From an uncultured candidatus Brocadiaceae bacterium (GTDB taxonomy: Bacteria > Planctomycetota > Brocadiia > SM23-32): 64,000 bases of DNA. Location: NCBI GenBank assembly GCA_964421565.1, contig CAYQXJ010000006.1, positions 154,679 to 218,678 of the forward strand, written 5' to 3'. The position numbers and the translations under genes were made by a program. This document shows, in pieces, positions 1 to 64,000 of the stretch. Position 1 is the first letter of the stretch. The number at the start of each line of letters is the position of its first letter. Below the pieces are notes generated by a model. The model saw only the letters and a list, made by a program, of their open reading frames with translations, did no database searches and was not told where the DNA came from.

Positions 1-17
1 ACCGCGTCGCGGAGACA

Positions 18-743
18 GTGCCTGCCTCGGTTCTGGTCGGCGGGTTCTCGCCGCATGGCGGGCTGAACAGCGACGTTTTGTCGGAGTGGTGCGCGGATCT
101 GGGATTGCCCGTGGGGGGCAAGAAGGCCGACAAGGTGCAACGGTTGATCCGTCACTACGACGTGCTCCAGATGCCACCCCCTGAGGGTACCGACCCAAGG
201 GAGCGTCTTTATCAGTTCTTTGAGGAGCTTGCCTGTCGTGACACCGCGACCTTGAGGGCTCAGCATGTGGTCGACAAGGATGTCGAAATCGAGCGTTGCT
301 TCGAAGCAGCCACGGCCTACTTGTTTGAGACCAAGTTAAATCACGCGCCCTTGCGCCAGGCCGGCACGGAACACGCTGACGGCCGTCTGTCGTTCCGCGA
401 CGGTTATGTGCTATGGGACAACAAGAGCTCCGAGAATCCTGTATCGCTGCGGAATCACATCACCCAGTTTGACACGTACATCCAAAGGGCTGACAAGGAA
501 GTCCCCTTTTTCCTCGTCATCGCACCCGATTTCACGGAGGACTCCAAAGCTATAGCCCTCCAGTACACCGCCGAGCATATGGGTTGCAGCATTGTTCTGG
601 TAAAGGCGACTGAACTCAAAGAACTCGGCGAGCTGTGGGCCAATGAGGACAATAAAAGGTGCTCCGAGCCGTTCCCCCTCGGCTACCTTGCCCAGCCGGG
701 AAGGCTGCAGTTGGCCACGATCCGGACCTCTCTGAGTTTGTAG
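18..743 (+). CDS. Hypothetical protein with an N-terminal SAP-like DNA-binding motif and a C-terminal restriction-endonuclease-like (PD-(D/E)xK-type) region. It may continue upstream of the window.
   Basis: The ORF spans 18..743 with a GTG start, and the reading frame stays open back to position 1. Residues LSEWCADLGLPVGGKKADKVQRLIRHY fit a SAP helix-loop-helix. Later, FRDGYVLWDNKSS resembles a D...D/E-x-K nuclease core. Third-position GC bias is consistent with coding. Confidence 0.45.
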   Translation: MPASVLVGGFSPHGGLNSDVLSEWCADLGLPVGGKKADKVQRLIRHYDVLQMPPPEGTDPRERLYQFFEELACRDTATLRAQHVVDKDVEIERCFEAATAYLFETKLNHAPLRQAGTEHADGRLSFRDGYVLWDNKSSENPVSLRNHITQFDTYIQRADKEVPFFLVIAPDFTEDSKAIALQYTAEHMGCSIVLVKATELKELGELWANEDNKRCSEPFPLGYLAQPGRLQLATIRTSLSL

Positions 744-746
744 GCA

Positions 747-1691
747 TCAAGTCCCCGCCCGATCAGGGCCCGAGGGCTCGTAGTAGGTCTCGTACAGCCG
801 CTGGCGGCGGTGGATCAGCCCTTCGTTGAGTAGCGCGTGAACGTGCTTGACGGCCTCGTTCGCGCTGATCGCCAGGCCCTCGGCGACATCCTGCACCGTG
901 CACGGCCGGCGGCGAAGCATCTGCAGCACTTCCTGGCGCTGGGCCCGGCCCTCGGCTGTGAGCGGGGCCGCGGGCACCGGCGCAATGATCTCCGCGCGCG
1001 GACCGAATGCCTCCCGTATCTCCTGCAGCCGCATCGGGCAGGGCACGCGCACGTTCGACTCGGCGGGGGGGCGAACGGCCGTGTTGATCTGCACGCGATG
1101 GGGGTTGATGCGCTCGATGCACGACTTCAGTTTCGCGACCTGCTCGTCAGAGGCGTTGATCCCCTGAACGATGAAGACCTCAAGCCATATCTGTCCGGCG
1201 AACTCCCGCCGCAGCGCGGCGAGTCCCTCGACGGTGCGCTCAAGCGTCAGGCCGGGGTGCGGCCGGTTGATGAGTCGGAAGGTCTGCTCGTCTCCTGCGT
1301 CAAGCGACGGCAGCACAAGGTGCACGTCCGCGCACGCGGCCCGGACCCGGGGCAGGAAGAAGAGCGAACCGTTGGTGAGCAGCGCGACGGGCACGTCCGT
1401 CAACGCCGAGAGCGCGGATGCGATCTCGCCGAAGCTTGAGTGCAGCGTCGGCTCGCCGGAGCCCGCCAGCGTCACGTAGTCGGGCGGGGGGCCGTTGCGC
1501 AGCGCCTGGCGCACGTCGGCCACCACGGCGTCGGGCGGCGTGTACTGCCTGCGCTCCAGGGGCACGGTTGCCGCCGGGCCGAGCTGGCAGTAGACGCAGT
1601 TGAAGTCGCACGTCTTCAGCGGCACCAGGTCCACCCCGAGCGAGCGCCCGAGCCGCCGCGAAGGCACCGGTCCGTATGTGTACGTGCTCAT
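747..1691 (-). CDS. Radical SAM enzyme with a C-terminal winged-helix-like domain
   Basis: CDFNCVYC is a CxxxCxxC radical SAM motif near the N-terminus. GSGEPTL is a SAM-binding glycine-rich motif. The C-terminal RRRPCTVQDVAEGL...LIHRRQ region looks HTH-like. Confidence 0.7.
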   Translation of the reverse strand: MSTYTYGPVPSRRLGRSLGVDLVPLKTCDFNCVYCQLGPAATVPLERRQYTPPDAVVADVRQALRNGPPPDYVTLAGSGEPTLHSSFGEIASALSALTDVPVALLTNGSLFFLPRVRAACADVHLVLPSLDAGDEQTFRLINRPHPGLTLERTVEGLAALRREFAGQIWLEVFIVQGINASDEQVAKLKSCIERINPHRVQINTAVRPPAESNVRVPCPMRLQEIREAFGPRAEIIAPVPAAPLTAEGRAQRQEVLQMLRRRPCTVQDVAEGLAISANEAVKHVHALLNEGLIHRRQRLYETYYEPSGPDRAGT

Positions 1692-1776
1692 GCGGGACTC
1701 CGCAATGGTGTGGAACCCGCCGGGGTCGCAAGGCGGTAACCACGGCGCCCGGGCAGCCGTCTGCTCAGCTTTGCCT

Positions 1777-2157
1777 CTACGACGCCATCTTGATGTCGAT
1801 CACCGGCGAGCCGTCGAACGCGTCGAGGCCGTTCACGACGATCTCATTATCGCGGACCACCTGCACTTCGACCACGGTCGAGCCGATGGGGTTCGGCCGC
1901 ATGGGGCTGCGCAGTGCGAACACGCCGCGCTTCGGTTTGCGGCGATTGCCCCTGGGGTGGCCTTGCAGGATGGAGCGGGCTTCCTCGTCGAGCCGATGCA
2001 TCCACCACATCACCTGGATGCGGTCTCCGGGCTGGAGCCGCAGCAGGGCGGGCTTCAGTTCCGGCCGCACCTCGATGATGCACTCTCCTTCCGGGAACTC
2101 GTCGTCGTCGCGGTGGACGGTCGCCACGGGGCGAACGGTGTAGTTTCTTTCAGGCAT
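1777..2157 (-). CDS. TsaA/YaeB-like (UPF0066) domain protein, probably a SAM-dependent tRNA methyltransferase in the TrmO family
   Basis: RSPMRPNPIGSTVVEV matches the conserved RSPxRPNPIG motif of TsaA-like beta-barrel proteins. Confidence 0.65.
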   Translation of the reverse strand: MPERNYTVRPVATVHRDDDEFPEGECIIEVRPELKPALLRLQPGDRIQVMWWMHRLDEEARSILQGHPRGNRRKPKRGVFALRSPMRPNPIGSTVVEVQVVRDNEIVVNGLDAFDGSPVIDIKMAS

Positions 2158-2311
2158 AGCCCTTCCGTGCTACTTACTGACGAATCGTGGTACCCATGGT
2201 GATTGTAATGCGGGGGGCGCGGCTCGGCAACGGCGCGCTCCGTCGCAAGCGGCGCCCGGCTCTGCTATAGTGGAACGAGGACACGCACAGAAGGCGGGCG
2301 GAGAAGCGAGC

Positions 2312-3061
2312 ATGGCCAAGACGATAGTGGTAACCGGTCGGGGCGGGGTCGGCAAGAGCACGTTCACGGCGCTGGCGGCGAGATGCCTGGAGGGTGCGCC
2401 TCTGCTGATCGACGCCGATCCGGACCAGAGCCTTGCCCAGTTGCTCGGAGTCGACCTCTCCGAGCGGGGCGTCAACACCATATCCGACGCTCTCTACGAG
2501 CTGCAGCAGCCGGGGGATGAGCTCGGTTCGATGCCGCTCGCCGAGAAGGTGGACTACCTGGTCAACGTCAATTGCCTCTACGAGGCGAGCGGTTTCGACC
2601 TGATAACGCTCGGGGTCAAGTGGACGAGGGGTTGCTACTGCGCCCCGAACAGCGTGCTTCAGAGCGTGCTGCCGAGCCTGGCCGCGAACTACCGTTACGT
2701 GCTGGTCGACTCCCCGGCGGGGCTGGAGCATGTCAACCGCCGCATCGTCACCGACGTGGACAGCATCTTCGTGCTGATCGACCCTTCCGCGAAGTCGCTG
2801 CGCAACGCCGAACGGCTATCGGAGATCGCCGAGACCATAGGGGTCAGCTACCGACACCTGTACCTGGTCGGCAACCACCGGTTCACCCGGGCGATGGAGT
2901 CGCGCGCGCGCGAGCTGGACGGCGCCGTCTACCTCGGCCGCATGGTGGCGGACGAGCGGGTGGTGGCCGCCGACTGGGAGGGCGAGTCGCTGCTGGATCT
3001 GCCGGAGGATTCGCCCGCCGTGCGCTCGGTGCGGGACATCCTGGGGGGGGCCGCAGTCTGA
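2312..3061 (+). CDS. P-loop ATPase of the MinD/ParA/CooC family, possibly a CooC-like metallocentre maturation ATPase
   Basis: KTIVVTGRGGVGKSTF is a deviant Walker A motif (GKGGVGKST type). The ATG at 2312 is preceded by a GGAG Shine-Dalgarno sequence. A putative -10 element TATAGT lies at 2266-2271. Confidence 0.7.
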   Translation: MAKTIVVTGRGGVGKSTFTALAARCLEGAPLLIDADPDQSLAQLLGVDLSERGVNTISDALYELQQPGDELGSMPLAEKVDYLVNVNCLYEASGFDLITLGVKWTRGCYCAPNSVLQSVLPSLAANYRYVLVDSPAGLEHVNRRIVTDVDSIFVLIDPSAKSLRNAERLSEIAETIGVSYRHLYLVGNHRFTRAMESRARELDGAVYLGRMVADERVVAADWEGESLLDLPEDSPAVRSVRDILGGAAV

Positions 3062-3219
3062 AGGCAGTGCGCCGGGGGCCGCCCCGTGCGTCCCAACCGT
3101 GGGGTCGCCGACACTCCTTCTGCTTTCACTCTGCCGGGGGCGCTCGCTATAATCCGCGTAACCGCGGGTCTACGAAGCGCGGTATCTTGCCCGAGAGGGC
3201 GGCGCGTGCGGGAGCCGAG

Positions 3220-4170
3220 ATGTCGCAGGTTGCTGGCCAGCAAGATGCAGGGGCTGCCGGGGAGGTCTCCTCCACCACGCCGACCGAGGCGATGAGCCTG
3301 CCCCGGCAGGAGGCGCGCCGAGTGTTCGTGAAGGTGGACATGGAGGGCGTCAGCGGCGTGGTGAGCCCGCGCCAGTTGTGTCCCGGCAACGAGGAGTATG
3401 CTTTCGCGCGCCGCATGATGATGAGCGACCTGCAGGCGGTGCTCGAGGGCGCCTTCGCCGGCGGATGCCCGGAGGCGGTGGTGTATGATGCCCACGCCGA
3501 GGGGCTCAACGTGGACCTGACCGACCTGGACAGCCGCACCGTCGTCGTCAGCGGCCGGCCGGAGCTCCAGAACGGGTTCTTCTGCGGCGTGCACGACACC
3601 TTCAGTGCCCTCTTCCTGGTCGGCTTTCACGCGCGCGCAGGGGCCCCGCATGCACTGCTGCCGCATACTTTCGGCCCGGAGATAGCGGCTGTCCGGCTCA
3701 ACGGTTCCGAGCTCGGCGAGGTCGGGCTCGAGGCGGCGTTGGCGGGCGAGTTCGGTGTGCCGCTCGCCTTCGTCTCGGGCGATTCGGCCACTGTGCATGA
3801 GGGCCGCGAGCTGCTCGGCCCCGACCTGGAGGCCGTGGAGGTGAAGAAGGCCGTCTCCCCCGATAGCGCCATCTGTCTGCCCACCTCGCGGACGAAACGC
3901 ATGCTGCGCGAGGCGGCCACGCGCGCCGTGCGCAAGGTCGGCCAGTTGCCGCCCGTAGTCTTCCAGTCGCCCGCCACACTCCAGATCGTGTATCACCGAC
4001 AGCAGGATGCCGACCGCATGGCGGAAGCGAACGGGATCGAGCCGGCCGGCGAGCGGACGGTCCGCACGCAGGGCCCCACGGTGCTGGCCGCCTACAAGCA
4101 CTTCGTGCATGCCCGCCAGGGCATCGACCCCGGCACAGGCCCCGTGTCTCAGCCCACCCCGAGTTCCTGA
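3220..4170 (+). CDS. D-aminopeptidase DppA-like protein (peptidase family M55)
   Basis: VFVKVDMEGVSGV matches the M55 signature (ISADMEGxxGV) near the N-terminus. The ATG at 3220 is an internal start within the longer 2572 ORF frame. Confidence 0.65.
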   Translation: MSQVAGQQDAGAAGEVSSTTPTEAMSLPRQEARRVFVKVDMEGVSGVVSPRQLCPGNEEYAFARRMMMSDLQAVLEGAFAGGCPEAVVYDAHAEGLNVDLTDLDSRTVVVSGRPELQNGFFCGVHDTFSALFLVGFHARAGAPHALLPHTFGPEIAAVRLNGSELGEVGLEAALAGEFGVPLAFVSGDSATVHEGRELLGPDLEAVEVKKAVSPDSAICLPTSRTKRMLREAATRAVRKVGQLPPVVFQSPATLQIVYHRQQDADRMAEANGIEPAGERTVRTQGPTVLAAYKHFVHARQGIDPGTGPVSQPTPSS

Positions 4171-4685
4171 AGCGCGTGAGAATACGCCCGGTAATCGGCC
4201 GGGCTGAACAGCACGAACCGAACGAGTTCCAGCTCGCCCGGGTGCTCCCGCAGCCATTCGACGACGGTGCCCAGTGCGACCTTCGCAGCCTGGGCTATCG
4301 GGTAACCGTACGCCCCGGTGCTGATGGATGGAAATGCGACGGAACGCAGGCCGTGTTCGCGCGCCAGGTCGAGGCTGGAACGATAGGCGCCCGCCAGCAG
4401 TTCCCTTTCGCGTTCGCCGCCGCGCCAGACCGGCCCGACCGCGTGGATGACCCGCTCGGTGGCCAGGTCTCCGGCCGTGGTGAGGACGGCCGAACCCGTC
4501 TCGCATCCGCCGATTTCGCGGCACTCGCGCATGATGCTCGGCCCGCCGGCGCGGTGGATGGCTCCGTCCGCGCCCCCGCCCCCGCGAAGCCCCCGGTTGG
4601 CAGGGCTCACGATCGCGGCCACGTCCTGCTCCGTGATGTCGCCCTCCGTCAACTCCAGCGTCGTTCCGGCGATGTCGACCTTCAC
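4149..4685 (-). CDS. Macro domain protein (O-acetyl-ADP-ribose deacetylase, YmdB/MacroD-like)
   Basis: The motifs ITEQDVAAIVSPAN, a GGGGADGAIHRAGG glycine run and FPSISTGAYGYP are typical macro-domain motifs. Confidence 0.8.
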   Translation of the reverse strand: MKVDIAGTTLELTEGDITEQDVAAIVSPANRGLRGGGGADGAIHRAGGPSIMRECREIGGCETGSAVLTTAGDLATERVIHAVGPVWRGGERERELLAGAYRSSLDLAREHGLRSVAFPSISTGAYGYPIAQAAKVALGTVVEWLREHPGELELVRFVLFSPADYRAYSHALQELGVG

Positions 4686-4777
4686 CCGAGCACCTTTCTA
4701 TGTGTTTTATGTCGCTGCCATATAAGTATTTACGATTAGTGCGTGCAGGCCGCCGCGCGTTTCTGTCAGAGTGATCG

Positions 4778-4787
4778 TTGTATACAA
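4778..4787. promoter_or_regulatory. Perfect 10-bp palindrome TTGTATACAA between a promoter-like AT-rich stretch and the J-domain gene start; a candidate operator
   Basis: TTGTATACAA is its own reverse complement. It lies ~20 nt upstream of the GTG at 4808, in the divergent region shared with the macro-domain gene. Confidence 0.3.
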
Positions 4788-4807
4788 GACCTGCGGGAAG
4801 GGCAAGC

Positions 4808-5149
4808 GTGAACAGGGAACCGGACCACTACAGCGTGCTCGGAGTGGCCAGGGACGCCACTGCCGAGCAGATCAAGCACGCCTACCGCCGGCTGGCGCTG
4901 CAGACGCACCCTGATCGCCGCGGCAGCGACGGCGCGAACGAACGCTTCCGGCGCGTTCGCCGGGCATACGAGGTGCTACACGATCCGCAGAGTCGGCGCC
5001 GCTACGACCTGGAGAGTTCCGCGCCCCCGCGGGGCGACTCGTTTGCGGGCTTCTCACAGCTCTTCTCTCGTCTGATGCAGGGGCTGCGCACGCGTGCCGC
5101 AACGCCGCCCGACCTGCCCTCCGCCGACGAGCTGCGCCGGGCGGGATAG
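4808..5149 (+). CDS. J-domain (DnaJ-like) protein
   Basis: DHYSVLGV...AEQIKHAYRRLALQTHPDR contains the HPD tripeptide of J domains. I chose the GTG at 4808 over the TTG at 4778 because of the upstream GGGAAGGG Shine-Dalgarno sequence. Confidence 0.6.
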   Translation: MNREPDHYSVLGVARDATAEQIKHAYRRLALQTHPDRRGSDGANERFRRVRRAYEVLHDPQSRRRYDLESSAPPRGDSFAGFSQLFSRLMQGLRTRAATPPDLPSADELRRAG

Positions 5150-5151
5150 CC

Positions 5152-5868
5152 TTACAGCCCGCCGAACAGGCGCAGCACCGAACCCTCCAGCGCGGGCATA
5201 TCACCGCCGCAGAGCGTTGCCAGCACGTGCGCTATCTGTCCCGGCTGCACCCAACTGTCGTGGTCGGCCTCCGGCATGAGTTCGCGCGTGACGGGAGTGT
5301 CGATGATGCCGGGCATGATGGCGTTGACGGCGATGCCCGTGCCCTTCAGCTCCTCGCGCAGGGCCCGGGTGAGTGTGATGATGCCGCCCTTGGCGACGGC
5401 GTACGCCGTCGCGCCGGGCTGCAGGTCGATGGCCGCTTTGGAGGAGACGTTCACTATGCAGCCGGCCCCTGACTGACGCATTGCCTTCAGGGCATGCTTG
5501 CAGCACAGGAAGGCGGTCTTCAGGTTGCGCTCCATCATCTTGTCCCACGTGGCGAGTTCCGTCTCCCACACCCTCTGGCCGAAGGCGAAGCCGCCCACGA
5601 GGTTCAGCTGGGCGTCAATGTTGCCGAACTGATCGACTGCGAAGTCCATCACCTTGCGGACCTGCTCTTCGTCCGTCAGGTCCGCGCCGATGCCGCGGCA
5701 GTCGGCAGCCAGGCCGTCACCGAGTTCGCGGCGCAGCGAGTGCCAGCTCTCTTCGCTGTGCCAGGGCACCACAACGCGCGCGCCCTGCTGCAGGAAGCGG
5801 CGCGTGACGACGGTGCCCAGGTTGCCCGTTCCTCCCGTGATTACGGCGACCTTCTCGGCCAGTGTCAT
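5152..5868 (-). CDS. Short-chain dehydrogenase/reductase (SDR) family oxidoreductase
   Basis: VAVITGGTGNLG is a TGxxxGxG cofactor motif. YAVAKGG resembles the YxxxK catalytic motif, and IAVNAIMPG follows it. Confidence 0.8.
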   Translation of the reverse strand: MTLAEKVAVITGGTGNLGTVVTRRFLQQGARVVVPWHSEESWHSLRRELGDGLAADCRGIGADLTDEEQVRKVMDFAVDQFGNIDAQLNLVGGFAFGQRVWETELATWDKMMERNLKTAFLCCKHALKAMRQSGAGCIVNVSSKAAIDLQPGATAYAVAKGGIITLTRALREELKGTGIAVNAIMPGIIDTPVTRELMPEADHDSWVQPGQIAHVLATLCGGDMPALEGSVLRLFGGL

Positions 5869-5883
5869 GGCTCTGCCTCCCGC

Positions 5884-6564
5884 TCATTGCGGCGCCCGTG
5901 CCAGGAGTCTGGCCAGGCCGTGGCGATGCGGGCGCCCGTGGGTGTGGTCGGTCAGGCTGAACTCGCTGTACTGTTCCACTTCCAGTCCGGCAAACAGCCG
6001 CGGCAACTCGCCCGGAGCGAAGAAATGGCGCAGCAGGTCGGCGAACTCGCTCGCCGGCCCTTCGCCCGTGAATCCGGGATCGTGCTGGCTGTACTCCTCC
6101 ACCAACAGATAGCCTCCGGGCCGCAGCCCCTGCGTGATGTCACGGGCCAGGCCCGGTTGCCCGCCGGCGGGCACGAATCCGAGCACCGTAACGGCGAGCA
6201 CCAGGTCCCATGAGCGGGGCGCGATGTCGAACTGGCGGATATCCTGGCAGACGGCGCGCAGGCCGAGCCGTCGCCGGGCGGCCTGGCGGCGCAGACGGAC
6301 TATGCCGGCCGGCGCGCAGTCCACAGCCGTGACCCGGAAGCCCTGCCCGGCGAGGTAGAGGGCATTACGCCCGTAGCCGGCCCCGATGTCCAGCGCGTCG
6401 CCGGGCCGCCGCACGCACGGGCGCTCTATCAGCCTGCGCAGCGCCGGGCTCGGCTCCGGGCCGAAGTAACTTGCCGTTGCGTCGTAGCTTCTGTCGAAGG
6501 CGCCCCTTACGGCCGCATCCGACTGTTCTATGACCGATGACACAGCACCGCCCCCCTCTGGCAT
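5884..6564 (-). CDS. Class I SAM-dependent methyltransferase (TehB-like)
   Basis: ALDIGAGYGRNALYLA is methyltransferase motif I, followed by the VTAVDCAP acidic loop. Confidence 0.7.
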   Translation of the reverse strand: MPEGGGAVSSVIEQSDAAVRGAFDRSYDATASYFGPEPSPALRRLIERPCVRRPGDALDIGAGYGRNALYLAGQGFRVTAVDCAPAGIVRLRRQAARRRLGLRAVCQDIRQFDIAPRSWDLVLAVTVLGFVPAGGQPGLARDITQGLRPGGYLLVEEYSQHDPGFTGEGPASEFADLLRHFFAPGELPRLFAGLEVEQYSEFSLTDHTHGRPHRHGLARLLARAPQ

Positions 6565-6591
6565 ACCCCCTGACTTGCGACGTCCGATGCG

Positions 6592-7098
6592 TCACTCGAT
6601 GAACATGAACCAGTGCTGCGGCGCTCCGCAGATGGGACATTCCTCGGGGGGTTGCCCTTTGACGGTGTTGCCGCAACCGCGGCAGACGAACATGAGGGTG
6701 GGACGCAAGTCTTTGCCCTTCTCTTCGAGCCGCGTGATGGCTTCGCCGTAGAAGTCTCGGTGGATCTTCTCGACCTGGAACGCGTAGTCGAAGGTCTCCT
6801 CTGCGTCCTGTTTGCCCTCGTCCCTGGCCTGGTCGATGAAGCCGGGGTACATCGACTCGACCTCCTCGTTCTCCCCGGCGCGCGCCGCGTTCAGGTTGGC
6901 CAGTGTCTCGCCGACACCGTCCATGACTCCGAAGTGGTTGCCGGCGTGCACGCTCTCGGCGGCCGCCGCCGCGCGGAAGAGGCGAGCGATCATCGGAAAG
7001 CCGTCCGCCTGGGCCTTCTTGGCGAAGGCCAGGTATTTCTGGTTGGCCTGACTCTCTCCTGCGAACGCTGCTGCCAGATTCTGCTGTGTGTCACTCAT
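6592..7098 (-). CDS. rbr: Rubrerythrin
   Basis: The ferritin-like diiron domain (NLAAAFAGESQANQKYLAFAKKA...E..H) is followed by a C-terminal rubredoxin-like CRGCG...CPICG motif. The ATG at 7098 is preceded by a GGGGGAGG Shine-Dalgarno sequence. The longer 7194 ORF start is unsupported. Confidence 0.85.
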   Translation of the reverse strand: MSDTQQNLAAAFAGESQANQKYLAFAKKAQADGFPMIARLFRAAAAAESVHAGNHFGVMDGVGETLANLNAARAGENEEVESMYPGFIDQARDEGKQDAEETFDYAFQVEKIHRDFYGEAITRLEEKGKDLRPTLMFVCRGCGNTVKGQPPEECPICGAPQHWFMFIE

Positions 7099-7305
7099 CG
7101 GCACACGCCTCCCCCACAGTAGATGCTGCGAAAGGGCCGGAGGAACCCCCTTCTCCAGCGTTGCACTATAGTGTAACAGGTGGCCCCTGCCCATGCAACG
7201 GCTTGGGGCGGGCGTTTGGGGGCGGCCGGGGGCGCTTTCCCCAGCGGGGCCGTTGTGGTATGCTGCCAGGGGATGAGCAACGGATTGGTTGCCCGGAACA
7301 GCGCG

Positions 7306-7818
7306 ATGGAACTGAAGAAATACCCGGACCGTGTGCTGCGCACAAGGTGCCGCCCCGTGCGGGACGTGGACGACGCAGTGCTGCGGCGCGCCGAGCGTAT
7401 GCTGGATTTCATGTACGAGTCGGACGGGCTCGGCCTGGCGGGACCCCAGGTTGGCTGGACTCAGCAGATTGTGACCGTAGATGTCACCGGTGAGCGGGAG
7501 GGGCCCCGCATCTTCCTGAATCCCCGCATCGTGGAGATGCAGGGCGCCGCGGAGATCGAGGAGGGCTGTCTGAGCCTGCCGGGCGTCCGGATCGAGGTGC
7601 CGCGCGCCGAGAAGATCAAGCTCGTGGCCTACACCATCCGCGGTGAGAGGTTAGAGTTCGACTTTGAGGGCCTGCCCGCCATCGCGTGGCAGCACGAAGT
7701 GGACCACCTGAACGGTACGTTGATCATCGACCGGCTGCCTCCCACGCGGCTGATGGCCGTGCGGGACCAGTTGAAGCGACTGGAACACGCTCCTGCGCCG
7801 GAGCAAGTCGCCGAGTAG
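7306..7818 (+). CDS. def: Peptide deformylase
   Basis: GLGLAGPQVG, EGCLSLPG and QHEVDHLNG are the three canonical PDF motifs. Confidence 0.85.
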   Translation: MELKKYPDRVLRTRCRPVRDVDDAVLRRAERMLDFMYESDGLGLAGPQVGWTQQIVTVDVTGEREGPRIFLNPRIVEMQGAAEIEEGCLSLPGVRIEVPRAEKIKLVAYTIRGERLEFDFEGLPAIAWQHEVDHLNGTLIIDRLPPTRLMAVRDQLKRLEHAPAPEQVAE

Positions 7819-7847
7819 CGCCGAATCGCAAACCGGCATCACCGCCC

Positions 7848-8795
7848 ATGAGATTGCTCTTCTTCGGAACGCCCGATTTCGCCGTGCCCACGCTCCAGGC
7901 CCTGCACGGAGCGGGGCATGATGTGGCCGTCGTGGTGACCCAGCCTGACCGGCCGCGAGGACGCGGCGGCAGGATGGGGCAGACAGCCGTCAAGCGTGCG
8001 GCGACGGCGCTGCGGCTGGAGGTGATGCAGCCGCAGAGTGCGAACGACCCGGGCTGCGTCGATCAGTTGCGCGAACGGCATGCGGAGCTGGGTGTGGTCG
8101 TGGCCTACGGGCAGATTCTCAGCCCGGAGCTGCTGGCGGTGACGGAAGGGGGCTTCATCAACGTGCACGCGTCGTTGCTGCCGGACTACCGCGGCGCGGC
8201 GCCGATCAACTGGGCCATCATCCGGGGAGAAGAGGTGACGGGGGTGAGCGTCATCCGCATGAGCCCGCAGCTCGACACCGGCCCGGTCCTCGCCGAGCGA
8301 AGCGTGCCGATAATGCCCGATGAGGACGCGGGTGCGCTGCACGACCGGCTGGCCCGAGTCGGGGCGGCAGTCTGTTGCGACGTGGTAAACCGCCTCGACG
8401 CCGGTGAGCGCATGCAGGGTCGCCCGCAGCCGAAGCAGGGGGGCTTCTTCGCGCGCAAGCTCACCAAGCAGGACGGCCGACTGGACTGGAGCCTGCCGGC
8501 CGAGGTCATACGCAACCGTGTGCGCGGGCTGACGCCCTGGCCGGGGGCCTATTGCACCTTCGGGGGTGAGAGGCGCGAGGTGAGGGTGACGCTGCTTGCG
8601 GTCGAAGCCGCCGCCGACGGAGGCCGGGGCGCGCCGGGCACCGTGACCGACGTGGACCGGGGGGGCGGCATTGAGGTGCTGGCCGGGCAGGGGAGTGTTG
8701 TGGTCCGACGGCTCAAGCCCGCTGGCGGCCGCGAGATGGACGCCTCCGATTTCGTCCACGGCTACCGCGTGCGTCCGGGCGATCGCTTCGTCTGA
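7848..8795 (+). CDS. fmt: Methionyl-tRNA formyltransferase
   Basis: MRLLFFGTPDFAVP N-terminus, HASLLPDYRGAAPINWAI motif; immediately downstream of def (conserved def-fmt arrangement). Confidence 0.85.
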   Translation: MRLLFFGTPDFAVPTLQALHGAGHDVAVVVTQPDRPRGRGGRMGQTAVKRAATALRLEVMQPQSANDPGCVDQLRERHAELGVVVAYGQILSPELLAVTEGGFINVHASLLPDYRGAAPINWAIIRGEEVTGVSVIRMSPQLDTGPVLAERSVPIMPDEDAGALHDRLARVGAAVCCDVVNRLDAGERMQGRPQPKQGGFFARKLTKQDGRLDWSLPAEVIRNRVRGLTPWPGAYCTFGGERREVRVTLLAVEAAADGGRGAPGTVTDVDRGGGIEVLAGQGSVVVRRLKPAGGREMDASDFVHGYRVRPGDRFV

Positions 8796-8815
8796 TCCAC
8801 TGCGAGGGAAGAGCG

Positions 8816-9253
8816 TTGGCAAGCAAGTTCGTCAGCTTCATGAACGCCATTACCCGCCTGCGCCGAACGAGCTGCCGGCCGGGGGAGCTGCTCATACTGC
8901 TGCCCTCGTGCCTGCAATGCAGCGAGTGCCGGCAGAAGGTGACGGTGGACGTGCAGCAATGCCGTCGCTGCGGCCGCTGCAAGATCGGGGAGATACTGCA
9001 ACTGGCCGATGAGTACGGGGTTCGCTGCGCTGTGGCGACGGGGGGGCGGCTGGCGCTGGAGCTTTCGCAGGACGACGGAGTGAAGGCCGTGCTCGCCATC
9101 GCGTGCGAGAAGGAGCTGAAGGAGGGCATGGCCGCCGTCTTCCCCAAGCCTTCGCTCGGTGTCATCAACCTGCGGCCCAACGGCCCCTGCACGGACACCG
9201 ACGTTCACATGGACCGGGTGCGCGAGGCGCTGGAGTGGCTCTTGCGCAAATGA
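8816..9253 (+). CDS. DUF116-family Cys-rich protein
   Basis: About 145 aa with two CxxC pairs (CLQCSEC, CRRCGRC). It sits directly after fmt, a position DUF116 proteins often occupy. Confidence 0.55.
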   Translation: MASKFVSFMNAITRLRRTSCRPGELLILLPSCLQCSECRQKVTVDVQQCRRCGRCKIGEILQLADEYGVRCAVATGGRLALELSQDDGVKAVLAIACEKELKEGMAAVFPKPSLGVINLRPNGPCTDTDVHMDRVREALEWLLRK

Positions 9254-9261
9254 CGCACCGC

Positions 9262-10569
9262 CTACCCGCCGAATGTCGGCATCAGATGCTCTTCCTTCGC
9301 GCAGAGCTCGTCCGCCATGTCCCGTATCTCCTGCAGGGAGAGGGCAGCCGCGGTGAGCGGGTCGTACATGAGTGAATGCACCAGCTTCTCCCGGTCGCCC
9401 TCCAGGCAGGCGTCCACAGCCAGGCTGATGGAGCGGATCTGCATGCTGTTGAGGGCGGCGAGCTGGGCCGGCAGGTCGCCCACGTGGCAGGGGTGCAGGC
9501 CCGTGCCGTCCGCGTAGATGGGCACCTCCACCGAGACGCCCTGGGGCAGGTTCGTGATCAGCCCGTCGTTGGCCACCGTTCCGTTGAAGCGGAAGGAGCC
9601 CTGCGTCTCGATCGCGTTGATTATGTAGGAGCCGTATTCGTGCCCCCGTTCCAGGCGGAACTCCTCCTTGTCCGCCGTTGTTCGCAGGCGGCCCATGTAC
9701 TGCTCGCGGTCGGTGCTATAGAGCTTCTTTATGTAGCCGGTCTCGCCGTTCATGCCTTCGCCGGCGAAGCGTTCGAGCAGGTCCTCGCGCTTGCGGAACC
9801 AGGGGTTGTACTCGCTGTTATGGCCGCTGCTCTCTGTGACGTAGTAGCCGAGCTGGCGAAGCATCTCCACGCGCACCCGGTTGCGCGCGAACCATTCGTC
9901 GTTCTCGCGGGCGGCCTGCCGAATGCGCTCGTAGACGTCGGCGCCGTTGTGCAGGTACTGCAGCACCCAGGCGGTGTGGTTGATGCCCGCCGTCCAGGAG
10001 GAGCACTGCTCCGGCTCCTCGCCGATGATGCGCGCCAGCTCGCGATGGGCGCCCTGCACGCTGTGGCAGAGCCCCACCAGTCGGATGTCGGTCGCCTTGC
10101 GAATCCCGTGGCAGAGCATGCTCATGGGGTTGGTGTAGTTGAGCATCAGGGCATGCGGGCAGAGCTCCTCCACGTCGCGCGCAATGTCCACCATCACGGG
10201 GATGGTGCGCATCGCGCGAAAGATGCCGCCCGGGCCCATGGTGTCGGCGATGCACTGATCGACGCCGTACTTCAGGGGGATGTCGACCTCCCACTGGATC
10301 GGCTCGCGCCCGCCGACCAGTATGCTCACGATCACGTAGTCGGCCCCTTCGAGCGCTTCGCGTCGGTCGGTCGTCACGCTGACCCTGGCGGCATGGCCGC
10401 CCTGGGCGATCATCTTCTTCGCGATGGTCTCCATGTATCCGAGGGGCTCGGGGTCGATGTCCATCAGGCGGAAGGTCGAATCCTGAAGGGCCGGGAAGCT
10501 GAGCGTATCGCGGATCATGGCCTGCGCGAAGACATGGCTTCCGGCACCGATGATGGCTATCTGAGGCAT
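9262..10569 (-). CDS. Glycoside hydrolase family 4 (NAD+/Mn2+-dependent alpha-glucosidase or 6-phospho-glycosidase-like)
   Basis: MPQIAIIGAGS is a Rossmann N-terminus. GLCHSVQG and NYTNP are also GH4 motifs. This is a paralog of 43323..44651. Confidence 0.8.
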   Translation of the reverse strand: MPQIAIIGAGSHVFAQAMIRDTLSFPALQDSTFRLMDIDPEPLGYMETIAKKMIAQGGHAARVSVTTDRREALEGADYVIVSILVGGREPIQWEVDIPLKYGVDQCIADTMGPGGIFRAMRTIPVMVDIARDVEELCPHALMLNYTNPMSMLCHGIRKATDIRLVGLCHSVQGAHRELARIIGEEPEQCSSWTAGINHTAWVLQYLHNGADVYERIRQAARENDEWFARNRVRVEMLRQLGYYVTESSGHNSEYNPWFRKREDLLERFAGEGMNGETGYIKKLYSTDREQYMGRLRTTADKEEFRLERGHEYGSYIINAIETQGSFRFNGTVANDGLITNLPQGVSVEVPIYADGTGLHPCHVGDLPAQLAALNSMQIRSISLAVDACLEGDREKLVHSLMYDPLTAAALSLQEIRDMADELCAKEEHLMPTFGG

Positions 10570-10724
10570 GTGCGTCACTCCGTTTGGGTGTTGAGCTGGA
10601 GTTGAGGGGCGCGGGATGCAGCCCCGTAGGGGTAGCGGGCGGGGCATTGTAGCGACGGCGGCCGACGGGCGCAACGGCGCGCCCGCGCACCGCCGCTACG
10701 GCTGCGGCCGGCACGGTTCCCAGG

Positions 10725-10753
10725 TTGCGATGCCGGCGCCGTTTGTGTAGTAT
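10725..10753 (+). promoter_or_regulatory. Putative sigma70 promoter upstream of metX
   Basis: The -35 element is TTGCGA at 10725-10730. A 17-nt spacer separates it from the -10 element TAGTAT at 10748-10753. Confidence 0.4.
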
Positions 10754-10822
10754 GGATTCTCCGGGTGCACGCCTCCTCCGGCTGCGTTGCGTCCGCACAC
10801 CCTGACCGATCCCGCTCGAGAC

Positions 10823-11986
10823 ATGTGTGAACAGCAAACCGTAGGCGTCGTGGAAACGCAGAGCTGGCGGTTCGCCGAACCGCCAGACCGCCTGGTGCTG
10901 CGCAGCGGCGTGGAGTTTGGGCCGATCGACGTGGCCTACGAGACCTACGGCGAACTGAACCCCCGCCGGGACAATGCCGTGCTGATATGCCACGCGCTCA
11001 GCGGCGACGCCCACGTGGCCGGCTACGGCAGCGCCGAGGAGGCGAAGCCGGGCTGGTGGGACGTTATGGTCGGCCCCGGCAAGGGCATTGACACCGACCG
11101 TTACTTCGTCATCTGTTCGAACTGTCTCGGCGGTTGCAAGGGCACTACGGGCCCCTCCTCAGTCAACCCCGCCACGGGCGAGCCCTACGCGCTGGACTTC
11201 CCCATGGTGACCATCAGCGACATGGTGAAGGTCCAGCACGCGCTGGTGACCGAGCGTCTGGGCCTGCAGAAGCTGCTCTGCGTGGTCGGCGGCTCGATGG
11301 GCGGCATGCAGGTGCTGCAGTGGGCCATCGACTATCCGGAGATGGTCGTATCCGCGATGCCGATCGCCACCACGAGCCGGCTCAGCGCCCAGAGTATCGC
11401 CTTCGACGAGGTGGGCCGGCAGGCGATCATCAGCGACCCGAACTGGAACGACGGGAACTACTACCGCGGCGAGCCGCCGCGTCGCGGCCTCGCCGTTGCG
11501 CGCATGGTCGGGCATATCACCTACCTGAGCGACCGAAGCATGCGGGAGAAGTTCGGCCGCGGCCTGCAGGACAAAGAGGAGGTGGGCTACGACTTCGGCC
11601 CGCCGGACTTCCAGGTGGAAAGCTACCTGCGCTACCAGGGGGGCAAGTTTGTCCAGCGCTTCGACGCCAACTCTTACCTCTACATCACCAAGGCGATGGA
11701 CTACTTCGACCTGCCGGCGGATTACGGATCGCTGATCAGCGCCTTCCGCGAAGTGCAGAGCCGGTTCCTGGTCATCTCGTTCAGCGGCGACTGGCTGTTC
11801 CCCACCTACCAGTCGAAGGAGATCGTGCGCGCCCTGCAGGCAAACGGCGCCGTGACCACGTTCTGCGAGCTGCAGTCCGAGTACGGCCACGACGCCTTTC
11901 TGTTGAAAGACGAGCAGTTGAGCGACATCATCCGCGGCTTCCTGCACCATACGCAACGGGCCGCACGAGCACCAGCCACGGACTGA
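10823..11986 (+). CDS. metX: Homoserine O-acetyltransferase
   Basis: [14 protein letters not shown] and [14 protein letters not shown] are alpha/beta-hydrolase MetX motifs, along with [17 protein letters not shown]. The gene is followed by metW. Confidence 0.8.
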
Positions 11987-12009
11987 ACGCACAGTGAGGA
12001 GCACGTCAG

Positions 12010-12612
12010 ATGCCCGTGCGGCTGGACTACCAGATGATCGAGCGCTACGTGGAGCCCGGCAGCCGGGTGCTCGACCTGGGGTGCGGCGACGGCACGCTGC
12101 TGGATGACCTGATCCGCCAGAAGGGCGTCGAAGGGCGGGGCATCGACGTCGACCTGGACGAGGTCCAACAGTGCATCGCCCGCGGCGTGCCGGTCTATCA
12201 CGGCGACATGATGGAGGCGCTGGCGATGTTCGCCGACGATTCCTTCGACACCGTGATACTGAGCCAGACCCTGCAGCAGACGCGGGAGCCGGAGAAGGTC
12301 GTGCGCGAGATGATGCGCGTGGGGCGGCGCGGCATCATAAGCTTCCCCAACTTCGGACACTGGCGCGCGCGCCTGCAACTGCTGTTGAGGGGCCGGATGC
12401 CGATCACCAGGGTGCTGCCCTACACGTGGTACAACACGCCGAACATTCGGGTGCTGACCATTAAGGACTTCATCGATTTCTGCCGGGAGGAGGGAATGCG
12501 CATCGTCGACAGGCATTACCTGACGGCCGGCTACCGGCCGATTCCCGCGTTGCTGGGCAACTGGCGCGCGAGTCTGGCCATATTCATTGTCGAGCCCGAC
12601 CGCCCGCACTGA
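12010..12612 (+). CDS. metW: Methionine biosynthesis protein MetW
   Basis: VLDLGCGDGTLL is a methyltransferase-like fold motif. The gene has the typical ~200 aa MetW length and sits directly after metX. Confidence 0.8.
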   Translation: MPVRLDYQMIERYVEPGSRVLDLGCGDGTLLDDLIRQKGVEGRGIDVDLDEVQQCIARGVPVYHGDMMEALAMFADDSFDTVILSQTLQQTREPEKVVREMMRVGRRGIISFPNFGHWRARLQLLLRGRMPITRVLPYTWYNTPNIRVLTIKDFIDFCREEGMRIVDRHYLTAGYRPIPALLGNWRASLAIFIVEPDRPH

Positions 12613-12623
12613 GGTGCCGAAAC

Positions 12624-13301
12624 ATGGCGAACAGACGCGGCAAGCAGAAGGCGAAGCTGCAGGAACTCAAAGAGCGCGCCGCCCGCATACTCGACCGGCT
12701 GGAGCAGGAGCACCCCGACGCGCGGATATACCTCGACTACAACGGCCCCTGGCAACTGCTGATCGCCACCATCCTCGCCGCCCAGTGCACGGATGAGAAG
12801 GTCAACCAGGTGACGCCCGAACTGTTCGAGCGCTGGCCCACGCCGCAGGACCTGGCCGAGGCGGACCAGCAGCAGGTGCAGCAGATCATTCGCCCGACGG
12901 GCACCTTTCGGCGCAAGCAGCAGGCCATACAGCGCGTCTCGCGCATCCTGGTGGAGAAGTACGACGGCCAGGTGCCGAATGACCTGGACGCGCTGACCGA
13001 CATCAAGGGGGTCGGGCGCAAAACCGCTTCCATCGTGCTCGCCCAGGCATACGGCGCAAACGCCATCGGGGTGGACACTCACGTGGAGCGCGTCACGAAG
13101 CGGCTCGGCCTGGCATGGCATAAGACCGTGAACGCGGTGGAGAAGGATCTGCGGGCCGTCATAGCCGAGGAGCGACTCGGCCGGGCGACCGAACTGCTCA
13201 CCACCCACGGACGCCGCGTCTGCACGGCCAGCAAGCCCGACCATGCGCACTGCTGCGTCAAGGACCTGTGCGACTACTATCTGGAGCAGGTGCAGGGCTG
13301 A
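12624..13301 (+). CDS. nth: Endonuclease III (DNA glycosylase/AP lyase)
   Basis: LTDIKGVGRKTASIVL is a helix-hairpin-helix GVG motif. The C-terminal [4Fe-4S] loop is CTASKPDHAHCCVKDLC. Confidence 0.85.
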   Translation: MANRRGKQKAKLQELKERAARILDRLEQEHPDARIYLDYNGPWQLLIATILAAQCTDEKVNQVTPELFERWPTPQDLAEADQQQVQQIIRPTGTFRRKQQAIQRVSRILVEKYDGQVPNDLDALTDIKGVGRKTASIVLAQAYGANAIGVDTHVERVTKRLGLAWHKTVNAVEKDLRAVIAEERLGRATELLTTHGRRVCTASKPDHAHCCVKDLCDYYLEQVQG

Positions 13302-13322
13302 CGTCACCGCCCGGAGGATGCC

Positions 13323-15626
13323 ATGGCCCCTACGCCGAAGCGCTATCGCATCACCGCGCGCGGGCGCGTGCAGGGCGTCGGGTTCCGGCCGACCTTCTAC
13401 CGCGAGATGATCCGGCGCGGCCTGGCGGGCAGCATCCGCAACACGCCGCAGGGCGTGGTGCTCGAAGTCGAGGGTGCCCCGCAGGCCGTGCAGGCCGTTG
13501 CCCGTGACTTCCGCCGAATGGCGCCGCAGCGCGCCCGGGTCGATGAGCTGAACGTCGAAGAACTCGAGCCCACGGGCGAGAGCGGATTCAGCATCGTGCG
13601 CAGCTCCGAGGCGGGCCGCAGCCTGCTGCCCATCCCCCCCGACCTGGCGACCTGTTCGCAATGCCGCTGCGAGCTATACTCCCGCGCGGATCGACGGGCC
13701 GGCTACCCCTTCAACACGTGCACCACCTGTGGGCCGCGGTTCAGTATCGCGCGGGCCGTGCCGTTCGACCGCGAGACGAACACCATGGCCGAGTTCCCGC
13801 CCTGCGAGGAGTGCGCGCGTGAGTATGCCAGCCCCGCCGACCGCCGCCTCCACGCCCAGACTATATCCTGCCCCGCCTGCGGTCCTTCGCTGAGCTTCCT
13901 CTCGCCCCGGGGCCGGGAACTGGACGGACCTCTGCAGCGGGCGCGACGGATGCTGCGGGACGGCAAGGTTCTGGCCGTCAAGGGGGTGGGCGGCTTTCAC
14001 CTGGCGTGCGACGCCACGCGGGAGGACGTCATTAACCGACTGAGGAGGGCGAAGGCTCGTCCCGCGAAGCCCTTCGCCATCATGGTTGCCGGCGTCGAAG
14101 CGGCGCGAGAGGTCTGCTGCGTCTCGGGGTCCGAAGAGGCCATGCTCCGCTCGCCGGCCTCGCCCATCGTGTTGCTCACCCGCAGGGCTTGCTGTCCGGC
14201 GGCACGAGCCGTGGCGCCGGGGCTTTCGGAGCTGGGCGTCATGCTGGCGTACACCCCGCTGCACATGATGCTGTTTGCGCCGCCCGGTGCGGAGCCGGAC
14301 ACGTCCTTTCCGTTGGCGCTCGTGATGACGAGCTGCAACCGCGCCGACGAACCCATAGCGCTGACGCCGCAGCACGTGCTGGAGCAGATGGGCGACATAG
14401 TCGACGGCGTCCTGACGCACAACCGGCGGATCGCCAACCGGTGCGATGATTCGGTCGTCGCGCCGTTTCGCGGAAGGCCGCTGCTGGTGCGGCGCTCTCG
14501 CGGTTACGTGCCGGAGCCCGTGCTGATCGCACACGAGCCTCCGCCGCTGCTCGCCACCGGCGGTATGAACAAGGTTGTTTTCGCGCTCAGCAGCGGACGG
14601 CGCGTCTTCCTCTCGCAGCATATCGGCGACGTGAGCGACGCCGACAGCGCGGCATTCTTCGCCGAGGCGCTGCGAGAGTTCGGCCGATTGCTGCGATTGG
14701 AGCCCCAAGTCGTGGTTTGCGACCTGCATCCCGACTACCCCACCACCGCCTTCGCGCGCGAGCTGGCGGCGAAGCGGGCCCTGCCCTTGATGCAGGTGCA
14801 GCACCACTACGCCCACATCGCCGGGGTCATGGCGGAGCACGGCGAGCCCGGCCCCGTGATCGGCGTCAGTTGGGACGGCAGCGGCTACGGCGAGGACGGC
14901 GCCGTCTGGGGCGGAGAGTTCCTGCTCTGCACGGCGACCGGATACGAGAGGCGCTGCCACCTCGGCTATGTGCCGCTGCCCGGCGGCGAACAGGCGATAC
15001 GGCATCCGGCGCGGGTCGCGCTTTCCCACCTGGCTCGCTGGCTCGGCCCGGACGAAGCACTGCGCCGCATGTCGCCCATCATGGGTGACGAGCAGGCGGA
15101 ACTCGCGCTCCGGGTGCGCGAGCGCGAACGGTTCAGCCCCCGCACGTCGAGCGCCGGCCGCCTCTTTGACGCCGTCAGCGCGTTGCTCGGGGTCTGCCGA
15201 GAGGCAACCTACGAGGGGCAGCCGGCCATCGAGTTGGAGGCGGCCTGCGTGCCCGGTCGGGCGGACGTCTATCAGTTCGGTTATGATGAAGGTGAGGTGC
15301 TGCTGCAAGGCGTGTTTCGTGGCGTCTGCGAGGACATAGACGCCGGCCGGGCGGTCGGCGCCATCTCGGCCCGTTTCCACGCGACGATGGCGCGGATCAT
15401 CGTGGAAACATGCCGCCGTCTGCGCCGGCAGACGCAGATCGATGCCGTCGCCTGCGCCGGTGGCGTGATGCAGAACCGCACGCTGCTGCGGATGGCGGTG
15501 GACGGGCTGGAGGCGGACGGGTTCCGCGTGCTGCTGCCCCGCGATGTGCCGCCGAACGACGCCGGCACCTCCTTCGGTCAGGCCGCGTGGGCGGCCGCCG
15601 TCCTTTGCACGCAGGGAGGATCGTAG
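13323..15626 (+). CDS. hypF: [NiFe] hydrogenase maturation carbamoyltransferase HypF
   Basis: N-terminal acylphosphatase domain (RVQGVGFRPTFY), two CxxC zinc-finger pairs, YrdC-like and Kae1-like domains, ~767 aa. Confidence 0.9.
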   Translation: MAPTPKRYRITARGRVQGVGFRPTFYREMIRRGLAGSIRNTPQGVVLEVEGAPQAVQAVARDFRRMAPQRARVDELNVEELEPTGESGFSIVRSSEAGRSLLPIPPDLATCSQCRCELYSRADRRAGYPFNTCTTCGPRFSIARAVPFDRETNTMAEFPPCEECAREYASPADRRLHAQTISCPACGPSLSFLSPRGRELDGPLQRARRMLRDGKVLAVKGVGGFHLACDATREDVINRLRRAKARPAKPFAIMVAGVEAAREVCCVSGSEEAMLRSPASPIVLLTRRACCPAARAVAPGLSELGVMLAYTPLHMMLFAPPGAEPDTSFPLALVMTSCNRADEPIALTPQHVLEQMGDIVDGVLTHNRRIANRCDDSVVAPFRGRPLLVRRSRGYVPEPVLIAHEPPPLLATGGMNKVVFALSSGRRVFLSQHIGDVSDADSAAFFAEALREFGRLLRLEPQVVVCDLHPDYPTTAFARELAAKRALPLMQVQHHYAHIAGVMAEHGEPGPVIGVSWDGSGYGEDGAVWGGEFLLCTATGYERRCHLGYVPLPGGEQAIRHPARVALSHLARWLGPDEALRRMSPIMGDEQAELALRVRERERFSPRTSSAGRLFDAVSALLGVCREATYEGQPAIELEAACVPGRADVYQFGYDEGEVLLQGVFRGVCEDIDAGRAVGAISARFHATMARIIVETCRRLRRQTQIDAVACAGGVMQNRTLLRMAVDGLEADGFRVLLPRDVPPNDAGTSFGQAAWAAAVLCTQGGS

Positions 15627-15627
15627 G

Positions 15628-15867
15628 GTGTGCTGGGCGATCCCCGTTCAAATAACGGCGATTGACGGCCCGGTCGGCACGGTCGAGTTGTCGGGCACGC
15701 GGCGCGAAGTGGGCCTGCAGCTTATCGAGGAGCCGCGCGTGGGCGACTATGTGCTGGTACACGCCGGGTTTGCCATACAGAAGATCGACGAGCAGGAGGC
15801 GCAGGAGACGCTGAAGCTGTTCGACGAGATGTTTGCGCAGGAGCCGGAGGGTGATGAGGTTCGTTGA
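15628..15867 (+). CDS. hypC: Hydrogenase assembly chaperone HypC
   Basis: The GTG start gives (M)CWAIPVQI, matching the HypC MC(L/W)AIP N-terminus with the essential Cys2. It begins 2 nt after the hypF stop codon. Confidence 0.75.
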   Translation: MCWAIPVQITAIDGPVGTVELSGTRREVGLQLIEEPRVGDYVLVHAGFAIQKIDEQEAQETLKLFDEMFAQEPEGDEVR

Positions 15868-16948
15868 CGAGTTCCGCGACCCGCAGGCGGCGAAGGGGCT
15901 CGCCGCCCGGATTACCCGGGCCCTGGAGCGCTGCGGGCGCACGCTGCGCTTTATGGAGGTCTGCGGCGGCCACACCATGGCCATACACCGCTTCGGCATA
16001 CCCGGGCTGCTGCCGGATGGTGTGGAACTGCTCAGCGGACCGGGCTGCCCGGTGTGCGTGACGCCGACGACGTTCGTCGATCGTGCCATCGAGCTGGGAC
16101 GGGATGAGGCCACGACGCTCGCCACCTTCGGCGACCTTTACCGCGTGCCGGGTGCCGCCGGCAGCCTGGAGGACGCAGTCGCCGAGGGACTCGACGTGCG
16201 GATCGTCTACTCCCCTCGCGATGCCCTGCGGCTGGCTCGGCGGCATTCGGAGCGGAGGGTGGTCTTCCTCGCAGTCGGTTTTGAGACGACGGCCCCGACC
16301 GTGGCGGCGACCGTTCTGGAAGCGCACGGCGAGGGCGTGGCCAACTTCGCTGTAATGTCGGGGCACAAGACTATGCCCGGCGCGCTGCGTGCCCTGGTCG
16401 AGGCGCCGGAGGTGGCCATCGACGGCTTTCTGCTGCCCGGCCACGTTACGACCATCATCGGCACGGCGCCTTACCGTTTCCTGCCGCAGGAGTTCGGCGC
16501 AGCCTGCTGCGTGACCGGCTTCGAGCCGACCGACATCCTGATGGGCATCATGTCCCTGGTGCGGCAGGTCGCCACCGGCCCCCTGAAGGTGGACAATCAG
16601 TACCCCCGTGCCGTGCGCCCTGAGGGGAACCCCGCCGCGCGGGCGGCGGTGGAGCGTGTCTTCGAGCCGGCGGACGCTCAGTGGCGGGGAGTCGGCATGA
16701 TTGCCGGCAGCGGTCTGGAAGTCAGGCGGGAATGGGCCGGGTTCCGTGTGGAGGGGCCTGACCCGTCGGTTCCATCCGCCGAGTTCGGCGCGTGCCGATG
16801 CGCGGAGGTCCTGCGCGGTGTCATCCATCCACCACAGTGCCCCCTGTTCGGCAACGCGTGCGTGCCCGACTCGCCGCTCGGGCCGTGCATGGTCAGCAGC
16901 GAGGGTTCCTGTGCGGCGTTCTATAAGTACGGCAGTGTCAAACGATGA
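15854..16948 (+). CDS. hypD: Hydrogenase maturation factor HypD
   Basis: MRFVDEFRD N-terminus, CGGHT, GPGCPVC and FEPTD motifs. Confidence 0.85.
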   Translation: MRFVDEFRDPQAAKGLAARITRALERCGRTLRFMEVCGGHTMAIHRFGIPGLLPDGVELLSGPGCPVCVTPTTFVDRAIELGRDEATTLATFGDLYRVPGAAGSLEDAVAEGLDVRIVYSPRDALRLARRHSERRVVFLAVGFETTAPTVAATVLEAHGEGVANFAVMSGHKTMPGALRALVEAPEVAIDGFLLPGHVTTIIGTAPYRFLPQEFGAACCVTGFEPTDILMGIMSLVRQVATGPLKVDNQYPRAVRPEGNPAARAAVERVFEPADAQWRGVGMIAGSGLEVRREWAGFRVEGPDPSVPSAEFGACRCAEVLRGVIHPPQCPLFGNACVPDSPLGPCMVSSEGSCAAFYKYGSVKR

Positions 16949-17955
16949 CTGAGGAGCACGTAAAGCTCGGGCACGGCAGTGGCGGGGTGCTGAGCCGGCG
17001 TCTGATCGAGCAGACGCTGCTGCGCTACTTCGACTCGCCGCGCCTTGCATCGTTGCCGGACAGCGCCCACCTGGAACTGGGGGGCGCCCGCGTGGCGTTC
17101 ACCACGGACAGTTACGTAGTCGACCCCATATTCTTCCCGGGCGGGGATATCGGCAAGCTCGCCGTCTGCGGCACGGTCAACGACCTGGCCGTCACGGGAG
17201 CCATGCCCCGGTTCATCTCGTGCAGCCTGATCCTGGAGGAAGGGCTGCCGATGGCGCAGTTGACGGCGATCCTTCAGTCCATGAAGCGGGCCGCGACGGC
17301 GGCGGGGGTGGAGGTGGTTACCGGCGACACCAAGGTGGTGCCCCGGGGCGGCGCGGACAAGGTGTTCATCAACACGGCCGGGCTCGGCGTGGTGCCTGTG
17401 GACGGCGCGCGGCCGGTTGGACAGCTACAGGCCGGTGACGCTATTATAGTCAGCGGCCCCGTGGGTGACCACGGCGCCGCCGTGCTGTCGCGGCGGGAAG
17501 GGCTGAACCTGGACAGCGCGCTGGTGAGTGACTGTGCCCCTTTGACGGATGCCGCCCAGGCCGTGCTGCGGGCCGCCCGGCGGGTCGGCTTCATGCGTGA
17601 CCTGACGCGCGGCGGGCTGGCGACGGTGATGAACGAGGCGACCGAGCGGGGCCGGCCTGGCGCGTTGCTGCGAGAGAGCGAAGTGCCCGTTCGTGACGGC
17701 GTGAGGGCCATCTGCGAGCTGCTGGGACTCGATCCGCTCTACCTGGCCTGCGAGGGACGACTGGCGGCGGTCGTCGACGCCGAGTCGGCCGACGCGGTAA
17801 TCGGCGCGCTGCGGCAAGTGCCCGGGGCGGACGGCAGTTGCATGGTTGGCCGGATGACGAGCGACTACCCTGGTGAAGTGGCGATGGAGACAGCCCTCGG
17901 TACCCGCCGATTGCTGCAGATGCTGAGCGGCGAGCAACTGCCCCGTATCTGCTGA
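16945..17955 (+). CDS. hypE: Hydrogenase maturation factor HypE
   Basis: The AIR-synthase-like fold carries LGHGSGG and GTVNDLAVTGA motifs and ends in a PRIC C-terminus. It overlaps the hypD stop codon. Confidence 0.85.
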   Translation: MTEEHVKLGHGSGGVLSRRLIEQTLLRYFDSPRLASLPDSAHLELGGARVAFTTDSYVVDPIFFPGGDIGKLAVCGTVNDLAVTGAMPRFISCSLILEEGLPMAQLTAILQSMKRAATAAGVEVVTGDTKVVPRGGADKVFINTAGLGVVPVDGARPVGQLQAGDAIIVSGPVGDHGAAVLSRREGLNLDSALVSDCAPLTDAAQAVLRAARRVGFMRDLTRGGLATVMNEATERGRPGALLRESEVPVRDGVRAICELLGLDPLYLACEGRLAAVVDAESADAVIGALRQVPGADGSCMVGRMTSDYPGEVAMETALGTRRLLQMLSGEQLPRIC

Positions 17956-17999
17956 GAGGTGGCTCATCGAGGCGAGGCAACGCAGAACGGAGCGAGAAC

Positions 18000-19430
18000 A
18001 TGCCTGACGAACCGACCGACGATGCCCTGATGGCCGATCTGGAGGAGCACGGGCAGCAGCACATCGCCCGCTGGCTGCAGAACTTGAGCGCCGAGAAGCG
18101 GCGGCGCCTGGCGGAGCAGCTTGCGCGCGTCAACTTCGAGCGGCTGGCCGACTTCCGCGAACTGATCGCCACTCCGCCCACCGACATCTCGTTCGGCGAC
18201 GTGCGGCCCGCGCCGGTGGAACGGTTGCCCCTGGACGCCGGGCAGGTCCGTGCCGAGAAGGACATCAGGCGCGCTGGGTGCGCGGCCTTCGAAGCCGACC
18301 GAGTGGCGGCCGTCACCGTCGCAGGGGGCCAGGGCACACGCCTGGGATACGACCACCCCAAGGGGATGTATCCCATCTCGCCCATTCGCGGCAAGAGTCT
18401 CTTCCAGCTCTTTGCTGAGCAGATCCTCGCCGCCCGCCGCAGATACGGCTGCACGATGCCCTGGCTGATTATGACCGGCCCTACGAATGATGACGAGACG
18501 CGGGAGTTCTTCGCCGAAAACGACTACTTCGGCCTCGGCCGACCCAGCGTCCACTTCTTCGTGCAGGGCTGGAACCCGATCGTCGACGAAGAGGGCCGCC
18601 TGCTGCTGGCCGAAGAGGACGAGCTGCTGGTCGGGCCGGACGGGCACGGCGGCACCTTCGACGCGCTTGCCCGCAACGGCATGCTCCAGATGCTGCGCGA
18701 GGGCGGCTACGATCTGATCAGCTACTTCCAGGTGGACAATCCGCTCGTCACTGTTGCTGACCCCCGCTACGTCGGATATCACCTGGCCCGGGACGCCGAG
18801 TTCTCCTGCAAGGTGATACCCAAGCGCGACCCCGATGAGGGGCTCGGCATCGCCGTGGTGCAGGGCGGCCAGCCGGCCGTGGTGGAGTATATCGACGTGC
18901 CGCCCGACATCGCGGCGCAACGCGGGCCGGACGGCCACCTGCTCTACCGGTTCGGCAGCATCGCCATCCACATCATCAACGTCTCCTTTGCGGAGCGCGT
19001 TGCTCACGAGCCGAAGGGCCTGCCCTGGCACGTGGCGCAGAAGCAGTACGAGGTCCTGGAGCCGGAGAGCGGCCGCAAGGTCGAGTCGGAGCCAGGGGGG
19101 TGCTATAAGTTCGAGCGCTTCATCTTCGACTCGCTCCAGTTCGCCGACAGCGCCGCGTTCGTCGAAGTGCGCCGCGACACCGAGTTCGCGCCGGTCAAGA
19201 ACGCCGAGGGGCAGGACAGCCCGCAGAGCTGCCGGCGGCTGATGCAGCGAATGTGGATGGAATGGGTGAAGAAGGCCGGAGGCATCGCCGATTTGCCTTC
19301 GCTGGAGGGTCTGTGCGAGCCCATGATCGAGATCAGCCCCCTGTTTGCATCGAGCGCCGAAGAGCTCGCCGAGAAGGTGGGCAGCGCTTGGGAACCGTCG
19401 TTCCCCCTGGTGCTTGAGCCATCCGACTGA
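18000..19430 (+). CDS. UDP-sugar pyrophosphorylase family protein (UDPGP/UAP1-like nucleotidyltransferase)
   Basis: AVTVAGGQGTRLG is the nucleotide-binding glycine motif, with PDGHGG and FQVDNPL alongside it. These are typical of UDP-GlcNAc and UDP-glucose pyrophosphorylases. Confidence 0.7.
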   Translation: MPDEPTDDALMADLEEHGQQHIARWLQNLSAEKRRRLAEQLARVNFERLADFRELIATPPTDISFGDVRPAPVERLPLDAGQVRAEKDIRRAGCAAFEADRVAAVTVAGGQGTRLGYDHPKGMYPISPIRGKSLFQLFAEQILAARRRYGCTMPWLIMTGPTNDDETREFFAENDYFGLGRPSVHFFVQGWNPIVDEEGRLLLAEEDELLVGPDGHGGTFDALARNGMLQMLREGGYDLISYFQVDNPLVTVADPRYVGYHLARDAEFSCKVIPKRDPDEGLGIAVVQGGQPAVVEYIDVPPDIAAQRGPDGHLLYRFGSIAIHIINVSFAERVAHEPKGLPWHVAQKQYEVLEPESGRKVESEPGGCYKFERFIFDSLQFADSAAFVEVRRDTEFAPVKNAEGQDSPQSCRRLMQRMWMEWVKKAGGIADLPSLEGLCEPMIEISPLFASSAEELAEKVGSAWEPSFPLVLEPSD

Positions 19431-19447
19431 CCGAGCGAGACGCCGCC

Positions 19448-20353
19448 ATGCCGCGCTTCGTCTACTCGCCGGATTACTACTGCGACATCGGCGCGCACGT
19501 CTTCCCCACGTGCAAGTACGCCATGCTCCACGATCTGATGATCGCCGAGGACCTGGTGGCTGAAGGCGATTTCGCGGAGCCGCAGCCTGCCGGCCGAGCC
19601 GACCTGGAACTCGTCCACACGGCAGAATACGTCGACGACCTGATGGCCGCCCGCATGACGCGCCGCACGCAGCGCAGCGAGATGCCCATCTCGCCGCAGA
19701 TCGTACGCGCTTTCGTGCTCGGCGCCGGCGGCAGCATGCTGGCGGCAAGGCTGGCGCTGGAGAATGCGACGCTCACGATGAACCTTGCCGGCGGCTTCCA
19801 TCACGCCTTCCCCGACTGGGCGGAGGGCTTCTGCTACGTTAACGACGTGGCGGTCGCCGTGCAACGCGTGCGGCGCGACGGGCTGGCCGAGCGTGTGATG
19901 GTGCTTGACTGCGACCTGCACCAGGGCAACGGCACGGCATACATCTTCCGCCACGTGCCCGAAGTCTTTACCTTCAGCATCCACCAGGAGAACCTCTATC
20001 CCGTCAAGCAGTGCAGCGACCTGGATATCGGCCTGCCGGACTTCTGTGACGGCAGGCGATACATCGCAGAGCTGGAACGCGGACTAAACGACGCGTTCGC
20101 GGAGCACGAGTCGCAGTTCGTTATCTACCTCGCCGGCGCCGACCCTTACGAGCGGGACGTGCTGGGGGCGCTGCGCTTGAGCATGGCGGACTTGCGCGAA
20201 CGCGACGAGCTGGTGCTGGGTGCCTGCGCCCGGCGGGGCGTACCCGCCGCCACGGTGCTCGCCGGCGGCTACGCCATGCAAGTGGCGGACACCGTGCGCA
20301 TACACTGCAACACCGCCGCCGTCATTGTGGAGATGGGCGGCTATGGGTGCTGA
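19448..20353 (+). CDS. Histone deacetylase-family amidohydrolase (AcuC/HDAC-like)
   Basis: [24 protein letters not shown] and [11 protein letters not shown] are the HDAC zinc-binding D..H..D region. Confidence 0.8.
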
Positions 20354-21122
20354 GGCGCCGGGGCGAGTCCTGTCGGCACTCCGCGTCCCGATGCGCAGGG
20401 CCGCCGACGCCCTGCTCGATTGGTTCTACCCTCGCCACTGCCAGCACTGCGCAGCGCCCATCACGCGGCCGGGTGGGCGGGTCGTGTGCCGGAGCTGCTA
20501 TGACGAGCTGGCCGCATCGCGCATCGGGGGCAAGCTGTGTGCGCTTTGCGGCGTGCCGATGGAGGTTGCGCCCGGCTCGGGAACGTTCTGCCTCGACTGT
20601 CGGCTCGAAGAGCGCCACTTCGACCTGGCCCGCGCCATCTTCGCCTACCGGGGCCCGGCCATGTCGGTGCTGAAGAGCTACAAGTTCGGCGGCAACTTCC
20701 ACGTCGGGCCCCTGCTGCTGAAGGGGGCGATCGCGAGTGGATGGATGCCCTCCGACCTCTCCGCCCCGGAGGTCCTCGTTCCCGTACCACTGCACGCGCG
20801 CAGGCTGCGCGAACGCGGATACAACCAGTCATTGCTGCTCAGCAGGGGGCTGCGTCGGGTGTGGCATGCCGACCTGGCGGAAGGGGCCTTGCGCCGCACG
20901 CGATACACGCAGCAGCAGGCACGCCTCTCCATGCGACGGCGTTGGGACAACGTGCGCGGCGCCTTCGCGCTCAGGCGCGCCGAACACGTGCAGGGGCGCA
21001 GGGTATTGCTGGTTGACGATGTGATGACGACGGGCATGACGGCGGACGAGTGCGCGCGTGTGCTGAAGGACGCAGGAGCGGCCCGCGTGGAGGTCTTCAC
21101 CCTCTGCCGCACGTCACACTGA
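20343..21122 (+). CDS. ComF/GntX-family phosphoribosyltransferase-domain protein
   Basis: N-terminal Cys-rich zinc ribbon (CQHC...CRSC, CALC...CLDC) plus C-terminal PRTase motif [13 protein letters not shown]; overlaps end of preceding gene. Confidence 0.7.
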
Positions 21123-21437
21123 GCAAAGGGGCGTTGCGCCTTATCAGTGCCGCGGGTATACTGATGAACGAATTGCACCGAAGCTGCACCAAGCAATATG
21201 AAGTGAGTTGCCCGGAGCTTGACGACGAGGTGGTCGTGCTCATGCGGGAGGCCGGGGCCGTGGGGGCCAGATTGACCGGGGCCGGCTTCGGGGGGGTTTG
21301 CCATCGGGCTGCTGAAGCGCAAGCGCGCCGACGTGGTGAAACAGCATCTGGCGATGAACTTCTACCGCTCCAGATGGGCCGAAGCCGACCGATGCGTATT
21401 CGTGTTCCGTCCGGCGGGCGGGGCGTCCGTGACAGAG
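21123..21437 (+). pseudogene. C-terminal remnant of a GHMP-kinase (galactokinase-like) gene, frameshifted in a G7 homopolymer
   Basis: LMNELHRSCTKQYEVSCPELDDEVVVLMREAGAVGARLTGAGFGG matches the galactokinase C-terminal region (LMNESHxSxRDDYEVSCPELDxLV...GARMTGAGFGGC). The expected continuation AIGLLKRKRADVVKQHLAMNFYRS...VFVFRPAGGASVTEWV is in the +1 frame after the run cttcgggggggtttgcc near 21286-21296. No N-terminal two-thirds and no start codon are present, and the fragment begins right after the comF stop. Confidence 0.5.
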
Positions 21438-21485
21438 TGGGTCTGAGCGGTTTCGGGGCGCGGCCTACAGACCAAAAGGGGGCAT

Positions 21486-22331
21486 ATGATGCACACAGTC
21501 AACCAATTCGCATTTTACTTCGCTACGGCAATGCTGTTCGCCTTCGGCGCCATCGGCGCCATTGGCCAGGAGCAGTTCACCTACGATGACTACGCCCGCG
21601 TGCTCGCTCAACACGTCGATGACAGGGGCATGGTCGATTACCAGGCACTCAAGGCGAATCGCGAGCCGCTGGACCGTTTTGGCCGAAGCCTTGCAGGGCT
21701 TGAGCGGCATGAGTTCAGAAACTGGGAACCTGAGGAACAGATCGCCTTCTGGATCAATGCCTACAATGCGCTGACGTTGCAGGTGATCATCGACAACTAC
21801 CCGATCAAGGCGGGGTTCTTCGGCTCGTTGCGCTTTCCCAAGAACAGTATACGCCAGATATCGGGGGTGTGGGACGAGATCACTTTCCCCGTGATGGGAC
21901 GGCAGATGACGCTGGAGGACATAGAGCACGGCACCCTGCGCAAGGACTACGACGAGCCGCGCATCCACCTGGCCCTTGTCTGCGCGGCCATGGGCTGCCC
22001 GAAACTGCGTAATGAACCTTACGTGGGCGAGCGACTCGAAGAACAGCTCAACGACCAGGGGCGTCACTTCGTCCGCCAGCCGGACAAGTTCCGCATCGAC
22101 CGCCGCCGGGGCCGGGTTCACATCTCGCCCATTTTTAAGTGGTTTGGGGAGGACTTCGTGTCCCGGTATGCGCCATCGGCGGGTTTCCGGGGCCACGATC
22201 GCGAGGAGCGGGCCGTCCTGAGCTTCTTGAGCCGGTACCTGGAGGACGCCGACCGCCGCTACCTGCGCACGGAGGACTACGATCTGAAGTGGCTCGACTA
22301 CGACTGGTCGCTCAACGAGCAGCCCGAGTAG
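21486..22331 (+). CDS. DUF547-domain protein, probably secreted
   Basis: The N-terminal hydrophobic signal is MMHTVNQFAFYFATAMLFAFGAIGAIG. FWINAYNALTLQ, HLALVCAAMGCP and ISPIFKWF are typical of DUF547. The ATG is preceded by AAGGGGG. Confidence 0.65.
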   Translation: MMHTVNQFAFYFATAMLFAFGAIGAIGQEQFTYDDYARVLAQHVDDRGMVDYQALKANREPLDRFGRSLAGLERHEFRNWEPEEQIAFWINAYNALTLQVIIDNYPIKAGFFGSLRFPKNSIRQISGVWDEITFPVMGRQMTLEDIEHGTLRKDYDEPRIHLALVCAAMGCPKLRNEPYVGERLEEQLNDQGRHFVRQPDKFRIDRRRGRVHISPIFKWFGEDFVSRYAPSAGFRGHDREERAVLSFLSRYLEDADRRYLRTEDYDLKWLDYDWSLNEQPE

Positions 22332-22499
22332 CTGCGCTGAGGCAGCAGAGCTGGCGTGCCACGCGTCGCTAACAGCGGCCTGTTGATTTCCTCGGACACA
22401 AGGGGTGGTAAATGCCAGCCCTTCTGCTACAATGGCGCCACCTGTGGTTGCTGACAGGCAACTTGCTCCCGACAGGTGGAGGTCCCGAGGCAGACGGCC

Positions 22500-24836
22500 A
22501 TGGCGACGCGGAAGACATGGGCTCCAAAGGTTGCGACCATTGCGCTCGGCGTCCTGGCGCTGTGTGGGCTGTATGCGGCGCGCCTTTACAGCTATTTGCT
22601 GTTTCATGCCCTTGCCGAGACTTTCAGCATCGTCGTCGCCTGCAGCATCTTCATGCTGGTGTGGAACGGGCGGGAGTTCATTGAGAACAACTGCTTGATC
22701 GTTCTCGGCGTGGCCTACCTGTTCGTGGGCGCGACGGACCTGGTGCACACGCTCGCCTTCCCGGGCATGGGCGTTTTCCACGATCACGGCGCCGACCTAC
22801 CGACGCAGTTGTGGGTGGGAGCGCGGGGGCTGGAGGCGGCTGCGCTGCTGGTGGGTCCGCTGATGCTTCGGCGATCGAAGCGCCCTGGCCTGTGGCTGGC
22901 GTGCTCCGGCGGCGTCTTCGCGCTGTTGTTGGCTTCCATCTTCTGGTGGGACATTTTCCCCACCGCGTATGCTTCCGGCGGCCTGACCCCTTTCAAGAAG
23001 GGCGCCGAGTACGTCATCTGTGGACTGCTGGTGGTTTCGGGGCTCATCCTGTATCGACGCCGACAGCACTTCGAAACGCAGGTGCTGCACCTTCTGCTCG
23101 CATCGGTCGGAGTCACCATCGCCGCCGAGCTTCTGTTCACCATGTACACCGACCCCCACGGGACGGCGAACCTGCTGGGGCACTTCTTCAAGATCGTTTC
23201 GTTCTACCTGATATACAAGGGGGTGGTGCAGAACGGTTTGGTGCGGCCCTACAGTCTGCTCTTCCGCGAGCTGAGCCGACGGGAAAGGCAACTGCAGAAG
23301 GCCCACACCGAGCTGGAAGAGCACGTGCAGCGGCGTACGGAGGAACTGCGCGCTGAAGTGGCCGAGCGTCGCCGCATGGAACAGGAACTGCGCCGGGCCA
23401 ATGACCTGCTGGAGAGCGCTTTCTCCAGCATCCACATCCTGATCGCCTACCTGGACCCCCAGCTCAACTTCGTGCGCGTCAACCAGGCGTATGCGGAGGC
23501 GCACGGCCACGCGGCGGACCACTTCCCGGGCAAGAACCTGTTCGACCTCGCATGTGGGGAAGCCCACCGTGAGACCTTTGAGCGCGCCGCCCACATGGCT
23601 GAGAGCTACTTCGCTTTCGAGGAGCATTTCGAGCACGGTGGTGAACCCTTGCGGGGCAATGACTACTGGGACTGGAGCCTGCAGCCTGTCAGAGGCGAGG
23701 GCGGCGAGACAGAGGGCCTGGTGCTCTGCATGATCAACGCCACGGAGCGTCGGCACGCTCAACAGGCGCTGCGCGAGAGCGAGGAACGCTTCCGTCGGCT
23801 TGTGGAGAACGCTCACGATATCATCTACTGCTGGCGGCTGGAGCCGCAGTTCAGCGTCGACTACATCAGCCCCGCCAGCGCCTCGGTGATGGGTTACGGG
23901 CCGGAGGAATTCTACGCCACGCCCTCGCTGGCGCTTCAGATCGTGCATCCGGGTGATCGGGCGAAGTACCGCCGCATACTGCGCGACGCCGGCTCGGCGC
24001 AGGGGCCCTACGAGGTGCGATTGATCGCGCGTGACGGGCGCACCATCTGGACGGAGCAGACCTTGGTGCCGGTGGCCGAGGAGCCCGGCCACGTCGTCGC
24101 CGTGCAGGGCGTGGCGCGCGACATAACGGAACGCAAGGAAGACGAGTCGCGCATTCTGGCATATCAGCGGCAACTGCGCTCGCTGGCGTCGGAGGTGCTG
24201 CTGGCGGAGGAACGGGAGAGGCGCCGCATCGCCGCCGACCTGCATGACGGAGTGGGCCAGACGTTGGCGGCCGCCCGCATGCGCCTGGCGGCGTTGAGCA
24301 GCGCACAGCAACCTGACGCCGAACAGGAGCTGAGCGCCCTGCGAGACCTGATCGACAGCACCATAAAAGACACCCGCAGTCTGACGTTCGAGATCAGCCC
24401 GCCCGTGCTCTATGAACTGGGTCTCGAGCCGGCCCTGGAGTGGCTCTGCGAGCAGGTGAGCAAGCGCTACGGGATGGCCGTCAGGTTCGTGGCCGAGAAG
24501 GGAGGATCGCAGTTGAGCGAAGACCTGCGGGTTGTGCTCTTCCGCGCGGTGCGCGAGGCGCTGGCGAACGCGTCGAAACACGCTGACGCCGACCGCGTGG
24601 TCGTCACCATGCGGCGCGAGGATTCTGCCCTCGCCCTGACCGTTGCCGACGACGGGAAGGGGTTCGACACGTCTGTTCTGAACGAAGAGCATAACGCGGG
24701 CTACGGCCTGTTCCACATCCGCGAAAGACTCGGGCACATGGGAGGTTTAGTGCGCATTGACTCCCGCCCTGGAGACGGCACCATGTTGCTGATGAGGGTG
24801 CCGATCGCACAACCCGCAACGCAAAGGAGCGACTGA
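22500..24836 (+). CDS. Sensor histidine kinase with a polytopic membrane N-terminus, PAS domains and a NarL-type (HisKA_3 + HATPase_c) kinase core
   Basis: About 6 predicted transmembrane helices in the first 250 aa, PAS-like segments, H-box ERRRIAADLHDGVGQ, and ATPase motifs (NASKHA, DDGKGFD, GYGL). An alternative GTG start at 22476 is possible. Confidence 0.8.
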   Translation: MATRKTWAPKVATIALGVLALCGLYAARLYSYLLFHALAETFSIVVACSIFMLVWNGREFIENNCLIVLGVAYLFVGATDLVHTLAFPGMGVFHDHGADLPTQLWVGARGLEAAALLVGPLMLRRSKRPGLWLACSGGVFALLLASIFWWDIFPTAYASGGLTPFKKGAEYVICGLLVVSGLILYRRRQHFETQVLHLLLASVGVTIAAELLFTMYTDPHGTANLLGHFFKIVSFYLIYKGVVQNGLVRPYSLLFRELSRRERQLQKAHTELEEHVQRRTEELRAEVAERRRMEQELRRANDLLESAFSSIHILIAYLDPQLNFVRVNQAYAEAHGHAADHFPGKNLFDLACGEAHRETFERAAHMAESYFAFEEHFEHGGEPLRGNDYWDWSLQPVRGEGGETEGLVLCMINATERRHAQQALRESEERFRRLVENAHDIIYCWRLEPQFSVDYISPASASVMGYGPEEFYATPSLALQIVHPGDRAKYRRILRDAGSAQGPYEVRLIARDGRTIWTEQTLVPVAEEPGHVVAVQGVARDITERKEDESRILAYQRQLRSLASEVLLAEERERRRIAADLHDGVGQTLAAARMRLAALSSAQQPDAEQELSALRDLIDSTIKDTRSLTFEISPPVLYELGLEPALEWLCEQVSKRYGMAVRFVAEKGGSQLSEDLRVVLFRAVREALANASKHADADRVVVTMRREDSALALTVADDGKGFDTSVLNEEHNAGYGLFHIRERLGHMGGLVRIDSRPGDGTMLLMRVPIAQPATQRSD

Positions 24837-24839
24837 GAG

Positions 24840-25490
24840 ATGGGCACGCGGGTTCTGATCGCCGACGACCATGCCATTATTCGCGACGGGCTGACTGCCC
24901 TGCTCAAGGCGCAGCAGGGCATGCAGGTCCTCGGCACCGCCAGTGACGGCCGCACGGCCGTGGAACTGACGCGGGAGATGGCGCCAGACGTGGTGATCAT
25001 GGACATCGCAATGCCCGACCTGAACGGCATGGAGGCCACGCGGCAGATACGCGAGGCCAGCCCGCCCACCCGTGTTATCGCTCTGTCCATGCATTCGGAC
25101 CGGCGCTTCGTGCAAGGGATGCTCAAGTCCGGCGCGGACGGCTATCTGCTGAAAGACTCCGCGTTCGAAGAACTGGTTCAGGCCGTGCGCGCCGTGACGG
25201 CGGGGCAGAGGTACCTGTCCACTCAGATCACCGACGTTGTGCTGGATCAATACATGGACCTTGCCGAAGACGAGGGGTCGCCGGCGAGTGTGCTTAGCGC
25301 CAGGGAACGCGAGGTGCTGCAACTGCTCGCCGAGGGCAAGGCCACCAAGCAGATCGCCCTGTTGCTGGACATCAGTGTAAAGACCGTGGAGACCTACCGC
25401 AGCCGCCTGATGAGCAAGCTCGACCTGCGCAGCGTGCCCGAACTCACCAAGTACGCCATTCGCGAAGGGCTCACCTTCCTCGACGAGTGA
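24840..25490 (+). CDS. NarL/LuxR-family response regulator
   Basis: The receiver domain is VLIADDH...VVIMDIAMPDLNG. The C-terminal LuxR HTH is LSAREREVLQLLAEGKATKQIA. The gene begins 3 nt after the kinase stop codon. Confidence 0.85.
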   Translation: MGTRVLIADDHAIIRDGLTALLKAQQGMQVLGTASDGRTAVELTREMAPDVVIMDIAMPDLNGMEATRQIREASPPTRVIALSMHSDRRFVQGMLKSGADGYLLKDSAFEELVQAVRAVTAGQRYLSTQITDVVLDQYMDLAEDEGSPASVLSAREREVLQLLAEGKATKQIALLLDISVKTVETYRSRLMSKLDLRSVPELTKYAIREGLTFLDE

Positions 25491-25591
25491 GTCCGTGGTG
25501 TCAGCCGAGGCCGCAGGTGGGGAAAGACCCTATTGTGGGCCTCTTTCGCGCCTGATATCATCCTATCAGACATGGGTGAAGATGGTACGCG

Positions 25592-25978
25592 ATGGACGAG
25601 AGAGCACTGGAACTGCGTAGGATGGGCTCCGACTTCGCCGACCGGGTGCGTCGGCGGATGGAGGCGCGTAGGTCGCTGGCAGACGAGGCGGAGAGTGCAC
25701 GGTTGGCGGCCATGGAGGCGGCCTTGCGAAAGGGCATGGTCGTGGCCGTCTGCCCGGACGCCGTGGTCGTTGCTGGCGACGCGGCGACGGCCGAGGCGCG
25801 GGGGGAGTCCGAGACAGGCTGGTTGGAGCGAGCCTACGAGAGTGGACTGTGCGGCGGTGGGGGAGAACTGGCGCGCGCCGTGCAAGTGCTGAAGCTGGTC
25901 GGTGTCTGGCCGTGGAGGCCGATTGCCGGCCCGAATGACCGACCCCGGGGGCAAGAGGCGCGCTCAGTTGCCGTCTGA
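25592..25978 (+). CDS. Hypothetical protein with no recognisable domain
   Basis: This is a 128-codon ORF with GC3-rich codon usage and no recognisable motif. Whether it codes is uncertain. Confidence 0.3.
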   Translation: MDERALELRRMGSDFADRVRRRMEARRSLADEAESARLAAMEAALRKGMVVAVCPDAVVVAGDAATAEARGESETGWLERAYESGLCGGGGELARAVQVLKLVGVWPWRPIAGPNDRPRGQEARSVAV

Positions 25979-25992
25979 CCAGTACTCTTTGC

Positions 25993-26352
25993 ATGTCGCG
26001 CTCAACTGCACGAGCAACCGAAGGGGGGTACGCTGTGGGCAAGGCAACGCCGTGGTACATTCAGCAGTCGCCGCAGATCGGTCAGGCCTTTCAGGACTTC
26101 AATGACGCCTCCGTGCAGGAAGGCGTCGTCGACGCCAAGACGAAGGCGCTCGTGCAGCTTGCCGTTTCGTGCGTCATGCGTTGTACGTACTGCACTGAAA
26201 CGCACATAGAGGGAGCCGAGCAGGCGGGGGCTTCAAAGCGGGAGATATCGGAGATCCTGTTGCTGACAGCCGCCCAGTGCGCGGGCACCCAACTGGCCTG
26301 GCACAAGGACTACTTCGTGCCGGAGCTGAGCAAGCGGGCGGACGAGGACTGA
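25993..26352 (+). CDS. Carboxymuconolactone decarboxylase (AhpD-like) family protein
   Basis: It has the ~115 aa size of CMD-fold proteins. ALVQLAVSCVMRCTYCTETH resembles the AhpD-like core Cys/His motif. The start codon is uncertain. Confidence 0.55.
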   Translation: MSRSTARATEGGYAVGKATPWYIQQSPQIGQAFQDFNDASVQEGVVDAKTKALVQLAVSCVMRCTYCTETHIEGAEQAGASKREISEILLLTAAQCAGTQLAWHKDYFVPELSKRADED

Positions 26353-26434
26353 TCCCAACCTGACGGGCCGAAGGGTTCGTCCCGGCCCGAGAAAGCGGAA
26401 GCCGGCCTCATGGCACGGCGCACCGCGCATAGAT

Positions 26435-26457
26435 GGGGCGCCCCAGGTGGGCGCCCC
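26435..26457. terminator. GC-rich hairpin between the convergent CMD-family gene and the rubredoxin gene; it could act as a bidirectional terminator
   Basis: The hairpin is GGGGCGCCC-caggt-GGGCGCCCC, a perfect 9-bp stem with a 5-nt loop. It is followed by CTTT on the plus strand. Confidence 0.45.
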
Positions 26458-26477
26458 CTTTCCTTGCGACGACCCTC

Positions 26478-26639
26478 TCAGTCCCGGGCCATGAAGAACT
26501 CGGCCGTGGCCCCGCAGATCGGGCACCGCCACTCATTGGGAAGCTCCACGAAGGGCGTGCCCGGGGGCACTCCTTGTTCCGGATCCCCCTGCTGCGGGTC
26601 GTACACGTAGTCGCATAGCAGGCATTCGTGATGCGTCAT
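26478..26639 (-). CDS. rub: Rubredoxin
   Basis: MTHHECLLCDYVYDPQQGDPEQGVPPGTPFVELPNEWRCPICGATAEFF has the two CxxCG knuckles and the conserved aromatic residues of rubredoxin. It is 53 aa long. Confidence 0.85.
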   Translation of the reverse strand: MTHHECLLCDYVYDPQQGDPEQGVPPGTPFVELPNEWRCPICGATAEFFMARD

Positions 26640-26728
26640 GGGCGGGGGATCTTCCTTTCGTCCGCCATCTGGAGAGAAGAAAGGGGCCCCGAAAGCGGCC
26701 CCCATTGTAGCTCACCTACACGCCGCTT

Positions 26729-28378
26729 TCAGGCGAGGGCCTCCTCCAGGTCCTGCTCAACGGTTGAGATGGGTTGGATGTGGAACTTGTCGACGAGCAC
26801 CTTCAGGACGGGATCGGTGATGAAGGCCGGCAGGCTCGGCCCGAGCTTCATATCTTCGATGCCCAGGCTGAACAGGGTCAGCAGGATCGCCACCGCCTTC
26901 TGCTCATACCAGGAGAGGATGAAGGAGAGCGGCAGTTCGTTTACCTCGCAGTCGAAGGCGTCTGCCAGTGCCAGCGCAATCTGTATGGCGGAGTAGGAGT
27001 CATTGCATTGCCCGATGTCGAGCAGGCGCGGTATGCCGCCGATGTCGCCGAACTCGAGCTTGTTGAAACGATACTTGCCGCAGGCGAGGGTCAGGATCAG
27101 GCAGTCGTCAGGAACCGACTCGGCGAACCGGGTGTAGTAGTTGCGCCCGGGCTTCGCTCCGTCGCAGCCGCCGATCAGGAAGAAGTGGCGGATGTCGCCG
27201 TTCTTCACCGCGTCAATCACTGCCCCCGCGACGCCCATGACGGCCTCGTGGCCGAAGCCGACGGTAATCGTCTTCTCTTCGTCGTCTTCGGCAAAGCCTT
27301 CGGCCGCCTGAGCCGCCTGTATGACCTGCGAGAAGTCGGTATCGCTGATGTGGGTGACGCCGGGCCAGCCGGTCGGGCCGCTGGTGAATATGCGCTCCTT
27401 GTAGGTGTCCTTCGGCTTCATCAGGCAGTTGGTGGTCATCAACACGGCGCCGGGGAAGTCCTCGAACTCCGAGCGTTGGTTCTGCCATGCACTGCCATAG
27501 TTGCCGACCAGATGTTCGTGCTTCTTCAGCTCGGGATATCCGTGAGCGGGCAGCATTTCGCCGTGCGTGTAGACGTTGATGCCCGTTCCTTCGGTCTGCT
27601 CCAGCAGCGCCTTCAGGTCCTTCAGGTCGTGGCCGCTGACCACGATGCACTTACCTTTCAGCGGTGTCACGCGCACCTGCGTGGGTTCGGGATCGCCATA
27701 AGTGCCCGTGTTCGCCCTGTCCAGCAGTTCCATCGCCTGCAGGTTGAGCTCCCCGGTCTGGAGCGCGTGGGCCAGAAGGTCGCCCATGTCCGTCGGCTCG
27801 GACGCCACGTAATCGAGCAGTTCATGGAACAGCGCGTAGGTTTCGTCATCCTCCTCGCCAAGGATGGCGGCGTGATGCGCGTAGGCGGCGGCGCCTTTCA
27901 CGCCATAGACGATGGCTTCCTGCAGGCCGGCCACATCCTCGCCGTGGCGATCGATGCGGTTCTCGATGGAGAGCTGTTCGCCCTGGCTTATCATGTCGTT
28001 CAGGTCGTCGGCCGGTTCGAGGGCGGCGGTGCCGTCCAGCTCTTCGGGCGCTCTGTCTGCTTCGCGACAGGCGTCTTCATAGCGCCCCTTCAGCCGTTCG
28101 CGCAGCTCGGTGCCCCTTCTCACGTAGTCCTGCAGGTATTCGGGGTCGAAGTTGGTGTTGGTCAGCGTGGTGAACATCGCGTCGCAGACGAACCGGTCGG
28201 CCTCGTTGTCACGCGCGCCCAGCTCGCCGGCGCGGCGGCCGTACATCGCAACACCTTTGGTCAGGTGGACCAGCAAGTCCTGCATGGCTGCCGTTTCGGG
28301 ATCCTTGCCGCACACACCGTAGCTGGTGCATCCGTTGCCCTGTGCCGTCTGTTCGCACTGGTAGCAGAACATGCTCAT
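26729..28378 (-). CDS. hcp: Hybrid cluster protein (hydroxylamine reductase / prismane protein)
   Basis: The (MS)MFCYQCEQTAQGNGCTSYGVCGK N-terminal cubane-cluster motif is present. The length is 549 aa with Hcp-like conservation throughout. Confidence 0.9.
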   Translation of the reverse strand: MSMFCYQCEQTAQGNGCTSYGVCGKDPETAAMQDLLVHLTKGVAMYGRRAGELGARDNEADRFVCDAMFTTLTNTNFDPEYLQDYVRRGTELRERLKGRYEDACREADRAPEELDGTAALEPADDLNDMISQGEQLSIENRIDRHGEDVAGLQEAIVYGVKGAAAYAHHAAILGEEDDETYALFHELLDYVASEPTDMGDLLAHALQTGELNLQAMELLDRANTGTYGDPEPTQVRVTPLKGKCIVVSGHDLKDLKALLEQTEGTGINVYTHGEMLPAHGYPELKKHEHLVGNYGSAWQNQRSEFEDFPGAVLMTTNCLMKPKDTYKERIFTSGPTGWPGVTHISDTDFSQVIQAAQAAEGFAEDDEEKTITVGFGHEAVMGVAGAVIDAVKNGDIRHFFLIGGCDGAKPGRNYYTRFAESVPDDCLILTLACGKYRFNKLEFGDIGGIPRLLDIGQCNDSYSAIQIALALADAFDCEVNELPLSFILSWYEQKAVAILLTLFSLGIEDMKLGPSLPAFITDPVLKVLVDKFHIQPISTVEQDLEEALA

Positions 28379-28432
28379 GTGATGTTACCCCCTGTTGCTG
28401 GAAGCGATAGTTACGAGTTTTGCGGTCGTGGA

Positions 28433-29623
28433 TCAGATGTCCTTCGTTCTGTCCGCCATCTGGCGTCCCCACTCGCGGCACGCCTGCAGGGCGTCCGCGT
28501 CTGGCTGCCACTTGCACTTGATGCCGTCCGTCGCCAGCGGGATACTGCACTGTTCGAAGTGGTTTTCGATGATCTGAACGGCCTCGCCGCTCCAGCCGTA
28601 GCTGCCGAACGCGGCGCCGATTTTGTTCTGGAAACGCAACCCCCGCAGGTCCTCCAGTATGGGCCGGATGGTCGGCAGCACGCCCTGATTCAGGGTCGGC
28701 GAGCCGATGATCACGGAGTGAGCCTTGAAGACCTCGACCAGGGCGTCATTACGGTCGGTGACGCCCATGTGAAGTATCTTGTGGTCTACGCCCCCGTCGC
28801 TGAGCCCGGCTCCGATGGCATCGGCCATGCGACGCGTGCCCTCCCACATGGTGTCGAACAGGATGACGGCACGCGGGCGGGGTTCCTGTTTCGCCCACTC
28901 CACGTATTTCTCAACGATCTGCATCGGCTCCCGTCGCCATATGATGCCATGACTTGGCGCGATCATCTCGATGTCGAGATCCAGCGGCCCGAGCTCCTCC
29001 ACCTTCCGAAGCACCTGCGGGCTGAACGGCGTCAGGATGTTGACGTAATACTTGAGCGCCTCGTCGAACAACTCCTTCTGGTTCACCTGATCGTTGAAGC
29101 GGAACGCCGTGGCGTAGTGTTGTCCGAAGGCGTCGTTGGGCATCAGTATGTGGTCGGCGGTCAGGTAGGTGAACATGCTGTCCGGCCAGTGCAGCATGGG
29201 CGCCTCGACGAACATCAGGTCATTGCGCCCGACGTTGACCGTGTCGCCGGTGTTGACAGCCTTGAAGTCCCAGTCTTTGTGAAAGTGGCCGGGGATGCTC
29301 CGCTTGCCGCGGCGGGAGACGATGAGCGTGGCGTCCGGGCAATGCCGCAGCAGGGCGGGCAGAGCGCCGGAGTGGTCGATCTCGGAGTGGTTCGCCACCA
29401 CGATGTCGATCTGCGCCGGGTCAATGATCTCGCGGATGTTTTCGAGCATCTCCTCGGCGAACGGTTCCCACACGGTGTCGACCAGCACTGTCTTCTCGTC
29501 GAGGATCAGGTACGCATTGTAGCTGGAGCCGCGGTGCGTGGAGAGTTCGTGTCCGTGGAAGTGCCGCAGGTCCCAGTCCACGACGCCCACCCAGTAGACG
29601 CCGTCCTTTAGTTTTTCTGGCAT
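28433..29623 (-). CDS. Flavodiiron protein (rubredoxin:oxygen / nitric oxide reductase, FprA/ROO-type)
   Basis: N-terminal metallo-beta-lactamase-like diiron domain (VYWVG, NHSEIDHSGALP H-x-E-x-D-H motif) plus C-terminal flavodoxin-like domain; ~396 aa. Confidence 0.9.
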   Translation of the reverse strand: MPEKLKDGVYWVGVVDWDLRHFHGHELSTHRGSSYNAYLILDEKTVLVDTVWEPFAEEMLENIREIIDPAQIDIVVANHSEIDHSGALPALLRHCPDATLIVSRRGKRSIPGHFHKDWDFKAVNTGDTVNVGRNDLMFVEAPMLHWPDSMFTYLTADHILMPNDAFGQHYATAFRFNDQVNQKELFDEALKYYVNILTPFSPQVLRKVEELGPLDLDIEMIAPSHGIIWRREPMQIVEKYVEWAKQEPRPRAVILFDTMWEGTRRMADAIGAGLSDGGVDHKILHMGVTDRNDALVEVFKAHSVIIGSPTLNQGVLPTIRPILEDLRGLRFQNKIGAAFGSYGWSGEAVQIIENHFEQCSIPLATDGIKCKWQPDADALQACREWGRQMADRTKDI

Positions 29624-29646
29624 GTTTGCCCCCTTATGCCGTTATG

Positions 29647-29907
29647 TCACGCAGCCCTGACGGGCGGCTCCAGCACCATCTCCCGATTGCAGCATCGTGG
29701 TTCGAAGGCGCCGCCGGTCACTCGCAGCACGCCGACTTCGGCGCCGCACACCGGGCAGTAGTAGAAGCGCGTTCGGCACCCCAGCGGAGCCATTGGCCGG
29801 TTGCAGCAGCGCGGTTCGAACCCGGCGCCGCGCCCGACCAGCACTGTCACCTCGGCGCCGCAGATGTTGCACCGGTAAACCATTCCCCTCGTCACGCTGT
29901 CTGTCAC
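29647..29907 (-). CDS. Tandem desulforedoxin-like protein with two Fe(Cys)4 modules
   Basis: It contains two copies of the desulforedoxin signature YxCxxCGxxVxV...GxxxxxxCCNxxM. They are YRCNICGAEVTVLVGRGAGFEPRCCNRPM and YYCPVCGAEVGVLRVTGGAFEPRCCNREM. The GTG start at 29907 is preceded by GGAGGAGG. The GTG and the upstream TGA overlap within the tetranucleotide GTGA, which suggests translational coupling. Confidence 0.7.
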   Translation of the reverse strand: MTDSVTRGMVYRCNICGAEVTVLVGRGAGFEPRCCNRPMAPLGCRTRFYYCPVCGAEVGVLRVTGGAFEPRCCNREMVLEPPVRAA

Positions 29908-30128
29908 TCTTCCTCCTCCGGTTCGGCTTCGGCCCCGTGAACGCGTTCCATGGGTTCACCACAGCACACAAGGTCGAGGATGCCCACGCCCCCACGGGTG
30001 ACCATGATCAGGTTGCCGCACCCGCGACACGCGTACGCCGTGCCGACCTTGATGGTGAGTGCGCTCTCCCAGTCGCCCAGGTCCCACTCGGGCGGCGGTG
30101 ACTCGGGGTACTTCTCCTGGCTTTCCAC
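29904..30128 (-). CDS. Desulforedoxin-like protein (single Fe(Cys)4 module)
   Basis: YACRGCGNLIMVTRGGVGILDLVCCGEPM matches the D. gigas desulforedoxin pattern ([27 protein letters not shown]). I chose the GTG start at 30128, which is preceded by a GGAGG Shine-Dalgarno sequence. The longer 30350 ORF is Arg-rich with low complexity and probably not translated. Confidence 0.6.
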   Translation of the reverse strand: MESQEKYPESPPPEWDLGDWESALTIKVGTAYACRGCGNLIMVTRGGVGILDLVCCGEPMERVHGAEAEPEEEE

Positions 30129-30365
30129 AGCTCCACCTCCTGGTTCTGACGCAACGGCGGCGGCTGATGCGTATGCGCAGTGCCTGCTGGGAACGCCGTG
30201 CCGCCGTGCTTCGGGGGGATGTCGTAGCGGCGCCCCTCGCTGCGGGTTCCTGCGGCGCTTCCATCTTTCTACGCTTTCGGCGAACATCGCGCAAGTAGGT
30301 TCGCAGCGCCGGCGTGCGCCCGGGCCGCCTGATGGCAGGGTCCTGGCCATGGCAGTCGGTGTCTC

Positions 30366-30683
30366 CTATGGTGCAGGGGTCTTGACGACGAGGAACCGAA
30401 AAGCCGCTTCGCCATCGTTCATCAGCCTGTGTGGAATGCCGGCCGGGCTGTGCACAAGGTCGTCCCGGCGGACAGACTGCTGCTGGTCGCCTATCTCCAC
30501 GGTGCCCACCCCCTCCAGTACGTAGAAGAACACGTCCAGCGGAGTTTCATGCCGCCGGAGGGCCTCGCGCGGTTCCAGGGTGATGTGCACCACCTGCATA
30601 TGCTCGGTGTCGTGCAGCTTCCGGGCGCTGACGCCGTGTGGGTTCTCGGATTCAGCCGTCTGCGTCGCGTGGACCACCTGCAT
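30366..30683 (-). CDS. Cupin-domain protein
   Basis: The small barrel protein carries H...H-type cupin motifs (LRRHETPLDVFFYVLEGVG...SPAGIPHRL). Confidence 0.6.
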   Translation of the reverse strand: MQVVHATQTAESENPHGVSARKLHDTEHMQVVHITLEPREALRRHETPLDVFFYVLEGVGTVEIGDQQQSVRRDDLVHSPAGIPHRLMNDGEAAFRFLVVKTPAP

Positions 30684-30708
30684 GATGTGATCTCCTCAGT
30701 TGCGCTGG

Positions 30709-31479
30709 TCAAGGGGCCGAAGCGGGCTGGGGCGGATTGAGCGTGCAGCGCTCAAGGACGCTGCCGCGAATGCTGACGGTTACGTCCTGCAGGGGGATGT
30801 CCTTGCCGCTGTGCTCGAGGGCCCTGCGGGCGATCATGGTGAGGCCCGAGCAGCAGGGTACCTCCATGTGGACGACGGACAGCGAGCGGATGTCGTTTTG
30901 AGCCAGCATGGCTGTTAGCTTCTCGGCGTAGTGCGACGCGTCGTCGAGCTTGGGGCAGCCGACCAGGAGCTTTCGCCCGGTCAGGAACTCGCCGTGGAAC
31001 CCTGCGAAGGCGAAGGGCACGCAGTCCGCAGCAAGCAGCAGGTCCGCGCCGTCCAGGAATGGTGCGCGCTCAGGGACCAGATGCATCTGAACGGGCCACT
31101 GGCGCAGGGCGCTCGGGGCGGCGGCCGGCGCCGCTTCGGCGGTTGACTCGTCTTCCTGCCCGGCGTCGAAGCCCATGAGCGCCAGGCCCGGGCAGCCGGC
31201 GTGCGAGGGGGCGGGCTGCGTGGCGTTCGGTGGACTTGCTTGCCCCAAATGTTCCTCCACGGCCACCTCGTCAAACTCCTCGGCCTCGCGTTCGACGATG
31301 CGGATTGCATCCCGTGGACATGTGCCCAGGCACGCGCCGAGCCCGTCGCAATAGCTCTCCTTGACGAGCCGAGCCTTACCGTCGACTATCTGCAGGGCAC
31401 CTTCCGCGCAGTTCGGGATGCACTCTCCGCAGCCGTTGCACTTCTGCTCGTCGATCTCGACGATCTTCCGTAAGGCCAT
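30709..31479 (-). CDS. 4Fe-4S dicluster ferredoxin-domain protein with a Cys-rich C-terminal domain
   Basis: The N-terminus has two CxxCxxCxxxCP-type motifs (CNGCGECIPNCAEGA and CDGLGACLGTCP). The C-terminal region contains GCPKLDD and VPCCSGL. Confidence 0.65.
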   Translation of the reverse strand: MALRKIVEIDEQKCNGCGECIPNCAEGALQIVDGKARLVKESYCDGLGACLGTCPRDAIRIVEREAEEFDEVAVEEHLGQASPPNATQPAPSHAGCPGLALMGFDAGQEDESTAEAAPAAAPSALRQWPVQMHLVPERAPFLDGADLLLAADCVPFAFAGFHGEFLTGRKLLVGCPKLDDASHYAEKLTAMLAQNDIRSLSVVHMEVPCCSGLTMIARRALEHSGKDIPLQDVTVSIRGSVLERCTLNPPQPASAP

Positions 31480-31501
31480 GGGTTCTCCCCCTGGATGCTG
31501 T

Positions 31502-32194
31502 CTATGGGTTCAGGCGCTGACGGCCGAACAGCCGCCCCGGTTGTGTCAGCGCATGCTTCTGGAGTTCTGCCAGTCGGTCCTCGCGTGCGTCGGCTTCAAG
31601 ATTCACGATCAGGTCGGCGTCCCAGAGTGGGGCGGCATTCGGCGTGCCCATGCTCTGGCGCTCGTGATGATGCTCCACAATGTCGAGTATCTCGCTCTTG
31701 ACGGCGTCCGGCAGGTTGATGTCGGCAAGCAGCTTCGCGGCGATGCGGCGGCCCATCACGTCGGTCGGCGCGTCGGCTTCATCGTCCGGCACGGAACGTC
31801 CCAGGTCATGGAGGATGGCGGCGGGCACCAGCACGAGCGGTTCGGCTTCCGTGCGGCGCCCGATCTGCTCTGCCAGTTCCAGCACATCGAGGGTATGCTC
31901 CACCTTATCCCTTTCGGCTCCGAAGACCCCCTCCATGCGCTCGGTCAGCTCTTCCCGCAACGGCCCGACGGCGCTGGCCATGCTGCTGAGGCACTCGGCG
32001 GCGTGGGCGCACCAGTTCAGGCATTTCATGGTGTTCTCGGGGTTGAGGAAGCGGTGACCACACTTTCTGCAGCGCCTGACGGGCTCATCGGGCCAGAACT
32101 CCACCGGGTGGCCGCAGCCGGGGCAGGGCGCAACGGTAACGTCGTCGGCCTTCATAAAGCGGGGGTCCTGCCCTGGGCACTTCGGTGCGCTCAT
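31502..32194 (-). CDS. HD-domain phosphohydrolase-like protein with an N-terminal zinc ribbon
   Basis: The N-terminal CPGCGH...CRKCGH ribbon is followed by an HD motif (AAILHDLGR) and a His-rich IVEHHHE segment. Confidence 0.6.
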   Translation of the reverse strand: MSAPKCPGQDPRFMKADDVTVAPCPGCGHPVEFWPDEPVRRCRKCGHRFLNPENTMKCLNWCAHAAECLSSMASAVGPLREELTERMEGVFGAERDKVEHTLDVLELAEQIGRRTEAEPLVLVPAAILHDLGRSVPDDEADAPTDVMGRRIAAKLLADINLPDAVKSEILDIVEHHHERQSMGTPNAAPLWDADLIVNLEADAREDRLAELQKHALTQPGRLFGRQRLNP

Positions 32195-32616
32195 CGCTTC
32201 GTCCCTTCCCCTGCGCAGATGCGTCCGGCGATGTCCTCCAGCGAGACGGCGTCCATCCTCTCAGCCAGCAGGGCCTGCAGGGACGCGAGCTGTTCGCGAA
32301 ACGGGCAGCCGCTCGTGCGCTGGCATATGCCGGGTGTCTCGAAGCACTCGTTCATCACCAGCGGGCCCTGCACGGCCTCCAGCACTTCCCGCAGGGTCAC
32401 ATCCACCGGCCGTTCGGCCAGACGATAGCCCCCGAACGGCCCCTGGCGGCTCTCCACCAAGCCGGTGCGGAGCAGTGTCTGCATTATCTTGCGCAGGAAG
32501 TCCTCCGGCACGGCCTCCTCCTGCGCCAGAGTGCTGACCGGCACAAAGTCCCCCGCGTGGACCAGATGCGTCAGCGCCCGGAGCGCATAGTCGGTCTCTC
32601 GTCTGACGATGGCCAT
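32191..32616 (-). CDS. Rrf2-family transcriptional regulator (NsrR/IscR-like, three-Cys cluster ligand set)
   Basis: The N-terminal wHTH is RETDYALRALTHL...VSTLAQEEAVPEDFLRKIMQTLLRTGLVESRQG. The C-terminal Cys triad is C-x6-C-x5-C (CFETPGICQRTSGC). It is the first gene of the minus-strand operon. Confidence 0.85.
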   Translation of the reverse strand: MAIVRRETDYALRALTHLVHAGDFVPVSTLAQEEAVPEDFLRKIMQTLLRTGLVESRQGPFGGYRLAERPVDVTLREVLEAVQGPLVMNECFETPGICQRTSGCPFREQLASLQALLAERMDAVSLEDIAGRICAGEGTKR

Positions 32617-32690
32617 CAGAGGGTCCTATATGAGAGGTGTTGTATCCTATAAAGTAAGAGTATATCACTCCTATATCTCCTTGTCAAGGC
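32617..32690 (-). promoter_or_regulatory. Sigma70-type promoter of the Rrf2-led operon with three overlapping TATAGGA repeats, a candidate Rrf2 operator
   Basis: On the minus strand, the -35 element TTGACA (plus-strand TGTCAA, 32682-32687) is separated by 17 nt from the -10 element TATACT (plus-strand AGTATA, 32659-32664). Three copies of TCCTATA(T/A) lie at 32625-32632, 32645-32652 and 32670-32677. One is inside the spacer, one just downstream of the -10 and one next to the start codon. The region is unusually AT-rich for this genome. Confidence 0.6.
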
Positions 32691-32896
32691 CAATCCGTGC
32701 ACTCGCGCGCGAGTGGTGTGGATTCCGGCCCGTCTTTTGCCTTGCAGTGCTCGTCGGCCGGGCCGATACTGCCTTGCTCGGCGCGGGCATATGTTCCTTC
32801 GATTCGGGTCACGGCATGTCCTCTGGCAGACACAGACGCCGCACCTTCCTCGGGCGGACGGTACACGGTTTCGGATGCGTCGTGCGGGCTGCGACG

Positions 32897-33559
32897 ATGG
32901 TTCTACGCAGCCCGAGGATCCTGCTGTTGGCGGGGCTCCCTTTCGCGCTATGCATGGTGCTGTATGTGGCCTTCTTCGGCGTTACGCTGGCCTTCGTCGA
33001 CGAGGTAGTGGATGTTGTGATCCAGCCGGGGGCGTGGTGGCGCAACGCGCTGCGCTGGGCGATGGTGGTGACGGTGCCTCTCGCCGTATTCGTGCTCTCG
33101 GTCTTCACTTACACTTTCGCGTGTCTGGTCATAGCCGCTCCGCTCTATGAGTTCCTGTCGGCGACGGTTGAACGGCGGCTGACGGGCCTTGTGGCAGAGG
33201 AGCCTTTCACGCTCAAGGCCATGCTCCAGGATATCTGGCGCGCGCTGGCGGACACTGCGCGCATCCTGCTGATCGAGGTCGGGGTCCTGATGCTCGGTCT
33301 GATCTTCGTGCCGGTCACGACGGTGCTGGCGGCGATGGCATCTGCCGTGCTGCTGGCCCTGGAATACTGCGACTACCCCATGGGGCGACGGCGGATGCCG
33401 TTCTCCGAGCGTCTCGGCTTCGCGCGACGGCATATCTGGGAGATGTTCGGACTCGGAATGCCTCTGTTGTTTGCGCTCGGCATTCCCTTCGTCGGCGTCG
33501 CCTTCCTGCCGCTCGGCGTGATCGGCGGAACAATCCTCTTCGTGGAACTGCGGGAGTGA
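32897..33559 (+). CDS. CysZ/EI24-like polytopic membrane protein
   Basis: There are about 4-5 hydrophobic helices and ~220 aa. The conserved-looking segment is EYCDYPMGRRRMPFSERLGFARRH. The start codon is uncertain; I chose the ATG at 32897, but the ORF stays open back to 32609. Confidence 0.45.
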   Translation: MVLRSPRILLLAGLPFALCMVLYVAFFGVTLAFVDEVVDVVIQPGAWWRNALRWAMVVTVPLAVFVLSVFTYTFACLVIAAPLYEFLSATVERRLTGLVAEEPFTLKAMLQDIWRALADTARILLIEVGVLMLGLIFVPVTTVLAAMASAVLLALEYCDYPMGRRRMPFSERLGFARRHIWEMFGLGMPLLFALGIPFVGVAFLPLGVIGGTILFVELRE

Positions 33560-33642
33560 CCGCAGGGACGGCGCGCTGCTTTGCGCAGCATCATCGGGGA
33601 TGGTAGCATCGAAAGGTGAGGCGGCAGAAGGGAGGAAACACT

Positions 33643-34551
33643 ATGACGAGATCGGACGGACGCAGGACGGCGGCTGTTGTGCTGGGGTTGTTGGCCCTGG
33701 TCGCGGTGACTCTGATGCGCGCAGGCGCACCGAATGCCTGCCTTGTGACGGAGCAAGGCGTCGCCGCGATGGGACGACGCCCCGTCGGGGACCTCCAGGA
33801 ACGCCAGCCAGAAGCGTCATCGGCTACTCGGCTTCAGACGCAGGACGTAGGGGGGCGAGTTGATGAGCCCCCGCAGTGGGAACGTCCCCGGTTCGATGAG
33901 CGACGGGCCGAGCGCCACCGCATGGTCGCGGGCCAGATCGCCGCGCGCGGCGTGGAGGACGAGGACGTGCTGGACGCCATGCGCCACGTGCCGCGCCACC
34001 GCTTCGTGCCGGAGAACGTCCGCGACAGCGCCTACCGTGATCGCCCGCTGCCGATCGGCCACGGGCAGACCATCTCGCAGCCATACATCGTCGCCTACAT
34101 GACCGAGGTGCTGCAGGTGGAGCCAGGAGACAGGGTCCTTGAGATCGGCACAGGTAGCGGTTACCAGGCCGCCGTCTTGTCCGAGCTGACCCCGCACGTC
34201 TTCACCATCGAGATCATCGAGGAGCTTGCCACGCAGGCATCCGAGCGCTTCGAACGGCTCGGCTACGACACCATAGAGGCCAGGCACGCCGACGGTTACT
34301 ACGGCTGGCCGGAGCACGCGCCGTTCGACGCCATCATCGTAACTGCAGCTGCGGGACATGTGCCGCCCCCGCTGGTGAAGCAACTGAAGCCCGGTGGGCG
34401 CATGGTCATTCCCGTGGGTGGTGTCTTCGAGGTCCAACATCTGGTGCTCGTGACGAGGGACGAGGCCGGAGAGTTGCGCACGCGGACGCTCATGCCCGTG
34501 CGGTTCGTGCCGATGACCGGACGCGCTCAGGCGGGCGGAGTGAGCGGATGA
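33643..34551 (+). CDS. pcm: Protein-L-isoaspartate O-methyltransferase with an N-terminal signal/TM extension
   Basis: The Pcm motifs VLEIGTGSGYQAAVL, GQTISQPYIVAYM and DAIIVTAAA are present. A GGGAGG Shine-Dalgarno sequence lies 7 nt upstream of the ATG at 33643. Confidence 0.8.
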   Translation: MTRSDGRRTAAVVLGLLALVAVTLMRAGAPNACLVTEQGVAAMGRRPVGDLQERQPEASSATRLQTQDVGGRVDEPPQWERPRFDERRAERHRMVAGQIAARGVEDEDVLDAMRHVPRHRFVPENVRDSAYRDRPLPIGHGQTISQPYIVAYMTEVLQVEPGDRVLEIGTGSGYQAAVLSELTPHVFTIEIIEELATQASERFERLGYDTIEARHADGYYGWPEHAPFDAIIVTAAAGHVPPPLVKQLKPGGRMVIPVGGVFEVQHLVLVTRDEAGELRTRTLMPVRFVPMTGRAQAGGVSG

Positions 34552-37037
34552 GCACCGCACGGGGCTCGGGCAATGCGCGGCTCGCGCGCAGTGCGGCGGC
34601 CGTCTTCGTGCTTTCGGCGTCGGTGATCGGGCTTGAGCTGGCGCTCATGCGCTGCATGTCCGTTGCGCGATGGCATCACTTCGCCTATCTGGTGATCAGC
34701 ACGGCTCTGCTCGGCTTCGGAGCGGCGGGGACTCTGCTCTTCTATCTGGGCGATGCTCTTAGGCGTCGCTTCGTCATCTCGGCGACGGGCCTAACGCTGG
34801 CCTTCGCTGTGTCCATTCCGCTGTGTTACCGTGCGGCCGAGGCGCTGCCGCTCGACATCCGGTACGTGCTCTACAGTGGGCGGCAGGCGGCACTCATGTT
34901 CGGGTATCACTTCCTGCTGTTCGTGCCTTTCCTTCTCGGCGCGATAGTGATCGGCCTCTCGCTGATGCACTACGGCGAGCGGCTCCATTCGATCTATGCG
35001 GCCAATCTCGTCGGCAGCGGGGTGGGTGCGCTGGCAGCGGTGGGTCTGATGTTCCTGCTTTCTTCGGCGCAGTTGTTGCACGCCGTTGCCCTGCTGGGCG
35101 CCGTGGCGGCAGCCGTGTGGAGCAGCGCTGTGCGCGGCCGGTTGCGCACGCCGGCGTGTGCCGCAACTGCTCTGGTTGCGCTCGGGCTGCTGGGCGGGGC
35201 GCTCTTCGCGCCGATCCGCTTGAACGTGGATCAGTACAAGGCGCTTTCCACTCTGCGCCGCTGGCGGGGCCAGGGCAGCGCCGAGCATGTGTTGACGGAG
35301 CATGGGCCGCGTGCGCGGCTCGACGCGTTCTCCTCGCCCTTGCTGCACCAGACTATCTTCGCTGGCCTGACCGCCGAGAGCGCACCCCCCGAGCAACTGG
35401 CACTCCTTGCCGATGGACAGCCCGTTGCCACCGTCTTCGACATATCATCGCCCGATGAGGCGGCGATCCTGGACCACACGCCGCAGTCGGTGCCCTACCG
35501 GCTTTTGGACCGGCCACGCGTGTTACTGCTCGGCGAGGCGGGGGGGGCCAACGTGTGGCTGGCCCGGCGCTTCGGCGCGCGCCACATCACCGTCGTTCAG
35601 CCGAACCCCCACCTGATCGGCGTGCTCCGGGGCCCCCTGTCTGACAGGGGCGGTGAGGCGCTCAGCGGCTCTGACGTGACGGTTGTGGTCGGCGGCCTGC
35701 GGGGATTTCTGGAACGGACCGACCAGCAGTACGACCTCATCCAGATCGTGGAAGTGGAGGGGCAGGCGGCGGGCGCGAGCGGTATGCTCTCGCTTCGGGA
35801 GGATTTCCTGCTCACGGTGGAGGGCATGGCCACGGCGCTGCGGAGGCTGGCTCCCGGCGGGATTCTGACCGTGACACGGGGGGTGCAGTCCCCTCCGCGC
35901 GACAACGTGAAGCTCTTCGCGACGTTGCGGGCAGCGCTGCGGCGCGCCGGCCGCGAACCGGGCGAGCGCCTGGTTCAGGTGCGCAACTACCTGGCCGCAA
36001 CCACCATGGCTTTCGCGCGCCCGCCGGGCGGCCGGGCCTGCGGCGAGCTGATCAATGTGGCGCGCGCTCTTGCCCTGGATATCGAGTGGGCGCCGTGTCA
36101 GGGTATGCACTACACACGTCAACGGAACCAGGTCGCAGGGCCCGCCGGCGAGCAGTACTCCTGGTTCCACCACGCTGCTAAGCGTCTGCTTTCGCCGAAC
36201 CGCGAGGCGTTCTACGCCGAGTGGGTCTACGACGTGCGTCCGGCGACGGATCAGCGTCCGTACTTCTTTAACTTCTTCCGCTGGAGGTCGCTGCCCCGTT
36301 TTGTTCGGGCCTATGGGCGCCAGTGGCTGAGCCGGCTGGAGCTCGGCTACGCGGTGCTGGTGTTCGCGCTGGCTCAGGTGGTGCTGGTGGGGGCCGTGCT
36401 CATAGTGGTTCCGGTCTTCTGGCTGCGACGGCGGGGTGCTACGCATGGCAGGGCGGCGACCGTGGGTTACTTCATCTGCCTCGGGCTGGCGTACTTGATG
36501 CTGGAGATGGTTTGCATCCTGAAGTTCACTTACTTCCTTGGTGACCCTATCTATGCCGCGGCCGGAGTGCTGAGCGCTTTTCTTGTCTTCAGCGGACTCG
36601 GCAGCGCGCTGAGCCGCCGGTGGGGTGGCCCGCCGAGGCGGGGCATACTTGTGGCCGGCGTGGGCATAGCGCTGCTGGCGAGCGCATATGCGTTTGGCCT
36701 GGACGGTCTCTTCCATGCCGCCATTGGTCTGCCGGCAGCCGTTCGGCTCGCCGTCTGTGTGCTGGTGACGGCGCCGGCCGCCTTCCTTATGGGCTGGCCT
36801 TTTCCCGGCGGGCTGACGCTGGTGGAGCGAGGCAGCCCTGCGATGGTGCCGTGGGCGTATGCGGTGAACGGATTCGCATCGGTGGCTGCTTCACCTCTTG
36901 CGGTGATGCTCTCCATTCACGCGGGCTTCTGGGCGGTTCTGCTCGCGAGCGGTGCGCTCTACCTCGTTGCCGCGTGCCTCTGCCGGGGCTTGCCGTCGGC
37001 CGAAGGCGTTCCGGCCGGTGCGCCCACTCAGCGGTAG
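34548..37037 (+). CDS. Large polytopic membrane protein with an embedded spermidine-synthase-like (SpeE-fold) domain
   Basis: About 7 N-terminal and about 6 C-terminal hydrophobic helices flank a central soluble region. That region carries VLLLGEAGGANVW...ITVVQPNP...DLIQIV...GGILTV, matching the aminopropyltransferase fold motifs. The protein is 829 aa. Confidence 0.6.
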   Translation: MSTARGSGNARLARSAAAVFVLSASVIGLELALMRCMSVARWHHFAYLVISTALLGFGAAGTLLFYLGDALRRRFVISATGLTLAFAVSIPLCYRAAEALPLDIRYVLYSGRQAALMFGYHFLLFVPFLLGAIVIGLSLMHYGERLHSIYAANLVGSGVGALAAVGLMFLLSSAQLLHAVALLGAVAAAVWSSAVRGRLRTPACAATALVALGLLGGALFAPIRLNVDQYKALSTLRRWRGQGSAEHVLTEHGPRARLDAFSSPLLHQTIFAGLTAESAPPEQLALLADGQPVATVFDISSPDEAAILDHTPQSVPYRLLDRPRVLLLGEAGGANVWLARRFGARHITVVQPNPHLIGVLRGPLSDRGGEALSGSDVTVVVGGLRGFLERTDQQYDLIQIVEVEGQAAGASGMLSLREDFLLTVEGMATALRRLAPGGILTVTRGVQSPPRDNVKLFATLRAALRRAGREPGERLVQVRNYLAATTMAFARPPGGRACGELINVARALALDIEWAPCQGMHYTRQRNQVAGPAGEQYSWFHHAAKRLLSPNREAFYAEWVYDVRPATDQRPYFFNFFRWRSLPRFVRAYGRQWLSRLELGYAVLVFALAQVVLVGAVLIVVPVFWLRRRGATHGRAATVGYFICLGLAYLMLEMVCILKFTYFLGDPIYAAAGVLSAFLVFSGLGSALSRRWGGPPRRGILVAGVGIALLASAYAFGLDGLFHAAIGLPAAVRLAVCVLVTAPAAFLMGWPFPGGLTLVERGSPAMVPWAYAVNGFASVAASPLAVMLSIHAGFWAVLLASGALYLVAACLCRGLPSAEGVPAGAPTQR

Positions 37038-38128
37038 GGCTCGATCAGGCGCTCCAGCTTCTCGCCATCGGCTTCGTCCGCAAACGTCGTCATGATGTAT
37101 ACGCCATCGGGGCCGATCGCGTCGAGCAGTGGCTGTATCTGGTCGTGCTCTACCTGGAGCACCTGCACGCACTTGCCGGCGTTAAGTATGCGGCGATAGA
37201 GGTCGTACCAGTGCGGATCGCCGCCGGGGGGCACCTGGGGATCCGGCGTCCACTCGATGGCATCGAGTTCCGGGATGTCGAGCAGCAGATCGAGGTGGGG
37301 GATACACTGGTGGCCATCCAGGTGGAAGATGGAATGGTCGAGGAAGCGGCACTGCCTGCGCAGGGTTGGCACGACGAAGCGCTCGAACATGGCGGGGCTG
37401 ATCATCGCGGAGGCGTCGCACTGCAGCTTAGCCGTCCTGCCCGGCCCCCACACGCTGAAGGCCCAGAACGCGCTGCTGTCGTCCTCGAGATGGATGATGT
37501 CGTAGACTCGATCGTATGCCTCGATCCACGCATCGGTGATCTCGGCCAGCTTCTGCTCGGCCCACTCGGGGCGTTCCACCAGGTCGATGAGCATCTGCTG
37601 CATGCCGCGCAGGCTGGCCAGTATGTCGATGTTCTCGATCAGGTCGGGGCACCCGACCATGTACTTGCCCTCGGCCAGTTCGGCCGTCCGCCGCAGCGTC
37701 TCGCTGTGCACTTGCCACCAGTGGTTCTCCGGATCGAACTTCAGCGGCGGCAGGTTCTCCGGTTCGGCTACGTGCCCTATAGTTTCGTTGAACCACACGG
37801 TCCGGCCGGAAAAGCTCGGCTCGCTTCCCAGCAGCAGGGCGAGGCTGCCGGGTCCGATGTCACAGTTGGCGATGGGCAGCACGTCGGCGGGGCAGTATGC
37901 CCGGGCCATGGTCCAGTGGATGGACTGTGCACGCCACTCGGGATCGGCATAGCGCTGTTTCAGGTCGCTCGAGGGCCCGGGATTCGGGACGTCTTCCCGC
38001 TGCTGCCGGCACACAGTGGGTGCCCATGCACCGACCACCAGACCTGCACGCTTCCACCAGTGCAAGAAGTGCTGACGGCTCTCTTTCCAGTTGTCCTTCC
38101 AGGCGCAGACCATAAGCTTGCCCTTCAC
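37028..38128 (-). CDS. Uroporphyrinogen-decarboxylase (URO-D/MtaA)-superfamily-like protein, function unknown
   Basis: The length is ~366 aa. The C-terminal H-x-D-G...DIPELDAIEW resembles the H-x-CG...alsiE motif region of URO-D-fold enzymes. The assignment is weak, and 38174..39331 is a paralog-like neighbour. Confidence 0.4.
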   Translation of the reverse strand: MKGKLMVCAWKDNWKESRQHFLHWWKRAGLVVGAWAPTVCRQQREDVPNPGPSSDLKQRYADPEWRAQSIHWTMARAYCPADVLPIANCDIGPGSLALLLGSEPSFSGRTVWFNETIGHVAEPENLPPLKFDPENHWWQVHSETLRRTAELAEGKYMVGCPDLIENIDILASLRGMQQMLIDLVERPEWAEQKLAEITDAWIEAYDRVYDIIHLEDDSSAFWAFSVWGPGRTAKLQCDASAMISPAMFERFVVPTLRRQCRFLDHSIFHLDGHQCIPHLDLLLDIPELDAIEWTPDPQVPPGGDPHWYDLYRRILNAGKCVQVLQVEHDQIQPLLDAIGPDGVYIMTTFADEADGEKLERLIEPYR

Positions 38129-38173
38129 TTTCTGCGATTCAGCACGGGTGTCATAGGCCGGCGATGGGCGCCC

Positions 38174-39331
38174 TCATGCCGCCCCCGCGAAGGTGTCGCG
38201 CGCAATGGCGATGAAGGCGTTCATCCTGCGCAGGTCCTCTTCGTAGCTCTCGTGGAGCCTTACGATGGCCTGTGCGCAGACGGAGACGAAGCGATCATGG
38301 GCAATTCGCGCGACTCTTTCCAGGAGAACGCGGTGCTCGGCCTCGGCGCGGGCGAGCACGAAGGCGTTCTTGAAGTGGATGAAGAAAGGCAGGTCGGCCG
38401 GTGCCAGTTCGTCCACGGCGCCCAGGTGGTTCCACCCGCTTATCTCGAGCACCTCCAGGTGCGGCAGGGCTGCGAGCAGTTCGCCCGCCACGGGCGCAAA
38501 GTTGCCGCAGGTGTGCCAGCCGGTGACAGGGCCTTCGTTACGTTGGATGCGGCGGTAGATGGGCGCGACGAAATCCCGAAACATGTCCGGCGTCAGGAAC
38601 GGAATGTTCACCCAGTCGTCGTCGATACGTCCGCTGTCCTCCGGTTCTGAGAGGCCCAGATAGCGCCGTCGTTCCTGTCGCCAGCGCGCCCGCCCGTCGG
38701 CCACGAGTTGCAGGAAACCGTGGGCGAAGTCCGGGCGCTCGTACATGTCTGCCACGAAGTTCTCGTACCCGCGGATCTGCATGCAGATGTCCAGAGGCCC
38801 GCGGTTGAAGTTGGGGAAACTGATCGTCACTTCGCCGCCGTAGCGCTTTCGGGCGGCATCGCACATGCCTTCGTACTGGCGGATCAGCCCGGGCATGGCG
38901 CCGGTCTCGTGGAAGTCGAAGGGCTCAACGAGCGAGAGGTCGGGCTCGTCGGCGAGGGGGTGGTGGCCGAAGTGAGGCACGCCGTTCACATCGTGCGTGA
39001 CCGGCAGGTCGAAGAGGGTCATGCCGTAATAGTGACCGGCCTCGCAGGGGACTTCGGGTCGGGGCAGGTCGTCGTCGAGCGAGTTGTCGAGCCAGAAGAT
39101 GCGTTGACGGATGGCCTGGTCGAGAGCGAACTCCGGGTCGCGGAAGAAGCGGTTCATGTCATAGCCGAACAGTTCCGGCCATGCGATATTCTCCATGTAG
39201 CTGGAGATGCGCACCCGGTCTGCGCCGTAGCGTTCATCGCGCTGGGCCAGCACGTTGCGCTTGCCCTCGATGCGACTCTTGAGCGCCGGCAGCAGTTCGT
39301 CCGCCGCTAACATCATCGCTTCTCGATTCAC
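38174..39331 (-). CDS. Uroporphyrinogen-decarboxylase (URO-D/MtaA)-superfamily-like protein, function unknown
   Basis: HTCGNFAPVAGELLAALPHLEVLEISGW matches the conserved H-x-CG ... (D/E)-I-S/E segment of the URO-D family. The length is 385 aa. Confidence 0.45.
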   Translation of the reverse strand: MNREAMMLAADELLPALKSRIEGKRNVLAQRDERYGADRVRISSYMENIAWPELFGYDMNRFFRDPEFALDQAIRQRIFWLDNSLDDDLPRPEVPCEAGHYYGMTLFDLPVTHDVNGVPHFGHHPLADEPDLSLVEPFDFHETGAMPGLIRQYEGMCDAARKRYGGEVTISFPNFNRGPLDICMQIRGYENFVADMYERPDFAHGFLQLVADGRARWRQERRRYLGLSEPEDSGRIDDDWVNIPFLTPDMFRDFVAPIYRRIQRNEGPVTGWHTCGNFAPVAGELLAALPHLEVLEISGWNHLGAVDELAPADLPFFIHFKNAFVLARAEAEHRVLLERVARIAHDRFVSVCAQAIVRLHESYEEDLRRMNAFIAIARDTFAGAA

Positions 39332-39458
39332 AGCTTATGCCCCTTGCTGGTGATTCGGAAGGTTCTGTTTCGATCGCCATCCCTCGGGCTGAGGGTCCAG
39401 TATAGGGGATCGCAGCAAAGAGGCCACGCGAGCTCAGCGCGGAGAACTGCGGGAGCGG

Positions 39459-41432
39459 TCAGTCCGTGGCCTGTAGTTCTCTGATGCGGTCGCGCAAGAC
39501 GGCGGCACGCTCGAAGTCGAGGCGTTCTGCGGCCTGTTTCATTTCCTTTTCCAACTCATCCATTCGGCTGGCGGCAAGATAATCTTCTTCGGTCTCGGCG
39601 GCAACTGGCGTCTCGACGCGTCGTTTCCACGCCTGCACCTCGTAGTCGATGCCTCGGCGGATATCCTTGCGGATGGTCTGCGGTTCGATGCCGTGCTTGC
39701 GGTTGTAGTCCATCTGCACTTCGCGGCGCCGCTGGGTCTCCTCGATCGCGTTTGCCATGCTTGCGGTGACCTGGTCGGCGTATAGGATGACTTCAGCGTT
39801 CACGTTCCGCGCGCAGCGGCCCATTGTCTGCACGAGGCTCGTCTCCGAGCGCAGGAAGCCTTCCCTGTCGGCATCGAGTATGGCCACCAGGCTCACCTCG
39901 GGTAGGTCAAGGCCCTCGCGCAACAGGTTTACGCCGACGATGGCGTCGTACTTGCCGCGACGCAAGTCGTTCAGGATTTCCACCCGCTCTATGGTATCGA
40001 CCTCGCTGTGCAGGTAACAGCAGCCCACGCCCTCATCGCGCAGGTATTCGGAGAGGTCCTCGGCGAGGCGCTTCGTCAGCGTGGTGACCAGGGTTCGCTC
40101 CCCCCGCTCAGCGTGCTTGCGTATCTCCAGAGTAACGTCCTGCACCTGTCCTCGGGCTGGTCGCACATCTACGCGCGGATCGACGAGGCCGGTTGGTCGG
40201 ATGATCTGTTCCACCACCGGACCTTCGCTCTGCTCGATCTCGTACCGGTCGGGGGTTGCGCTCACGAAGAGGCGGCGGTCGACCAGTTCCACCCACTCCT
40301 CGAACTTCAGCGGCCGGTTGTCCAGCGCGCTCGGCAGGCGGAAGCCGTAGTCGACCAGCGTCTGCTTGCGGGAACGGTCGCCGTGATACATGGCGCGTAT
40401 CTGCGGCACCGTCTGATGGCTCTCGTCCACGATGCAGAGGAACTCATCCGGAAAGTAGTCCAGCAGGCAGGCGGGGCGTTCGCCGGCACGTCGTCCGCTG
40501 ATGTGGCGGGAGTAGTTCTCGATGCCGGGGCAGAAGCCAACCGATTCCAGCAGTTCCATGTCGTAGCGAGTGCGAGCCTCGAGCCGCTGAGCCTCCAGCA
40601 GCTTGCCCTGCCCTCGCAGTTCCTCCAGGCGTTCCTCCAACTCCTCTCCGATCGCACCCACAATCCGCTGGATCCGGTTTTGGGGCGTGACGAAGTGGTT
40701 TGCGGGATAGATGTCAATCAGGTTGATCTCTTCCAGCTTCTCCCCGGACAACGGGTCGATGACGACGATGCGGTCCACGAAGTCGCCGAAGAAGTCAATC
40801 CGATAGGCGATTTCCTCGTAGGCGGGGTAGATCTCCACCAGGTCGCCGCGCGCCCGAAAGGTGCCGCGCCTCAGTTGGGCATCGCTGCGGCAGTACTGGA
40901 TGTCCACCAGTCCGCCGAGCAGGTCTTCACGTGCCAGCTCCTTGCCCGTCTCGACCGTTACGAACATGCTCTGGTAGTCTTCGGGCGTGCCGATGCCGTA
41001 GATGCAAGAGACGCTGGCGACGATGACGACGTCGTCGCGTTGCATCAGGCGCGTCGTGGCGGCCAGGCGCAGCCGGTCGATGTCCTGGTTGATGGAGGCA
41101 TCCTTCGCGATGTACAGGTCACGCGACGGAACATACGCCTCCGGCTGGTAGTAGTCGTAGTAGCTGACGAAGTAGCCCACCGCGTTGTGCGGGAAGAACT
41201 CCTTGAACTCGCTATAGAGCTGTGCGGCAAGGGTCTTGTTGTGGCTGATGACGAGGGTGGGCAGTCCCAGGTTCTCGATCAGGCGGGCCATGGTGAAAGT
41301 TTTGCCCGTGCCCGTCGCCCCGAGCAGCGTCTCGGCCCGACTGCCTGAGCGGAAGCGTTCGGTCAGCGCCTGGATGGCCGCTGGCTGGTCACCGGCGGGC
41401 TTGTAAGGTGCTGTGCATTCGAAGTGTGCCAT
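39459..41432 (-). CDS. uvrB: Excinuclease ABC subunit B
   Basis: The Walker A motif is GATGTGKT. Helicase motifs and the C-terminal UVR domain (DELEKEMKQAAERLDFERAAVLRDRIRELQ) are present. The length is 657 aa. Confidence 0.9.
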   Translation of the reverse strand: MAHFECTAPYKPAGDQPAAIQALTERFRSGSRAETLLGATGTGKTFTMARLIENLGLPTLVISHNKTLAAQLYSEFKEFFPHNAVGYFVSYYDYYQPEAYVPSRDLYIAKDASINQDIDRLRLAATTRLMQRDDVVIVASVSCIYGIGTPEDYQSMFVTVETGKELAREDLLGGLVDIQYCRSDAQLRRGTFRARGDLVEIYPAYEEIAYRIDFFGDFVDRIVVIDPLSGEKLEEINLIDIYPANHFVTPQNRIQRIVGAIGEELEERLEELRGQGKLLEAQRLEARTRYDMELLESVGFCPGIENYSRHISGRRAGERPACLLDYFPDEFLCIVDESHQTVPQIRAMYHGDRSRKQTLVDYGFRLPSALDNRPLKFEEWVELVDRRLFVSATPDRYEIEQSEGPVVEQIIRPTGLVDPRVDVRPARGQVQDVTLEIRKHAERGERTLVTTLTKRLAEDLSEYLRDEGVGCCYLHSEVDTIERVEILNDLRRGKYDAIVGVNLLREGLDLPEVSLVAILDADREGFLRSETSLVQTMGRCARNVNAEVILYADQVTASMANAIEETQRRREVQMDYNRKHGIEPQTIRKDIRRGIDYEVQAWKRRVETPVAAETEEDYLAASRMDELEKEMKQAAERLDFERAAVLRDRIRELQATD

Positions 41433-41502
41433 GGCGGTTCATTCTACGCTACGCGGACGGCGTTCCCCACGGTGGAGAGGGCCATGGCCGGGGCCCGGCC
41501 CT

Positions 41503-41880
41503 TCACGGCGGCGGAGCGCACATGGCATGCGGGCGGATGGATTCCATCGTCTTCGGGCCGATGCCCTTTACCTGTGTCAGTTCGTTGATGCTGCCAAACG
41601 GGCCGTGTTCCTCTCGGTGCCGGAGAATCGCTCGTGCGGTCACCGGACCCACCCCGGGCAGCATGGTCAGCTCGTACTCCGCGGCGGTATTGATGTTGAG
41701 ACGGACGGGCTGGACAACGGCCGAGCTCTGGACGCGCACGCCCTGGTTCTGCCAGAGAGAGCGGATGGCCGGACCCACGGCGGCGGCCACGAGGGCGAAG
41801 ACGACGACCACAGCCAGGACCATCAGTTCCCGGCGTCGCACGGAGAACCACTGGGTACCGTCTGGCCGAGGCTCGCTCAT
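41503..41880 (-). CDS. comEA: ComEA-like helix-hairpin-helix DNA-binding protein
   Basis: The N-terminal TM helix is followed by tandem HhH motifs (LTMLPGVGPVTARAIL and LTQVKGIGPKTMESI). Confidence 0.75.
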   Translation of the reverse strand: MSEPRPDGTQWFSVRRRELMVLAVVVVFALVAAAVGPAIRSLWQNQGVRVQSSAVVQPVRLNINTAAEYELTMLPGVGPVTARAILRHREEHGPFGSINELTQVKGIGPKTMESIRPHAMCAPPP

Positions 41881-43142
41881 CGGTGCGTTGCCACCTCTAT
41901 GGCCCGGCGAAGGTCGGGGCGAAGCGTCTCGCGAACCTGTTCCTCGATGACGGGGCGGAAACCACCGGACGCTTCGCGCTCGTAGTAGCCCAGAATCACC
42001 ACTCCGGGGTGGTGGTCGCAGACAACGATCGGCATGTCGTCGGCGAGCTTCCGCACCAGGCCGTAGCTGATCCCATGGCCCTCCTGGTCGTGTGGGCAGC
42101 GGAACAGGCGCGCCACGCGATCGGTGTCCTCCGAAGTGAGTACCTCGCCGGTTGGGCGAGTGATCTGCCAGCGATAGCGACGCTCGCGCAGCACGACATT
42201 GCGCAGGCTGTCAATCTTTTTGAAGTCTGTGGGGTCTGTGTATATCACGCGGGCCAGCAGCAGGATCGCCTCGATGTTGTCACGACAGCGGAACTTCTCG
42301 CTCGGCTCCAGCTCCATCACGTAGCGAGCCCACTCTCGCTCGAAGGCCGCCAGGTCGTCGCCGAAAGCCGCGACGAAGGCCTCAGGCTCTTTCCTGCCGT
42401 TGGCCAGGTCCCGCACGTATGCATTGAGCATGTGCGAGTAACGGCCGATCTCAGCATGGGCCAGAAAGTGGATGATGGACCAGGACTGCGAGTAGTAGAG
42501 GCTCGCGCGACGCCGCTCCATCTGCATGGTCTGCAGCCACTGGTCGCTGTCCATGCTGAACAGCCTGTCCAGGGGGATGTAGGTGCCCTCGCGGATCGCC
42601 TCGCGCACGGTGTGAACGCGCATGGTTGGCACGAGCCCCACCTGGAACTTGCGGCCGTTCCAGGTCGCCTCCGCGAAGTACTCTGCCACCCCTTCGTTGA
42701 GCCATGCGGGCGGGTCGCGGCTGATGGCCTCCCACATGAACTGATGGAAGCCCTCGTGGTAGAGCGTGCGGAGAACTTCCTCGGTGGTGCGCTCTCCGGC
42801 GTGGGCGGCCAACAGACGCTTGTGTGCGATGAAGACTCCCGTGGAGCCCCGCACGCTCTCCGGCACGGCGCGGTCATAGCTCTCGCGAGAAGCGTAGACC
42901 ACTACGTCAAACTTGCGGCGCATCTCGCCCAAACCGCTGAACCGTCGGGTGTACTCCTCGAATATCTCCTCCATATGTCTGGCGACCAGGTGTGCGTAGT
43001 CGGCGCTGATGTCCGTGGAGATGGTATAGTGCTCGGTCTCGTACTCATGCCCGAGGTTCGTACGTCCCTGCGTCGGCCAGGCAGTAAGAACCGCCAGGGC
43101 GGTGAAGAGTGCGAGCATCCGGCGGCTTTGGTGGCGGTCCAT
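41877..43142 (-). CDS. DUF1570-family putative secreted zincin-like metalloprotein
   Basis: The Tat-like N-terminus is QSRRMLALFTALAVLTAWPTQG. YHEGFHQF is an HExxH-like motif. DUF1570 is a family abundant in Planctomycetes-like genomes. I chose the ATG at 43142 because the longer ORF N-terminus lacks signal features. Confidence 0.6.
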   Translation of the reverse strand: MDRHQSRRMLALFTALAVLTAWPTQGRTNLGHEYETEHYTISTDISADYAHLVARHMEEIFEEYTRRFSGLGEMRRKFDVVVYASRESYDRAVPESVRGSTGVFIAHKRLLAAHAGERTTEEVLRTLYHEGFHQFMWEAISRDPPAWLNEGVAEYFAEATWNGRKFQVGLVPTMRVHTVREAIREGTYIPLDRLFSMDSDQWLQTMQMERRRASLYYSQSWSIIHFLAHAEIGRYSHMLNAYVRDLANGRKEPEAFVAAFGDDLAAFEREWARYVMELEPSEKFRCRDNIEAILLLARVIYTDPTDFKKIDSLRNVVLRERRYRWQITRPTGEVLTSEDTDRVARLFRCPHDQEGHGISYGLVRKLADDMPIVVCDHHPGVVILGYYEREASGGFRPVIEEQVRETLRPDLRRAIEVATHR

Positions 43143-43322
43143 GGGGTCTTGGTACGCTGAGTTAGTCTCTACGCGCAAGCGCTGATCCTATAGGCCATTC
43201 TACTGACCGTTGAGGAGCGGTTCAAAGCTGCCCCACGCTTTACCGGCACGGGGGTGGTTGGTAGCATTGCACGGCTTGGCATGCTGTAGCCATACCTCCG
43301 GAGGCCATGTAAGGAGCAATTC

Positions 43323-44651
43323 ATGCCCAAGATCAGCATTATCGGTGCTGGCGGCTTCGTGTTTCCTTTGACGCTCGTGCGCGACATTTGCGCCTTCCCG
43401 GCGCTTCAGGACAGCACAATCAGCATGATGGACATCGATGCCGCCCGGCTTGAGCGCAACGCGGACGGTGCCCGCCGCCTGGTGGAGATGTTCGGCCTGC
43501 CGGCCCGTATCGAGCGGACTACTGACCGGCGCCGGTCTCTGGACGGGGCGGACTTCGTGGTGATCACCTTCCAGGTGGGCGGGCTGGAGGCATACCGCCA
43601 TGACGTGCAGATACCGCGCGAATACGGTGTAGACCAGCCCGTCGGCGATACGATGAATCCGGGCGGTATCTTCCGGGGATTGCGCACTGTCGAGGTGCTG
43701 AAGGGGCTGTGCGCAGACATGCGCGAGCTCTGTCCGCGCGCGCTAATGCTCAACTACGCCAACCCGATGGCGATCAACACATGGGCTGCATTCGAGCTCG
43801 GAGTGAACGTCGTGGGGCTCTGCCACAGTGTGCAGGGCACATCGCGCTTGCTCGCCACCGAACTTGGGGTGCCGATCGAAGAGTGCAACTACCGTGCGGC
43901 AGGCATCAACCATCAGGCATGGTTCATCCAGTTCGAACGCCGCGGCGAGGACCTGATCCCCCGCATCCGCGAAACGATCGTCAGCAGGCACGTGAGTGGT
44001 GAGGCGGAGGGTGAAGGCAGTGATGACCTCTACGCCGGTGGCAACGAGTCCGTGCGAGGGGAGCTGACCCGCCTGACCGGCTACTTCCACAGTGAATCGA
44101 GCCACCACGGGTCCGAATACGTCCAGTGGTTTCGCAAGGACCCCGAAACCGTGCAGCAGTACCTGCCCCGGCGCTGGGACTACTACGATATCTGCCGTAA
44201 TCACGACGAGCAGAACTACGTTGAGCGGTTCCTCAGCGATGCGCAGGAGCGAGAACTGCACGCCGGCCACGAGTACGGGGCTTACATCGTGGAGAGCATG
44301 ACGTCGAACGAACCGCGGGTCATTCATGGTTCGGTGCGCAACGACGGTCTGATCACGAACCTGCCGACAGGATGCGCTGTGGAAGTGCCGTGCCTGGTGG
44401 ACGGCAACGGGCTGCAGCCGACGCACGTGGGGGAGATTCCGCCCGCCTGTGCCGCAATCAATCGCAACTGCGTGAGTGCGCAAGAACTGGCGGTGCAGGC
44501 CGCCTTGAGCTCAGAGCGCGAGCTCGTCTATGCTGCCGTGGCGATGGACCCGCTGACCGGCGCCATCTGCACTCTGCCCCAGATTCGGGAGATGGTGGAT
44601 CGCCTGTTCGCTGCAGAGCGACGTTGGCTGCCGTCCTTCTTCGGAGACTGA
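43323..44651 (+). CDS. Glycoside hydrolase family 4 protein, paralog of 9262..10569
   Basis: MPKISIIGAGG is a Rossmann N-terminus. GLCHSVQG and NYANP are further GH4 motifs. The protein is about 45% identical by eye to the other GH4. An AAGGAG Shine-Dalgarno sequence lies 7 nt upstream. Confidence 0.8.
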   Translation: MPKISIIGAGGFVFPLTLVRDICAFPALQDSTISMMDIDAARLERNADGARRLVEMFGLPARIERTTDRRRSLDGADFVVITFQVGGLEAYRHDVQIPREYGVDQPVGDTMNPGGIFRGLRTVEVLKGLCADMRELCPRALMLNYANPMAINTWAAFELGVNVVGLCHSVQGTSRLLATELGVPIEECNYRAAGINHQAWFIQFERRGEDLIPRIRETIVSRHVSGEAEGEGSDDLYAGGNESVRGELTRLTGYFHSESSHHGSEYVQWFRKDPETVQQYLPRRWDYYDICRNHDEQNYVERFLSDAQERELHAGHEYGAYIVESMTSNEPRVIHGSVRNDGLITNLPTGCAVEVPCLVDGNGLQPTHVGEIPPACAAINRNCVSAQELAVQAALSSERELVYAAVAMDPLTGAICTLPQIREMVDRLFAAERRWLPSFFGD

Positions 44652-44681
44652 CAGTGCTGCCCGTGGGGCGCGCGGTGGGGT

Positions 44682-47600
44682 TCAGCGCACGCGGGTCTTG
44701 CTGCGCTTGTGGTCGTACATCCTGCTGTCCGCCTCGGCCATCAGCTTCTCCAGGGGCACGGGGTTGTCCGGCGGGCAGGTGACCACGCCGCGGCTGAGGG
44801 AGAGCCTGTAGTCGCGGCCGGCTGCCTCGTTGTGCTGCTCGAGGGCGCGCGAGAGCCGCTCCAGTATCTCGGCGGCTTCGTCCTGGTCGGCCTCCAGCGC
44901 AAGCACCGCGAACTCATCGCCTCCGATGCGGCCGAGAATGTCCGATTCACGGAAGGTGGATCGCAGGACCTCGGCCGTGCCGATCAGGGCGCGGTCGCCC
45001 TCCTTGTGGCCGAATGTGTCGTTTATCCACTTCATGTCGTCCACGTCAACGAAGATGATGAGGGCTTCGTTCGCTGTTCGGCGGGCGACCTTGAGTTGCT
45101 GGTTCGCCAGGTGGAAGAACCCGCGCCGGTTGTTCAGCCCCGTCAGGGAATCGACCAGGGACAGGTTGATCAGTTGCTCGCGCAGGGCGACGTGATCCGT
45201 GATATCCCGTGCGATGGCCGAGATGCCCGTTACGCGCCCGTTCTCGCCCTTGATCGGCGACATGGTAAGGGAGACGTTGATCCTGGCGCCGCCCCGCGTC
45301 ACGTTAACGAACTCGTGTTGTTGCAGGCGCTTGCCGCTGGCCACGTCTTCGATGATCTGGCAGAGCTCGGCCCGTCTCTCCAAGGGTGCCAGCACGCTCA
45401 TGTGGGTGCCCTGCACCTCGTCGGAGCAGTAACCGTAGACGCGCTCGGCGCCAGGGTTCCAACGCACGATGCGCCCCTCCACGGTGGCGTCAATGATGGC
45501 GTCGTCGGTCGACTCTACCACGGCGCCCCACTGAGCGCGGTTCTCTTCGAGGCTTCTGCGCTCGGTGATGTCGAGAGCAACGTCGACAGCGCCTTGCACT
45601 TCGCCGTCGGGACCGTGGACGGGATAGCCGCGCACTGCCCAGATTCTGCCGTCGTCGGACATCATCTCGGTTTGTTGGGGCTCGCCGGTCTCCATGGCGC
45701 GCACCACGGGGCAGTCGGCGCAGGGCTGCTCGCTGTTGTGCCACACCCCATGGCAGGGGCGTCCTATGATTTCCTCCAGCGCCACGCCAGCCTGTTGTGC
45801 GGCGGCCCTGTTCGCCCACTGAACTTTGAGGTCAGCGTCGCAGTAGATGACGATCTCTTCCATGGCGTCCAGAACGGCATCCTTTTCATGCTCGATGCGG
45901 CTTATCTCCTCCTGGGCCTTTCTCTGCGAGGTGAGGTCGCGAACGACAACGAGGATGCTTGTTACACGCTCCCCCTCGACGATGGGTATCCTGCGACTTT
46001 CGAACGTCACCGTCTGTCCCTGAACTGTCACAGTGACGACGTCCTTCTGCGGCTTGCCGGTGCTGAACATGCGCTTAAGGCCGCTCTCGCGCTCTTCCGG
46101 CAAAAAGGGGAAGGCTTCACGGAAGGGGGTGCCGACCAATCTGTGCTTAACGCCCAACTGTTGGCACCACTGGCGCAGTGCCCGGTTGGCGATTCGTATG
46201 CGCAGGTTGCGGTCGAGCACGAGGACGGCGTCGCTCAAGGCGTCGAGCGTTCTGCGGTAGCGTTCCTTCGACTTGCGCAGAGCGCGTTCGGCTCGCTGCT
46301 GGTCGGTGATGTCGCGGTCCACGCAGTACAGGTGGTATGTATTGCCCACGCGCACACTGGTTGCCGACCACGCGTAGGTGTTCTCGCGTCCATCCGGGCG
46401 CCTCCACGATGCCGTGCCCGTGCAGGGCAGGCCCTGTTTGAGATGTTCCCGTGTGCGCTGGCGCTCCTGGGGTCCGGCGTCGAACGAGATCAGTTCGTTC
46501 AGGTCCTCGGCTTGCTCTAACTCGCTGCGGCTGTAGCCGGACATCTCGACGAAGCGGTCGTTGCAGAAGATCAGTCTGCGGGCGTTGGTTTCCGGATCCC
46601 ATCGGCAGATGCCAATGCCGTCGAGTGCGGTCTCCGCGAGCAACCGGAACCGCTGTTCGCTGCGTCGCAGTCGCTTCTCGGCCCGGCGCTGTTCGGTGAT
46701 GTCGGTTATGAAGCCTTCCAGCGCCACCAGGTCGCCCCTGTCGTTGCGGACCCCGCGTCCTTGCTCCCACACCCAGCGCGGTTCGCCGTTTGCCCGCGTG
46801 ATGCGGTACGTCATGCGGAACGGGCGGTCGTCCTGCAGCGCCATCTCGACCTCGCGCCAGACGGACTCCCGGTCCTCCGGCACGATCAGTTCGCCATAGG
46901 CGACCTCGCGGTTGTCCACGATCTGGCGGGGCCGGTAGCCGGTAATCTCCAGGCATCCCTCGCTCATGAACTCCATGGTCCAGTGGCGATCTGTGCGGCA
47001 ACGGTAGGCGGCGCCGGGCAGGTTGCTCAGCAGCGTGGAGAGGGCGCGTTCCCTTTCCCTGAGTTGGCGCTCGGCCTGCTTGCGGGCTGTAACATCGCGT
47101 GCGATGACGGAGACGCCGATGATTCCGCCGTCTGCCCCGCGCAACGGCGTCATGGACATGGAGACCTCGATCGGGACCCGGTCACGCGAAAGGTGCACCG
47201 TCTCCTGCTGGCGCACCAGTTCTCCACTCGCCACGCTCAGAACAAGCTCCTTGAGCGAGTTCTGTTCGGCAGGCGGGCAGAGGCACCAGAAAGGCTGCCC
47301 CTGCATCTGGCCTGGGGTATAGCCATAGATGCGTTCCGCTCCGGCATTCCAACTCACGATGTGGCCTTCGGCCGTTAGCCCCACCACGGCGTCGTCGGAG
47401 GCCATGCTGAGCGAGGCCCACTGGCTGAGCATCTGCTCGGCGCGGCGCTGGTCCTCCGTCCAGCGGCCGACGGCCAGCAGCGCCACCGCATCCTCGCGAC
47501 CATTGCAGATGGGCACCTTCGTCCAGCGTTGCAGCCGATGGCGGTCCGTAGCGGGGTCGTAGCGCGTCATCTCCGTCACTACAGGCTCACCGCCCTTGAG

Positions 47601-48512
47601 CACCTGCTCGTCTTCCCTGCGGAACAGTTGGGCATGCTGCGGGTCGAACACGTCCAGGTCGGTCTTGCCCACGAGCTGTTGGGGTTCGAGGCAAAGGTCC
47701 TTCGCAAAGCGCTCGTTGGCGAACGTGAAGCGCAGGTCCCTGTTTTTCAAGAACACCCGGTCGCCGATGTGGCGCAGCACGGACCTGAGCTCAGCTTCTG
47801 TGCTGCCGAGGGCCTCCTCGGCTTGCCTGTGTTCGGTAATGTCCGTCACCATGCCCAGCAGACCCGCCACCTCGCCTTCTTCGTCGATGACGGGTGTCTT
47901 GACCACTTCCAGCACACGTTCGCCGCGCGGCGTGCGCAGCACGCTCAGGAAGGTGAGGGATTCTTGCGTGCCCAGCACGCGCTGATCTTCCGCCAGATAG
48001 CGCTCTGCCAGTTCCGCGCCGAACAGATCTGCATCCGTCTGCTCCGATATCTGTTCGGCTGTTGTGTCGAGCAGCTCTGCGAAGGCCTGGTTGGCGGTGA
48101 CGTAGACGGATTTCTGATCTTTAAAGAATATGCCACGAGAGACGTTCTCCAGCAGCAGGCGGTTCTTGCGTTCGGTCTCTTCAAGGGCGGCTCGCGAGGC
48201 GTTCTGCAGCAACGAATGGGCAAGAAATGCCCAGAAGACGGGGATCAGGACCTGGGTGGTGTCCGTGAACGTATCGACATTGGCCCAGTTGCCCAGCCAC
48301 TGGAGAGCGTCCCCTCCCGCCTTCAGCCCCATCAGGGCAAGCACGGTGGCGAGTAGGAGGCGCGTGTCCGTGGGGAACCCGCGTCGCCTGCCCAACAGGA
48401 CTATTGCCAGGGCGACAAGGGCCGCCGTCAGCGCAAGAGCGCATGTGGTGCCGACCAGCCACCTCATGGGTGAGCCCCCCTCCGCGGCTGGCCCCCAAAC
48501 GTCCGCCAGCAC
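44682..48512 (-). CDS. Multi-PAS sensory diguanylate cyclase (membrane-anchored, C-terminal GGDEF domain)
   Basis: There are two N-terminal TM helices and at least 6 PAS/PAC-like segments. The C-terminal GGDEF domain carries SLTGLNNRRGF...RIGGDEFAVL (the GGDEF signature). The length is 1276 aa. Confidence 0.8.
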   Translation of the reverse strand: MLADVWGPAAEGGSPMRWLVGTTCALALTAALVALAIVLLGRRRGFPTDTRLLLATVLALMGLKAGGDALQWLGNWANVDTFTDTTQVLIPVFWAFLAHSLLQNASRAALEETERKNRLLLENVSRGIFFKDQKSVYVTANQAFAELLDTTAEQISEQTDADLFGAELAERYLAEDQRVLGTQESLTFLSVLRTPRGERVLEVVKTPVIDEEGEVAGLLGMVTDITEHRQAEEALGSTEAELRSVLRHIGDRVFLKNRDLRFTFANERFAKDLCLEPQQLVGKTDLDVFDPQHAQLFRREDEQVLKGGEPVVTEMTRYDPATDRHRLQRWTKVPICNGREDAVALLAVGRWTEDQRRAEQMLSQWASLSMASDDAVVGLTAEGHIVSWNAGAERIYGYTPGQMQGQPFWCLCPPAEQNSLKELVLSVASGELVRQQETVHLSRDRVPIEVSMSMTPLRGADGGIIGVSVIARDVTARKQAERQLRERERALSTLLSNLPGAAYRCRTDRHWTMEFMSEGCLEITGYRPRQIVDNREVAYGELIVPEDRESVWREVEMALQDDRPFRMTYRITRANGEPRWVWEQGRGVRNDRGDLVALEGFITDITEQRRAEKRLRRSEQRFRLLAETALDGIGICRWDPETNARRLIFCNDRFVEMSGYSRSELEQAEDLNELISFDAGPQERQRTREHLKQGLPCTGTASWRRPDGRENTYAWSATSVRVGNTYHLYCVDRDITDQQRAERALRKSKERYRRTLDALSDAVLVLDRNLRIRIANRALRQWCQQLGVKHRLVGTPFREAFPFLPEERESGLKRMFSTGKPQKDVVTVTVQGQTVTFESRRIPIVEGERVTSILVVVRDLTSQRKAQEEISRIEHEKDAVLDAMEEIVIYCDADLKVQWANRAAAQQAGVALEEIIGRPCHGVWHNSEQPCADCPVVRAMETGEPQQTEMMSDDGRIWAVRGYPVHGPDGEVQGAVDVALDITERRSLEENRAQWGAVVESTDDAIIDATVEGRIVRWNPGAERVYGYCSDEVQGTHMSVLAPLERRAELCQIIEDVASGKRLQQHEFVNVTRGGARINVSLTMSPIKGENGRVTGISAIARDITDHVALREQLINLSLVDSLTGLNNRRGFFHLANQQLKVARRTANEALIIFVDVDDMKWINDTFGHKEGDRALIGTAEVLRSTFRESDILGRIGGDEFAVLALEADQDEAAEILERLSRALEQHNEAAGRDYRLSLSRGVVTCPPDNPVPLEKLMAEADSRMYDHKRSKTRVR

Positions 48513-49184
48513 CAGCAGGCCAGCAACACGGTGGCCCCCAGGTAGCAGGCGTGCTCCAGAAGGTTCAGCACGTCGGCAACCATTACCGCCTCGAGATTGG
48601 TCGCCAGCCAGCTTAGGACGAGCAGCGAGTACGCCATCAGAAAAAGGCGCAGTCCTGCCACCCGGCGGAGCCTATGACGGCTGAGGGCCAGAAAAACGCC
48701 CGTGCCGACGCCCAACAGCAAGGTTAGCATCTCGTTCTGCGACAGCATGGCAAACCGCTAAGATTGCACGATCTTCTTGAATGACAACGCTTTAGTGCGA
48801 CCGGAGGGTGCACGGCGCGCCTCCGGTGCCAGCGTCACCCAAGGGGGTTGCAAGCCGCGTGCCCGCATTGACGGCGCGGCAGTCGCCGGCGAGGAATGCC
48901 CCACGCGCTCCTGCAGAACTATGGGCGCTGCTATGGCGTGGGCAGTGCCCAAAAACCGGGCTGTCCAGGCCGCTGGCAAGCGGCAGCTCCTTACGCTTTT
49001 GCCGTGGCGCAATGCCCGGCCTGCAGCCGCCTCGGCGTCAAGGAAGGCCGTCATGGGGTGAAAAAAGAGCAACAGTCAGCATTCAGATTGCGCCTTGAAA
49101 CCTGTTTGGGATTTGCTATGCTAATCAGAACTGGGAGGATGTACACCATGTCGTTAGCGATTCCGAGCGAGGGGGGAAGTATTG

Positions 49185-50018
49185 ATGGCCCGAGTGGAAG
49201 AAGCCCTGCGCGATTTCGTAGATCGGGAAACTCGCCACGCCGTCTCCGACGTTATGGCGGACCTGCCCGAGCAACTGCGCCAGTTTCGTCGTGAGCTGCG
49301 TGATGTCCACAGAGCGCTCAACCAACTGAGCAGTGAAGTGCGTGGCCTCGCTGCTGCCGGTGCCTTCCGCAGCCCTGGCGGCCCGCAGGATGCCGAATCA
49401 ATGGCGTTTACCGCCGAAGGTCTGAAGTCGCTGCGAGAGCAGTTTGACCTGACCCAGCAGGAACTTGCCCAACTGTTGCAGGTCTCGCCCGTGACCGTCA
49501 CCGCGTGGGAGACCGGCAAGTCTTGCCCGCGTCGTTCGAATCTGGCGCAGATTGCCGCCATGCGCGAAGCCGACCAGGAGGAGATCGACGAGGCACTCGG
49601 CAGGCAACCCGTGCCCGACATCTCCGGCATAGACGTCAAGCGGCTGCGCCGGCGTCTCGGGCTGACGCAGAACGCACTCGCCGAACTGATCGGCGTATCG
49701 GCGGCGGCCGTTACCTCCTGGGAAACCGGTAAGACTATTCCCAGTCGGGACAATCGCCGCGCGCTTGCCGAACTCAGCGAGAAGCCGCTCAGCGAGGTGG
49801 AGGAGGAACTGACGCGCTCGGGCATCATGCTGCCGCATGAAGAGGCCATGTCGCCGGAGGAAATCCGCCAGATCCGCACCGCCGCCGGCCTCTCCCAGCG
49901 AGAGCTCGCCAAGGAGATCGGCGTCTCGGTCAACTCTGTCTCCAACTGGGAGACGGGCCGCACTGCGCCGCGTCGCGCCAGCGTTAAAGAACTGCTGCGC
50001 CTGCGCGAACAATCCTGA
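49185..50018 (+). CDS. Protein with three tandem XRE/Cro-C1-type helix-turn-helix domains
   Basis: There are three internal repeats of LTQxELAxLLxVSxxTVxxWETGKxxPxRxN. They are LTQQELAQLLQVSPVTVTAWETGKSCPRRSN, LTQNALAELIGVSAAAVTSWETGKTIPSRDN and LSQRELAKEIGVSVNSVSNWETGRTAPRRAS. A GAGGGGGGAAG Shine-Dalgarno sequence precedes the ATG at 49185. Confidence 0.7.
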   Translation: MARVEEALRDFVDRETRHAVSDVMADLPEQLRQFRRELRDVHRALNQLSSEVRGLAAAGAFRSPGGPQDAESMAFTAEGLKSLREQFDLTQQELAQLLQVSPVTVTAWETGKSCPRRSNLAQIAAMREADQEEIDEALGRQPVPDISGIDVKRLRRRLGLTQNALAELIGVSAAAVTSWETGKTIPSRDNRRALAELSEKPLSEVEEELTRSGIMLPHEEAMSPEEIRQIRTAAGLSQRELAKEIGVSVNSVSNWETGRTAPRRASVKELLRLREQS

Positions 50019-50144
50019 AGCAAGACGAGTTCGGCCCGACCGCCACGGGCGGCAGGAGCCTCAAGCAGGCCACTGCGCGCTTGCGGCACGGGGCCGCCCG
50101 CCCGTATACTGCGCATTGTCCCTGCCCATGCTTACTCGCGTCCT

Positions 50145-50220
50145 GAGGGCGTAGCTCAGCCGGCAGAGCAACGGACTTTTAATCCGTAGGTCGTGGGTTC
50201 GATCCCCACCGCCCTCACCA
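50145..50220 (+). tRNA. tRNA-Lys (anticodon TTT)
   Basis: The cloverleaf has an acceptor stem GAGGGCG/CGCCCTC, D arm GCTCAGCCGGCAGAGC and anticodon stem-loop ACGGA-CTTTTAA-TCCGT. Anticodon TTT is flanked by T and A. The T arm is GTGGGTTCGATCCCCAC. The discriminator is A, and an encoded CCA follows. Confidence 0.85.
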
Positions 50221-50537
50221 TATGCCACGCCACCGGGCCTGCTGCTCCGCAGCACAGCGAAGCGCCCCGAAGCGCGCCTCGCAACCGTGTCACTGCCCCG
50301 CCCGTCTGGTGCAACCATGCGGTCCCGTCCCATCGCAGAGGGTGTCAGAGCGTCGCGCGAGCAGCACGAGTACAGCCCAATCACAAATGCCGATTCCAAC
50401 CAAGCCCGGCTGTGGCCAGGACATGGGGAGAATGTTGAAGCGTCACGGTGCTTGTGCTATAAAGCCCCTCAGGAGAATAGCTTGCGATCCGACGTCTGCG
50501 CCTGTCGAGGCGTCCGGGCCTGGACCAATGGGACACG

Positions 50538-52433
50538 ATGATCCGCCCCCATCTCATCACCAATCGGGTGCGCCGAGCCGCACTCCGGCCGATTGTGCGG
50601 AAGGTGAACGATCTGGAAGCGCAGACGGCGCGCCTCTCCGACGCTGAACTGCGCCGGTCGGCGCCGCGGCTCAGGGAGTGTCTGAGCCGGGGGGCGGAGT
50701 TGGACGGGCTGATGCCCGAGGCTTTCGCCCTGGTGCGGGAGGCGGCGAAGCGCCAGATTGGCGAACGGCCCTTTGACGTGCAGGTGATGGGCGGCGTTGC
50801 CATGCACCACGGCTGGATCGCCGAGATGCAGACGGGCGAGGGCAAGACGCTGGCCGCCACACTGCCCGCCTTCCTGAATGCGCTGCCGGGCCGCGGCGTT
50901 CATGTAGTCACGGTGAACGACTACTTGGCCAGCCGCGACGCCGAGTGGATGGGCAGCATCTACCGCGCCCTGGGGCTCAGCGTGGGCTGCCTGGTGCACG
51001 ACGTGGGACCGCGCGAGCGTGCAGCGACCTACCGCGCAGATATTACCTACGGCACGAACAAGGAGTTTGCCTTCGATTACCTGCGCGACCAGCTTCGCGC
51101 GCATGCCGCGCGCAACGCTCCGGCCGTCGGCGTGTTCGAACGCCATGCGATGCGCACCAACGCGGGTGGTGGCAAGGTGCAGCGGGGGCATCACTTCGCC
51201 ATCGTCGATGAGGTCGATAGCATTCTGATCGACGAGGCGCGCGTGCCGTTGATCATCAGCGAGCGCGAAGGCGAGGTCTCGCCATGGGCTTCGGCATACA
51301 CTGAGGCGCGCGAGCTGGCGCTAAGGCTGCGGGAAGGGCAGGACTATATTCTGCACGAGGAGGAACGGGGCGTGCAGATGACCGTGCGGGGGATTGAGAG
51401 GGTGCGACAGGCTGCAGCGGGGGGGCGTCCCGGTCGTCCGTTCGAGCACCTGGTGGAACAGGCGCTGCGAGCGGAGCACCTGTTCCAGCGCGATCGTGAA
51501 TACCTGGTGGTGGACGACCACATCTGTATCGTTGACGAGTTCACCGGCCGCCAGATGCCCGATCGCTCGTGGTCACTCGGGCAGCACCAGGCCATCGAGG
51601 CGAAGGAGGGCGTGCCGGTAACCGACGAGAATCGCACCCTGGCATCGGTTACCTTCCAGCGCTACTTCAAGCTCTACGAGAAGCTGGCCGGCATGACGGG
51701 CACGGCCCGCGAATCGTCGGCGGAGTTCAGCAAGGTCTTCGGCCTGCCAGTGGCGGCCGTCCCGACCAACCGGCCGATGCGTCGGCGGCGGATGCCCTGT
51801 CAGGTCTTCGCTACATGGGCGGACAAGTACCAGGCCGTGGTCGAGCGCGTGCGAGAGCTTCACCGGCAAGGGCGCCCCGTCCTCGTGGGTACTCGTTCCG
51901 TACGCCGCAGCGAGGAGCTGAGCAGGCGGTTGAGCGAATGCGGTATAGAGCACAACGTGCTCAACGCGCGCAATCACGCCGCCGAGGCACGGGTCATCGC
52001 GGAGGCCGGGCAGCCCGGCCGCGTCACGATTGCCACGAACCTGGCGGGCCGAGGGGTGGATGTACTGCTCGGACAGGGGGTGGCGCAGGTGGGCGGGCTC
52101 CACGTGCTGGGAACTGAACTGCACGAGGCAAGCCGCATCGACCGCCAGCTCGGGGGGCGAGCCGGCCGCCAGGGCGAGCCCGGCAGTTACGAGTTCTTCC
52201 TGTCACTGGAGGACGATATACTGGGCCGGTGGAGCAAGACGCTGGGAAGTTGGCTGCGGTGCCGAGCGCAGAGGGCAAAGGGGGGCCGCGTCAGCCGGCT
52301 TCACCTGCCCTTCTTTCGGCTGGCCCAGCGGGGCATCGAGCGACGTCACCTGCGGATCCGGGTAGACCTGCTCGAGTACGACGAGCGCCTGGAGGAGATG
52401 AAAGGGAGCCTCGGGGCGCCCGCGTGGGGCTGA
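50538..52433 (+). CDS. SecA-family ATPase lacking the C-terminal scaffold, wing and tail domains (SecA2-like, truncated)
   Basis: The N-terminus FDVQVMGGVAMHHGWIAEMQTGEGKTLAATLPAFLNALPGRGVHVVTVNDYLASRDAEWMG matches SecA NBD1 nearly position for position. DEVDSILIDEA is the DEAD motif. NBD2 (LVGTRSV...TIATNLAGRGVD) and the start of the helical scaffold (SLEDDILGRW...LLEYDERL) follow. The protein then ends at 631 aa, where canonical SecA continues for another ~270 aa. Confidence 0.75.
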   Translation: MIRPHLITNRVRRAALRPIVRKVNDLEAQTARLSDAELRRSAPRLRECLSRGAELDGLMPEAFALVREAAKRQIGERPFDVQVMGGVAMHHGWIAEMQTGEGKTLAATLPAFLNALPGRGVHVVTVNDYLASRDAEWMGSIYRALGLSVGCLVHDVGPRERAATYRADITYGTNKEFAFDYLRDQLRAHAARNAPAVGVFERHAMRTNAGGGKVQRGHHFAIVDEVDSILIDEARVPLIISEREGEVSPWASAYTEARELALRLREGQDYILHEEERGVQMTVRGIERVRQAAAGGRPGRPFEHLVEQALRAEHLFQRDREYLVVDDHICIVDEFTGRQMPDRSWSLGQHQAIEAKEGVPVTDENRTLASVTFQRYFKLYEKLAGMTGTARESSAEFSKVFGLPVAAVPTNRPMRRRRMPCQVFATWADKYQAVVERVRELHRQGRPVLVGTRSVRRSEELSRRLSECGIEHNVLNARNHAAEARVIAEAGQPGRVTIATNLAGRGVDVLLGQGVAQVGGLHVLGTELHEASRIDRQLGGRAGRQGEPGSYEFFLSLEDDILGRWSKTLGSWLRCRAQRAKGGRVSRLHLPFFRLAQRGIERRHLRIRVDLLEYDERLEEMKGSLGAPAWG

Positions 52434-52454
52434 TGGCGCTGCAACAGGGGGGCT

Positions 52455-54635
52455 TCATATGAGGAAGCGCCGATGCAGCATGCGGCGCAGCCGCAGCCAT
52501 ATGCGCCGCCCAATGGTCTGCTCGCCCACGATGAACCTCACTGTGCCTGCGCTGCCGACTGGCAAGGAGCGGGCGTCAGGACCAAGGACGACATCCACTC
52601 TGTACCAGGGCTCCAGGGTTCGCGCGCCCTGGGGGGCCTGAGGGTCCAGCAAAATGGGGCCTCCGGCGGCGCTTGTCAAGGGGGCAGGGGGCGCCTGATG
52701 GGTTGCCGAGGGGTGTATCCGCTCGATGGTGCCCGTGAATATGCGGGCGGGCAGGGCTCGGAATCTGATGCGCGTTCCTCTCACGTCCTCACTCTGAAGC
52801 GCGGCGATATCCGCCGTCTCAACCGCTGCCGTCACGCGGGTCGCCTCCAGGGAGGCGACGGCAAGCACCGGCTCCCCCATGCGCAGGAAGCGTCCGTGAA
52901 CGCGATCGAGGTCGGGCGCGATGACCCTGCCGTCGAACGGCGCATGGATCGCCATGGCGTCCTGGCGCCGCTGCGTGGTTTGGAGGTCCTGCTGCAGGCG
53001 CGACAACCGTTCGCGTTCGACAGTGGCCTGCGTGGGATTGCCCGTTGCCTCGAGCCTGCGGAGTCTCGCTCGCGACTCCTGCACTGCCAGTTCCATGCGA
53101 CGCACTCCATGGTCCAGCAGTTCGTTGCTCAGAGTTGCCAGCAACTGGCCGGCCTCGACCTGCTGGCCATTGCTAACACGCACGTCGGTCAGAAAGCCAG
53201 GCCATTCGGCGCGGAGCATCGCTTGCTCGGCAGGCTCCAGCGCACAGGGCGCCCGCACGGCCGAGTCGATGGGCACCGCTCCGAGCAGCAGCACCACCGC
53301 CGCAACGAGACCTGTGAACACACCGATTGCCCGAGCGCGCACTGGCCGGGTCACCTTGTCGATAAAGATGTACTTGAGCAACTTACTAAATGGATTCAGA
53401 ATCCAGAGTATAGCGACCAGCACAGCCAGGGCTACGCCAAGGGCGAAGAACTTTGAGGCGATCATCAGCAGGATGCCAGTGACTATGAAGCAGCGATAGA
53501 GCGTGGCCAGCACGCCGTAACACAGGAACCACACCTTCTCCCGGGACAAGTCAGTGTTGAGCGCAACGCGTTCACCCACAAGATAGCGCTTGAACAGGTA
53601 CTTCACGTAATCCGTTGAGCGCTGCCTCAGATTGGGGATCTCAATGAGATCGGCCAGGATGTAATAGGCATCGTAGCGCAGCAGCGGATTGCCGTTGAAC
53701 AGCAATGCTGACACGCTGGCGATGAAGATTATGTTGTAGAGTATCGTGCGGATGGTGCCCGGCTCCAGCAGCAGCCAGCCGAAGACTGCCAACGAAGCGA
53801 TGAATAGCTCGACCATCATGCCCGCCGCGCCGACCAGCACCTTCGGCCACTTGCGCGGGAAAGCCCACACCGGCGTCGTATCTACGTAGAGCACGGGCAT
53901 GAAGATCAGGAACATCACGCCCATGCGGTGCACCTCCGCCCCATAGTGCCGGGCGGCGAACGCATGCCCGAATTCGTGACATCCCTTTACCAGCACGAAC
54001 GCCAGGTAGAGATACACAAGGTTGCCCGGGGCCAGGATGCCGTTCGCCCGCGAAGCAAACGCCTCGACGTTGTAGAAGAACGCGAAGAGCGCCGCCCCGA
54101 GCGTCAGCAGCCAGACCACGAACACCTTGCGCGAGAAGACCCACCGAACGTAGGGCAGGGTCGCCCGAAGGAAGCGCTCCGGGTCGATGAGCGGAATGGT
54201 CAGGTACATGAAACTGCTCAGCTTCTGTTTCACGCGCTGCCGACGCTTCTTGCCGGCCCGCTCGACCGTCCAGCGCGCTTCCTCGTCGCCGCTGCTGACG
54301 GTCAGGTTCGCGTGCCGCAGCATGAAGACGAACCCGACCAGGTCGCGGAAGGAAGGCGCCCGGCTGCCGTAAGTCGCCTTCAGCCGGTCGTGGATGGTGC
54401 CAAGGCTTGTCTCGCCGTTGAGCTGTTCCAGTATCTCGCGCTCAACTCTTCCGACACGAAAGTACTGGAGGGTGACGGGGTCCTGCAGCACGAAGTGGAC
54501 CTCACCCCCGAACCGCTGCGGCACGATGTCAGCATCAGGCCGTAGCCGTGGGGTTCGCGTGCGCAAGTGGGGCACGCGGTCCTCAAACTCCAGCTCTGCC
54601 GAAAGGTCGTATTCCGGCGTTTTCGGTCCGAGCAC
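52455..54635 (-). CDS. Fusion protein combining an N-terminal PqqD/RRE-like domain, a peptidase M50 (site-2 protease) membrane domain and a C-terminal HlyD-like periplasmic adaptor domain
   Basis: The N-terminal ~100 aa (VHFVLQDPVTLQYFRVGRVEREILEQLNGETSLGTIHDRL) resemble PqqD-like peptide-binding domains, tentatively. The polytopic region carries HEFGHAFAARHYG (an HExxH zinc motif of M50) and a downstream N..P...D motif. The C-terminal third has HlyD-like coiled-coil and beta-barrel segments (LEATGNPTQATVERERLSRLQQDL...). Confidence 0.65.
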   Translation of the reverse strand: MLGPKTPEYDLSAELEFEDRVPHLRTRTPRLRPDADIVPQRFGGEVHFVLQDPVTLQYFRVGRVEREILEQLNGETSLGTIHDRLKATYGSRAPSFRDLVGFVFMLRHANLTVSSGDEEARWTVERAGKKRRQRVKQKLSSFMYLTIPLIDPERFLRATLPYVRWVFSRKVFVVWLLTLGAALFAFFYNVEAFASRANGILAPGNLVYLYLAFVLVKGCHEFGHAFAARHYGAEVHRMGVMFLIFMPVLYVDTTPVWAFPRKWPKVLVGAAGMMVELFIASLAVFGWLLLEPGTIRTILYNIIFIASVSALLFNGNPLLRYDAYYILADLIEIPNLRQRSTDYVKYLFKRYLVGERVALNTDLSREKVWFLCYGVLATLYRCFIVTGILLMIASKFFALGVALAVLVAILWILNPFSKLLKYIFIDKVTRPVRARAIGVFTGLVAAVVLLLGAVPIDSAVRAPCALEPAEQAMLRAEWPGFLTDVRVSNGQQVEAGQLLATLSNELLDHGVRRMELAVQESRARLRRLEATGNPTQATVERERLSRLQQDLQTTQRRQDAMAIHAPFDGRVIAPDLDRVHGRFLRMGEPVLAVASLEATRVTAAVETADIAALQSEDVRGTRIRFRALPARIFTGTIERIHPSATHQAPPAPLTSAAGGPILLDPQAPQGARTLEPWYRVDVVLGPDARSLPVGSAGTVRFIVGEQTIGRRIWLRLRRMLHRRFLI

Positions 54636-54650
54636 CGTTCACATCCCCAA

Positions 54651-56573
54651 TTACCACCACACGTGCAACCGCACCCAGTCGACCAGTTGTCGCGTTAGCA
54701 CCCATGTTACGTGTCGTCGGCCCACGCGCACCCTGGCCGCCCCCTCCATTCCCGGGCGCAGCGGCCGGCCACTGGCCGGGATTATCGCTTCTGCAATGTA
54801 GTAACTGGCCGCGTCCTGAGTCTCCGGCAACGGGCGCACGCCACCCACTTTGAATTGTATCTCTCGGCCGGGCTGCGCCTTGGTGGTGAAGGTCCCAGGT
54901 TGGCCGGGCTCCACGTACGTCACATCGCCCTGAGCCACCCGCATCTCTAACAGCAGGCGGTCCAGCGGCGCCACCTCCACCAGTTGTTCGCCCATTTGCA
55001 CGGGCCGGCCGATATCCTGGCGCAGGTCGCCGGCTATCACGATGCCCTCAACACGGGCGCGCAGCGTGGTGCGCGCCAGGCGGTCCTCCAGGAGCTGAAC
55101 CTCTGCGTCGAGCGCCTGCAGCCGCGCGCGGGCCTCGGCGTACTGAGCCGTTTTGCCTTCGTCCAGCAGCACCCGTGCTTGCGCCTGTTGGCTGCTGCGG
55201 TTGCTGAGCGCCTCCCGCAGGCGCAACTCCAGCTCGTCTCGCTCGAACTCGACCAGCACCTGGCCCGGTTCCACCGTGTCGCCCGGGCGAACCGGCGCCG
55301 CTTCGATCGTCGCATCGAAGGGCGCGGCATAGACGTACAGTTCCGCCGGCGCCAGACGGCAACTGCCACTCACGCTGAAATGCACCCTTCCGAACACGCC
55401 GAACAGCACCAGCGCGGCGAGCACGACGGCCGCGACCTTGCGCCATGGGTGTTCACGCCCGAAGAGCCACTTGCCGGCGCTCGCCAGCCCGTCAGCGACT
55501 CGCTTCGGCACACCGCGATCATTCTCCAGCGCCAGCCCGAGCACCGGGCCGACCTGCCCGGCCAGAACGTGCACCACCTGCCGTTTCTCTTCGCTGAATG
55601 CCGACTCGCCGAACTCGAACGTCCATACCCCCACCAGCCTCTCATCGCGGCGCAGCGGCACGCTGTGTACGGCCTGCGAGCCGCCGCTTCGCGCCAGCCG
55701 CTCGTGCTGCGGGCAGCGGGTCAACTGGCGGGCGCGTTCCTGATCCGGCGCACCGGCATCGAAGTGGCCCGTTTCGCCACTGACCTGGACCTCGGCCTGC
55801 GCCGCCTGCAGCAATCGGGCGGTATTTGTGCGCCGATCTACGATATCCTCGCCGGAGATTGCGACTACCCGCACCTTGCGGCGGCTGACGAACCCGAGAG
55901 ACACGCGCGCGGCCCCGAGTTGCGAGCGCGCTTTGTCAACCAAGACCTGGGCCATCTGAAGTGCAAGGTCGAACGCGAGCGCCTCTGCCAGGATATCCCA
56001 TGCGCTGCTGAGCGCCCCATAGAGCGCCTGGAAGTGCTCTGCGCGGCTGCTGGCAACTCGCAATGCGCCGAACTGAGCGAGAAGGCTTAGCAGCGCGACG
56101 CCGGCGTCCGAGAGGGCAGGGGCGCCTTCACCTACGACGATGCTCACACAGCCCATGGCGTCGGCCGTAGCCTCCGCCGGGAAGCCGACGGCGACATACG
56201 CCTCGCCTGTCAGCAGCTCGCCTGCCGGCTCGGGGACCCTACGGTAGCACACGATGCGCTGCTGCGCGGTGTCGGCTGCCAGCTCCTTCAACCTCTGCAA
56301 CCACTGGTGGGCCGCTTCGCCGCTGACTTTCAGCAGCAGCTCTGCGGCCAGCGTGAACTCGCCCTCGTCGCCCGGCAGCCAGTAAGCCGCGTACGTCGCG
56401 TCTGCGACGCTTGCCATGGCTTCCAGCAACTCGCGGACGAACTGCTCGGGCTCCACAGCGGCCTCGGACCGTTCGCGGAGCCTCTCGATAAGCGCCAGCA
56501 GCCTCATCCGCGCCGGCTCGGGCTCCGCCGGGGTCCCGGGGCGCTCGTGACCGTGTGGGTCCTGCCGGCTCAC
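54651..56573 (-). CDS. GAF-domain / HlyD-like membrane fusion protein
   Basis: The N-terminal ~330 aa look like GAF-like alpha/beta regions. A single TM helix (VAAVVLAALVLFGVFG) follows. The C-terminus is a HlyD-type adaptor with coiled-coil and lipoyl-like beta-barrel segments (PGQVLVEFERDELELRLREA...RARVEGIVIAGD). Confidence 0.65.
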   Translation of the reverse strand: MSRQDPHGHERPGTPAEPEPARMRLLALIERLRERSEAAVEPEQFVRELLEAMASVADATYAAYWLPGDEGEFTLAAELLLKVSGEAAHQWLQRLKELAADTAQQRIVCYRRVPEPAGELLTGEAYVAVGFPAEATADAMGCVSIVVGEGAPALSDAGVALLSLLAQFGALRVASSRAEHFQALYGALSSAWDILAEALAFDLALQMAQVLVDKARSQLGAARVSLGFVSRRKVRVVAISGEDIVDRRTNTARLLQAAQAEVQVSGETGHFDAGAPDQERARQLTRCPQHERLARSGGSQAVHSVPLRRDERLVGVWTFEFGESAFSEEKRQVVHVLAGQVGPVLGLALENDRGVPKRVADGLASAGKWLFGREHPWRKVAAVVLAALVLFGVFGRVHFSVSGSCRLAPAELYVYAAPFDATIEAAPVRPGDTVEPGQVLVEFERDELELRLREALSNRSSQQAQARVLLDEGKTAQYAEARARLQALDAEVQLLEDRLARTTLRARVEGIVIAGDLRQDIGRPVQMGEQLVEVAPLDRLLLEMRVAQGDVTYVEPGQPGTFTTKAQPGREIQFKVGGVRPLPETQDAASYYIAEAIIPASGRPLRPGMEGAARVRVGRRHVTWVLTRQLVDWVRLHVWW

Positions 56574-56611
56574 CGTGGCCTCCGCTCAAGGGCTCGGCGC
56601 GACGCTCGCCG

Positions 56612-56956
56612 CTACGTGCCCGCCTGCCCCGGGCTGGGGCCAGTGCTGGGCGCCTGCTGGCGCTCTGGCAGTTCGATGACCCCGCGGGCATCCTCGTACC
56701 GTTTCACCAGGTTGCCTAGAGTGATGGCCAATCGCTTGGCCGAGGGGTAGGAGAGTATGACGCGGTTGCTCACCTGGATGTGGACTTCACCCTCTTCGTT
56801 CGGCCCTGCGTTGAAGCCGAAGTTCAGCACAACCTCCTCCGGCGTGCTCGCCACCACGGTGATGTTCGCGTAGTCGAGGTCCACATCCGGGGCATGCAGG
56901 CGCACCTGCCGCTCCTGCTCGGGTCCGCGGGCTTTCTGGTCTTCACTGGTTTGCAT
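56612..56956 (-). CDS. DUF3467-family protein
   Basis: DLDYANITVVASTPEEVVLNFG...VSNRVILSYPSAKRLAITLGNLVKRYEDARGVIELPE matches the DUF3467 pattern. For comparison, the family shows Y(S/A)N...EF(V/I)LDF and ...AKRL...L.....YE. A GGAGG Shine-Dalgarno sequence precedes the ATG at 56956. Confidence 0.65.
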   Translation of the reverse strand: MQTSEDQKARGPEQERQVRLHAPDVDLDYANITVVASTPEEVVLNFGFNAGPNEEGEVHIQVSNRVILSYPSAKRLAITLGNLVKRYEDARGVIELPERQQAPSTGPSPGQAGT

Positions 56957-56976
56957 GCGGCCTCCACATGTGGTTC

Positions 56977-57804
56977 TCAGTCGGTCAGTTGGAACGTCAG
57001 TGTTCCGAAGGTGCCCGCAACGACCGACCCGTCGGGATTCGGCAGGCGCAGCTTCACGCGGTAGGTGCCGCTGGCGGGGTCGGCGACGCTGTCGGCCACC
57101 ACCACGGTGCACTTCAGGCGCTGCTCGGGCCAGCTCTCCAGGGCCAGTGTGGCCTGTGCGCCGGGCTCGATCCGTCCGGCGGTCTCCACGGGCACGTCGG
57201 CGACGACATAGAGGGGGTCCAGCGTCACCAGGCTGAGCACGGGTTGGAGCGGCTCGGCGGCCTCGCCCTCACGGCGGGCTATGCGGAGCACCTGCGCGGC
57301 GTAGGGAGCGCGGATGACCGTCTGCTCCAGGCGCACCCGGTCTCGCTCGGCCGTCAGCTCCGCAATGCGCAGCTCATTCTGCGCGTTCTGGATCGAAAGT
57401 TCGGCCAGGTCCATGTCCAGCTTTGCCCGTTCCAGGTCCGCCTGGCTCGAGACATCTTTCTCGAACAAGTCCAACTCGCGTTCGTACTCCTTCTGCAGCA
57501 GGGTGTGCTGTGCCACGGCGGCCTGGATGCGGTGGCGAGCCGATTCGATATGTGCCATGCTCACGCGCAGTTGGGCCCGCAGCAGGGCATCGTTCAGCCG
57601 TACCAGCTCCTGCCGTTTCTCCACCGGTTCACCTTCTTCGACAAGCACTTCCGTGACTATCCTGCCGGTCTCAGCGGCCACGGCTACTTCGCGATAGGGG
57701 ACCGTCTTGGCGCTTACGGTCACCTCGGCGGCGGCGATGCCTGGCGCAAGCATCAGGACGGCAATGGCGGCCAGCAGGCCGCAGCGGCACTGTTCTCTCG
57801 CCAT
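56977..57804 (-). CDS. HlyD-family periplasmic adaptor (membrane fusion protein)
   Basis: The signal/TM segment is CGLLAAIAVLMLAPGIAAA. A coiled-coil hairpin (LRAQLRVSMAHIESARHRIQ...ELRIAELTAERDRVRLEQTVIRAPYAAQV) and the C-terminal beta domains follow. The ATG at 57804 is preceded by GAGGTGG. Confidence 0.75.
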   Translation of the reverse strand: MAREQCRCGLLAAIAVLMLAPGIAAAEVTVSAKTVPYREVAVAAETGRIVTEVLVEEGEPVEKRQELVRLNDALLRAQLRVSMAHIESARHRIQAAVAQHTLLQKEYERELDLFEKDVSSQADLERAKLDMDLAELSIQNAQNELRIAELTAERDRVRLEQTVIRAPYAAQVLRIARREGEAAEPLQPVLSLVTLDPLYVVADVPVETAGRIEPGAQATLALESWPEQRLKCTVVVADSVADPASGTYRVKLRLPNPDGSVVAGTFGTLTFQLTD

Positions 57805-58010
57805 CGGCAGACCACCTCGCATGCACGGTATCAAGTCGACCACACCTCAGACATTGCGCCACCCCTTACTGCTGTCTTGCGCACGAACTCGGCGCAGAGC
57901 GCGCGGCTTCGCAGCGGCTCGCCACGTGCGACGGCCTCCCGTGCGTCGGGAGGCCGTTTCTATCGTCGCGGTCACGCTACGCCTGTGCCACCGAGCGCGC
58001 GAACAAGGGA

Positions 58011-58463
58011 TCACCCGAAGAGCGAGTAGATTCCCGTCTCCGCAAGCGCGTCGAAGCCCGCATACAGGGCATTGCTGCGGAACACGATGGGCTTCACTAT
58101 CTCGTAAGCGCCGATTCCGTACCCTCCGAAAGCGGAGGCGGCGAAGTCCCCGACGATCTTGACCTTACCGACTGTGCTGCGCCATACGAATCCGTCGGTT
58201 AGCACGAGGTTGAACAGGTCGTAGCCGCCCGGCAACATCGTGTTGACGCCGCCAGCGGTCGCGCCAGCCACCAGCAGGGAGTTGTTGAAGTTTCCGCCGA
58301 CCTTCAGCGATTCAACGCTCCCACTCAGGTAGGTGTCCGCATCGTCACCGCTGCCGCCCGGCAACAGGTCCGCCCCCAGGTTGGCGCCCGCGACAATGCG
58401 TGCGCCGTAGCAGTCGGCCTGTGTTTTGATCTTACCGATGTTGCGCGCCACGATGGTGGCCAT
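58011..58463 (-). CDS. Hypothetical Gly-rich protein of 150 aa, possibly the C-terminal remnant of a larger secreted protein
   Basis: The ORF has strong GC3 bias typical of coding sequence in this genome. It has no convincing Shine-Dalgarno sequence or signal peptide. It sits head-to-head with the truncated TolC fragment. Confidence 0.35.
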   Translation of the reverse strand: MATIVARNIGKIKTQADCYGARIVAGANLGADLLPGGSGDDADTYLSGSVESLKVGGNFNNSLLVAGATAGGVNTMLPGGYDLFNLVLTDGFVWRSTVGKVKIVGDFAASAFGGYGIGAYEIVKPIVFRSNALYAGFDALAETGIYSLFG

Positions 58464-58598
58464 CGTTTCGAACGTTGGCGTTGCCGGCGGGAAGGGCCAG
58501 AGCGAGAAGGTGCCGATCGCACCGGTTTTGAGCATGTCCAGGTCTTCGAGGATTCGCTGGAGCTGGCGCGTCGGCAACTGCGGGACACGCGCGAGCGT

Positions 58599-59483
58599 GT
58601 GAGGGTGGGCAAGATCGCCGAAGGAGAGGTGGCGGCCGCCGAGGCGGAGTTGGCCCGCCGGCGCGAGCAACTGATCAACGCGCGCAGTGACGCCGAGAAG
58701 GCGCGACTGCGACTTTTGCGACTCACCAACCCGCTGTTGGAGGGATTCTGGAGCCGCCAACTGGAACTTCGCGACGAACCGAAGATGCTCGCGCAGCTGG
58801 AAGCCAGCGCCGAGTTGCGCCATCCTCTGGAGGACCCGGTGACGCACGTGCAACTGGCACTGCGCATGCGCCCGGACCTGAATGAGGCACGACTCCAAAT
58901 CAAGCGGGGCGACCTGGAACTGGTCAAGACGCGCAACGGCCTGCTGCCGCGCCTCGACTTCGTGCTGCAGTTGGGCAAGAGCGGGCTGGCGGACGCGTTC
59001 GCGGAGAGCATCGGCGACATCACGCAGGACCATTACGACGCCCTGGCCGGTCTGAACTTCGAGTACCCGCCCCTCAACCGCGCAGCCCGCGCGCGCCACC
59101 GGGCCGCCGTGTTCACTCGCAGCCAGGCCGCCGAGGCTGTGGCGAATCTGGAGCAGTTGGTCTCGCTGGATGTGCGCACGGCGTACGTTGAAGTCGAGAG
59201 GGCGCTGGCGCAAGTGGCCGCCACGGCCGCCACGCGGCGCTTCGGCGAGCAGAACCTCGCCGCAGAGCAGGAGAAGTTTCGAGTGGGGCGGACCAGCTCG
59301 TTCCTGGTCGCCCAGGCGCAACGCGACCTGGTCGCCAGCCGCATTGCGCAGGTCCAGGCCGTAGTCAACTACATGCAGGCGCTCGTCGAGTTCTATCGGC
59401 TGGAAGGTTCACTGCTCGAACGCCGGGGCATCAAGACGCCGGGCGCTGAACCGGTCGACCCCAACCTGCCGGCTGGCGTTTAG
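58599..59483 (+). pseudogene. TolC-like outer-membrane efflux protein, C-terminal half only (N-terminally truncated)
   Basis: 294 aa with typical TolC second-repeat helices (AEAELARRREQLINARSDAEKARLRLL..., LDVRTAYVEVERALAQ..., QAVVNYMQALVEFYRLEG). The upstream in-frame sequence back to the stop at 58212 is Arg-rich and not TolC-like. No other plus-strand ORF encodes the missing first repeat. Confidence 0.55.
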
Positions 59484-59725
59484 CGGGGAATCCCCCCTCT
59501 CTACAAACCAGGGATCGCGGCACTTCGGCAGGGGGCTTGCCCGTCCGTTCCGTGACGGCTGTAGTCCAGCTTTCCACTTGCCCGGCGACGGCGCCCACCA
59601 CGTGGCGGCCGAACAATCAGGGCTCTGGCGATTGGCCCGGCAGAGTTCAGACGTTCTGCAGCTCGCGACCCTTGTGAAGATCGGTGGTGTGCTGCGCCGG
59701 ATAGCGGTCGATAAGAGACGGCGTG

Positions 59726-61615
59726 TCAGTCGCCGTACGAAATCGAGATGTCCCGAACGCTGCCCGGGAAGTCCTCTTGCTCGGCGTAGTCGCCGATCGG
59801 CCCGTAGCCGGTCTGCCTGTAGCCGCCGGCTTCCAGCAGGCCGCACGGGTAGATCGAAAGCGGTCCGTTGGCCCGCCCGGTGCCGACCACATCGGCGTCG
59901 ACTCTGAGCGTGATCGCTCCGGTGGCGTCCAGGCAGCCCTCAACCTCGACGAGGCCGTGGGTCAGCTGCCGGTTGGCGCGCACGACTGTGGTGGTCGTCT
60001 GCAGGGCGTCCCAGCGCAGCGGGGTCTGGACGTCCATCACGCCCATGCACAGCTTGCCCTGTTTGACATAGAGGGAGTAGCCTGCGAACCAACTGCCGTG
60101 GTGCACGATCACCGCCTCGTCGGCCTCGACATGTACCTTCGCCCGAACCGTGATCGGTCGCCCAGCAAAACCGTCCTCCAGGCCGCGGAACCATACGGAC
60201 TCGCCTGGCTCGGGCCGCAGCGTCGCCCCCGGGGGCGGGGAGGAGGAGATGGCCGGGGCCGGATCCTCAGCCAGCCATCCGGCCAGCGACTCCTTCACCT
60301 CGACGTAGTCCGGGTCTTCGGCCAGGTTGACGTGCTCCTGGACATCGTTCTCGTAGTCGTACAGCTCCTCGCTGCCGTCACAGTAGCGGGTGTAGCGCCA
60401 GCGCCGCGTGCGCAGGGACTGATTGTTCGGCCCCAGAAAGGTGCGCGCGGGTTGTTCGCGCTTGGCCTGCTCGCCCGAGAGCAAGCCCCCCAGGCTGACC
60501 CCCGAGAGGCCCGCCACCTCCGGCAGGTCGCAGAGCTCGAGCAGCGTCGGATAGATGTCGATCAGCCCGACGCCCTCGTCGCAGCGATGTTCGGGCGGGT
60601 TCATGCCCGGCGCCCTCATGATGAACGGCACGCGCGCACCCGAGTCCCAAAGGGACCACTTCTTCCAGTGGAAGTGGTCGCCGAGGCTCCAGCCGTTGTC
60701 GCCCCAGAGCACCACGATGGTGTTGTCGGCATACGGGCTCTCGTCCAGCGCATCCAGCACGCGGCCAACGCAGTGATCGGTGAAGCTGATGCAGGCGAGG
60801 TAGGCGTGCAGAACGTCGCGCCAGTAGCCGTGCTCGGTGATCTGGTAGTGCATGCCCTGCTTGGAATCCTGGTAGCCGGCCAGGGCTATCTGCCGGGCGG
60901 CCGGCGGCATGCCGTCCATGTCGTAGGGCCCGGTCGGCGGCAGCGTCAGCGCCTCCCGGTCGTACATGTCGAAGAACCGCTGAGGAGCGATCAGCGGGAC
61001 GTGCGGCCGGAAGAAGCCTGCCGCCACTAAGAACGGTTCGTCGTAGTCCTGACGCAGGCGTTCGACGGCCCAGTCGGCCACCAGCCTGTCGCTGAGTGTC
61101 TCGGACTGGTCATCATCCAGGGGCCCCCAGTGGAAGGCGAACTTATAGTAGCCGTCGACGTGGGTCAGGTCGGGCGCGTGGCGCGAGTGCATGTCGAACT
61201 GCTGACCGTTGAAGACTCCGGCGTTCTCGTCCCACATGCTCTCGCCCCGGACGTCCTGCACGGCCCGCTCGACGCTGTTTCCGTGATCGACCTTGCCGCC
61301 GACCATGGTGCGGTAGCCGTTGCGGCGGAAGTGCAGGGGTATGGGCAGCGCCTCGTCCCTCACCGGCGAAGCCGCGAGGTGGTCGATCAGCAGGTAGCAG
61401 CCCGTTTCGGCGGGGCTGAGCCCGGTCAATATGGCCGTGCGCGAGGGGTTGCAGACCGGCGAGGTGCAGACGGCGTTGGTGAACACGGTGCCCTGCTCGG
61501 CCAGGCGGTCCATGTTCGGAGTCCGGACGTCCGGGTTGGTGTCCATGCAGCCGAGCCAGCCGGTCATATCGTCGATGGCGATGAACAGCACGTTCGGTCG
61601 TTGCGCGTCGATCAT
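59726..61615 (-). CDS. Sulfatase (arylsulfatase/S1 family) with a C-terminal extra domain
   Basis: The N-terminus PNVLFIAIDDM is typical of sulfatases. The formylglycine motif is CTSPVCNPSRTAILTG (C-x-P-x-R). The internal ATG at 61615 was chosen because the longer ORF upstream is Arg/Pro-rich with low complexity. Confidence 0.8.
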   Translation of the reverse strand: MIDAQRPNVLFIAIDDMTGWLGCMDTNPDVRTPNMDRLAEQGTVFTNAVCTSPVCNPSRTAILTGLSPAETGCYLLIDHLAASPVRDEALPIPLHFRRNGYRTMVGGKVDHGNSVERAVQDVRGESMWDENAGVFNGQQFDMHSRHAPDLTHVDGYYKFAFHWGPLDDDQSETLSDRLVADWAVERLRQDYDEPFLVAAGFFRPHVPLIAPQRFFDMYDREALTLPPTGPYDMDGMPPAARQIALAGYQDSKQGMHYQITEHGYWRDVLHAYLACISFTDHCVGRVLDALDESPYADNTIVVLWGDNGWSLGDHFHWKKWSLWDSGARVPFIMRAPGMNPPEHRCDEGVGLIDIYPTLLELCDLPEVAGLSGVSLGGLLSGEQAKREQPARTFLGPNNQSLRTRRWRYTRYCDGSEELYDYENDVQEHVNLAEDPDYVEVKESLAGWLAEDPAPAISSSPPPGATLRPEPGESVWFRGLEDGFAGRPITVRAKVHVEADEAVIVHHGSWFAGYSLYVKQGKLCMGVMDVQTPLRWDALQTTTTVVRANRQLTHGLVEVEGCLDATGAITLRVDADVVGTGRANGPLSIYPCGLLEAGGYRQTGYGPIGDYAEQEDFPGSVRDISISYGD

Positions 61616-63081
61616 TCTGCGCTTCCTTTTCTGATCTCGTCGGTTACGGCGAGGGCCGGCTTCGGGCTGAGGTCCTCGCGCAGCAGGCCCTGGCCGGCCG
61701 CCCAGGGGAGTCGGTATAGCTCGCACGGCGTGCCCAGCAGGTAGTCGTGCCAGAGGATCGGCGCGTCGGTCGTCGCCCAGAAAGTCGCATTCTCGATCCA
61801 CGGCAGCGCGCGGAACAGCCGCAGGAAGCTGCGCACGTAGTCGGCCTGCACCTCCTCGTTCCACGGACGGCCCCGCCAGGTCTTGAGGTAGGGCTCCATC
61901 GGCCGGCCGTCGATCCGCACGGAAGGCTGCGCCCCCGAGGGTGGCGTCAGTTCGGTGATGTGCAGCGGCAGGCCGAATCGTTCGTGCCAGTACCGACCCA
62001 CCCGGCGCAGGCTGAACAGGTTCTCGGGCATGTGGTATTGCAGGCCGAGCAGGTCCGGCTCGACCCCGCGGTCGATGCACCGCTCGATGAACTCCGCGAT
62101 CGTGATTGCCTGCTTGCCGTCGCGTAAGCGGCTGGAATACCAGACCTCGTCCTCGGAGTAGAAGCTGATCATCTGCCGCACGTGCGGCGCCTCCTCCCGG
62201 CAGATGCGGGAGACCATCTCCGTCTCCTCAAGGAGCTGCTCGACGGACAGATCGACCGACGCAGCCTGCACCGGCTCGTTGATCAGCTCCACCGCGTCCA
62301 GCTCGCCGCCGATTCGCTTCAGGATGGTGCGGACGCGCCGCGCGCAGCGCTCCTTCAGTTCCTCGAAGCTCACCTCCGGTATCCAGCCGCGTTTCTCGAA
62401 CCCGCTGTGCCAGACCATGGCGTGGCCCTTCATGCCCATGCCATGCTTACGGCCCCACGCCACCAGCTCGTCGAGCACGTCGTAGCGGGGATTGTCCCTT
62501 TCGACCTCGAGGACCCCCCAGGTGAGGGGAACGGTGGCGTAGTCGAAGCGTCCGGCGAAGTGCTCATCCCACGCCTCACGCGCGTTGTGCAGCCCCTTGG
62601 TGTTGATGCCGAGCTGCAGCTCGGTCGGGCCGCGCAGGCGCCATTCGACCTCCGCCTCGACCAGCCGCTCGCCGGCCCAGAAGGCCCCTTCGAGGGCCTT
62701 GTCCACTCGGCCGGCGTCGAGCGTGGCTCGGACTTCGGAGATCGTCCTGGCTACCGACGGGGAGGGCGGCATGCCCTCGTCCTCCAGTTGCCCCGCCAGC
62801 TCTTCGACGAGGCGGACGCGCGTCCGGCAAGCCTCGGCCCGAAAGTTGATCGGGCCGTCATCCTCGGCGAAGCCGCGCCCTCCGTTGTCCGCCAGCCAGC
62901 GCCCACCCTCCGCGCCCGGCACCTCGACCGACGCGTAGAGTGCCGCCGATTCCTCCGCGCAGGTCAGTACGACCACGTCCTCCGACTCCTCCAGCGAGGA
63001 GGGGATCGGTTCGCAGGGTCCAGCGTAGGCGTGAACGGCAGCGGGCTCGTCGAGCGAAGCCGAGTGGATTTCCAGCCGCAT
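61612..63081 (-). CDS. Glycoside hydrolase family 10-like (endo-xylanase fold) protein
   Basis: GHAMVWHSGFEKRGW resembles the GH10 RGHTLVWHSQ motif, and LHITELT resembles the catalytic nucleophile ITELD motif. Its start overlaps the sulfatase stop (ATGA). Confidence 0.65.
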   Translation of the reverse strand: MRLEIHSASLDEPAAVHAYAGPCEPIPSSLEESEDVVVLTCAEESAALYASVEVPGAEGGRWLADNGGRGFAEDDGPINFRAEACRTRVRLVEELAGQLEDEGMPPSPSVARTISEVRATLDAGRVDKALEGAFWAGERLVEAEVEWRLRGPTELQLGINTKGLHNAREAWDEHFAGRFDYATVPLTWGVLEVERDNPRYDVLDELVAWGRKHGMGMKGHAMVWHSGFEKRGWIPEVSFEELKERCARRVRTILKRIGGELDAVELINEPVQAASVDLSVEQLLEETEMVSRICREEAPHVRQMISFYSEDEVWYSSRLRDGKQAITIAEFIERCIDRGVEPDLLGLQYHMPENLFSLRRVGRYWHERFGLPLHITELTPPSGAQPSVRIDGRPMEPYLKTWRGRPWNEEVQADYVRSFLRLFRALPWIENATFWATTDAPILWHDYLLGTPCELYRLPWAAGQGLLREDLSPKPALAVTDEIRKGSAE

Positions 63082-63153
63082 CTGTGTTCCTCCAAAGTTT
63101 CAAGAAGGGATGACTTGTGCGCCGGCGGAGCGACGGCGGCCGCGGGCTCCAGG

Positions 63154-64000
63154 CTACTGAACGCGCGCCAGTTCGCGCTGCATGATCTCGTCCTGGATCT
63201 GCTCCGGCAGCGTCGTGAATCGCGCGCTGTAGCCGCTGACCCGCACCACCAGGTCGCCGTGCCGCTCCGGGTGCTCGCGGGCCTCCTTCAGCACGTCCGG
63301 GTCGACCACGTTGAATTGCAGCACCGATCCCCCAACCTGCAGGAATCGGCGGATGACGGCAGCGATCACCTCGGGAGCGAGGCCGCCGTCCGCCCACGGC
63401 AGCTTCACGTCCAGCACGGCAACTACGGGATAGTCGGCCAGGTCGATGGGCTCCAGTGCCCCGAGCACGGCCGTCAGACCGCCGCTGCGGCGCATGCCCT
63501 CGGGGCTCGGGCTCATGCCCGGGCTGAGGGGCTCCGCGGCGCGGCGCCCGTCGGGCGTGGCGCCGGTCTTGCTACCGTGCATGCGAAATGCGCGGTAGAC
63601 GAACATGCTGGCCTCGTAGCGCCCGCCGCGGGTGTTCGGTCGACCGGAGGTCACCCGGGCCAGGTCCGCCAGCACGTCGGCGGCGAACTGCGCCACCTGC
63701 GGGTCGTCGCTGCCGTATTTGGGCACGCGATTGACGGCCTGCAGGCGCAGGTCCTCCGCTCCCTCAAAGTTCGACCGCAGCAGCTCGGACATCTCCTCGA
63801 TGTCCACCTGCCGATCCTCGAATACGAGCTGCCTGACGGCCCGCAGGGAGTCGACCACCGTGCCGGCGCCGATCAGGCTGACGCTGGCCCCGGCGTAGCG
63901 CGTGCCGCCGTCCAGCATGTCTGTCGTGTTCTCGATGCAGTCGTCCAGGGTAGAGGAGTGCGCCGGGCAGGGATTGTACCACCAGCCCTCCTTCTCGGTC
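63154..64000 (-). CDS. Glycyl radical enzyme (pyruvate formate-lyase superfamily), C-terminal part with the 5' end outside the window
   Basis: VRVSGYSARFTTLPEQIQDEIMQRE contains the glycyl radical RVSGY signature. The upstream active-site region CIE is in ...GWWYNPCPAHSSTLDDCIENTTD. The frame is open to the window edge. Confidence 0.8.
   Translation of the reverse strand, partial: TEKEGWWYNPCPAHSSTLDDCIENTTDMLDGGTRYAGASVSLIGAGTVVDSLRAVRQLVFEDRQVDIEEMSELLRSNFEGAEDLRLQAVNRVPKYGSDDPQVAQFAADVLADLARVTSGRPNTRGGRYEASMFVYRAFRMHGSKTGATPDGRRAAEPLSPGMSPSPEGMRRSGGLTAVLGALEPIDLADYPVVAVLDVKLPWADGGLAPEVIAAVIRRFLQVGGSVLQFNVVDPDVLKEAREHPERHGDLVVRVSGYSARFTTLPEQIQDEIMQRELARVQ

What the first reader, a model, noticed from the sequence alone, without database searches (positions are those of the whole stretch)
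29647..30128. Stand-alone and internally duplicated desulforedoxin modules without a superoxide-reductase domain
One 86-aa ORF contains two back-to-back copies of the Fe(Cys)4 desulforedoxin signature Y-x-C-x-x-C-G...C-C-x-x-x-M. The overlapping upstream 74-aa ORF has a third copy. Desulforedoxin is usually the N-terminal domain of desulfoferrodoxin, and free or tandem versions are rare. Their position between a cupin gene and the flavodiiron/Hcp/rubredoxin genes suggests small electron-transfer or metal-handling partners. The two genes overlap in GTGA, consistent with translational coupling.
Basis: partly seen in the sequence, partly recalled or inferred. Interest (0 to 1): 0.65.

Follow-up and report, generated by a model that had tools for sequence, protein, structure and literature searches.

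The report
Conserved desulforedoxin-like two-gene module
Two tiny overlapping genes encode three copies of an iron-binding desulforedoxin-type domain with no enzyme domain attached; the pair recurs unchanged in about 85 uncultured anaerobes, often next to oxygen- and nitric-oxide-detoxifying enzymes, so it is probably an undescribed small electron carrier.

Summary
On the minus strand, a 74-aa gene (29904-30128) carries one Pfam PF06397 desulforedoxin (Dx) domain. An 86-aa gene (29647-29907) carries two fused head to tail. The genes overlap in GTGA, and each has a strong ribosome-binding site. No superoxide-reductase domain occurs in any frame of the 64-kb window.

New points:
- **Conserved pair.** The single-domain gene lies directly upstream of the tandem gene in 83 of 85 related loci, all from uncultured genomes or metagenomes, and the pairing held in a reciprocal search (25/25).
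- **Altered spacing.** All three domains use CxxC-X17-CC, not the canonical X15.
- **Family-specific features.** The 74-aa protein has a conserved W-x4-W N-terminal extension and is acidic. The tandem protein is basic and usually ends in -Ala-Ala.
- **Neighbours.** They differ by clade, but in about half the loci they are O2/NO/iron-stress genes.
- **Local context.** Here the pair lies in a nine-gene operon that starts with an Rrf2 regulator gene.

Best reading: a two-subunit Fe(Cys)4 electron carrier that feeds diiron detoxifying enzymes. Metal content, complex formation and partners are inferred, not shown. I found no paper describing this. It is a new variant of a known kind, of moderate interest.

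The parts
29904..30128 (-). Gene for the 74-aa single-domain Dx-like protein ('Dx74'). It has an acidic N-terminal extension with a conserved EW-x4-WE-x-ALTI-x-VG motif, one CxxC-X17-CC domain and an acidic tail.
   Evidence: ORF. The same gene is called on public contigs. PF06397 E 3.8e-9. Family alignment A2 has invariant W15, W20, C34, C37, C55, C56. AF2 pLDDT is 72.6, and the top Foldseek hits are Dfx and Dx.
29943..30044 (-). Dx domain of Dx74 (residues 29-62): YACRGCG...VCCGEPM.
   Evidence: Pfam stretch 29-62. Alignment to 1DFX/1DXG shows a 2-residue insertion.
29647..29907 (-). Gene for the 86-aa tandem Dx-like protein ('Dx86'). Two CxxC-X17-CCN domains are fused head to tail, the protein is basic, and the C-terminus is -RAA.
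   Evidence: ORF. PF06397 matches in two stretches, E 1e-11. 78 homologues, almost all 76-100 aa long. In alignment A1, six of the eight Cys are invariant and the other two (C13, C16) are at least 90% conserved. AF2 pLDDT 85.3; the top Foldseek hit is 1dxg_A, TM 0.80 on the target, rmsd 1.7 A.
29788..29889 (-). First Dx domain of Dx86 (residues 7-40).
   Evidence: Pfam stretch 7-40; tblastn with a true Dfx hits 29889-29782.
29671..29772 (-). Second Dx domain of Dx86 (residues 46-79).
   Evidence: phmmer alignment to Dfx 1vzg covers residues 46-79; tblastn hit 29775-29671.
29904..29907 (-). GTGA overlap: the TGA stop of Dx74 overlaps the GTG start of Dx86. The GGAGGAGG ribosome-binding site lies at 29912-29919.
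   Evidence: Sequence. In 44 related pairs the distance from the Dx74 stop to the first Cys codon of the tandem gene has a median of 35 nt, range 22-107.
30136..30141 (-). AGGAGG ribosome-binding site 7 nt upstream of the Dx74 GTG start.
   Evidence: Sequence.
28433..29623 (-). Class-A flavodiiron protein (FDP, 396 aa, no fused rubredoxin), 23 nt downstream of Dx86.
   Evidence: Pfam ODP/Lactamase_B plus Flavodoxin_1. NCBIfam PRK11921 scores 563.6 bits, below the equivalog cutoff of 635.
26729..28378 (-). Hybrid cluster protein (Hcp).
   Evidence: PF03063 E 5e-172; NF003658 817 bits.
26478..26639 (-). Rubredoxin, the last gene of the operon.
   Evidence: PF00301, 75.6 bits; ORF.
30366..30683 (-). 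Cupin_2 protein (105 aa), upstream of the pair and separated from it by a 237-nt gap.
   Evidence: PF07883 E 2.5e-15.
30709..31479 (-). Protein with a 4Fe-4S dicluster domain (256 aa). It co-occurs with Hcp, FDP and the pair in 14 loci.
   Evidence: Pfam Fer4 families; PF27217 on the public gene call; co-occurrence counts.
31502..32194 (-). HD-domain protein with an N-terminal zinc ribbon.
   Evidence: PF01966 E 2.4e-12.
32191..32616 (-). Rrf2-family regulator, the first gene of the operon.
   Evidence: PF02082 E 1.4e-30; TIGR00738 91.9 bits.
32624..32687 (-). Promoter-like site TTGACA-17-TATACT (32659-32687) with three AnAnAGGA repeats, a probable operator.
   Evidence: The layout is conserved upstream of Rrf2 in L006, L007, L012 and L013.

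Best explanation
The two genes encode a conserved two-subunit, three-centre desulforedoxin-type module. Dx74 is acidic and carries one Fe(Cys)4 site plus a Trp-rich N-terminal extension. Dx86 is basic and carries two Fe(Cys)4 sites in one chain. I propose that they are made together by translational coupling, associate, and act as a rubredoxin-like one-electron carrier. This carrier would pass electrons from a reductase to soluble diiron or Fe-S detoxifying enzymes. In this genome the candidate acceptors are the adjacent class-A flavodiiron O2/NO reductase and the hybrid cluster protein, expressed from an operon that begins with an Rrf2 regulator gene.

Shown: domain identity, the Dx-like predicted fold, the absence of a SOR domain, conservation of the pair, the operon layout and the neighbour statistics.

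Inferred: iron rather than zinc as the metal, heteromer formation, redox function and the identity of the partners.
For: 1. Domain and fold.
- PF06397 scores above the gathering threshold in all three domains.
- Six of the eight Cys of Dx86 are invariant and the other two are at least 90% conserved across homologues; the four of Dx74 are invariant.
- The AF2 models give 1DXG desulforedoxin and Dfx N-domains as the top structural matches.

2. Obligate pairing.
- Dx74 lies immediately upstream of Dx86 in 58/60 genome loci, 83/85 counting the metagenome loci.
- In the reciprocal search it does so in 25/25 metagenome loci.
- The gap is always short or the genes overlap.
- The charges are consistently opposite: median pI 4.8 against 8.8, and Dx74 is the more negative in 65/66 pairs.

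3. Context.
- 43/85 loci have FDP, Hcp, RIC, Dfx, a rubrerythrin-like protein, ferritin, TrxR or rubredoxin within 4 kb on the same strand.
- FDP directly flanks the pair in 12 genome loci.
- The motif search found no rubredoxin within 10 kb of the pair in any of the 60 genome loci.
- The rubrerythrin-like neighbours have 0-1 Cys, so they lack the fused rubredoxin domain that normally feeds such diiron sites.
- Close relatives of this operon also carry RIC, a marker of nitrosative stress.

4. Literature.
- Class-A FDPs need an external Fe(Cys)4 donor, normally rubredoxin (PMC6033852).
- Among anammox planctomycetes only Scalindua has an fdp-rd operon (PMC10156729).
- A Dx-type centre already acts as a redox centre in C. 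jejuni desulforubrerythrin (PMC7482061).
Against: - Nothing here shows which metal is bound. Four-Cys knuckles can bind zinc, and weak sub-threshold zinc-ribbon Pfam hits exist.
- This operon already has a rubredoxin, so a second FDP donor is not strictly needed here.
- About half of the loci show no stress gene nearby. Some have unrelated neighbours such as MqnA/MqnB, a HerA-like ATPase or a MidA methyltransferase.
- Complex formation is inferred only from gene order, coupling and charge. I could not run a multimer prediction.
- Three domains do not map simply onto the two-fold Dx dimer.
- The X17 spacing could change site geometry or metal preference.
- Both proteins fall below the NCBIfam TIGR00319 cutoff.
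Confidence: 0.55

Rival explanations
1. The proteins are zinc-ribbon-type structural or regulatory small proteins, such as an adaptor or a modulator of a regulator or protease, with no redox role. The Dx-like motif would be used only as a zinc knuckle.
For: Sub-threshold Pfam hits to Zn_ribbon_LysW, Zn_ribbon_8 and similar families. Automatic JGI names call homologues zinc-ribbon proteins. The conserved C-terminal -AA resembles a proteolysis tag, which would suit a regulated adaptor. Many loci lack redox neighbours.
Against: PF06397 is the only family above its threshold. The vicinal CC pair is the Dx hallmark and is invariant in all three domains. The best structural matches are Dx and Dfx, not zinc ribbons. 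Neighbours are enriched for redox metalloenzymes.
Confidence: 0.15
2. The pair is an iron-handling or NO-reactive module rather than an electron shuttle. Its Fe(Cys)4 sites would donate or buffer iron for repair of damaged diiron and Fe-S centres, working with RIC, or would trap NO as dinitrosyl-iron species.
For: The setting resembles a nitrosative-stress operon: Rrf2, Hcp, FDP, and RIC in close relatives. Ferritin and rubrerythrin-like neighbours occur in Thermodesulfobacteriota loci. A -AA terminus could mark a protein that is turned over. A paper on rubredoxin-type sites reacting with NO turned up in the search; I saw only its title and abstract (PMC13623106).
Against: No direct evidence supports this. 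RIC is near the pair in only 6/85 loci. Three rigid Cys4 sites are typical of electron carriers, not of iron donors.
Confidence: 0.15
3. The proteins are metal-free thiol-disulfide redox proteins whose CxxC and CC pairs are reduced by the thioredoxin-reductase-like flavoprotein encoded next to the pair in some genomes.
For: A TrxR-like gene lies directly downstream of the pair in 6 loci.
Against: TrxR linkage is limited to one clade. The Cys pattern and predicted fold match a metal site. TrxR-type flavoproteins could equally be the reductase that charges an iron carrier.
Confidence: 0.05
4. The genes are the remnant of a frameshifted or decayed desulfoferrodoxin (2Fe-SOR) gene.
For: The Dx domain is best known as the N-terminus of Dfx, and TIGR00320 gives a weak partial hit.
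Against: The SOR half of a true Dfx has no match in any frame of the window. FDP starts 23 nt after the tandem gene. The same two intact genes recur in 83/85 loci across phyla.
Confidence: 0.01

Closest known systems
Desulforedoxin of Desulfovibrio gigas (PDB 1DXG; Pfam PF06397)
   Same: It is a small protein consisting only of the CxxC...CC Fe(Cys)4 domain. Each of the three domains here matches PF06397. The Dx86 model superposes on 1dxg_A at 1.7 A over 36 columns with 36% identity.
   Different: From my own knowledge, Dx is a homodimer of one 36-residue chain. Here there is a single-chain tandem plus a separate single-domain subunit with a conserved 28-residue N-terminal extension. The spacing is X17, not the canonical CXXCX15CC (PMC3116461). 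The tandem domains use CCN, not CCG. Both proteins fall below the TIGR00319 cutoff.
Desulfoferrodoxin / 2Fe-superoxide reductase (Dx-SOR; 1DFX, 2JI1, 1VZG)
   Same: The N-terminal Dx domain is homologous. These are the best PDB sequence hits for Dx74, with 1dfx at E 2.3e-5.
   Different: No SOR (centre II) domain is present here in any frame. The loop carries a 2-residue insertion.
Rubredoxin as electron donor to FDP, rubrerythrin and SOR
   Same: The proposed job is the same: a small Fe(Cys)4 one-electron carrier encoded next to FDP (PMC6033852; PMC10156729).
   Different: It is a different fold family (PF00301 against PF06397). A true rubredoxin is also present in this operon, but the motif search found none near the pair in the other genome loci.
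Desulforubrerythrin of Campylobacter jejuni (Dx domain fused to rubrerythrin)
   Same: A Dx-type centre works alongside a diiron peroxide-reducing site (PMC7482061). In about 10 loci the pair sits next to a Cys-free rubrerythrin-like protein.
   Different: There the Dx domain is fused in cis. Here it would act in trans, as a three-domain pair.
Other uncharacterised tandem and poly-Dx proteins seen
   Same: They also carry repeated PF06397-like motifs in one chain. Examples are the 95-100-aa proteins P0170, P0188, P0192 and P0205, and the 655-aa P0196 with 13 motifs.
   Different: The two-domain examples (P0170, P0188, P0192, P0205) use the canonical X15 spacing, long linkers and CCG, and score only weakly against this family (E 1e-4 to 1e-6). 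The 655-aa P0196 has variable spacings of 11-22 residues. I did not examine whether any of them has a partner gene.

Membership tests
Desulforedoxin / Desulfoferrod_N domain (Pfam PF06397) | Profile match above the Pfam gathering score | tested here: met
   44.7 bits in two stretches for Dx86 and 36.5 bits for Dx74, against a cutoff of 23.
Desulforedoxin / Desulfoferrod_N domain (Pfam PF06397) | Four Cys ligands arranged as CxxC plus a vicinal CC | tested here: met
   Present in all three domains. In Dx86, C34, C35, C51, C54, C72 and C73 are invariant and C13 and C16 are at least 90% conserved; all four Cys of Dx74 are invariant.
Desulforedoxin / Desulfoferrod_N domain (Pfam PF06397) | Canonical spacing CXXCX15CC (PMC3116461) | tested here: not met
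   X17 in 59/60 first domains, 50/60 second domains and 44/44 Dx74 proteins. Alignments to 1DFX and 1VZG show a 2-residue insertion.
Desulforedoxin / Desulfoferrod_N domain (Pfam PF06397) | Dx fold | tested here: met
   For the predicted models only: 1dxg_A is the top hit for Dx86 (TM 0.80 on the target, rmsd 1.7 A, prob 1.00). Dfx and Dx are the top hits for Dx74 (prob 0.96-0.98).
Desulforedoxin / Desulfoferrod_N domain (Pfam PF06397) | Binds one Fe per domain in a distorted tetrahedral Cys4 site with characteristic UV-visible and EPR spectra | not testable with these tools
   Requires purified protein.
Desulforedoxin proper (D. gigas type) | Homodimer of a chain of about 36 residues | tested here: not met
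   The chains are 74 and 86 aa. One is a covalent tandem with no linker between the units.
NCBIfam TIGR00319 desulf_FeS4 domain | Score above the curated cutoff of 36.05 bits | tested here: not met
   29.9 bits (Dx86) and 28.5 bits (Dx74).
Desulfoferrodoxin / 2Fe-SOR (TIGR00320) | C-terminal superoxide-reductase (centre II) domain | tested here: not met
   TIGR00320 scores 28-29 bits against a cutoff of 146.9, covering the N-domain only. tblastn with the SOR half finds nothing in the window.
Rubredoxin (PF00301) | Profile match with two CxxCG knuckles about 29 residues apart | tested here: not met
   Neither protein hits PF00301. The operon's real rubredoxin scores 75.6 bits.
Zinc-ribbon families (LysW-like, Zn_ribbon_8, DUF4428) | Profile match above the gathering score | tested here: not met
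   All are below their cutoffs: 20.5 vs 27, 17.2 vs 34.4 and 20 vs 27.8 bits.

The most novel reading that the evidence does not exclude
Dx74 and Dx86 form a defined heteromer carrying three Fe(Cys)4 centres. This would be a new class of soluble electron carrier that replaces rubredoxin as the physiological donor to class-A flavodiiron proteins, Hcp and Cys-free rubrerythrin-like diiron proteins in Planctomycetota/PVC bacteria and Thermodesulfobacteriota. Its level would be set by proteolysis through the conserved ssrA-like -Ala-Ala C-terminus of the tandem subunit. It would also give desulforedoxin-type proteins their first clear physiological role.
Probability: 0.25. Interest if true: 0.65.

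Novelty: new variant of a known kind. Interest (0 to 1): 0.48.

Why it matters
From my own knowledge, desulforedoxin has been a spectroscopic model protein for decades without a settled cellular role. The immediate electron donor of flavodiiron proteins is also unknown in organisms that lack an fdp-linked rubredoxin; most anammox planctomycetes, for example, lack an fdp-rd operon (PMC10156729).

A conserved, co-translated pair with three Dx centres, sitting next to FDP, Hcp and rubrerythrin-like genes, gives a concrete candidate that can be tested. If confirmed, it would add a new small-carrier type to the oxidative and nitrosative stress toolkit of uncultured anaerobes. It would also offer a natural single-chain version of the Dx dimer with altered (X17) site geometry for bioinorganic study. 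If the proteins turn out to bind zinc, the finding reduces to an uncharacterised zinc-knuckle pair.

Tried and rejected
- Hidden or frameshifted SOR domain: rejected.
- Longer 148-aa reading of the upstream ORF: rejected. Public gene calls, the RBS position and the homologue lengths of 71-74 aa all favour 74 aa.
- Literature searches: 'desulforedoxin' with flavodiiron or tandem, 'desulforedoxin-like', and the PF06397/TIGR00319/IPR004462 identifiers. No paper described a tandem Dx or this gene pair.
The nearest loci are Brocadiia/Planctomycetota MAGs.
- Foldseek against afdb50: the library was not available.
- Model coordinates: not exposed to scripts. I therefore could not test whether the two halves of Dx86 pack like the Dx dimer, or measure the Cys geometry.
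- Multimer prediction of Dx74 with Dx86: not possible with the single-chain tool. I saw no natural Dx74-Dx86 fusion among the hits.
- Rubredoxin search: the first two regular expressions were too strict and missed even the window's own gene. Only one search counts.
- ATATAGGA motif: not enriched window-wide (10 matches against 6.2 expected). Only its clustering at the promoter and its conservation in relatives are informative.
Full report
**What is in the sequence.** On the minus strand there are two short genes. The upstream one is 29904-30128 (74 aa, GTG start, here called Dx74). The downstream one is 29647-29907 (86 aa, GTG start, here called Dx86). The TGA stop of Dx74 and the GTG start of Dx86 overlap as GTGA at 29904-29907. 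GGAGGAGG lies 4 nt before the Dx86 start, and AGGAGG lies 7 nt before the Dx74 start. The mechanical ORF list extends the upstream frame to 148 aa. However, gene calls on five identical public contigs use the 74-aa form, and homologues are 71-74 aa long.

Pfam PF06397 (Desulfoferrodoxin N-terminal, i.e. desulforedoxin, domain) matches Dx86 in two stretches (E 1e-11, 44.7 bits, cutoff 23). It matches Dx74 once (E 3.8e-9, 36.5 bits). A genuine desulfoferrodoxin used as a tblastn query hits exactly three places: 30038-29949, 29889-29782 and 29775-29671. Its superoxide-reductase half hits nothing in any frame of the 64-kb window.

**Fold.** AlphaFold2 on the family alignment gives a confident model for Dx86 (pLDDT 85.3, pTM 0.66). 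Its best PDB match is D. gigas desulforedoxin 1dxg_A (TM 0.80 on the target, rmsd 1.7 A over 36 columns, prob 1.00), followed by the N-domains of three desulfoferrodoxin structures. Dx74 is modelled less well (pLDDT 72.6). It has a short helix in the N-terminal extension and a Dx-like core, and its best matches are again Dfx and Dx. Sequence searches of the PDB agree, and they show a two-residue insertion in each domain relative to Dx and Dfx.

**The real unit is a conserved gene pair.** A profile of tandem homologues retrieved 63 loci from species-representative genomes. All are metagenome-assembled genomes. They come from:
- Planctomycetota and Brocadiia;
- Kiritimatiellia;
- Lentisphaerae and Victivallales;
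- Verrucomicrobiota;
- Thermodesulfobacteriota ('Deltaproteobacteria');
- Deferrisomatales;
- three weak Clostridia hits.

In 58 of the 60 loci where the tandem gene was mapped, a Dx74 homologue lies immediately upstream on the same strand. I ran the test in reverse with the Dx74 profile against metagenome contigs. It returned 25 loci, and all 25 have the tandem gene immediately downstream. Overall the count is 83 of 85. The distance from the Dx74 stop to the first Cys codon of the tandem gene has a median of 35 nt (range 22-107). That leaves room only for coupling, not for a separate promoter.

**Family-specific features.**
- Cys spacing. It is CxxC-X17-CC in 59/60 first domains, 50/60 second domains and 44/44 Dx74 proteins. 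The literature gives CXXCX15CC as the conserved Dx motif (PMC3116461). Profile-profile alignment of the two families is gapless across the domain, with probability 96%.
- Dx74 extension. Dx74 has a strongly conserved extension, EW-x4-WE-x-A-(L/W)-TI-x-VG-x-AY, before the first Cys, and a core of VMVT(R/K)GG(V/I)G...CCG.
- Domain relatedness. The two Dx86 domains resemble each other (53-59% identity) far more than either resembles the Dx74 domain (36%). Dx74 is the most conserved of the three, at 65% between genomes.
- Charge. Dx74 is acidic and Dx86 is basic (median pI 4.8 against 8.8). Dx74 is the more negative partner in 65/66 pairs.
- C-terminus. Dx86 proteins end in -Ala-Ala in 35/60 genome loci and 23/25 metagenome loci. 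The baseline is 1.2% for long ORFs in the same loci.
- Rarity. A full HMMER scan of 1.84 billion cluster representatives found 128 hits at E<=0.001 and 59 at E<=1e-10.
- Annotation. NCBIfam has no model that claims the proteins; TIGR00319 scores below its cutoff. Sources that name homologues call them hypothetical proteins, desulfoferrodoxin-like iron-binding proteins, or assorted zinc-ribbon proteins.

**Local context.** The pair lies in what I read as a nine-gene minus-strand operon. The order is:
1. Rrf2 regulator (32191-32616);
2. HD-domain protein;
3. 4Fe-4S protein;
4. cupin;
5. a 237-nt gap;
6. Dx74;
7. Dx86;
8. class-A flavodiiron protein (28433-29623);
9. hybrid cluster protein (26729-28378);
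10. rubredoxin (26478-26639).

A near-consensus promoter, TTGACA-17-TATACT, precedes Rrf2, with three AnAnAGGA repeats around it. The same layout is seen upstream of Rrf2 in four related loci. Close relatives (L007, L073) carry a RIC/YtfE-type di-iron repair protein and a DUF488 protein where the window has the gap. Together, Hcp, FDP, RIC and an Rrf2 regulator look like a nitrosative and oxidative stress regulon. That reading rests on established knowledge of NsrR-type regulons and was not tested here.

**Context elsewhere.** The neighbours change with clade while the pair stays constant. On the same strand within 4 kb, across the 85 loci, the counts are:
- FDP: 19 loci
- Hcp: 14
- the 4Fe-4S protein: 14
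- Rrf2: 9
- RIC: 6
- a thioredoxin-reductase-like flavoprotein: 6
- a rubrerythrin/ferritin-like 180-aa protein: 10
- a 57-aa CxxC...CxxC protein: 10
- ferritin: 7
- Dfx: 1

Unrelated genes also occur nearby, including MqnA and MqnB, a MidA-type methyltransferase, a geranylgeranyl-reductase-like protein and a HerA-like ATPase. In all, 43/85 loci have at least one O2, NO, ROS or iron gene nearby. Among loci with at least 1.5 kb on both sides, the figure is 28/53.

Two details bear on function. First, apart from the window and one metagenome locus (L071), no rubredoxin was found near the pair. For the 60 genome loci this rests on a motif search out to 10 kb. That search finds the window's own rubredoxin, although it also requires CP-x-C in the second knuckle (L071). 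Second, the rubrerythrin-like neighbours have 0-1 Cys, so they lack the fused rubredoxin domain that usually feeds such diiron sites.

**Most likely mechanism.** Class-A FDPs take electrons from an external Fe(Cys)4 protein, normally rubredoxin, which is reduced by an NAD(P)H oxidoreductase (PMC6033852). Among anammox planctomycetes only Scalindua has an fdp-rd operon (PMC10156729). Dx-type centres are established redox centres with potentials near 0 mV, or +240 mV in C. jejuni desulforubrerythrin (PMC7482061).

The simplest reading is that Dx74 and Dx86 are co-translated and associate, and that their opposite charge and the extra N-terminal element serve that association. Together they would form a three-centre rubredoxin-like carrier serving soluble diiron and Fe-S detoxifying enzymes. 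The TrxR-like neighbour in some genomes is a candidate reductase. I put this at about 0.55.

Iron binding, heteromer formation and the partners are inferences. This operon also has a true rubredoxin, which weakens the need for the pair as the FDP donor in this particular genome.

**Rival explanations.**
- A non-redox zinc-knuckle adaptor or regulator (0.15). Only sub-threshold zinc-ribbon hits support it, plus the possible degradation tag.
- An iron-donating or NO-trapping module linked to repair of metal centres (0.15).
- A metal-free thiol-disulfide protein reduced by TrxR (0.05).
- A decayed Dfx gene (refuted).

**Comparison with known families.** At domain level the proteins belong to PF06397. 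They meet the profile threshold, the Cys-ligand pattern and, for the predicted models, the fold. They do not meet the canonical X15 spacing or the TIGR00319 cutoff, and they do not have the single 36-residue-chain architecture of D. gigas desulforedoxin. They are not desulfoferrodoxins, because they have no SOR domain, and they are not rubredoxins. Other tandem and poly-Dx proteins exist. The two-domain ones use X15 spacing, have long linkers and are only distantly related.

I found no paper describing a tandem desulforedoxin or this gene pair. The library lacks most subscription-journal papers, so an earlier description cannot be excluded.

**Verdict.** The added value is a conserved, reciprocal, translationally coupled pair with three X17-type Dx domains, distributed across PVC bacteria and Thermodesulfobacteriota and linked to O2/NO/iron-stress genes in about half of the loci. 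It is a new variant of a known kind, of moderate interest (about 0.48), and the hypothesis can be tested directly by biochemistry.

Noticed in passing
window 32624-32687 (minus strand); also upstream of Rrf2 in L006, L007, L012, L013: A near-consensus promoter, TTGACA-17-TATACT with an upstream TG, precedes the Rrf2 gene. It carries three AnAnAGGA repeats, one between -35 and -10 and two downstream. The same layout is conserved in four related loci, so this is a probable Rrf2 operator.
   Followed up: partly
window 29647-29652 (C-terminus of Dx86); L006-L093: The tandem proteins end in -Ala-Ala (EAA, LAA, RAA, QAA) in 58 of 85 loci, against 1.2% of long ORFs in the same loci. This resembles an ssrA/ClpX-type C-terminal tag. 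The Thermodesulfobacteriota loci that carry the 57-aa Cys protein and rubrerythrin-like neighbours often lack it. It remains unexplained.
   Followed up: partly
window 30129-30365; L007 3222-4401; L073 1836-3001: The 237-nt non-coding gap between the cupin gene and Dx74 corresponds to the position where relatives encode a RIC/YtfE-type protein (ScdA_N plus hemerythrin) and a DUF488 protein. The window seems to have lost these genes or never had them.
   Followed up: partly
proteins P0148, P0157, P0161, P0162, P0173, P0187, P0194, P0196: Large proteins of 200-1200 aa show 4-10 matched stretches against the tandem Dx profile. By motif count, P0196 (655 aa) has 13 CxxC...CC motifs, P0161 has 6 and P0187 has 5, whereas P0148, P0157, P0173 and P0194 have none or one. 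These poly-Dx architectures are apparently uncharacterised.
   Followed up: no
proteins P0170, P0188, P0192, P0205, P0206 and others: A separate family of tandem Dx proteins, about 95-100 aa long, has the canonical X15 spacing, 20-30-residue linkers and conserved GKRY-x-C starts. It is distinct from the X17 family studied here.
   Followed up: no
L040, L053, L057, L059, L062-L064 (about 250-700 nt downstream of the tandem gene): In Thermodesulfobacteriota loci the pair is followed by a conserved 52-62-aa protein with HVC-x-x-CG...IC-x-x-CE (no Pfam family above threshold). After that comes a Cys-free rubrerythrin/ferritin-like protein of about 180 aa. Ferritin and a MidA-type methyltransferase lie upstream.
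   Followed up: partly
L019 991-1365; L028 13749-13916: A canonical desulfoferrodoxin (124 aa, X15) lies about 1.2 kb upstream of the pair in L019. A canonical 55-aa desulforedoxin lies 3.7 kb from the tandem gene in L028, one of the two genome loci that lack an adjacent Dx74.
   Followed up: no
window 26435-26457: A perfect 9-bp GC hairpin (GGGGCGCCC-CAGGT-GGGCGCCCC) lies just past the rubredoxin stop codon. It probably marks the end of the operon. The scan reports it on the plus strand, but the stem is palindromic.
   Followed up: no

Follow-up and report, generated by a model that had tools for sequence, protein, structure and literature searches.

The genes hcp and frdX belong to regulons that respond to nitric oxide or nitrite and are governed, depending on the taxon, by NsrR, HcpR, NorR or DNR (PMC1274295). 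Several described systems come close to the locus reported here. NsrR, known from E. coli, Streptomyces coelicolor and other bacteria, is an NO-sensing [4Fe-4S] repressor with the Rrf2 fold that controls NO-detoxification genes, including hcp in enterobacteria (PMC1274295); its operator is a dyad of about 23 bp that overlaps the target promoters (the NsrR site being 23 bp), and in S. coelicolor it is autoregulated (PMC9338935). At the isc promoter, the gene for IscR heads the operon that IscR represses, and the holo protein occupies more than one site in this promoter, giving negative autoregulation (PMC12594620). HypR, SifR and SaiR are thiol- or quinone-sensing Rrf2 proteins that recognise inverted half-sites of 5-6 bp lying 9 bp apart, 19-23 bp in total; half-sites at this distance are the canonical Rrf2 operator, as in TGTAA-N9-TTACA for HypR and SifR (PMC9218516). 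[quoted passage not shown]

The locus that we analysed lies in a 64-kb stretch of a Planctomycetota genome (uncultured candidatus Brocadiaceae bacterium, GCA_964421565.1 CAYQXJ010000006.1:154679-218678), referred to below in its entirety as the window. It shares something with each of these systems. As in NsrR, the regulator has the Rrf2 fold and a set of one aspartate and three cysteines that aligns residue for residue; as at the isc promoter, the regulator gene comes first; the predicted operators have the same geometry as those of HypR, SifR and SaiR; and the targets include those of HcpR. The differences are equally clear. The regulator is not an NsrR ortholog, falling below the model cut-off, and its cysteines are spaced CX6CX5C. 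There are two predicted operators per promoter, and they read ATAGGA-N9-TCCTAT, whereas the NsrR operator is gATGyAT-N5-ATrCATc (PMC1274295). The operon carries hcp, flavodiiron, FrdX-like and desulforedoxin genes rather than hmp. IscR binds a [2Fe-2S] cluster through a Cys3His set and recognises a different motif, whereas here residue 107 is an arginine and isc/suf genes are absent. HypR, SifR and SaiR lack the three-cysteine cluster site and their half-sites differ from the present ones.

The gene content of the locus, all on the minus strand, is as follows.

32191-32616, minus strand: Rrf2-family regulator of 141 aa, the first gene (PF02082, E 1.4e-30)
31502-32194, minus strand: protein with a Zn-ribbon and an HD domain, its start overlapping the Rrf2 stop (domain search)
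30709-31479, minus strand: FrdX-like protein with an N-terminal 2x[4Fe-4S] ferredoxin domain and an AF_0155-type C-terminal domain (domain search and PDB sequence search)
30366-30683, minus strand: Cupin_2 protein (domain search)
29904-30350, minus strand: desulforedoxin-like protein with the domain at the C-terminus, start codon uncertain (PF06397)
29647-29883, minus strand: protein of 78 aa with two desulforedoxin-type CxxC...CC domains (PF06397, E 1.5e-11, in two stretches)
28433-29623, minus strand: flavodiiron protein with metallo-beta-lactamase/ODP and flavodoxin domains (domain search)
26729-28378, minus strand: hybrid cluster protein Hcp (Prismane), the last gene (PF03063, E 5e-172)
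26682-26703, minus strand: terminator-like GC hairpin with a T-rich tail just past the hcp stop (terminator scan)

The eight genes from the Rrf2 gene to hcp either overlap or are separated by gaps of at most 55 nt. On the minus strand, the interval 25.5-32.7 kb contains a single terminator-like site, the one just after hcp, and one strong promoter-like site; a weaker 9/12 match at 26732 lies past the hcp coding sequence. No internal promoter or operator was found before the flavodiiron or hcp genes of the window. The eight genes thus form an apparent operon, in which hcp would be co-transcribed from a promoter about 6 kb away, with no other signals between them. For the FrdX-like protein, the PDB sequence search gave a convincing match for the N-terminal ferredoxin domain only, and PF27217 is recorded on the identical product as well as on homologs in two more distant loci (L017 and L021). 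The 78-aa tandem desulforedoxin frame and the desulforedoxin-like frame both lie between the cupin and flavodiiron genes; the N-terminal 70-100 residues of the latter frame (29904-30350) look like an over-long gene call.

The same arrangement recurs in relatives. We collected 14 orthologs of the regulator (53-64% protein identity) from Planctomycetota MAGs labelled Brocadiia or Brocadiaceae and aligned their upstream regions with that of the window. In these loci the gene for the HD protein, that for the FrdX-like protein or both follow the Rrf2 gene, and hcp comes later: the Zn-ribbon/HD gene comes after the Rrf2 gene in 10 of the 14 (L007 has the Zn-ribbon part only), the FrdX-like gene is present in 10 of the 14, and at least 10 carry hcp downstream on the same strand.

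Upstream of the regulator gene is a short AT-rich island, where the GC content at 32620-32699 drops to 0.41 against 0.64-0.71 in the flanks, in agreement with what the preliminary description of this DNA had noticed. The minus strand from 32690 to 32614 reads ccTTGACAaggagaTATAGGAgTGaTATACTcttacttTATAGGAtacaacacctctcaTATAGGAccctctgATG and contains the following promoter elements.

32682-32687, minus strand: -35 hexamer TTGACA (consensus scan; the same in the window and all 14 orthologous loci)
32666-32667, minus strand: extended -10 TG (consensus scan; alignment columns 21-22, at least 90% conserved)
32659-32664, minus strand: -10 hexamer TATACT, 17 nt after the -35 hexamer
32650-32653, minus strand: predicted transcription start, at the usual 6-9 nt downstream of the -10 hexamer

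The combination of TTGACA, 17 nt and TATACT matches the sigma70 consensus at 11 of 12 positions, and a scan for TTGACA-N16-18-TATAAT found no other match of at least 11/12 in the 64 kb; 30 shuffles of the window gave none. That this is a sigma70 promoter had been proposed from the window sequence, and the comparison with relatives bears it out: the -35 hexamer is identical and the 17-nt spacer is kept in all 15 loci (the window and 14 orthologs), while the -10 hexamer varies only among TATACT, TATAAT, TAAAAT, TATGAT, TATTAT and TACACT. Hexamers, a spacer within the 16-18 nt range and conservation in relatives are all found at this predicted promoter, as in sigma70-type promoters. Judging by these sequence features, it is a strong, conserved, near-consensus promoter of the extended -10 type. 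From the customary distance to the -10 hexamer, transcription would start at about 32650-32653.

Two further observations concern the surroundings of the promoter. An A-rich block with the consensus GAAaAGGaC lies just upstream of the -35 hexamer in most of the orthologous loci (L001-L014) and is weak in the window (CGGATTGGCC, 32688-32700, minus strand); it may be an UP-like element. On the opposite strand, public gene calls place a divergent EI24/CysZ gene (309 aa at 32609-33559, plus strand, in the window; 58-987 in L023 and L024). This long call starts 14 nt from the Rrf2 ATG and spans the entire promoter/operator region. It is probably over-extended, since the Pfam EI24 match and the matches to orthologs begin at the ATG at 32897, corresponding to a 220-aa product. 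In other words, automated gene calls hide the intergenic promoter/operator region inside a probably over-extended EI24/CysZ frame.

The island had first attracted attention because of three copies of TATAGGA, which were thought to mark repressor operators within the spacer, just after the -10 hexamer and next to the start codon. The copies are indeed there: on the plus strand, TCCTATA occurs at 32624-32630, 32645-32651 and 32669-32675, that is, three times within 52 nt, and the 64-kb window has five copies in total compared with 0.79 expected. Yet the heptamer is not the unit that phylogenetic footprinting over the 15 loci brings out. The unit is a 21-bp inverted repeat, (AT)AGGA-N9-TCCT(AT), present in two copies.

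32654-32674, minus strand: predicted operator O1, ATAGGAGTGATATACTCTTAC, extending over the final 10 nt of the spacer, the entire -10 hexamer and 5 nt beyond it
32630-32650, minus strand: predicted operator O2, ATAGGATACAACACCTCTCAT, spanning the predicted start to about +20
32624-32630, minus strand: third TATAGGA copy, made up of the last O2 base and the Shine-Dalgarno AGGA (32627-32624), 7 nt before the ATG

The first two TATAGGA copies are the left half-sites of O1 and O2, respectively. The corresponding right half-sites are degenerate in the window (TCTTAC and TCTCAT), and for this reason they were missed when a single sequence was considered. The 15 sequences align with zero gaps over a promoter/operator block that begins with the -35 hexamer and ends 58 nt downstream, with O2; pairwise identity there amounts to 63%, compared with 30% in the 58 nt further upstream. 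The consensus of the block across the 15 loci is TTGACAgcGacATATAGGAgTGaTATACTCCTATTtAA.AGGAT.aaA.aagTCccATA, in which O1 occupies alignment columns 14-34 and O2 columns 38-58. O2 begins exactly 24 bp after O1, without gaps, in 15/15 loci, so that the centres of the two palindromes are 24 bp apart in a fixed register. Read in the same sense, all four half-sites share the consensus WATRGGA. In the dyad register, 69% of the cells are complementary; shifting one partner by 1-3 columns lowers this figure to 37-47%. All 15 loci preserve the innermost GA/TC pairs, and 12-14 of them the next G/C pair; considered by site, the GGA/TCC cores of O1 are paired in 14-15 loci and the GA/TC core of O2 in 15. 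Part of the conservation of O1 is owed to the -10 and TG promoter elements that it overlaps.

The two sites were also recovered by a search that made no use of the window. A 23-bp symmetrised matrix, built from the 14 orthologs only with the window left out, was run over the 64 kb (about 128,000 positions scored); it ranked O1 first (27.9 bits) and O2 second (17.7 bits), followed by 7.9 bits for O2 shifted by 2 nt and by 6.5 bits. Best scores in mononucleotide-shuffled sequences had a mean of 11.5 and a maximum of 17.7 bits, and the score of O2 is no better than this maximum; support for O2 therefore comes from its fixed position and conservation rather than from its score. The scan revealed no further operators in the 64-kb window. 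The remaining TCCTATA copies, at 39781 and 43186, score at most 2.9 bits. The palindrome CCTATAGG, which the preliminary description had likened to the repeats, does occur at 43187-43194; it has no N9 spacing, and at less than 3 bits, against 27.9 and 17.7 for O1 and O2, it is unrelated to them. The pattern TCCTATA-N(13-18)-TCCTATA, suggested earlier for regulon searches, is likewise the wrong model, since footprinting yields ATAGGA-N9-TCCTAT.

Within the orthologous loci (±4 kb), a scan at 12 bits or more detected nothing beyond the expected pairs except one match of 12.0 bits in L011 (position 2075) and one additional site in L007. The latter, AACAGGAGCCTAAAAGTCCTATT (4726-4778), lies directly upstream of the FrdX-like gene, in the short gap after the truncated gene that has only the Zn-ribbon, and reaches 23 bits on a matrix made from O1 and O2 sites only, with the site itself left out. 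No convincing -35/-10 pair was found around it; it might mark an internal promoter or serve as a roadblock. The two operators also differ in how well they are kept. In two closely related loci, L009 and L012, O1 is intact but the right half-site of O2 is eroded (TGGCAT and TGGTAA), so that O2 may be dispensable; this suggests that O1 would be the essential site and O2 an auxiliary one.

What, then, of the third TATAGGA copy? The proposal that the copy beside the start codon is an operator does not survive the comparison: an exact TATAGGA at this position is absent in all 14 orthologs. After O2 most of them have AAAGGG, AAGGGG, TAGGGG, ACGGGG, ATGAGG, ACGAGG or TTTGGAGGA, and most carry a G-rich Shine-Dalgarno sequence there (GGAGG, AGGGG or GAGG) at a variable distance from the ATG. 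The leader varies in length only after this purine run, and the ATG is found 6-13 nt from the end of O2. In the window itself, AAGGGGG precedes the ATG of the flavodiiron gene and CAGGGGG that of hcp, in both cases at the same distance. Because the copy is not conserved as a repeat, purine runs occupy its position and the distance to the ATG varies, it is best described as the tail base of O2 plus a predicted ribosome-binding site, and not as an operator. A third operator starting from this copy (ATAGGA-N9-GGCCAT within a 23-bp site, extending into the coding region) was considered and rejected, as it has no matrix score and the ATG distance varies among orthologs.

These results bear directly on the idea that the three direct TATAGGA repeats are themselves the functional units, read by a protein that binds direct repeats, such as a response regulator. 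Three exact heptamers in 52 nt, where about 0.8 would be expected in the window, and intervals of roughly two helical turns (21 and 24 nt) between them are what one might expect in that case. The two spacings are however unequal, the third copy is conserved in none of the 14 orthologs and falls on the Shine-Dalgarno position, and copies 1 and 2 are partnered by inverted TCCTAT half-sites 9 bp away in 15/15 loci. Moreover, neither the additional site in L007 nor those of the more distant homologs described below (L017, L019 and L021) form direct-repeat arrays; they are palindromes, either single or in pairs. We therefore give very little credence to direct repeats as functional units.

Since O2 belongs to the transcribed region and borders on the ribosome-binding site, its palindrome might instead act as a hairpin in the 5' UTR that controls translation or stability, and not as a DNA operator. 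The leader, however, folds at only -3.5 kcal/mol, less stably than 196 out of 200 shuffled sequences (z = +1.7), and Rfam gives no match even at E ≤ 1. Covariation is not seen either: changes are uncompensated, and five measures of it are at or below the means of shuffles. Halves that are conserved in sequence without covariation are as expected for a protein-binding site. The same palindrome also recurs as O1, which is located mostly upstream of the start. Taken together, these findings leave hardly any probability for an RNA hairpin.

Two palindromic operators read by a protein thus being the favoured interpretation, the question is which protein binds them. The preliminary description had pointed to the Rrf2 regulator encoded immediately downstream, with the repeats in positions typical of repressor sites, and both the identity of the gene (PF02082) and the positions hold up, the Rrf2 protein being the predicted binder. 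Judged by sequence, the geometry is that of the canonical Rrf2 operator, twice over: a dyad of 19-25 bp with half-sites of 5-6 bp about 9 bp apart. Supporting this assignment are also more distant homologs of the regulator. A homolog of 41% identity (L021) keeps the full architecture of -35, 17 nt, -10, O1 and, 24 bp later, O2; its promoter is TTGACA-17-AATACT with ATGCGA-N9-TCCTAT, followed 24 bp on by ATAGGA-N9-TCGTAT. In Kiritimatiellia (L017, 39%), TTGACG-17-TAAATT is overlapped by ATAGGA-N9-TCGCAT over the -10, and in Bacillota (L019, 39%), GGA-N9-TCC is found just after the -10. The gene downstream is not the same in these loci: in L017 and L019 the Rrf2 gene is immediately followed by hcp, in L021 by a ScdA/hemerythrin gene. 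In other words, the motif accompanies the Rrf2 gene in three phyla, whichever gene is downstream, and from its presence in L021, L017 and L019 we conclude that it travels with the Rrf2 clade. The motif is absent in two further loci (L020 and L022) with homologs of 36-39% identity, where the gene context also differs; these homologs are probably members of other paralog groups. In addition, members of the clade hardly differ in FLRKIMQ, the recognition segment of the helix-turn-helix, in keeping with a conserved DNA motif. Based on adjacency, co-occurrence and geometry, the most likely binder of O1 and O2 is the operon's own Rrf2 protein, the product of its first gene.

Could another factor, for instance HcpR of the CRP/FNR type, bind the operators, with the Rrf2 gene simply the first of the regulated genes? 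HcpR controls hcp-frdX in many anaerobes (PMC1274295), and in L021 (1162-2663) the homolog adjoins a CRP-family regulator gene as well as a separate FrdX-like gene, so that two types of regulators for nitrosative-stress genes may coexist in that organism. The sites of HcpR and FNR are nevertheless TGTGA-N6-TCACA or TTGAC-N4-GTCAA (PMC1274295), without 9-bp spacing, whereas N9 is the Rrf2 geometry (PMC9218516). The motif, furthermore, tracks the Rrf2 gene in three phyla, and the near-invariant recognition helix of the clade also speaks against another binder. This possibility we regard as quite improbable.

The regulator itself is a clear member of the Rrf2 family (106.6 bits for PF02082 against a cut-off of 30, and 91.9 against 73.3 for TIGR00738). 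Across 42 homologs, C91, C98 and C104 never vary, and D9 is conserved to at least 90%; the three conserved C-terminal cysteines are those expected of the Fe-S class of Rrf2 proteins. When the profile of the clade is aligned with S. coelicolor NsrR (5n07), D9 pairs with D8, and C91, C98 and C104 pair with C93, C99 and C105. These NsrR residues are the ligands of its [4Fe-4S] cluster (PMC5411485, PMC9218516). The regulator has, accordingly aligned, an NsrR-like set of one Asp and three Cys as candidate cluster ligands. At the same time, it scores below the curated cut-offs of all named subfamilies considered (NsrR, IscR, RirA, CymR, HypR and SUF regulator): 40.1 bits against 182 for NsrR (NF008240), 49.9 against 207.6 (TIGR02010) and 28.1 against 275 (NF008110) for IscR, 56 against 193 for RirA, 42.9 against 195 for CymR and 19.5 against 180 for HypR. 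Neither the Cys3His set and isc/suf linkage of IscR nor the NsrR box is found here, residue 107 being Arg, the operon having no isc/suf genes and the operator consensus being ATAGGA-N9-TCCTAT. The clade is small, with 121 clusters at E ≤ 1e-10 in 5.8 billion proteins, and comes mostly from Planctomycetota MAGs; outlying members belong to Kiritimatiellia and Bacillota. Full-text literature searches found no study of this Rrf2 clade or of Rrf2 regulation in Planctomycetota, and nothing relevant on an hcp-linked Rrf2 regulator other than NsrR; Rrf2 and Planctomycetes were named jointly in just two unrelated papers and one preprint. To our knowledge, transcriptional regulation in Planctomycetota is almost unexplored.

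The nature of the signal deserves separate consideration. Flavodiiron and desulforedoxin-type proteins also serve in defence against oxygen and reactive oxygen species (superoxide) in anaerobes, and the operon encodes a flavodiiron protein and three desulforedoxin-type domains. With the same architecture and the same binder, the signal could accordingly be oxygen, peroxide or the redox state, with the Rrf2 cluster being oxidised or lost in air in the manner of RsrR or IscR, and the operon would then be an anaerobe's defence against oxidative stress. In line with this, the best match among PDB structures is the redox sensor RsrR (6hsd; E 1e-11 with the single sequence and 1e-23 with the profile), and for IscR, oxidation of the cluster alone is enough to free the protein from type 1 sites (PMC12594620). 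The [2Fe-2S] ligands of RsrR, on the other hand, are E8, H12, C90 and C110 (PMC9218516), and of these E8, H12 and C110 are unmatched: the positions of E8 and H12 hold D9 and R13 (TDYALR compared with VEWALH), and the clade has C91, C98 and C104 aligning with NsrR. The gene neighbourhood points in the same direction. ScdA/YtfE is an NO-stress gene, and ScdA/hemerythrin, hcp and the FrdX-like gene are the most constant partners of the regulator; hcp belongs to nitrosative-stress regulons (PMC1274295). Overall, we consider a signal of the oxygen or redox kind less likely than not.

What the sequences show, namely the promoter, the ligand residues, the genes of the locus and two conserved palindromes at a constant offset, can be combined into the following model, in which the Rrf2 protein as binder, repression, DNA binding by the holo form and the sensed signal are what we infer. 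One Rrf2 homodimer would bind each operator, O1 over the spacer and the -10 hexamer and O2 over the start, and the two bound dimers would deny RNA polymerase access to a promoter that is otherwise very strong. The cluster-bearing (holo) form would be the one that binds DNA. Nitric oxide or, less likely, oxygen or oxidants might damage or modify the cluster and so release the repressor, whereupon the regulator itself and the seven downstream genes would be switched on. We consider it likely that an autoregulated operon has its promoter and its operators in the 70-bp AT-rich island and, jointly with this, that a cluster-carrying Rrf2 autorepressor, acting through two operators over the promoter and released by NO or oxygen, controls the eight-gene operon.

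As a class, this mechanism is textbook; what is new are the details, namely the operator sequence, the tandem layout and a subfamily linked to hcp and flavodiiron genes. Since the concept is that of a standard autorepressed promoter, the gain is incremental. It nonetheless provides a testable operator model, ATAGGA-N9-TCCTAT as two sites 24 bp apart, together with a candidate regulon core made up of hcp, the flavodiiron protein, the FrdX-like ferredoxin and the desulforedoxins. Regulon prediction in these Planctomycetota MAGs would become possible, and one more type of regulator would be added to those for the control of hcp. It is tempting to go further and speculate, tentatively and with slightly less than even confidence, that the clade is a separate family of nitrosative-stress sensors with its own operator code and tandem-operator promoter, which controls hcp, flavodiiron and FrdX-like genes independently, beside NsrR, HcpR, NorR and DNR. 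If this is true, the two unequal operators may give these bacteria a graded, two-threshold response to NO.

Follow-up and report, generated by a model that had tools for sequence, protein, structure and literature searches.

A conserved Planctomycetota protein family with three XRE-type helix-turn-helix domains in one chain, probably acting as DNA-binding regulators

The gene described here encodes a single chain with three XRE-type helix-turn-helix (HTH) domains, hereafter called the tri-HTH protein. It lies in a stretch of 64,000 nucleotides (the window) from an uncultured member of the Planctomycetota. A divergent operon is located on its upstream side, while a tRNA gene and a group of export-type genes are found downstream, as follows:

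44682 to 48467, minus strand: gene of a multi-PAS/GGDEF diguanylate cyclase of 1261 aa, a conserved neighbour and candidate target
48464 to 48748, minus strand: divergent gene of a 94-aa membrane protein, a conserved neighbour and candidate target
48749 to 49184: divergent intergenic region of 436 bp, the likeliest place for operators
49095 to 49122, plus strand: promoter-like TTGAAA-16-TATGCT with a TG extension (consensus match only)
49169 to 49176, plus strand: Shine-Dalgarno-like GAGGGGGG, 8 nt before the ATG at 49185
49185 to 50018, plus strand: tri-HTH protein gene, 277 aa, stop codon included
50145 to 50220: tRNA-Lys(UUU), 127 nt downstream of the tri-HTH gene
50538 to 52433, plus strand: gene of a SecA-like protein of 631 aa with DEAD, preprotein-binding and P-loop domains
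52455 to 54635 and 54651 to 56573, both minus strand: M50-peptidase/HlyD fusion and GAF/HlyD fusion genes beside the SecA-like gene

The open reading frame spans 49182 to 50018 on the plus strand. Translation probably begins with the ATG at 49185, since GAGGGGGG lies 8 nt before it and the first residues, MARVEEALRD, line up from position 1 with MGKVEDALRD of the orthologues. A sequence-only reading of this DNA had described one polypeptide with three consecutive XRE-type HTH domains, and the profile searches bear this out. Pfam HTH_3 (PF01381) matches the protein in three stretches (132.3 bits against a cut-off of 23, E 5.9e-39), and the same three-stretch pattern is given by HTH_31 (108.9 bits against a cut-off of 27), by HTH_19 and by many other XRE-type models. 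The shared motif put forward earlier, L(T/S)QxELAxxxxVSxxxVxxWETGKxxPxRxN, is essentially right, the exceptions being E to A in HTH2 and K to R and N to S in HTH3. The comparison of the protein with itself that had been suggested picks out the offsets 71, 76 and 147 aa (BLOSUM62 window scores of 77, 73 and 67); all other offsets score at most 30. The repeat unit is thus 71–76 aa, which replaces the earlier figure of about 95 aa. The non-coding stretch of about 430 bp and the nearby tRNA-Lys were likewise found where they had been placed. Residues 1–75 of the protein form a distinct helical region that is not an HTH. The regulator type itself is very common; the gene offers an unusual version of it, not a new kind of system.

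The predicted structure and the family alignment divide the chain into the following parts:

49185 to 49361, plus strand: aa 1–59, N-terminal helical hairpin (AlphaFold2 helices 2–25 and 27–59)
49362 to 49409, plus strand: aa 60–75, low-confidence linker (pLDDT below 50 at residues 59–66)
49410 to 49604, plus strand: aa 76–140, HTH1, five-helix XRE domain, recognition helix S101-P-V-T-V-T-A-W108
49623 to 49820, plus strand: aa 147–212, HTH2, five-helix XRE domain, recognition helix S172-A-A-A-V-T-S-W179
49848 to 50015, plus strand: aa 222–277, HTH3, four-helix XRE domain, recognition helix S248-V-N-S-V-S-N-W255

The second helix of the hairpin carries a four-heptad a/d pattern (L31, F34, L38, V41, L45, L48, V52, L55), and R32, L48 and L55 are nearly invariant in the family alignment of 33 sequences. 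Owing to the regularity of this pattern, the hairpin is probably a coiled-coil oligomerisation element. The N-terminal region (76 aa) has no Pfam family at E below 0.08 and no PHROG family. Speculatively, its Arg-rich helix (LRxxRRxxRxL in conserved form) might detect a ligand, for example c-di-GMP. The linker that follows (aa 60–75) varies in both sequence and length across the alignment.

All three HTH domains are predicted to adopt the lambda-repressor-like fold of four to five helices. Throughout the 33-sequence alignment, every domain keeps the Arg of helix 1, the Gln starting helix 2, the V-S of the turn, the W-E ending helix 3 and the Pro thereafter, and the Ser beginning helix 3 is among the invariant columns of each domain. 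The invariant residues include R84, Q91, W108, E109 and P115 in HTH1 and R155, Q162, S172, W179 and E180 in HTH2. The family consensus recognition helices are SPVTVTAW for HTH1, SxASVTSW for HTH2 and SVNSVSNW for HTH3. The conserved backbone-contact residues R84/Q91, R155/Q162 and R231/Q238 suggest that the protein binds DNA in a sequence-specific manner. The residues at the canonical base-contact positions differ among the domains. They are small or hydrophobic in HTH1 (V103/A107) and HTH2 (A174/S178), and are Asn at both positions in HTH3 (N250/N254). In the 434 repressor these positions are occupied by residues 29 and 33, presumably its base-contacting Gln29 and Gln33. Thus, the three heads are unlikely to read an identical sequence. 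In an ungapped alignment with MqsA, N250 and N254 fall on Asn97 and Arg101, two residues reported to be important to DNA binding by MqsA (PMC5422877).

The spacing of the domains is also uneven. The distance from Trp to Trp between HTH1 and HTH2 is 70–72 aa in 57/57 family members, whereas that between HTH2 and HTH3 varies from 69 to 124 aa. In the linker between HTH1 and HTH2, L138 and R140 are invariant and P144 is nearly so. AlphaFold2 run on the family alignment gave a mean pLDDT of 87 and a pTM of 0.54 for the full length, and a pLDDT of 92 and a pTM of 0.70 for the HTH1-HTH2 fragment modelled alone; the pLDDT of the linkers is about 92 between HTH1 and HTH2 and 66 between HTH2 and HTH3. 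Judging by spacing and these model scores only, HTH1 and HTH2 appear to be a pair of fixed geometry with HTH3 as a tethered head.

Searching 5.8 billion proteins turned up 55 clusters, with E down to 1e-108; they come from Planctomycetota metagenome-assembled genomes (MAGs) and share the architecture of the window protein. Nearly all of these clusters hold proteins of 267–305 aa with 95–100% query coverage and 42–67% identity. Their members, when named at all, are called 'helix-turn-helix domain-containing protein [Planctomycetota]' or 'YiaG', and the labels on orthologous loci include Planctomycetes bacterium SM23_32, Candidatus Brocadiia and Brocadiaceae MAGs. The window protein shows the N-terminal hairpin and the three HTHs in the order and spacing that define this Planctomycetota family. 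Of the proteins retrieved, 65 are 250 aa or longer and match the N-terminal profile; 59 of these carry three HTHs, five carry four and one carries seven. Moreover, the identity of corresponding domains between species (65% for H1-H1, 53% for H2-H2, 57% for H3-H3) exceeds that of different domains within one protein (35–42%), which indicates that the triplication predates the family and that each position has become specialised. The gene is best explained as chromosomal and vertically inherited in a Planctomycetota lineage. The MAG B1Sed10_231 contains two tri-HTH paralogues (L009 and L020), so the family is not strictly single-copy; the second of these is 39% identical to the window protein and has a different context.

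The intergenic region was searched for operators, as the sequence-only reading had proposed tripartite direct repeats there. No such repeat was found in the 436 bp, where only two-copy matches of 14–17 nt and weak inverted repeats occur. Triple k-mers at spacings of 8–26 nt were no better than in shuffles, no palindromic repeat was above chance, and no Rfam match was found in 48749 to 49184. The promoter-like site in this region is one found against 0.3 expected, and the orthologues have TGnTATAnT boxes 60–110 nt upstream of their starts. Additionally, 13–24 orthologous upstream regions were compared by 8-10-mers with mismatches, by 6-7-mer enrichment and by 4+4 dyads with gaps of 0–16 nt. Neither a tripartite direct repeat nor any conserved operator was found in them, and no shared k-mer or dyad rose above shuffles beyond the ribosome-binding site and the -10 boxes. 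Among the 8-10-mers with mismatches, GGAGGGGG-type k-mers were the sole motif above shuffles. Against a mostly coding background, TTGGGA and TTCTGA are enriched upstream at inconsistent positions; of the two, only TTGGGA (p about 2e-7) stays significant once the number of k-mers tested is corrected for.

Some closer relatives show further upstream elements. Three orthologous loci (L016:5873-5893, L056:5873-5893 and L057:5872-5892) have the palindrome TTCTGAG-N6-CTCAGAA immediately before the -35 region of the tri-HTH promoter, where it is a candidate operator; the window lacks it. The 5'-leader blocks GGATAGGGTG and GTACACCA are common to positions 49125–49184 of the window and to the closer relatives L056-L058 and L016, and those relatives also have the block AAACTTGAGCGGAGGG. 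These conserved blocks could be an operator located in the leader or an RNA structure.

The conserved neighbour of the tri-HTH gene is the divergent pair. The 94-aa gene and the PAS-GGDEF gene overlap by 4 nt and constitute an operon (44682–48748, minus strand). The PAS-GGDEF protein contains Pfam PAS in seven stretches as well as GGDEF, and its translation has an intact GGDEF motif with RESD, an RxxD I-site, five residues upstream. No Pfam or PHROG family was found for the 94-aa membrane protein. By tblastn, this small gene lies upstream of the tri-HTH gene in about 14/24 orthologous loci, and the gene calls of L056-L058 place an unannotated gene of 95–99 aa at its position. In most orthologous loci the divergent pair adjoins the tri-HTH gene, and genes for a GH4 glycosidase and a DUF1570 protein usually come after the pair. 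The operon is conserved in most loci at 45–67% protein identity, and the pair is kept even where the regulator is only 45–53% identical to that of the window. The exceptions are four loci with 1.7–3.3 kb of other genes between the tri-HTH gene and the membrane-protein gene, one locus without the pair that has a smaller PAS-GGDEF gene directly downstream of the tri-HTH gene, and two orthologous loci with no GGDEF gene nearby. Because of these insertions and of the loci lacking a GGDEF neighbour, the synteny could reflect inheritance and not function. In L016:583-4662 the GH4 and PAS-GGDEF genes fall into many frame-shifted tblastn pieces, which suggests assembly indel errors rather than pseudogenes.

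The downstream flank, on the other hand, differs in nearly every orthologous locus. A tRNA follows the tri-HTH gene only in the window and in L016, and in L057 a phage-type integrase (L057:6884-7900) lies immediately 3' of the gene. The 3' flank thus looks variable and possibly integration-prone. The anticodon that ARAGORN read in the tRNA of L016:6877-6951 has only two bases, an anomaly that may stem from an assembly indel. The sequence-only reading had pointed to the tRNA-Lys and export module next to the gene; a functional link to the tRNA-Lys and the SecA-like and HlyD genes is rejected, as these are not conserved neighbours in the orthologous loci; given the downstream variability, the adjacency is coincidental. 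The SecA-like protein apparently lacks the C-terminal part of SecA, and a 26-nt match of 15861 against 51529 hints at a second SecA-like gene in the window.

Taken as a DNA-binding regulator built on three HTHs, the protein is identified with high confidence, and most likely it is an oligomerising multi-site transcription regulator. The best explanation, favoured though by no means secure in its details, is a regulator with three HTHs of the XRE class (MqsA/YiaG subtype) behind a heptad-repeat hairpin. The N-terminal coiled coil would oligomerise the protein. HTH1 and HTH2, whose linker is conserved and constant in length, would act as a built-in pair replacing the non-covalent dimer of ordinary XRE repressors, and HTH3, on its variable tether and with Asn at both canonical base-contact positions, would add a third and different subsite. 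With a fixed pair and a tethered head, a single chain would read a long asymmetric site of roughly 25–35 bp instead of a short palindrome. The sequence-only reading had suggested a long asymmetric operator or a built-in dimer or trimer; a built-in multimer on such an operator continues to be the most sensible mechanism, as the fold, the backbone-contact residues and the domain-specific recognition helices are all conserved. The likeliest targets are the promoter of the regulator itself and the divergent operon of the membrane protein and the diguanylate cyclase, and this would tie the protein to c-di-GMP signalling. These targets are proposed only tentatively and are somewhat doubtful.

The main rival to such an operator-specific regulator is a global or architectural DNA-binding protein, in which three loosely specific heads together with oligomerisation would occupy many dispersed or degenerate sites or bridge DNA. 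The upstream comparison speaks for such a role and against the operator-specific model, since the recognition helices are strongly conserved yet the upstream regions of the family share no conserved motif; that comparison, however, had low power, with 13–24 short GC-rich sequences. Likewise, polar side chains are missing from the canonical base-contact positions of HTH1 and HTH2, but the Asn/Asn recognition helix of HTH3 looks specific. A single copy per genome and the partly broken synteny fit a global role as well, although the divergent layout with the PAS-GGDEF operon is kept across most loci. Furthermore, related arrays reach four and seven heads, and up to 33 without the N-terminal domain. 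Altogether, a global role is rather unlikely.

Far less probable is that the HTHs mainly bind proteins or RNA and ribosomes, as in MBF1/EDF1, and not DNA. The protein has weak similarity to EDF1 chains and to aMBF1, but the score for the latter (TIGR00270, 55 bits against a cut-off of 110) illustrates how far it lies below the family cut-offs, and in structure as in sequence its best neighbours are DNA-bound repressors and antitoxins. The whole protein is acidic (pI 5.5) and so is HTH1 (pI 4.6), which would suit such binding, whereas HTH2 and HTH3 are basic (pI 8.2 and 10.7).

Very little credence is given to the reading of the protein as a mobile-element antitoxin (MqsA-, HipB- or HigA-type) or a phage repressor of the cI/RstR type at a tRNA integration site. 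It draws on the NCBIfam profile TIGR03830 of the MqsA family (114.6 bits against a cut-off of 61.8), on TIGR03070 and RstR scores above their cut-offs, on the tRNA-Lys 127 nt downstream and on the integrase directly after the gene in one orthologous locus. These profile scores are, however, sums over three HTH copies and concern the HTH part only; the TIGR03830 match is limited to about positions 62–115 of 127. The N-terminal zinc-binding CxxC...CxxC domain of MqsA is absent, the protein having a single Cys (C114). No toxin gene lies on either side: an MqsR-like toxin is absent, the neighbours are the 94-aa gene and the tRNA-Lys, and no gene for a HipA kinase, the partner to be expected of HipB/Y4mF (TIGR03070), is present in the neighbourhood. 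There was no tblastn match among 50,697 phage records, composition and GC content are uniform, and the position relative to GH4 and PAS-GGDEF is kept across genomes. Both the antitoxin and the phage-repressor readings were accordingly rejected as largely refuted.

Finally, that the internal repeats arose through an error of assembly or annotation, which the sequence-only reading had named as a possible refutation, has practically no probability and no point in its favour, since the three DNA copies have diverged (57/165 positions invariant, 35%, with no long DNA repeat behind them in a repeat search), contigs from three independent SRA runs encode an identical tri-HTH protein, which together exclude an assembly duplication, and about 55 orthologous clusters share the three-domain layout with position-specific conservation.

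The regulator may be set beside several known systems. Matches to solved structures include Aca10, Aca2, P22 c2, the CUT domains of HNF-6 and SATB1 and a POU domain, and no solved chain aligns to more than one HTH of the protein. The single-domain XRE/Cro-C1 proteins, such as the C-terminal domain of MqsA, HigA2, P22 c2 and the 434 repressor, have one HTH per chain and act as non-covalent dimers on two half-sites. In contrast, the tri-HTH protein links three diverged HTHs and is without a zinc domain, toxin partner or peptidase/sensor domain. The engineered single-chain 434 repressors are artificial proteins with covalently linked DNA-binding domains, and they embody the 'built-in dimer' concept suggested by the fixed HTH1-HTH2 pair. 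Like the present protein, Wmk of Wolbachia prophages (NF047948) naturally combines XRE HTHs in one chain. However, Wmk has two domains, a phage context and no N-terminal coiled coil, and the tri-HTH protein scores 36.5 bits against the NF047948 cut-off of 300, so it is not a member of that family. Eukaryotic POU, HNF-6/ONECUT, SATB1 and CUX1 proteins also possess several lambda-repressor-like heads, and CUX1 has three CUT repeats; yet these heads are paired with homeodomains, and no relationship in sequence can be detected. Of the characterised proteins retrieved, the closest functional analogue is Cbp1 of the Sulfolobales, whose HTHs are homeodomain-like and not of the XRE class. It has three tandem HTHs with short linkers that arose by duplication, and these align 5' to 3' on one site of roughly 24 bp, each contributing to another part of it (PMC10883916). 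Cbp1 thereby works as proposed for the tri-HTH protein, but it is archaeal and binds CRISPR repeats, and the two are compared by function and layout. No CRISPR array or other repeated DNA family was found in the window.

Beyond this family, single-chain XRE arrays recur in metagenomic proteins. When 1.84 billion representative proteins were searched by profile, 171 matched at E of at most 1e-30 and 3,972 at E of at most 1e-10. Among 147 newly listed top representatives, at least three HTH repeats occur in 136, at least five in 72 and at least eight in 17, the largest array being a protein of 4162 aa with 33 HTHs; the median repeat spacing among arrays is 75 aa. With 136 of the 147 carrying 3 to 33 HTHs, such arrays are a recurrent architecture. 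The sequence-only reading had called multi-HTH chains uncommon, which needs qualification: the exact architecture seen here makes up a conserved family of about 55 clusters, but arrays in general recur. Full-text literature searches found no study of multi-XRE-HTH proteins. Examples in metagenomic proteins are P0056, P0061, P0062, P0070, P0077 and P0092 and the locus L060:218-3226; the gene of P0061 is found beside toxin-antitoxin genes. One array of 1002 aa with 10 HTHs adjoins Gp49/HTH and HicAB toxin-antitoxin genes, and a protein of 2332 aa has nine HTH repeats by profile and an N-terminal part that is sigma-70-like by eye. Lactococcus plasmids carry weak relatives, whose annotation says no more than 'helix-turn-helix transcriptional regulator'. 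Such arrays may be loosely comparable to zinc-finger or CUT/POU arrays. A wider proposal, improbable in its entirety, is that XRE HTH arrays represent a natural modular DNA-reading architecture in bacteria, of which the present family would be a compact member with a fixed number of heads; its rigid pair and tethered HTH3, doubled by the coiled coil, would read a site of 25–35 bp (50–70 bp for a dimer) and control a c-di-GMP synthase operon.

XRE regulators are among the commonest bacterial transcription factors, and the textbook cases are non-covalent dimers on short palindromes. The practical stakes of this gene are modest, as it encodes an uncharacterised regulator of uncultured Planctomycetota. 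Its wider meaning lies in the architecture, which recurs in hundreds of metagenomic proteins with 3 to 33 XRE heads. If the proposed mechanism is true, the tri-HTH family would be a natural counterpart of the engineered single-chain repressors and would show bacteria building long asymmetric recognition sites from a standard module.
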